Positions 1 to 26,831 of a stretch of DNA of 26,831 nucleotides are shown here, in pieces (position 1 is the stretch's first letter; every line of letters begins with the position of its first letter). The notes under the pieces are model-generated. The model did no database searches. It had not been told where the DNA came from and saw only the letters and a list, made by a program, of their open reading frames with translations. Source of the DNA: Vitrella brassicaformis CCMP3155. Its lineage: Eukaryota; Protista; Chromerida. The stretch covers positions 1 to 26,831 of the forward strand of contig CDMY01000727.1 in assembly GCA_001179505.1 (NCBI GenBank), read 5' to 3'. A program made the position numbers and the translations under genes.

Positions 1-20
1 GCCACGTCTGTCTTCGAGAT

Positions 21-83
21 CTGCATGTTTTTCAAGCTCCCGCCATTGTTGTCTGCATGTTTTTGAGACTCTCGCCATTGTTG
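21..83. repeat. Imperfect 32-bp tandem repeat x2 upstream of the first gene, containing TGCATG
   Basis: ctgcatgtttttcaagctcccgccattgttg at 21-51 and ctgcatgtttttgagactctcgccattgttg at 53-83. Confidence 0.8.
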
Positions 84-295
84 CATGCGTCGGTGTGCTT
101 CTCGCAAACACTCATGCTGTGCACGTCTCTGTGACGCATAATTGAACCACCACTTTGCACGCTGCTTTCGACCCCCGCCCAATTCGCGGCCCGGGGTGCC
201 CACGCAGTGGGTGCCCCTTACTCGGAATCGTGGATGGTCTGTAGAGCCGCAGCTGCCGTGTAACCAGACATATGGGTTCCCTACCCCGACGACTG

Positions 296-963
296 ATGAT
301 GCACAACAGCGACCTGGAGGACTCTGAGGACGAGATGGAGGCGCCCAAGCCGAAGAAGCAGCCCAAGGCCAAGCCCAAGGGGAAGGCGGGCGGCAAGCCG
401 GCAGCGGCGGCAGGCAAGGGCAAAGAGAAGAATGACAAGAAGGCACCAGCCGGCGCCAAGGGGGGCCGTCCCCCCAAGAAAAAGCAGGACGCTGCGAAGA
501 AGCGCAAGAAGGACTCAAGCAGCGACTTTGAGGACAGCGGCAGCGACCTGCCGGACTCTGATGAAGAGGAGGACTCTGAGGACGAGAGGAGGCCAGCCAA
601 GCAGAAGAAGCAGGCCAAGGCGAAACCCAAGGGGAAGAGGCGCAAGAAGGACGTCGACTCCAGTGACGACAGCAGTCTGTACGATCAACATTGGCTAGTC
701 TCCAAAATGTTATCCAGGTCGGTCCACCTCACGCACGCCACACCACATAACCTCACGATATCTATCACTGTCTTGGTGTGAGGTGTAGGTGGTGGTATAT
801 GACGCCCGACTGGCCGCCCGAGGATTTCGACTACGACGGCGTTCTGCGGAAGCTGAAGCTGCGTCGCGTGGAGGTCGACGAGTGGGAGAACGCAGAGGAC
901 TGCGAGGAGGGATACACCAAAGTCTACGAAATCAAACACTACAGAGGTGAGTGGGTGAGGTAA
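296..963 (+). CDS. Hypothetical protein: Lys/Asp/Ser-rich low-complexity N-terminus plus a short conserved-looking C-terminal domain (RWWYMTPDWPPEDFDY...KVYEI)
   Basis: ORF 272..781 (ATGs at 272/296/299) joins ORF 778..963 through a GT-AG intron at 718-788, giving ...KMLSR|WWYMTPDWPP. The 3' end is uncertain: either the stop at 961-963 or a further intron from the gtgagt donor at 947. Confidence 0.65.
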
Positions 964-966
964 CGC

Positions 967-2060
967 TCACTCAAACACCTTTGTCCTGCCCTTGTCAGTC
1001 TCACCGCGTTTGAGTTTGTCGCCCTTCGTCTTGATCTGTGGGTTAGCGCCCTTCTTGGCAACATGAACAGAGACACACACCAGCAGATCCACATCCACGC
1101 TGTCTTCTGTGTGGTGCCTTGCAGCCGGCCGATCAAATCCCATCGCAAACTGACTATCGTGACACTCATGTGAGAACACAAAATAGCAGCAGAGTGACCA
1201 TACGAGCGAAAGGAGAAGTGCGTTTCACTCCGACACAAAGTCGGTTTCTAATGAGAACGAATTCTTTTTTGTGTGTGCGTGTTGCCTTGCCTCTTCTGTG
1301 CTCACTCCTCGAAGAGTGTGCTCAGAATGCATCTGTGGATGAGCGCCCACGTGACAGACAGAGACACGACTCCCAAGTAATTGATCACATGGTGTTGTTT
1401 GCTCCAGTTATCTGCTTCTGCATCACCGCGCACCAGGCCCAACATTATTTAACGTTCGTAGAACCCGCTCATCCGTCCTCCCCCAGGAGCTACTAAACTC
1501 TCATGCACATTCGCTTATGAAACGAAAGGAGAGAGGCCATCGACTGAAAAGGAAGGAGCTGGCTGAGACGAACATTGGCAGGACCTGTACAGGTCTGTGA
1601 ATATAATAGTGTCGAGCCCTCCGAGTAACGGAAACAAGGAAATGGTGATTTACCGTACCCGACAAACAAGAACACACAGACACAGTGACAGTCACACAAT
1701 TTTTTGCTGACATTGTCACCGCGACCGCTCGCTATGTCTCGGAAAAGAGGGAAGAAGAATAAACGAGATCCATGTGAAAAGAGCTGAAGTACCTGTCGGC
1801 AAATCTCCATGTCTCAGAAGCCTCGACTGACCTTCGCTGTGTGTGTGTGTGTGTATAGCGACAGTACAGAGAAGATGAGGGTCATTTGGAGGACATAACG
1901 CCGCTTCCTCATGACAGTCGTCGATGTCAGAGCGACTTGGCGAAAGACCCTGCACGCACACACGAACGTAGACGCTGTTACTATCATCGCCGTCCAGTTG
2001 ATCGGAACGCTGACGGTACAGCATCTTTCGCGCATGGTATTGGTATTTGCCGAGATCTAG
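967..2060 (-). other. Possible additional 3' coding exons (extended C-terminal tail of the PDE gene, or a separate small gene)
   Basis: Exon-like segments with plausible splice sites, e.g. RRLDLGKYQYHARKMLYRQRSDQLDGDDSNSVY | GLSPSRSDIDDCHEE, and a Lys-rich end VAKKGANPQIKTKGDKLKRGETDKGRTKVFE* (stop at 967). I could not build a complete splice chain. Confidence 0.25.
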
Positions 2061-2218
2061 ACGACGTACAGGTGTGCGAATCCATGCAAGGCACTCCCTC
2101 CCTCCCGGCGGCAATTGGCACTTGGTGATTAAGCAAACCAACCATCCGTCCCTCATCCAGTATGTGCCTATAGGCACAACCAGGTCTTACGCAACAAGCC
2201 CACTGTCCTGTCTGCTTA

Positions 2219-5200
2219 TCAATGGATGTCTCTAAGCGTTCTCTGCTTTTCCTTGTGCCTGAGCTGCGTCCTGGTACGGGGCAGCCTCATGTGAAGCTTC
2301 AGAACGGCAGTCGCGGCAAAGTCGTCCGGTAGTGGGGGCAGCTTCTGCGTCCCCTTGCGCATCTCCTCGCAAATCGATAAGACGCTCAGAGACGACCAGA
2401 AATCCTTGTTGTATCTCATATGCGCCACGCACTCACGCATCTGTATCGACACCATCCATACCCACGGATGTGTACATATTTTAACTTTTTTTGCCAGGAA
2501 TGTCACCTGCGGAATAATCTCGCTCATCGCATTGTACAGCGGGGCTATGATGACATCGATGAAGCCACACTGAGACCGCGCGATGTTTGTTGTCTCTCTA
2601 TGTGGAAAAATCAAAGAGCCAACAGCGAGATCATCGGGAATCCCCTCTGACTCTCATCATCTTTCCCTTTGCTCTCACCGGTTCATCAGCGGCGAGATTG
2701 GCAGACCGAAAGCCTTTTCCCTATCACCTACATCAGCAAGACACTCTCCATCTGGTCAACCCACAATGTCATGAACAGCGGGCGGTTTTGAACCTTACCT
2801 TGTGCAAAGAACTCTTGTATCACTACCCGATTCACATCCGATTCACATCCGATTCACATCAAACCCGCTGGTCTCTTTCTCTCTGGCTTACCTTTGTCTG
2901 TCCACTGCAAGTACAGCGGCAGCGGCCGGCAGGGATTGGAGACATCAGCAGCGTGCACCACCATGCTCATGATCAGCAAGCGGTCCTCGCGGCTGAGCTC
3001 TTGCTTGAGCCACTCTGCCATACGGCGTTTCAACGGTAAGAATGAGGAGAAAAAGCTGCTGATGTGTAGATGCCCATTCTTAGTGGAATGATGTGCTGGG
3101 CCCCTTCGGGTCTAAGCCCTCCTTCTCCTAAGCCCTCCTTGTCTCTAGGCCCACCTTCGTCCTTAGTCTTCAGCAGTCCGAGTTTCACAAAATGCTGCGA
3201 CATGTCCGTAGCCAGCACCATATGGATGATCGCCTCGCGCACTAAAGCATCCAGCAAAGAAGAATACATATGTGTAGCACACAGGGCGTATAATGCATAT
3301 AGGCCACAGTCCGCACCTATGGAGTATGTTGCCGCTGGCGTGTGCTTGAAAATGTTGTACTTAGACTGTTGCATGAGCTGAAAGACTGCGGCGATATGGT
3401 GGCTCTCTAGCACGGCCTTGTCTGTCGCGCAAAGGAGACATGATTCATGTGCATACCACACGCATTTTTCAGCATACCATGTAGAGGATCGCGAGCGGGT
3501 CATTGGTCTTGATAAGGAAATTGTTGCTTACTCCAGGATGATCTGAACACCCACCGTTAACACACAGACAGCGCGCATGCACAGGAGCATCGTATGTCGT
3601 GCCATTGCTACCGTAGTCGTGTATGGCCGCCGAGAAGATCACGGTGAAGAGTTCAACCTAAGGTATACGGCAGAAAACGAGCACGCCAAGGTAACAGTGC
3701 AGACGACGAGAGGCGGCTTGGCAAAAATGTATTGAATACATTCGTGAAGCCCTTCAATGATAGCGACCAGAGTTCGCCCACTGCACGGGACAAAGACAGT
3801 CTTCATGCAGCCGTTTCTCTTTGCGTCTCCTACCTTTGCAAAACCAATAAGCTCCGTGAACAACCTGCGAAGATAAAAAGTGGTAGCCTCGTCCATTGGC
3901 GAAGGGCGCTGCCAGAGATGCAATGTGCGGCGCTGCGACTTACGTCAGCGGCATGCAGGCGCATGTGATAGGGATTGTCTTGATGATATCCCTTCTGCAC
4001 TGCAAAGAGTAGCTCATCCCACTTTTTGCAGTCAATACATAATTCCTGAGCAGGCCAGCTCATAATTATGACTGCCTGTCTCTTGTCGAGGCAGACCTCG
4101 AGTGCAAAGGAAGATTGCGCCACAAAGTTGGTGAGCAGCCGCAGACAGTTGCCTCTGACTCGAAAGCAGCCAGGTCACCTTTGAATGAACCACTGTGTGT
4201 GCATTCTGACGTCATACCCCGATAGCCTGTCGCATTCGAATACGTCGAATTCCCAATCATCGACTCCCGACAGAATGGTGTCGTTGACTGCCGATTCGGT
4301 CATGCACGACAGAATGCTCCTCGCACTGTCCCCTGACACACGGAGGGTCGTTCAACTTTGCATCCACTGATGTCTCTGCTCGCTTTCTTACTGGCGGATC
4401 GCTTCTGTCCGTCTCTGTCGTTTTGCACCTGCGTCTTCGATTTTCTGCGATACAAATACAGAAGAAGATTCACGTGTTTGGCGAGGCAACGTGAGTGAGG
4501 TAGTAACCGCGCCGATGCATGGTGCCCCAGTGCTTGTGAGGTGGTGTCGACAAGTAGACGAGGTCTGCACCCAGGCAGAGGCTGCATGCACACAGCGCAC
4601 ATACGAGAGAATATTGTTGCTTGACACTCGAGGACTTACCTGCACTGTTCTCATCGAGCCTGTCCTCATCGAGTATTGGCTGACATAGCCGATAGGTGAG
4701 ACACAGACACGTGGCAGACATTCATGCTGCACTACGGGTGCTTTCTCACATCATAGAGCCGGCCTGATGCGAGTATGCGTATGGCAAGATTGACATCATT
4801 GGGGAGACGATGACTCAACCGATACTCACCCTATACCAAGGAGGATCGAGAGAATCCGATGTCAACGAAGCCATGATCTCTCTTATACATCCCCCGGCCG
4901 ACCTTGACTTTGCGGAGTGTCTTAAGGACCTTCTCCAAAGGCGCTTCGTAGCACACGCCGCCTTGCTTCTTCTTTGCTAGCCCCAATGCAAATTCCTCTT
5001 GAAACTGAAAGAACGAGAACACATTTCACACACACACACACACACACACATGAGCATTTGTCACATACGCGTGTTGAGCATACCTGGTTGTATACATGAA
5101 GGAGACGAAATATACGCAGCACTCCTCTCATTCCTGAAAATGAACAGCGGCCATAAGACATATCCGTGTATGTCTCCATGCAACCCAGTGAGAGAGTGGC

Positions 5201-5790
5201 GGTACGTACGGGCAATGCGGTCCACTAGGTCGTCCTCTACACATGGACAGACATCTCAATGTGTAGACAATAAGTCAATACAATCCGTCTCACCTACCCA
5301 CCTATCGTGAGCGAGCCCAAGGAGAGGAAGAAGGCCAAAAGAACACACAGGATATCCACAGCATTCAGCGGCTCCAGGAAATAAAACCGGCCGAAGGCAA
5401 AGGCCTTTAGGCTGACTTTCAGGATGAAGATGCAACACAGTGTGAGGTCAATGACATCGAGGGCATGCATCTGCTGCGACGTGACGACATCGAAGACCAC
5501 CAGCTGGACGAATGTGAGAGATATATAGTTGAAGACCATGATAATGATGACCTCTGCGCAGCGGATCAAGACGGCGAGAGGCAGTTGTCCCTTCGCTCCT
5601 TACTTGCCCTCTTACTTTCACAGACAGGGTGGTCGATCACCCATCCGATGTTGGCCCTCAACGTTTCGTACCTCCCTCTTGGCCTCTCGTCTTCTGAATC
5701 ACTGGTACGTGGGGGCTGCACAGTGACAGAAGACGTGAGGGCTGAGGATGGGGCTGGCGGCACTGGCCCCAGAGGGGGATGCATTACCAT
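2219..5790 (-). CDS. Class I 3',5'-cyclic nucleotide phosphodiesterase with an N-terminal voltage-sensor-like (S1-S4) domain; about 22 exons, about 680 aa
   Basis: Manual exon chain, all GT-AG: 5790-5616, 5553-5302, 5236-5210, 5133-5084, 5004-4903, 4830-4750, 4679-4640, 4581-4429, 4332-4218, 4154-4097, 4045-3944, 3864-3834, 3780-3740, 3657-3612, 3542-3478, 3421-3317, 3241-3155, 3014-2892, 2822-2799, 2727-2679, 2597-2507, 2440-2219. Phases are consistent except for a 1-nt mismatch at 3478/3421. PDEase_I motifs: NPYHxxxHAADV, AIHDYDHPGVSNNFL, VLESHH, VLATDM, HAADVSNP, EFFAQGDRE, SQCGFID. Confidence 0.88.
2827..2859. repeat. Perfect 11-bp tandem repeat x3 (ccgattcacat) in a PDE intron
   Basis: Units at 2827-2837, 2838-2848 and 2849-2859. 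Confidence 0.9.
5084..5645 (-). other. Voltage-sensor-like domain (S1-S4) at the N-terminus of the PDE gene
   Basis: Spliced translation: S1 HPVCEKVIIIMVFNYISLTFVQLVVF; S2 ALDVIDLTLCCIFILKVSLKAFAFG; S3 FLEPLNAVDILCVLLAFFLSLG; acidic loop EDDLVD; S4 RIARMRGVLRIFRLLHVYN. There is no S5-P-S6 pore region after S4. Confidence 0.75.
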
Positions 5791-6665
5791 CTTCTCTTCA
5801 AACACTCAGAAGATGGACCACTTTGCAGGAGAAGTGGGGGTCTCGCAATTCTGAGAGGCGCACTTGCTTCCTTGAGAATCACTGGTGCGTGGGGGTGCGG
5901 GAGGGCTGAGGATGGGGCTGAGGATGTCAGTGGTGAAGTTCCCCGTCGCGAAATGCAAGCCACGAAGCTCTCATGGAAGCCAGAAAGGCGTACCGAATGA
6001 AAAAGTCTCGACTCTGCGATCCTCTAGTCCGTTTTGTAGCGAGGTGCGTGTCGAGCTGGTGTGTGTCGAGAGGACACATATACCACGACACACAGGTTTC
6101 TGGATCGATGGATGGATGGATGTATAGGTATTGCATTGCATACGGATGTTGTGTCCATAAAGGTCGTTTCCAGGTCGTTTCCACCATGAGCACCGACACA
6201 CACGCAATACCGTCGGTCCGTCCGTCCTAGAGCCAACTACCCCCGGCAAAGCACAGCAGAGGAACGTCATCCAGCCATCAATCCATCCTAGACCCACAAG
6301 ACGGACAGACAGACAGAACAATCAATCAACCAACCAACCAGCCGGCCAGCCAGACAACCAACGTCATACAAATAGCACCTAGTTCCATCCATCCATCAGC
6401 CGCGTCAAGAGTGAGCCAGGACAAAACAAAACCACTCAGAGAGAAAGAGAGAGAGAAAGCTACGCGTGCATCGGTTGTGCGTAGGACAAGCACTGCTGCC
6501 CCTTTGCTACGTAAAGGAGGAGGGATGTTGTCGAAACACGGAAAACATATCCCCGTCCCCCGTCCCTCCCTCCCTCCCTCCCCTGTGCCAGCCATCTTCG
6601 TCAGGTCAGCCAGACCGACGGCAATGGACACCTAGCTATCGATGTATAGATGTGTGTCTATCTAT

Positions 6666-8221
6666 CTAATTGGCCCCTTGCCTCTCCCCTCCCCCCTCTC
6701 TCTGCTCTTCCCCCTCCCCTTCGGCGTCGTCTTCTTGGCCATCGTCACCGTCACGCAGCGGCGACAGATCGCAGCTGCTCATGGCCGCCAAGGGGCACGG
6801 GCGCAAAGGGGGGCTGAACGACGGAGGGGGCGGGATCGACACCGCTGCGAGATCATGACCATGATCATGATCCTGCTGCTGATGTCCCTGCTGGGGGGAA
6901 GAGGTGTCCTCCCCGCCGTCTTGGCGTGAGTCCGTGTCGACGGCATCGTCGTGGGACTCTTCTTCTTGCTCGTCCGCGTATCTATGTGGTTCGGAGCAGT
7001 CGAAGAAGGGGTGGAAGCAGCGGGACGGCAGGAGGGGCCCGGGGCTGGCCGGCGGGGTGGGCACGCGGGGGTCGGGGCTCAGGAAGGACGGCACCGGGCT
7101 CGCGTCATGGGCAGGGATCTGCACCCGATCCCACTCCATGTGACGACGCAGCAACCGCGGGCCCTTATCCCTCTCCCCCTCCCTCCCCGGCTGGTCGGTC
7201 TGCTCATCGAAGAATGCGGCCAGTGTGCTGTGGTCGAATCGTCGAGCGGGTTGGTAGAGGGGCATGGGTTGGTCGGGTGGCGGCGGGGGCGGGGGGAGGT
7301 TGGCGGGGTCGGGCTTGTGCAGCCGACGGGTGCGGTCGACGATGTGAAGGTTCCTCACCACGTTGTCGCGCCACTTGATGCGGGTCCACGAGTAGACCTG
7401 CACGCGGCAGTTGGGGCACGTTATGGGCGTCCGCTGCCGGGCCCAATTCAACATGCACTGCACACACACATCACATCCACAGACAGAGATACCCATCCAG
7501 CCATCTGTGTGTGGCTGTGTGTGGCTGTGTGGGCGGTTGGCTGGGCTGCTTGCCTTGTGGTGGAAGAGGTGTCCGCATGCGAGTCGTATGACGCGTTGCG
7601 AGGGCTGCTGGTTGAGCCGATGCAGGCAGATGGTGCACTCCTTGCGCGAACACTTGGACAACACGTGGTTCTGACTGCACACACACAACACAACACGACG
7701 CAACAGACAGACACAGGGAGACAATCCATCCCACCATTTCACATACATCATTTTACCCCGGCCCAGCCCAGCCCCAACCAAGCGCACCGTTCGTTGCATC
7801 TGAGAGTGTTCCATGGCGCAGCAGACGCCATACAGCCACTGCTCGAACCGCTGCCCAAACTCGGTCCGGAAAAAGGCGTTGAGCGCATGCTCCCACCACG
7901 ACGTGTTGCTCCCGCCCGTCGTCGCCACCGCACCTCCTCCATCTGCCTCTGCCTCAGCATCTCCATCGCTCGGCGACTGGGCGTCCTCCAAGTCCCCCAC
8001 CTCGTCGAGCAGGCCGGGGCCGTCGTAGCCGTCGAGGTAGTCGGCCTCCATGAGCTGGAGACCAGCAGCAGCTGGTGCTCGTCCGCCTCGGTCTCTCCTC
8101 CATTGCTGCCAGAAATGGCCGAGCCGCCCTGGAACTGCTGGGTGGACGTGGCTGTCGACTCGGTGGCGCCAAAGGATGACGATGACCCGTCGGCCAACCC
8201 ATCTACCGAAGCCTCATCCAT
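6666..8221 (-). CDS. RING-H2 (C3H2C3) zinc-finger protein, probable E3 ubiquitin ligase, with Pro-rich and acidic C-terminus
   Basis: CTIC-x17-CGHLFHHK|CMLNW...TCPNC after removing in-frame introns 7671-7787 (GT-AG) and 7458-7553 (GC-AG). The 5' ORF from ATG 8221 joins the main ORF only through a 1-nt shift near 8078; the alternative start is ATG 8051. Confidence 0.8.
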
Positions 8222-8889
8222 CGCTGCTGCTACTTGTAGGTAGAGTGCTGGACGGCTGCTCTTGCGTTCGCTTCCTTTCAGGCCGTCGAACGCTGGTCTA
8301 CTCGTCTACGCCGTGCTGCCCTTTTATCGTTCAGCTCCTCTTGAGTACTGTTTCACGCCGATTTGCCCGAAAAAGTTGCGGGGTTTGCATGCCATGCATC
8401 ACGATGTAGCGCATTGCAACTCATCCATCATACTTTGTCCTTCGACATAAACTCCCATCGGGAGGACATACATGCACATGAGCAATAGCGTCGGGCACGC
8501 ACCACGCACAGGGCAGGTCGCGAGAGGTCGCCTCGCATGCATTTGCATCGGGCGACAGGCAGCAGATCGTTTGCACATCCACACAGACATGAATGCTCAT
8601 CAAAATCGTATGCACATGATGCATACAGGCGAGTGGGCAGTCAGTCAAAACGCCCCAAAATCTCGCACAGATAAAAAGCAATAGAGACAGCACAGGCACC
8701 TGGCACGTTCATGTCATGAGTATGGGTGTTGTGTCATTGTTAACCTTCCTGCCTAGGATGCCCAGATGGTCGTGACCATAGTGAAGTCAGCGCCCACACA
8801 CAAAAGGGCATACACATGATACGTACGCCTGTATTTATGTATATATATGTACACGCACATAAAACGCATGTACACACCCCGCACCCTAT

Positions 8890-10092
8890 CTACAGCCAGC
8901 TGCCTTCCTTCCTCGCAGCCATCTGTACAGCACTCCAGACCTCGCCGAACCACCGGCCGTCGGACCCCACGGCCATCCTCCCCATCACCTCCCGCACCGA
9001 TGAGGCTGTCGGCCTCACCCGAGCCAGCACCCTCTCCATGCCCTCGCTCACCCACCCTCTCAGCTGACCACGGACGATGTCGACCCCTGCCCAGGAGGGC
9101 AATCGCGCAGCTTCGCGTGTCTTCTCGTCCGCACCTGGATCTGCCCTCGGCTGCTGCATGAGGCTAAGACGCGACTCAGGGTACGTCTGGCAGGCGTCGA
9201 TCATCCTCTCCAGAGACTTAGGCAGGACGAACGATGCGCCCCACCGTCTGATTATGGAAGGTACGCCCTGGGTTTGGCCCTCTACGTAGAATGACGAGAA
9301 GCTGCTGCTGCGGGATGGGTGGTCTGGGTCGGGAGTGATGGCGATGACGTTCATGTACTCGGATACGCGCGTGACGCCATCCTTCGGAGGCTTCACGTCA
9401 CTGGCGTCCGGAGATGCTGACGGATCGACAGAGAAGCGCCAGGTGGTAAGGCTTGTCGCGGCGTTGTTTGCTGCATACCTACCTACCTACCTTGGTTGAC
9501 GACCAGGAAGGTCTCACTGTTGTGGTGTGGCCCCTTGACACGCACACACCGCTGCGTGTAGACATAATCACGGTCCTGCACAGAACAATCGCACCAACGG
9601 CAAGTGATTGTAGTCTGTGCCGTTCGTGCGACGGCAAGACACACCGGCCCTCATGCTCATGTGTCTGACATTGAATGGTCCAGGGAAGGGCATCCGCCAG
9701 TACACGACCTTCTCCCCACTGGAGGGCAGAGTGAACGTCTGCACAACACAACAAAAATCGCAGAACAATTATGAGCAAGATGCTTCTGTTTGATGTGATA
9801 TGATAAACCAGTGATTGACCTCGAGCTGTGCGGCGTTTCGGTCCCATGTCTTGCGATGGTCAGAATCACAGTTGACCGCCCAAAGCACTTCTGGCGGTGA
9901 AGCGATGGTCCCTTTGGCGAACACCTCCACCCTCCCGGCGGCATCATCGCTGCCTTCGAACACCTCAACAGCGCTGCTGTCAGGCCGGCGCAACGACGTC
10001 AGCTTCCGATGCGACTCAGCTGGCAGCCGCTTCAGGAGCTCAGCGTACTTGGCGTCATCAGCTACGGCGACAGAAGAGGTCACGGACGGCAT
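8890..10092 (-). CDS. START (StAR-related lipid transfer) domain protein
   Basis: Exons 10092-9820, 9738-9670, 9575-9491 and 9470-8890 splice in phase. START-like motifs: RKTWDRN, KVVYWRMPFPGPFN-DRDYVY, PPKDGVTRV, QGVPSIIRRWGASFVLPKSLERMIDAC. Confidence 0.8.
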
Positions 10093-10279
10093 GCCAGAAT
10101 CGTATATCGGGGACAGGAAGAGAGCGGAGCGTCGCGGACAAGGAGGAAGGAGCCGTGTGTGGGGATATAGGAGGGAACGGCGTTCTTCCCCCTTCCCCGC
10201 AGAACTGCGCTGGCAAATTCTTGAGCTCGCAGGCATATCCGGGGAGTGTTGCTGAATCCGTTAGAGGCGAGTTGATCAG
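10093..10279. promoter_or_regulatory. Putative bidirectional promoter (START gene / DMT transporter gene)
   Basis: Divergent start codons at 10092 (-) and 10280 (+), 187 bp apart. Confidence 0.55.
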
Positions 10280-11895
10280 ATGGCTGTGAACGTCGGCGGC
10301 CTTCTTGTTGGCGCCTTGAGTGCAGTGTAAGTCGAAAAGAGAGCAACGCCGACATCCATGGGCATCAAGGTCATCGTGCTGTGGATGTTTCTGGCTTGAA
10401 ACGCTGCAGATTCAATGGATCCTTTGCTGCCGTCATGAAGTAACTAGGCGCTGGCTGCACTGCATTCATCGACGGGGGGACTCATCTGTGCGTGCTTGGC
10501 TCTGATGCTGCCTGTCTGCCTGGCTGTGTGTGTGTGTGTGTGTGTTTCTGGCTGTCTTACATTCGCAGGTTCGTCCGTGTGCAGCTGGACGAGATGGTAC
10601 GATCCACCAACGGAGGAAATGTCATTCATTCGCAGCTGCATTGGCAATGCCCGTTGTCTGGCCGACCTTCCAGGTGTTCATGACGTACTGCTGCCTCGGC
10701 GTGGCGCTCAGCTCCATCATTGCACTGCTGTTCCTGCCCCTCAACGACACGATTGCGGGTGCGGGAGTGGGTACCAGCCTCGCCTTCACCTCGTATGGGT
10801 TGGCTGCCGGCGCCTTGCTCGTCGGTGCGTTCACCTTCTCCTTCCTAGCTGGTAGGTACGAACCAACCAACCAACCAACCAACGAACGGACAGACAGACA
10901 GACAGACAGACAGACAGGCGGCCTCACCCCATTAGCGAAGAAGCGCAGCGCGTGAGTCGTTCGTTCTCTATCGTGCTGGCTGTGCCTGTCTGTCTGTGTC
11001 ATTCATAAATTTCAGTCGCGAAGGCGGGTGTGTCGATAGGTCAGGGTGTATGGTGCGGGACGGCCATCATCGTGTCTTACCTATGGGGCACTCTGGCATT
11101 CGGCGACGTCATTACCAATGTGCCCCTCAACCTCATTGGCTTGGTTCTCCTTCTCGTCGGCTCCACGGGCATCGCTTTCTGCCAGGAGCTGCCCAGATTG
11201 ATGGCGCAGACATTCACCACCAGCGGCACCACTGCTGGCAGCGGCGCCAACGAGCAGCAGATGCGGCAAGAGGACTCCAACCAGCGGGAGCCCCTGACAC
11301 GCGACACAGATGACGCAGACAGGGGGCGGCCATCGTCCCCTCATCATTCGTCAAGCAAGCTGGTGGGGCTGGGTGTGTCGGTCCTCACTGGGGTGTTCGG
11401 CGGTTCCATCCTGGTGCCCAAGCACTACGTCCCCAAGAGTGCCGACGGGATTGCCTTTCTGCCGTCATTTGCCGTGGGTGTGGTGGCCTTCATGGTGCTA
11501 GTCATGGGCGTCTATGTGACGGTCATCACCAAGCGGCGTGTGCAGTGGCATGTGCAGGCGGCGCTGCTGCCCGGCCTCATTAGTGGCTGCCTGTGGAACC
11601 TCGGCAACATCTGCTCGATAGCGGCCATCCCAAGGCTGGGCTACTCGGTGGCCTATCCCTTGCTGCAATGCGCCCTGCTTATCTCTGGGTCAGTCAGAGT
11701 GCGTTGGTGAAGAAAAACGATGCGCAGCATAGAATGGGCATGGTGTGCTTGTCTTCTTCTCGACTCGACAGGCTGCTGGGCATTGTGGTGTTTCGCGAGG
11801 TGCGGCAGCCGGCGGCCGTGAGCTGCTTCTGGGGCTCAAGCATTGTGCTCATCTTGGGCGCCGTGCTGCTGTCACTCTCCAGCCATCCCAAGTAG
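10280..11895 (+). CDS. TMEM144-like drug/metabolite transporter (DMT) superfamily membrane protein, about 10 TM
   Basis: Exons 10280-10326, 10410-10439, 10569-10596, 10674-10851, 11016-11688 and 11772-11895 splice in phase. Motifs: VFNGSFAAVMK, GVSIGQGVWCGTAIIVSYLWG, PGLISGCLWNLGNICS, GYSVAYPLLQCALLISGLLGIVVFRE. A hydrophilic loop separates two hydrophobic halves. Confidence 0.8.
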
Positions 11896-12465
11896 CTAGC
11901 TGCGATATGAACAGACATGAAGATAGACAGACATACAGACAGGCGGAGATAGTAGACAGAGGGAGATAGAGGCAGATAGAGGGAGACAGAGGGAGAGGAG
12001 GGGAGCGGTTGGTAAAGAGATGGATACTTTCTGCGGTAGCTAGCCTAAGCGCACAGAGGGCTGTGAAGACAAATGTGATGTAATGTGAGGAAGGAAGAGA
12101 AGGGCAGCCATGCTATCTGATATCGATGTGTGTGATGTGTATGTGTATGTGTGTGTGTGTGACGGTGTGTCTTCTTTTATACGTCTGTACAGCCCCCCGA
12201 GTACCCATGCGTAGCATGGGACGCTCGGTCCCTGCGTCAATCGCTCAATGCTCGTGTTCTCGGTGTCAGTCAATCAAATCCCTAGCTACTCACTGACATA
12301 CCATCGCTGCAGCTGACCGGCGAGCAGCACGCAGCGGTCGCATTCTCCATCTGATAGTATCACAAGTCTGTCGCAGGGAATCCAGATCCAGCCCTAGCCA
12401 TGGCGAGGCTCCCTTCTTAGCCACAGGCTCGCAGGCCTCTCGCGTTCGCGACGTTCGCGTCAAAA

Positions 12466-14283
12466 ATGGCGGACAGCAGGAGGGGAATAAGCTCTCCTCG
12501 GTCATCTCCCTTCCAGTTCCAGCCTCCAGTCGACCCTCAAGACGATGAACAGATGCCGCCAGCCGCCGAATACGAAGGAGATGGTGCGTCTGGACGTGCG
12601 CAGACAGACAGTGGCAGCAAGCCAGCCAAGAAGCGACGAGTGAGGGAGAGTACGGACAACAACGGCGGCGTGCCGGACTATCCCAGCGGCTCGGGCAACT
12701 GTGTGCCGTCTTCACAGCAGCAGCAGCAGTTCTACCTGACAGCAGCGCAGAAGATCGACCTGCACACGCGCAACTACGTCGCCGAGTCTGAGGGCAAGGC
12801 GTACGAGAACGGGCTGGTGATCCTCACGCGCAAGTTCTTCGCCCTCTTGGAGATGTGCCCGGGACAGACGGTGGACCTCAACACGGCCGAGCATGCACTC
12901 GATGTGCAGCGTCGCCGCCTGTACGACATCGTCAATGTGCTCGAGGGCATCGGCATCATCGAAAGGGTCGGCAGACACTCATTCAGATGCGCGTAAGCAA
13001 GCAAACAGAGAAGCAGACAGACAAGGACGGGAGGAGGCCAGTGAGAACGGCATTCCATCGTGTGTCATATCTATGTCTGTGTGTGTGTCTGTCTTTCTTC
13101 CCTGGCTGGCTGCAGTAGGCGTCTTCCCTCTCTGTTGTCGTGCGGTGCCCAGATGGAGTCTGAGCTGGCGGTGCTGCAGGCCGAGAACGACCAGCTGGAC
13201 AGACAGCTCGCCGAGATGGAGGCATATCAGGACAGAAAGTGGCAACTCGCCAAGGACCAAGGGTAAGTAAATGGGAAGAAACACAGACAGAGAGGGGAGG
13301 GGAGGGGGCGGTCATATTGGGTTGATATGTGTGTGTGTGTGTGTCACACCAGGTTGTTGTACATCAGTGGCGGTGACATTCGTGACACCGTGGACTATCG
13401 GGCCAAGACCATCGCGCTCGTCCATGCCCCCAAGGATGCGTCGGTGGCCGTCGTCTGCGACGCACTCCCAGACAACGCCGTCCAGGTACACACACGCGAT
13501 ACAAAACCACAGAGGGGCCCGTATGTTCGTCGCTCTTGTGTGTGTGTGTGTGTGTGTGTGTCAGGACATTCCTCGTTTCGTCCAGTTCAGCTCTCCGAGC
13601 GAGCGCATCCACATGACACACATCAGCGGCAAACAGTACAGGGTCCGCTAACAGTCATGGCTTCGTTCGTTCCCTCCTTGCTTCTGACTGATCGATCACA
13701 TGTCCGATTCGATTCAGCTGGTGGTTCACGACCCTTCGCAGAGCAGCAGCAGCACCCCCTTTCCGCCCGGGATCTTCCCCTCGCCCATCGAGCACCTGTG
13801 CGCCATCCACGGCATCAACGCAACGCCATCACACAGGGGAGAATCGCCCATACCAGCCATGCACGAGGGGGGAGCCGCAGCGGCAGCGGCAGCGGCAGCG
13901 GAGTCGCCACTCGCGTCAATGCTGGCAGCAACAGGCAAGTGGGTGGAGGGGGGGACACACCAACGAAGGAACGGAAGCGACAGGCACACTGACTGTTGGT
14001 TGTGTTGTGTGGTGGCTGGCGTCTGGGACCAGGGTGTATTCGGCAGCCGACGGACACGCGAGTCAAGAGGGACAGAAGCAGGAGTGCAGCACGGGCAGAA
14101 GGTAAGTACGTGCGTATGTCAATCGGTGTCATTCGTCCATTCCGATCGCGTGATGAGTGTTGTTCTTCCTCTCTGCGTTGGGGTGGGTGGATTGGCGGAT
14201 GACTGGCTGCAGCGATGGGCCTCCTCTCGGCGATCAAGGAGGAGGCAATGGATGACGATTATTATGATCAAAGTAGCTACTAG
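12466..14283 (+). CDS. E2F: E2F-family transcription factor (single winged-helix DNA-binding domain, coiled-coil/marked-box region)
   Basis: DBD GLVILTRKFF...RRRLYDIVNVLEGIGIIER. Heptad-rich ESELAVLQAENDQLDRQLAEM. Marked-box-like LLYISGGDIRD...TIALVHAPKDASV. NLS-like KPAKKRR. Exons 12466-12992, 13116-13262, 13353-13485, 13565-13642, 13718-13934, 14032-14101, 14213-14283; the last three are less certain. Confidence 0.88.
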
Positions 14284-15017
14284 CCGAAAGATGTAGATCC
14301 CGCTTTGTTGTGTGTGCTTCGTCCGTCGAGAGAGCAGGGGTGCAGTGCAGGGGCCCCCCAGCCATTCATCCATCCATCCCCTCATGCGTGTGGCGAGCGG
14401 GTCAAGACATCCATGCACACAGGTGCACACGGCGATCCATCTGGCGAGTGGGCGGCGTGCATGTGTGTGTGTGTGTGTGTTTGTTCGTGCGGTTGGAGGG
14501 AGGGATTCACAGGTGTTCACGGACAGATGAATCGCTAAACCAATGAACGTTCCCATCGCACTCACTCACAGCTGCGCACACGTCTCGTGCAGCCGCCATC
14601 CATCCATCCATCCCCAACACGCACACAACCACAACCAGTGAGATGTGTCAGATTGGTCGGGCGTGCTCGTTGAGTGGCGCCGGAGAGAGACGTGCATGTC
14701 GCTGGGCGTGTACGCGTGCCAAATTACTGCAGATGTATGCATTCAATCATATAGTCCCATAGACGGTCCTTCGCCCCTCCCTCCCTCCCTCCCTCCCTCC
14801 GGCAAATTGACCCATCCATCATCCCTCCATCCCTCCATCTATCGGCCGGTCTACATGCATCTCCATATGTGACCGTCCATCGGCCGGTATGTCGAAATAA
14901 TTCCATCCATCCATCCGGAGAGGCGCCTATCAGTGTGCCTGATTCTATGCTCTCTCTACCTATGCTACACCACACCCCCAAACACCCTCGGTCTCTCCCT
15001 CCCGTCCTTCATCGATT

Positions 15018-17749
15018 CTACTGCCCGTCGACGTCAGGTGCGGCCTCTCCAGCGATCTCTCGCACATACGCCGACGGCAAGTAGCCTGCAGGCACGCCGA
15101 CACACACATGGTCATGGTAATGTGGTGGTTTGTTTGTGGCTTCGCTGCCTGCTTACCCATCGCAGCGGTGTCGTTGTTCCGGGCGAGAAACCAGCCGTTA
15201 TCCGCCACGCTCAAAACGTCCTTGACACACACACACACACACACATACACACAGAAAGGCACAGCCAGACAGCAAGAGAGACAACAACCATCCATCCATC
15301 AGTTGGCACGACGACCGATGCCATCCATCCACGAATGCCCTTGTGTATTCTGTGCGCCGTACCCCCAGGTACCAGTATCTGCCCCTTTTCGATCTCGAGG
15401 CAGCTGTCGCCGGCGTAGTCTTCGCTCTGAGGCCCGTAGTCATACAGCACCTCACATCGGAACCTGACGAAGCCGTCGGCACCCGCCCCGCCACCTCCAG
15501 TGCCATGAGCGTTGGCCGACTCTACCACCGCCACTTGTTGCTGCTGCTGCTGGGCGTTGAGCTGCTCGGTGAGGGACTGGATGCTGGCCTGCATGGCCTC
15601 CTGCTCTCGCTGCTTCTCCTCCCTCAGCTGCTCGAGCTGACGCTGCAGCGCGTTGCGCTCCTCCTGGACCTCATGCAACCTGAAAACCACACACACCAAC
15701 AAACAATGGCGATGGCGGCGTGAATCAGTCGGTTCTTGTCTCATGCTCGAACTCATGCTGTGCGGTGCAGTAGTCGCTGTGGTCTGCTTCCTGGCTGAGC
15801 TGACTGAGGAACTTACTTGGCCTGCAGCTCAAACACCTGGAGACTCAGACCCTGGGTGTGGTTCATTTGCGCCTGCACGTAGTCCTTCAGAGCGCCGAGC
15901 CGCGCAAACACTGGCCCCAAGCTGTCCAGCTGCGCCAGCACAGCTAATGCATCCGGTGCAGCCATCAGCGGCACCGGCACCGGTGCCGGTGCTGGCGGGC
16001 CCATGTGTACGCCGCCCGATGGGAGCGGTGGGAACCCCTCCGCCCCCGCCACGCCGTTGTGCTGCTGCATCATCGCATGGCCGCCACCACCGCCCTCTCC
16101 GGCGTGCTGCTGCTGCTGCTGCTGCTGATGCTCCTGGTGCTGGTGTGGCTGGGGCTGCATGGGCACCATGCTGGTCAAAGCACCTCCATCTGGCGCCCAC
16201 ATGGCCTCCCCTGCTGCTGCCGGGCGGGCCGATGGGTCATACGCGACCTGATGGTATGGTGCCCCGCCCACAGACATCATGCAGCAAAGGGTCAGATCTC
16301 GATTGATTACCCACAGTGTGGGCTGGGCTGGGCCTTGCCTTTTCACCCACCTACCTCATGTGCCAGCGATGAACTGCTGTTGACGTTGGCCTGCTCGTCC
16401 TGCTGCATCTGCACCTCTACCTGCAGCACCTCCACCTGCACCTCCCCCTCCCCCGCCCCAACGGCATGACTCGCCGCAGCCGAGCCGCCACCGTCACACG
16501 CCGTCGACATGCTGGACGAATTCGCATACGTCGGTCGGTTGTCCACAGCTGGCGGCGGCATGTTCGGCGGCCCCCCAACGCCCACGCCGCCATTGGGCTT
16601 CTCGGGAGGGCGCATCAGTGGCTTCGGGGGCAGCACCGGCACCTCCTCGGTGGTGGGCGTCAAGTGCTGGTCTGTGGTGGGCGGCGAGGGCCCGACTGGC
16701 TCGGGCACTGGGAGTGGCATCGAGGGCGGTGTGGGTGCGGGGACGGGAGGCGCCTCGTGGGATGGGGGGACGGACGGCCGGGCGGGGGGCGCCTTAGGGA
16801 GATGTGGCTTCTGCATGACCTGCGTGGCCTTGGCGTACTCTGCCGCACCTATCAAACTCTTCTGCACACACATAACATGACAAAGCATAACACGGCACAA
16901 CGGGATACAGCGACGTCATCTATGGGCACGGTGGTGTGGTGTGGGCTACCAGATCCGCCAAGGTGAAGTTGCCGATTTTCATGTCGAGATCATAGGGCCG
17001 GATGTCCTTGACGCTGCAGACCTCGCGGCGCAAAAACAGCAAGGCAGGCCCGTAGACCCTCACCTCGGGCTTCAGCTGACACGAACGGCAAACCACACAG
17101 ACAGACAGACAGACACGCACTCGTCAGGCACATAGGCTCCTGTCCCTATCTTATGTGCCTGAGTGGCGGGCCTATTTGCTGCCCGCCTGCCTACTTGGAG
17201 CTTTTGTTGTTTGATGGCCTCTACGACAACTTCTGTGGCAAACTTGTTAAGGGGCCCGCCGCGGTGGGTGTTGAAGACCAAGATGGGCAGGCGGTCCGAC
17301 TCGCTGTCCGTATACCTGCACACACACATACACGCACACACGCAGCGGCCATCCTTCCCCTCCCGCTCCGCATTCGTGTGTGTGTAAGTGGGAAGGGTGG
17401 TGTGGTGCTGTCTGGTGTGGCGGGTGGTTGACTCACGCAGGGAATATGGTCAGTTCGATTTGCGATGGGGTCTTGCCCGACATGGTGCCAATTTGCAACG
17501 CGCAGGTCCTGCGCCACTCGTCCGGCCCATTCCGCGGCTGCAGCCACAACGAGAAGGAGGAACACACACATCCACCCTCGTCTACACATCCCTGAGCAAG
17601 TCCCTGAGCTGCAGGCACGCCTCTCTCGTGTGTTCCAGTCCTCACCCACCCACCTTGACAGAGGGCACTTTGGCAGATTGGAGATCCATCTTGCCCTGCA
17701 CGGGTGGCACGTTCGGCTGCAGGACGACGTAGGAGATCGTTTTCGACAT
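15018..17749 (-). CDS. SH3-domain protein: unknown ~170-aa N-terminal domain, Pro-rich and Gln-rich linkers, coiled coil, C-terminal SH3
   Basis: Spliced C-terminus RCEVLYDYGPQSEDYAGDSCLEIEKGQIL|DVLSVADNGWFLARNNDTAAM|GYLPSAYVREI...* (stop 15018-15020) matches the SH3 pattern ALYDY...GW...G.P.xY. Coiled coil LHEVQEERNALQRQLEQLREEKQRE. The N-terminal exons from ATG 17749 splice in phase, including a 21-nt microexon at 17588-17608. Confidence 0.78.
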
Positions 17750-17923
17750 TCTGCAAATGCGCACAGCACACCTCACCCAGTCACTAACCGCAGCGCAGCC
17801 TTCACACAACCACCTGGTGCTGGGGGGACACTCCGGGACAAGGACACCGGCAAACAGCGATCGCTGGCAGCTCGCAAAAGCTCCGAGCTGATAGAGTCTT
17901 AGATCTGGCAGAACAAAGAACCG
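17750..17923. promoter_or_regulatory. Putative bidirectional promoter (SH3 gene / DHX35 gene)
   Basis: Divergent start codons at 17749 (-) and 17924 (+), 174 bp apart. A cag acceptor just before the SH3 ATG suggests a 5'-UTR intron. Confidence 0.5.
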
Positions 17924-21426
<3,503 letters not shown>

Positions 21427-22511
21427 GACGTTCATGTTGTGCGTGTGGGTGTGTGGGTGTGATGGGATACATGGCCGGCCGGCCTTTTGCGGAGAGGATT
21501 TGTGCATACTCGATGAATGAAGGCATTCATTCAGTGTCACACACAGCGCGTCAGACACTCAGTGCCCATGCAATTCGCCAAGAGGCTCAGTGGCCATTGT
21601 CTGTCTGCACACACACACACACGCCAGCTGTCTGTCAGTTGGGGATCATCTATCGGATGCTTGTCGTCCAGGCCAAAGCCTGCACGCAAGTGCCAGTGGT
21701 ACTGAAAGGTCGGATAGTGCGCCGTCCGGCTACCGATTCGCGGTGTAGTGAGCGATGCCACGTTGCCAGGCCGACTTGTTTACGTATTTCTTTTTGCACA
21801 ACCCCAACCAGTTTTCTTTCGTTAATGGCAAATGCGTTGTGGAACTCATACATACGTGTGTGAGTGTCTGAGTGTCTGAGTGGCTGGCTGGCTGGCAGTG
21901 TCTCATTCATTAATGACTGACTGAGTGCATGGCATGCTTCTGGCGGGCGGGGTGGACGGATGGCTGGATGGTGGACAAGACAGAAGAAAGGTAGATGGAG
22001 CGGAAGGAACGAACGCAGACGCACACAGACAGACAGACAGACACAGATACTCTCAAGCAATGCAATCAATCAGTGGTTGGCGCCACATGGATATACATAT
22101 CATCCTCCGGCAGCAGCACCACAACGGACGCTCGCTGCACGCTTCAGGCACTCTACCCACGTCCATGTCACACCGCCACTGCCGCAGCGCTGTCACTCAT
22201 CAAAAACTCTACCAATGACGGACGGACGCATTTGTGTTTGTACGTAGAGAGCTCAACGCCCATCCCGTCAATACGGCGATGTGGTGATCGTACAGCTGCC
22301 GCGTGCGCGTGAGACGTCTTCATGCGTCAGGGTGGACGAGTGTGTGTGTCTGTGGTTCGTCGGATGGGTGGACGCCCTCATCTTAATGAAAGCAATCAGT
22401 GGGTGGATGGGGCAGGTGTCGCGTCACGTCAGAAAGCCAGTCCCACCCTTCACGGCCACACGCACCACAGGATATTTATGGTCATCAACAGCGGACGCAC
22501 CCATGTGGAAC

Positions 22512-22798
22512 TCACACCATATCTACACCCATGTAAATCACCATGTTCTTCACAGAGTAACACGCCGGGAAGGACAAATGCCGCAATTGATGCACAGCCG
22601 CCCCTCTGCCTCTCTCCCTGGACAGCCGGGCCCGCATGCCTGTAGTCACACACACACACACGTGACCACGTCTGTATGTCTTCAGTCCGTCCACTGCTTG
22701 TTATTCATATTCGCTCGTCGCTCACTTTCTAGCCTGAGTCCATTGTAGGTGTGCATGGCTTTTGCCGACACTTCGCGCAAAGGGCTCTCAGCCAACCT

Positions 22799-22832
<34 letters not shown>

Positions 22833-24935
22833 CACAACGACCTGAGTCATGGATGCGTGGCGGCTTGCTGGCGACGATGGGTTCACACCTGGCGAGTGTC
22901 TGCAGCTGTTCTGTGTGGGTGCACAGGCGGGCGGCAAGGTGCTGGTGTGCGGTGAAGCAGCACGTGCACACCAGACAAGACGACCCTGTGGCCAGACCCA
23001 GGTCGATCAAGCCGTCGCTCAGACCTGATAGATTAGATCAGGAAAGAGGGCCTGGATGGATGGATGGATGTGCCTCATGTGTATGACTGACGAGTGTGCG
23101 CACCTCCACAGGCATGTAGGCCGATGATGAGCGTGGCAGTCAGAGGGGCGCAGGGGAGGCACCTGACGAAGTGCACAGAGCCATCCATTTCATGTGCTTC
23201 CCGCAGTCACACGTGACATACATACTTGAGGTGCGCCGCGAAGGCGTCCAGATCCATGTCGTAGACGCTCAAGTTGCCGACGCCCTGACCACCCACACAC
23301 CCCACGCACCACCAACCCCCCTCTCACTCTCAAGCCGCTTCTCTCTCTCTGTCTGTCTGTCTGTCTGTCTCTGTCTCTCTCTGTCTCACTCACCAGCTGC
23401 TGTGCCCCAGTCATGGCCGCCTTTCTCGACGGCTCGTGTGGCTCCGTCATCAACACGTCCACATCAGGGAAGGCCACTGCACACGCCAAGGAGAGGTCTC
23501 CACGCCCCCCACCGATGTCAATCAGCCGGGCCGGTCGGCGTGGCGCACTGGACTGATGCTGTCGTAGCCACTCTTGCACTCGCTTGACCATCCACTGCAC
23601 CTGACCGATTATGGTGTCGACAAGCACACAACGCAGTGCGTCGACGAACCTGCCTCGCGTCGTCTTGCCTTGGCTGTCTGTCTACCTGCGGGGCTTTCTT
23701 CTCGTCTGCATACCGCAGGCGCCGCTCTCTCTGCCCATCTGCCGTCCCAACACTAGAATTTTCTTCTCGTTCTTCCGTCTGCTGATGCCCATATGCCCCA
23801 CCGCTTCCCTCTCCCCCGTCTGAAGAATCGTTGTGGCGCCAGAGCTGCCGCAGCAAGTTGACTCTAGGGTGCACCTCACACGGGAGGCCGCCATGGGTAT
23901 CGCCCTCGTCAAAAGAGAAGATATCGGTTCGCTCCTCCAGGGGCCACTTGTCGCGAAGAGGGGCCAGCTGCATACATACACGACACTCACAACATGGGCC
24001 CACAAAGTTCAAAGGAGAGGTTTCATTTCTCGCTCCCTCACCTGTTCGAGCAGTGCGAGGTCTCGTTCGTCATGTTTGATGGGCCTGATGGGCACCTCAG
24101 GTAGGCCTGCCAGCCTCCTCGCCAGCCGCGTGACGCGCTGCTTCCTGGCAGAGGCATTGCCATGGTCTTCATGGCCGTCTGCTGCAGACGGCAGCAGAGA
24201 TGCCAGCTGGGAAGCTGGGATGCCCAACGCCCTGAGGCCATCCGATAGCAGCAAGACAACAAGGTCATGTGGCTACGGGGGTGAGAGTGTGTGTGGGTGT
24301 GTTTCCTTACGCGGCAGTCCATGTGCGAGGGAACCGGCCATTCCGGCAGTCGGCAAGCAGCCGATCAACCGCAAAGAAGGATGGCTCAACCTGAGAACAT
24401 ACATATTCGATGCACACTCGACGGACAGACAGACAGACACGTGGGCCGACACACCCGCCCCACGCACCTTGATCATCCGGATGTGCGTTGCCTCGACGGA
24501 CAGCTGCCCGGTCCGCGTGCGCATGGGCTGTCCGATGAACAGCGCATGTGTGTTTGGCGAAAGATTGGACACCCAACACGCGAAGGATGGACGCCCCTCC
24601 TCTGCCACAAACCCATGCCGAGAAAGCACCACCTGAGAACACGCTGACACACCATTCGTCGTAGGGATCTCTCTGTCTGTCTGGTCAGACAAGGGCATGG
24701 TCACCTGAATGACCTGTCCGTCCTGCCCTTGCTCAGCACCGCTTCCATCTTCCTCTTTGCCAGCATCGCGACTGTGTTGGATATCGACGTCGAGGAAGGT
24801 GAGGCGGCCCTTACCATGAATCCTCCTCGTCCGCACCTTGCCCTCGACTGACACTCGCACAATTACCTGGGGCTCAGAAGGGATGAACGAAGGCGGGATG
24901 GAGGGGAAAGCATCATAGAGGCCATCCTCCCGCAT
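22512..24935 (-). CDS. OB-fold (anticodon-binding-like) plus class I SAM-dependent methyltransferase (Methyltransf_32/METTL25-like) fusion protein
   Basis: N-terminal VSVEGKVRTRRIHGKGRLTFLDV...GQPMRTRTGQLSVEATHIRMIK resembles the class IIb aminoacyl-tRNA synthetase OB fold. The C-terminal region splices to RRLRYADEKKAPQ|VQWM, motif I LIDIGGGRGDLS, IIGLHACG|GLSD, CLVCTCCF, LAES...AMHTYNGLRL, FPACYSVKNMVI* (stop at 22512). Confidence 0.78.
24666..24796. repeat. 131-bp direct repeat, copy 1 (part of exon 1 and intron 1 of the methyltransferase gene)
   Basis: Aligns without gaps to 26492-26622 with 3 mismatches by eye. Confidence 0.95.
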
Positions 24936-25206
24936 GCTTCGGATCTGGCAGCAGGACCTCCACCAGCAGCGGTTTCAGGGAGCACCCTAGGCGCCTCCAC
25001 CCTCTGCGAGCTCGCAACACCAGTTCTGGCCCATGGGCAAGCTACCCACATGAAGATAAAAACGTCACGGATTGTGCTCGTCTGTATGGGCGTGCGTGTT
25101 GTCCATGCTGCCGTCGCTACGCCTGCTGTTTGCCTTCATCCCGACAAAAACGGCAACGGCCATTTGTACAGCCCGTGTAACCTGACCTCGCAAGACCTCC
25201 CACGCG
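24936..25206. promoter_or_regulatory. Putative bidirectional promoter (methyltransferase gene / secreted protein gene)
   Basis: Divergent start codons at 24935 (-) and 25207 (+), 271 bp apart. Confidence 0.45.
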
Positions 25207-26186
25207 ATGTATAATCTGTATGCGGCTGTGCTGCTGGCCCTTTCCTCTGTTGGCCTGGTCAGCGGTGGCTGCATCGACCGAGACCCCGCCGAGTGGCCGG
25301 TGCACGACATATCGGAGCTGCGGAAGAGATCAGAGAAGGAGCTGTCCGCCATATTCGCAAAAGGCACGCGCACGTGACGCCCACACACACCGACCAACAA
25401 ACCGCCAGCCAGCCAGCCAGCCATCCGTCCGCGCGTGTGTGTGTGCAGGTTGTGTGGAGGATGAGAGTTTTATGTTGGGGACCAAGTACTTCGAGATGAT
25501 CTGGGTGGACCTGCCGGAGCCCTTCCGGTCGGCCTACACGGGGCTGTTCAACCTGGCCTGGCAGGGCTTCTTCGTACAGAAGACTGTCTGCAAAGGTGAA
25601 GACCTCTACTTCTACTTCGTCCTCCTCAACCCGTTCGACGGCGGCAAGGTGTGTAACCGTGCGAAGCGAAGCGAAGCAACACGACGAGGGCGACGCGGGC
25701 GGCATGTTTGTGTGTGTGCCATGCAGATATTTGGTAGCCAGTATGGCTGGTTCACTGCGAAGCTGACGAAGGGTCAGCTGCCGGACGAAAAGCAGCGGAT
25801 CGATGACGCTCCTTCTTACCTGTTCGACTACCGCATCACCAAGGAGGAGTGCCCAGACCAAGTCTCGCCATTCGGCCGGCTGGTCCGTGCATGAGACCCA
25901 CACACAGACACACACACACACACACGCACACAGAGGCAGAGAGAGAGATATATATAGAGCAGTGTGTGCCGTGTCTTGATTGGTGGATGTGTGTGTGCAG
26001 AAGTACCCCTTCGACAACCCTCCAATCCTCAACACGGTGTTGGACGAGGGGCGGATCGTGGGCATCGACAAGGAGAACAGGCCCATCATACTCATCCGCA
26101 TATTCTTCGAAGTCATGCCCGGCAAGTTCGTCCTGTGGGAACACGGCCTCATGCTCGGCAACCCTCTCGACGGTGGCACCGCCTGA
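25207..26186 (+). CDS. Secreted hypothetical protein, about 225 aa, with signal peptide
   Basis: Exons 25207-25363, 25449-25648, 25727-25861 and 26001-26186 splice in phase; the first intron has a GC donor. The N-terminus MYNLYAAVLLALSSVGLVSG is a typical signal peptide. The mature part is aromatic/beta-rich. Confidence 0.75.
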
Positions 26187-26491
26187 CTGACCCTACTGAC
26201 CAATTGATGCCTGGATGGATACATGGATGAGTGCACTGCAGTGCAATGCAGTGCAGTGCAGTGCAAAGCAGGAAATGCTATTTTGAGGCTTGTTTTAGCC
26301 ATTGAAAACACGTTTAGACCCTCTTTACTTAGCTGACACTTGACCAACACGGTCGATGCAGCTGCTCGTGCAGGGTGGTGCTGAGGGGGTGGTGCGTGGG
26401 AGTGGCAGTGACTACGTGAGACGACAGACGGGGATGACATTCATGGATGCATCACATGGGGCCAACCGGTCTGTTGTGTGCACACGCAGAT

Positions 26492-26622
26492 GATCTCTCT
26501 CTCTGTCTGGTCAGACAAGGGCATGGTCACCTGAATGATCTGTCCGTCCTGCCCTTGCTCAGCACCGCTTCCATCTTGCTCTTTGCCAGCATCGCGACTG
26601 TGTTGGATATCGACGTCGAGGA
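26492..26622. repeat. 131-bp direct repeat, copy 2 (gene fragment), abutting a poly-T tract
   Basis: Near-identical to 24666-24796. Similarity stops abruptly at tcgagga, which is followed by the T tract. Confidence 0.95.
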
Positions 26623-26650
26623 TTTTTTTTTATTTTTTTCTTTTTTTTTT
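26623..26650. repeat. Poly-T tract (poly-A on the minus strand), 28 nt with two interruptions
   Basis: T9-A-T7-C-T10, the only long A/T homopolymer in an otherwise GC-rich window. Confidence 0.9.
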
Positions 26651-26831
26651 AAGGAGAGATAATTGACAGATGGCATCCATGCACTCGCTTGTCCAAATCG
26701 CCTCCATGAATCTATCCACATATGCCTATGCACAAAGGGCACGCTCACTCATCCGATGAGAACACCCTAGCCCCGTCCATCACCCCAACACCACGCCATG
26801 ACTGCCTCCCGCCCCTCAAACACAGGCTAGC

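What the first reader, a model, noticed from the sequence alone, without database searches (positions are those of the whole stretch)
2219..5790. Voltage-sensor domain fused to a cyclic-nucleotide phosphodiesterase: candidate voltage-sensing PDE
Seen in sequence: a phase-consistent exon chain joins four hydrophobic segments to a complete class I PDE catalytic domain. The segments have voltage-sensor hallmarks: S2 with Asp and the Phe of IF, S3 NAVD, an acidic S3-S4 loop EDDLVD built partly from a 27-nt microexon, and S4 RIARMRGVLRIFRLLHVYN with periodic Arg/His. A basic linker (LAKKKQ) and a helical segment (APLEKVLKTLRKVK...LAIRILASGRLYD) follow. The PDE keeps its metal ligands (H of HAAD, HD, D of ADVSNP), the general-acid His and the invariant Gln (SQCGF). 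There is no pore domain. Established: pore-less VSDs control an enzyme in voltage-sensing phosphatases (Ci-VSP/TPTE), alveolate ACalpha fuses an ion-channel-like module to adenylyl cyclase, choanoflagellate Rh-PDE fuses a rhodopsin to a PDE, and apicomplexan PDEs carry multi-TM N-termini. Inference: this may be an enzyme coupling membrane potential to cAMP/cGMP hydrolysis. I know of no functionally characterised example.
Basis: partly seen in the sequence, partly recalled or inferred. Interest (0 to 1): 0.92.

Follow-up and report, generated by a model that had tools for sequence, protein, structure and literature searches.

The report
Frame-broken voltage-sensor–phosphodiesterase gene in Vitrella
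This gene of the alga-like alveolate Vitrella joins a real four-helix voltage-sensor domain to a cAMP/cGMP phosphodiesterase on one transcript and belongs to an untested alveolate family, but this copy has a one-base frameshift that cuts the enzyme in two.

Summary
The window is contig CDMY01000727.1 of Vitrella brassicaformis CCMP3155. RNA contigs confirm the minus-strand GT-AG exon chain, including the 27-nt microexon, and place voltage-sensor and PDE exons on one transcript scaffold.

The N-terminus is a pore-less S1-S4 voltage-sensor domain (VSD):
- Pfam Ion_trans scores above threshold.
- The AlphaFold model best matches the Ci-VSP sensor (TM 0.76/0.79).
- No S5-S6 follows.

The PDE motifs are all present, but the chain is not phase-consistent.
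- At exon joint 3478|3421 the mRNA is one base short, giving ...LAILYM-TRPC-stop.
- The public annotation splits the locus into a 405-aa protein (CEM31578.1) and a 217-aa PDE tail.
- A near-identical paralogue carries one extra A and reads LYNDKAVLE.
- The S2 acid of the charge-transfer centre is Lys here, against Glu in 9 of 9 relatives.

Eight intact full-length Ion_trans+PDEase_I proteins exist elsewhere, plus a 248-member, mostly ciliate, Atlas cluster. [quoted passage not shown] No paper tests voltage control.

Verdict: a real but probably decaying member of a known-by-annotation, functionally unexplored family. Two other first-stage notes flag similar loci in this genome.

The parts
5788..5970 (-). 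5'UTR exon ending in the start codon ATG (5790-5788). Intron 1 is 5787-5716.
   Evidence: L001 aligns 1-183 to 5970-5788 at 100%. X1 contig joins 5788 to 5715.
5616..5715 (-). Exon 2: cytoplasmic N-terminus (PPRTSDSEDE...DHPVCE).
5302..5553 (-). Exon 3: S1, S2 (F77, K80 in place of the family Glu, K84) and S3 (N98, D101).
   Evidence: Pfam Ion_trans E 7e-4 on the exon alone. Atlas features 0.93 to Ion_trans fragments. Alignment A3.
5210..5236 (-). 27-nt microexon: acidic S3-S4 loop and start of S4 (DDLVDRIA).
   Evidence: RNA joints 5236|5302 and 5133|5210. L001.
5084..5133 (-). Exon 5: rest of S4 (MRGVLRIFRLLHVYNQ). Basic residues are R125, R128, R130, R134, R137 and H140 of P0027.
4903..5004 (-). 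Exon 6: post-S4 basic stretch (LAKKKQ) and start of the conserved linker (APLEKVLKTL).
   Evidence: Aligns to family motif SSPVE.V.DTL.
4750..4830 (-). Exon 7: linker helix (LAIRILASGRLYD). The family motif is SGGKLYE.
4640..4679 (-). Exon 8: linker.
4508..4581 (-). Exon 9: linker with the family motif ASAWV.
4392..4444 (-). Exon 10. The long form (donor GT at 4391-4390), seen in transcript L001, puts exon 11 out of frame. The short form 4444-4429 (donor GT at 4428-4427), used by the annotation, is in frame.
4218..4332 (-). Exon 11: start of the PDE fold (WEFDVFECDRLSG).
3944..4154 (-). Exon 12a (4154-4097) and 12b (4045-3944), with a 51-nt in-frame intron (4096-4046) that is both retained and spliced in L001. 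It ends in PYHMRLHAAD (general-acid His and first metal His).
3834..3864 (-). Exon 13.
3740..3780 (-). Exon 14. Upstream of about 3749 the near-identical paralogue diverges.
   Evidence: (loose ends at 3657 and 3749)
3612..3657 (-). Exon 15: FSAAIHDY (HD metal motif).
3478..3542 (-). Exon 16: DHPGVSNNFLIKTNDPLAILYM. It is one base shorter than in the paralogue, which has an extra A between 3480 and 3479 on the minus strand.
   Evidence: (tables 4, 5, 5c)
3407..3421 (-). Frame break and premature stop. After joint 3478|3421 the frame reads TRPC then TAG (3409-3407). This is the end of the annotated 405-aa protein.
3317..3421 (-). Exon 17 in the PDE frame (DKAVLESHHIAAVFQ...). The second annotated model (217 aa) starts at the ATG at 3374.
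3155..3241 (-). Exon 18 (VLATDMSQHF).
2892..3014 (-). Exon 19 (HAADVSNP, metal-binding Asp).
2799..2822 (-). Exon 20.
2679..2727 (-). Exon 21.
2507..2597 (-). Exon 22 (SQCGFID, invariant Gln).
2219..2440 (-). Last exon with stop TGA (2221-2219).

Best explanation
The locus is a transcribed but frame-disrupted paralogue of an alveolate family. In that family a pore-less S1-S4 voltage-sensor domain is joined to a PDE1/PDE4-like class I cyclic-nucleotide phosphodiesterase. The join is a long S4-contiguous helix followed by a conserved, roughly 110-190-residue helical linker.

In intact members the most likely mechanism is inferred, not shown. S4 carries 3-4 conserved Arg. It would move through a canonical charge-transfer centre (S2 Phe and Glu, S3 Asp) when membrane potential changes. 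That movement would pass through the linker to relieve or impose inhibition of the catalytic domain. Membrane potential would thereby set cAMP/cGMP breakdown.

In this Vitrella copy a one-base deletion at the end of exon 16 truncates the protein after the HD motif (405 aa). The rest of the catalytic domain is left in another frame on the same mRNA. Together with the Glu-to-Lys change in S2, this marks the copy as most likely a recently inactivated gene, while a near-identical paralogue keeps the frame.
For: Shown.
- Splice junctions and a single transcript scaffold.
- The exon model reproduces the annotated CEM31578.1 exactly.
- The same premature stop appears in the genome, in the annotation and in RNA of X1, X2 and L001.
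- A variant copy with one extra A restores LYND (tables 4 and 5c). The family consensus there is RYNDKAVLE.
- Ion_trans is above threshold: 30 and 27.7 bits against a cutoff of 25.
- The family VSD profile hits Ci-VSP at E 5e-13, Hv1 at 5e-12 and CatSper at 1e-11.
- The AF2 model has pLDDT 78. Foldseek's top hit is Ci-VSP 4g7v with TM 0.76/0.79 and rmsd 2.4. TPTE and TPTE2 top the Swiss-Prot models.
- No hydrophobic segment follows S4.
- Eight full-length relatives carry both Pfam domains. One Atlas cluster has 248 members, 73% with Ion_trans, mostly ciliates.
- Glu is present in 9 of 9 relatives at the S2 position, and Lys here.
- The window keeps 69 of 91 family-invariant columns.
Against: - All catalytic residues downstream of the break are intact, and those exons are still accurately spliced.
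- Differences from the paralogue are 6 non-synonymous to 7 synonymous, which suggests recent or continuing constraint.
- A canonical AG five bases downstream (exon starting at 3416) would restore the frame as LYM|AVLESHH. Assembled contigs cannot exclude a minor productive isoform.
- Voltage dependence of any family member is untested.
- The full-length AF2 model is unreliable in the linker (pLDDT below 50), so the coupling path is unknown.
Confidence: 0.65

Rival explanations
1. The locus still makes a full-length VSD-PDE. A minor isoform would use the short exon 10 (donor at 4428) and an alternative acceptor five bases downstream (exon starting at 3416). This gives one ORF of about 640 aa that lacks two loop residues (the N-D-K of the family becomes M-A).
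For: - Both alternative sites are canonical GT/AG.
- The annotation already uses the short exon 10.
- Downstream catalytic motifs are intact.
- The non-synonymous to synonymous ratio against the paralogue is 6:7.
Against: - Every RNA source seen (X1, X2, L001) uses acceptor 3421.
- The annotators ended the model at the premature stop.
- The conserved YND loop would be shortened.
- The S2 Glu is lost.
Confidence: 0.15
2. The frameshift is a sequencing or assembly error, and the real gene is intact.
For: - The missing base lies in an AA dinucleotide.
- DNA contigs of X3 and X5 over 2831-3630 show only the form with the extra A.
Against: - RNA contigs of two runs and the JGI transcript scaffold carry exactly the window's sequence at the joint.
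- The X3/X5 contig differs at 13-15 other positions. Its depth (35.6, against about 23 + 22 for the two forms elsewhere) fits a second copy whose twin bubble was dropped by the assembler. This is my inference.
Confidence: 0.07
3. At family level, the S1-S4 module is only a membrane anchor or targeting or dimerisation module. It could also be a sensor of something other than voltage, and PDE activity would not be voltage dependent.
For: - Many apicomplexan PDEs carry multi-TM N-termini with no known sensing role (PMC10865986).
- S4 has only 3-4 conserved Arg with an irregular register (R..x4..R..x3..R).
- TMEM266 shows that a VSD can exist without a known output (PMC13095418).
Against: - The charge-transfer centre (Phe-x-x-Glu in S2, Asp in S3), the S4 arginines and the linker are conserved across relatives only 24-35% identical. 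A simple anchor would not need that.
- The sequence and fold are closest to working sensors: Ci-VSP, Hv1 and CatSper.
Confidence: 0.35

Closest known systems
Toxoplasma gondii TgPDE4 and TgPDE16 (alveolate 'clade B' PDEs)
   Same: [quoted passage not shown]
- The clade includes free-living alveolates such as Vitrella, and human PDE1 (PMC10865986).
- Both are functionally uncharacterised with respect to the TM module.
   Different: - I did not test orthology, because no Toxoplasma sequence was fetched.
- The papers speak of ion transport or cation channels, not of a pore-less voltage sensor.
- The Vitrella copy studied here is frame-broken.
Voltage-sensing phosphatases (Ci-VSP, TPTE/TPTE2)
   Same: - An N-terminal pore-less S1-S4 sensor is followed by a cytosolic enzyme.
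- It is the best structural match to the window's VSD (4g7v TM 0.76/0.79; TPTE and TPTE2).
- It gives the best single-domain sequence score to the family profile (52 bits).
   Different: - The enzyme is a PTEN-like lipid phosphatase, not a PDE.
- From general knowledge, the VSP linker is a short basic phospholipid-binding motif. Here about 190 residues of conserved helices separate S4 from the PDEase_I core.
- The two enzyme parts share no common ancestry.
Sperm Na+/H+ exchanger SLC9C1
   Same: A VSD controls a non-channel protein through a long S4 helix that reaches into cytoplasmic helices, and it is linked to cyclic-nucleotide signalling (PMC13095418). It is also among the Foldseek hits (8pd9).
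   Different: The output is a transporter and the cyclic nucleotide is an input through a CNBD. Here the cyclic nucleotide would be the substrate.
Rhodopsin-PDE of choanoflagellates, and the alveolate ion-channel-like adenylyl cyclase
   Same: The logic is the same: a membrane sensor module fused to a cyclic-nucleotide enzyme.
   Different: The sensor is different (retinal protein; channel-like 6-TM module with pore). Neither was compared by any tool here. The resemblance rests on general knowledge only.

Membership tests
Class I cyclic-nucleotide PDE (Pfam PDEase_I, PF00233) | Significant match to the PDEase_I profile | tested here: met
   Four exon pieces score E 3e-6 to 2e-12, each above 24.8 bits. 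P0027 scores 66 bits on profile positions 1-68 only.
Class I cyclic-nucleotide PDE (Pfam PDEase_I, PF00233) | Metal-binding and catalytic residues: YH..H(AAD), HD, D of (A/C)D(V/I)SNP, invariant Gln | tested here: met
   PYHMRLHAAD, AIHDYDHPG, HAADVSNP and SQCGF are all present in the conceptual translation. The assignment of their roles rests on established PDE4 structures (general knowledge).
Class I cyclic-nucleotide PDE (Pfam PDEase_I, PF00233) | Catalytic domain encoded in one continuous reading frame | tested here: not met
   There is a frame break at joint 3478|3421 with a stop four codons later. The annotation splits the locus into 405-aa and 217-aa models.
Voltage-sensor domain (S1-S4 of Ion_trans, PF00520) | Profile match restricted to S1-S4 | tested here: met
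   P0001 scores 30.0 bits and P0027 27.7 bits (cutoff 25), on profile positions 7-110 of 241. Relatives score 40-52 bits.
Voltage-sensor domain (S1-S4 of Ion_trans, PF00520) | Four-helix antiparallel fold superposable on solved VSDs | tested here: met
   The AF2 model has pLDDT 78.3. Ci-VSP 4g7v_S matches at TM 0.76/0.79, rmsd 2.4 A over 131 columns, and all other listed hits are VSDs. Caveat: the model is a prediction from a 10-sequence alignment.
Voltage-sensor domain (S1-S4 of Ion_trans, PF00520) | S4 with basic residues at every third position | tested here: met
   R125, R128, (G131), R134, R137 and H140, plus R130. R130, R134 and R137 align with the conserved family Arg.
Voltage-sensor domain (S1-S4 of Ion_trans, PF00520) | Charge-transfer centre: S2 aromatic + S2 acid + S3 Asp | tested here: not met
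   F77 and D101 are present, but the S2 acid is K80 in this copy. It is Glu in 9 of 9 relatives. So the feature is met in the family but not in the window copy.
Voltage-sensor domain (S1-S4 of Ion_trans, PF00520) | Gating charge movement on voltage steps | not testable with these tools
   Needs electrophysiology.
Voltage-sensing enzyme of the VSP type | VSD and enzyme in one polypeptide without a pore domain | tested here: inconclusive
   Met in eight relatives, with no hydrophobic S5-S6. In the window the enzyme part is interrupted by the frameshift.
Voltage-sensing enzyme of the VSP type | Enzyme activity depends on membrane potential | not testable with these tools
   No paper reports it for any PDE.
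Voltage-gated proton channel Hv1 | Asp selectivity filter in mid-S1 and an RxWRxxR S4 (general knowledge) | tested here: not met
   S1 (VIIIMVFNYISLTFVQLVVF) has no acidic residue, and S4 has no Trp.
Alveolate clade B PDEs with partial Ion_trans (TgPDE4/TgPDE16) | Same two-domain architecture | tested here: met
   Architecture shown. The literature description is in PMC8809380 and PMC7720076.
Alveolate clade B PDEs with partial Ion_trans (TgPDE4/TgPDE16) | Phylogenetic placement of the catalytic domain within clade B | not tested
By sequence the PDE domain of relative P0003 is nearest to PDE4 and PDE1 structures.

The most novel reading that the evidence does not exclude
The Ion_trans+PDE proteins of ciliates, chromerids and coccidia are true voltage-regulated phosphodiesterases. 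That would make them a second class of voltage-sensing enzyme after VSP, turning membrane potential directly into cAMP/cGMP breakdown, for example in cilia, zoospores or microgametes. The Vitrella locus would be a recently decayed, or splice-rescued, copy of it.
Probability: 0.35. Interest if true: 0.85.

Novelty: new member of a known kind. Interest (0 to 1): 0.58.

Why it matters
Only one enzyme class, the voltage-sensing phosphatases, is known to be driven directly by an S4 voltage sensor. A 2024 review of voltage sensors lists Hv1, TMEM266, SLC9C1 and VSPs, and no PDE (PMC13095418).

The family brought to light here conserves the gating-charge arginines and the charge-transfer centre. It is spread over ciliates, chromerids and coccidia. 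In the parasitology literature it has been noted only as an 'ion transport domain'.

If it is voltage-controlled, it would give a direct route from membrane potential to cyclic nucleotides in organisms whose swimming is governed by both. It would also be a candidate scaffold for a voltage-to-cNMP tool.

This particular locus is the wrong copy to test, because it is frame-broken. An intact relative or the Vitrella paralogue should be used instead.

Tried and rejected
- Whole-library phmmer with the S1-S3 exon found only 3 proteins. It was useful, but it shows how diverged this copy is.
- The search for homologous proteins with the annotated 405-aa protein returned only PDE-domain relatives and no Vitrella paralogue.
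- The search for related loci failed twice. The VSD alignment was not conserved enough, and P0027 found nothing in metagenome contigs. The paralogue's sequence was therefore never obtained. It is known only from contig differences and loose ends.
- The full-length AlphaFold model of relative P0003 had pLDDT below 50 through the linker and pTM 0.57. No coupling geometry can be read from it, and it was not searched further.
- I first took exon 10 to exon 11 as a second true frameshift. I then found that the annotation's shorter exon 10 (donor at 4428) is in frame. It is therefore better read as alternative or unproductive splicing than as a lesion.
- I first proposed a 51-nt intron at GCA|GTCATA. 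The real one is GAG|GTCTGC...GCTCAG| (4096-4046).
- Hv1-like proton channel: rejected (no S1 Asp, no RxWRxxR).
- Programmed frameshifting: considered and set aside. There is no slippery or stop-codon context at the break, and no evidence for it.
- Phrase searches for a voltage-sensing, -dependent or -gated phosphodiesterase found no paper.
Full report
**Identity of the window**

An exact-sequence cluster look-up shows that the N-terminal part of the gene is GenBank protein CEM31578.1 (UniProt A0A0G4GN65). It is labelled 'PDEase domain-containing protein' of Vitrella brassicaformis CCMP3155 and sits on a contig of 26,831 nt, which is the window itself. The assembly record is GCA_001179505.1, contig CDMY01000727.1. 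Vitrella is a free-living photosynthetic relative of the apicomplexans.

**Gene structure**

- All reading is on the minus strand.
- Logan contigs of two RNA runs (X1, X2) lie on the region with joints whose skipped parts begin CT and end AC on the plus strand. These are GT..AG introns of 56-140 nt on the minus strand.
- L001, a 1621-nt transcript scaffold from a JGI sample, matches the window exon by exon at 100% from the 5'UTR (5970) to exon 18 (3198).
- L001 has one internal run of N inside exon 12. On either side of it the 51-nt intron 4096-4046 is present once retained and once spliced.
- My exon list translates exactly to the annotated 405-aa protein.
- The 27-nt microexon 5236-5210, the S4 exon 5133-5084 and the start codon split from exon 2 by intron 1 are all supported by RNA.
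- The voltage-sensor exons and the PDE exons are therefore on one transcript.

**The frame break**

- With these junctions the chain is not phase-consistent.
- Exon 16 ends ...CTC TAC ATG and exon 17 begins ACA AGG CCG TGC TAG. The frame that reads DHPGVSNNFLIKTNDPLAILYM therefore runs into TRPC-stop. The PDE frame (DKAVLESHHIAAVFQ...) continues one base off, down to the real stop at 2221-2219.
- The public annotation shows the same thing. One model of 405 aa ends at this stop. A second model of 217 aa starts at the ATG at 3374 and carries the rest of the PDE domain.
- The RNA contigs of X1 (depth 10.9), X2 and L001 have exactly the window's sequence at the joint. The missing base is therefore not an assembly slip.
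- A second form in X1 RNA (depth 9.2) and in the DNA contigs of X3 and X5 has one more A. It reads LYNDKAVLE, which is the family consensus RYNDKAVLE.
- That form differs at 13-15 other positions in 800 nt. Upstream of about 3749 it turns into unlike sequence, with an upstream exon that encodes a different peptide (loose ends). I read it as a paralogue sharing a recently duplicated or converted 3' half. This is inference.
- Exonic differences between the two forms are 6 non-synonymous and 7 synonymous.
- L001 carries two further frame problems. It uses a long exon 10 (donor at 4391) that is out of frame with exon 11, and it has a 2-nt deletion in a GTGT run. The annotation's short exon 10 (4444-4429) is in frame.

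**The transmembrane part**

- Spliced S1-S4 passes Pfam's Ion_trans threshold (30.0 and 27.7 bits against 25). The match covers only profile positions 7-110 of 241, which is S1-S4.
- A profile of ten family VSDs hits solved sensors. Ci-VSP scores E 5e-13 (52 bits, the best single-domain score), the Hv1 chimera 5e-12, CatSper2 1e-11 and NavMs 2e-11. It also hits each of the four sensors of Cav3 and Nav channels.
- An AlphaFold model of residues 1-143 of the window's own protein (pLDDT 78, pTM 0.65) has four long helices plus a short N-terminal one.
- Its best Foldseek match in the PDB is the Ci-VSP sensor (4g7v_S: TM 0.76/0.79, rmsd 2.4 A, 131 columns). Every other listed hit is a voltage sensor.
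- Among Swiss-Prot models TPTE and TPTE2 lead, followed by CatSper, Hv1 and TMEM266.
- No hydrophobic stretch follows S4, so there is no pore domain.
- S4 has R125, R128, R134, R137 and H140 at every third position, with G131 in the gap, plus R130. The S2 Phe (F77) and S3 Asp (D101) are in place.
- The S2 acid that completes the charge-transfer centre is Lys (K80) here, whereas all nine relatives have Glu.

**The family**

- The whole-library search with the S1-S3 exon found one full-length relative, P0003 (694 aa). It has Ion_trans at E 1.5e-13 and PDEase_I at E 6e-79.
- Word-indexed searches added P0004-P0007 and P0009-P0011. All are single ORFs on 2-5 kb contigs, apparently transcripts, with both domains.
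- The window's conceptual translation, with X at each break, aligns with them over its whole length. The alignment includes linker motifs (SSPVE.V.DTL, SGGKLYE, EASAWV, ERWDYDMFELDRL) and keeps 69 of 91 family-invariant columns.
- The ESM Atlas holds a cluster of 248 'Phosphodiesterase' proteins, with PDEase_I in 100% and Ion_trans in 73%. Most members with a known phylum are ciliates. It scores 0.97 against P0003.
- By sequence the catalytic domain of P0003 is nearest to solved PDE4 and PDE1 structures.
- Two other first-stage notes report similar loci elsewhere in this genome. I could not read them.

**What is known**

- Vo et al. [quoted passage not shown]
- Moss et al. [quoted passage not shown]
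- A 2023 review puts these two in a clade B with human PDE1 and free-living alveolates, and says they are expressed only in cat stages (PMC10865986).
- None of these papers treats the module as a voltage sensor.
- Phrase searches for a voltage-sensing, -sensitive, -dependent, -gated, -activated or -regulated phosphodiesterase found nothing in 8.4 million papers and preprints. Neither did the pair 'voltage-sensing domain' with 'phosphodiesterase domain'.
- The 2024 review 'Voltage sensors' covers Hv1, TMEM266, SLC9C1 and VSPs and never mentions a phosphodiesterase.

**Mechanism**

- Shown: the fold, the architecture, the conservation of the S4 arginines and of the charge-transfer centre in the family, a long helix continuing from S4 (helix 118-153 of the full-length model), and the intact PDE active site in relatives.
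- Inferred: S4 movement is passed through that helix and the conserved linker to the catalytic domain. This would resemble the way N-terminal modules gate other PDEs, and the way VSP and SLC9C1 use the S4 extension.
- The full-length model is unreliable in the linker, so neither the direction of regulation nor the contact surface can be given.
- For the window copy, the product of the observed mRNA is a VSD plus linker plus about 70 residues of PDE. It cannot bind both metals or the substrate. The copy is most likely decaying, although a splice-rescued minor isoform cannot be excluded.

**Verdict**

The claims of a phase-consistent, complete PDE and of an unnoticed architecture do not hold. 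The idea of a voltage-sensing PDE is still open and worth testing, but on an intact family member.

Noticed in passing
window 5691-5756 and 5871-5920: A short local duplication. Two segments of the 5'UTR exon (88% and 96% identical) repeat the end of intron 1 and the start of exon 2, including the PPRTSDS-coding stretch.
   Followed up: partly
window 2827-2860: Perfect 11-nt tandem repeat (3.1 copies, CCGATTCACAT on the plus strand) inside the intron between exons 19 and 20. There is also a (CA)12 microsatellite at 5027-5050 in the intron after the S4 exon.
   Followed up: no
window 3361/3241 joint (paralogue transcript in X1): The paralogue-type RNA contig, which carries the extra A, uses an alternative donor at 3360 that skips 119 nt instead of 75. 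By my count this puts the next exon out of frame, so it is possibly unproductive splicing of the sister gene.
   Followed up: partly
L001 660-661 (corresponds to a GT lost from the GTGTG run at window about 4959-4955): The JGI transcript scaffold lacks 2 nt of a GTGT run relative to the window. That shifts the frame just after S4, and is why the database holds a 151-aa fragment (P0001). Whether this is a strain difference or an assembly slip is unresolved.
   Followed up: partly
window 2362-2389: In X1, X3 and X5 every contig over this stretch differs from the window in the last exon; X2 carries both forms. The differences are a CTC insertion after 2362 and substitutions at 2371 (Cys to Arg) and 2389 (Leu to Met). 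The reference may therefore carry a minority form here.
   Followed up: no
rest of the contig (L004 = window 1-15790, reversed): Annotated neighbours are an SH3-domain protein, an E2F/DP winged-helix protein, a TMEM144-like transporter, a START-domain protein, a RING-finger protein, and an unannotated 231-aa ORF downstream of the PDE. None has an obvious functional link to the PDE.
   Followed up: no
genome-wide (first-stage notes): The same genome has notes on PDEs fused to pseudo-histidine-kinase/receiver modules and to 4-5 GAF domains. This suggests a large and architecturally varied PDE repertoire in Vitrella.
   Followed up: no
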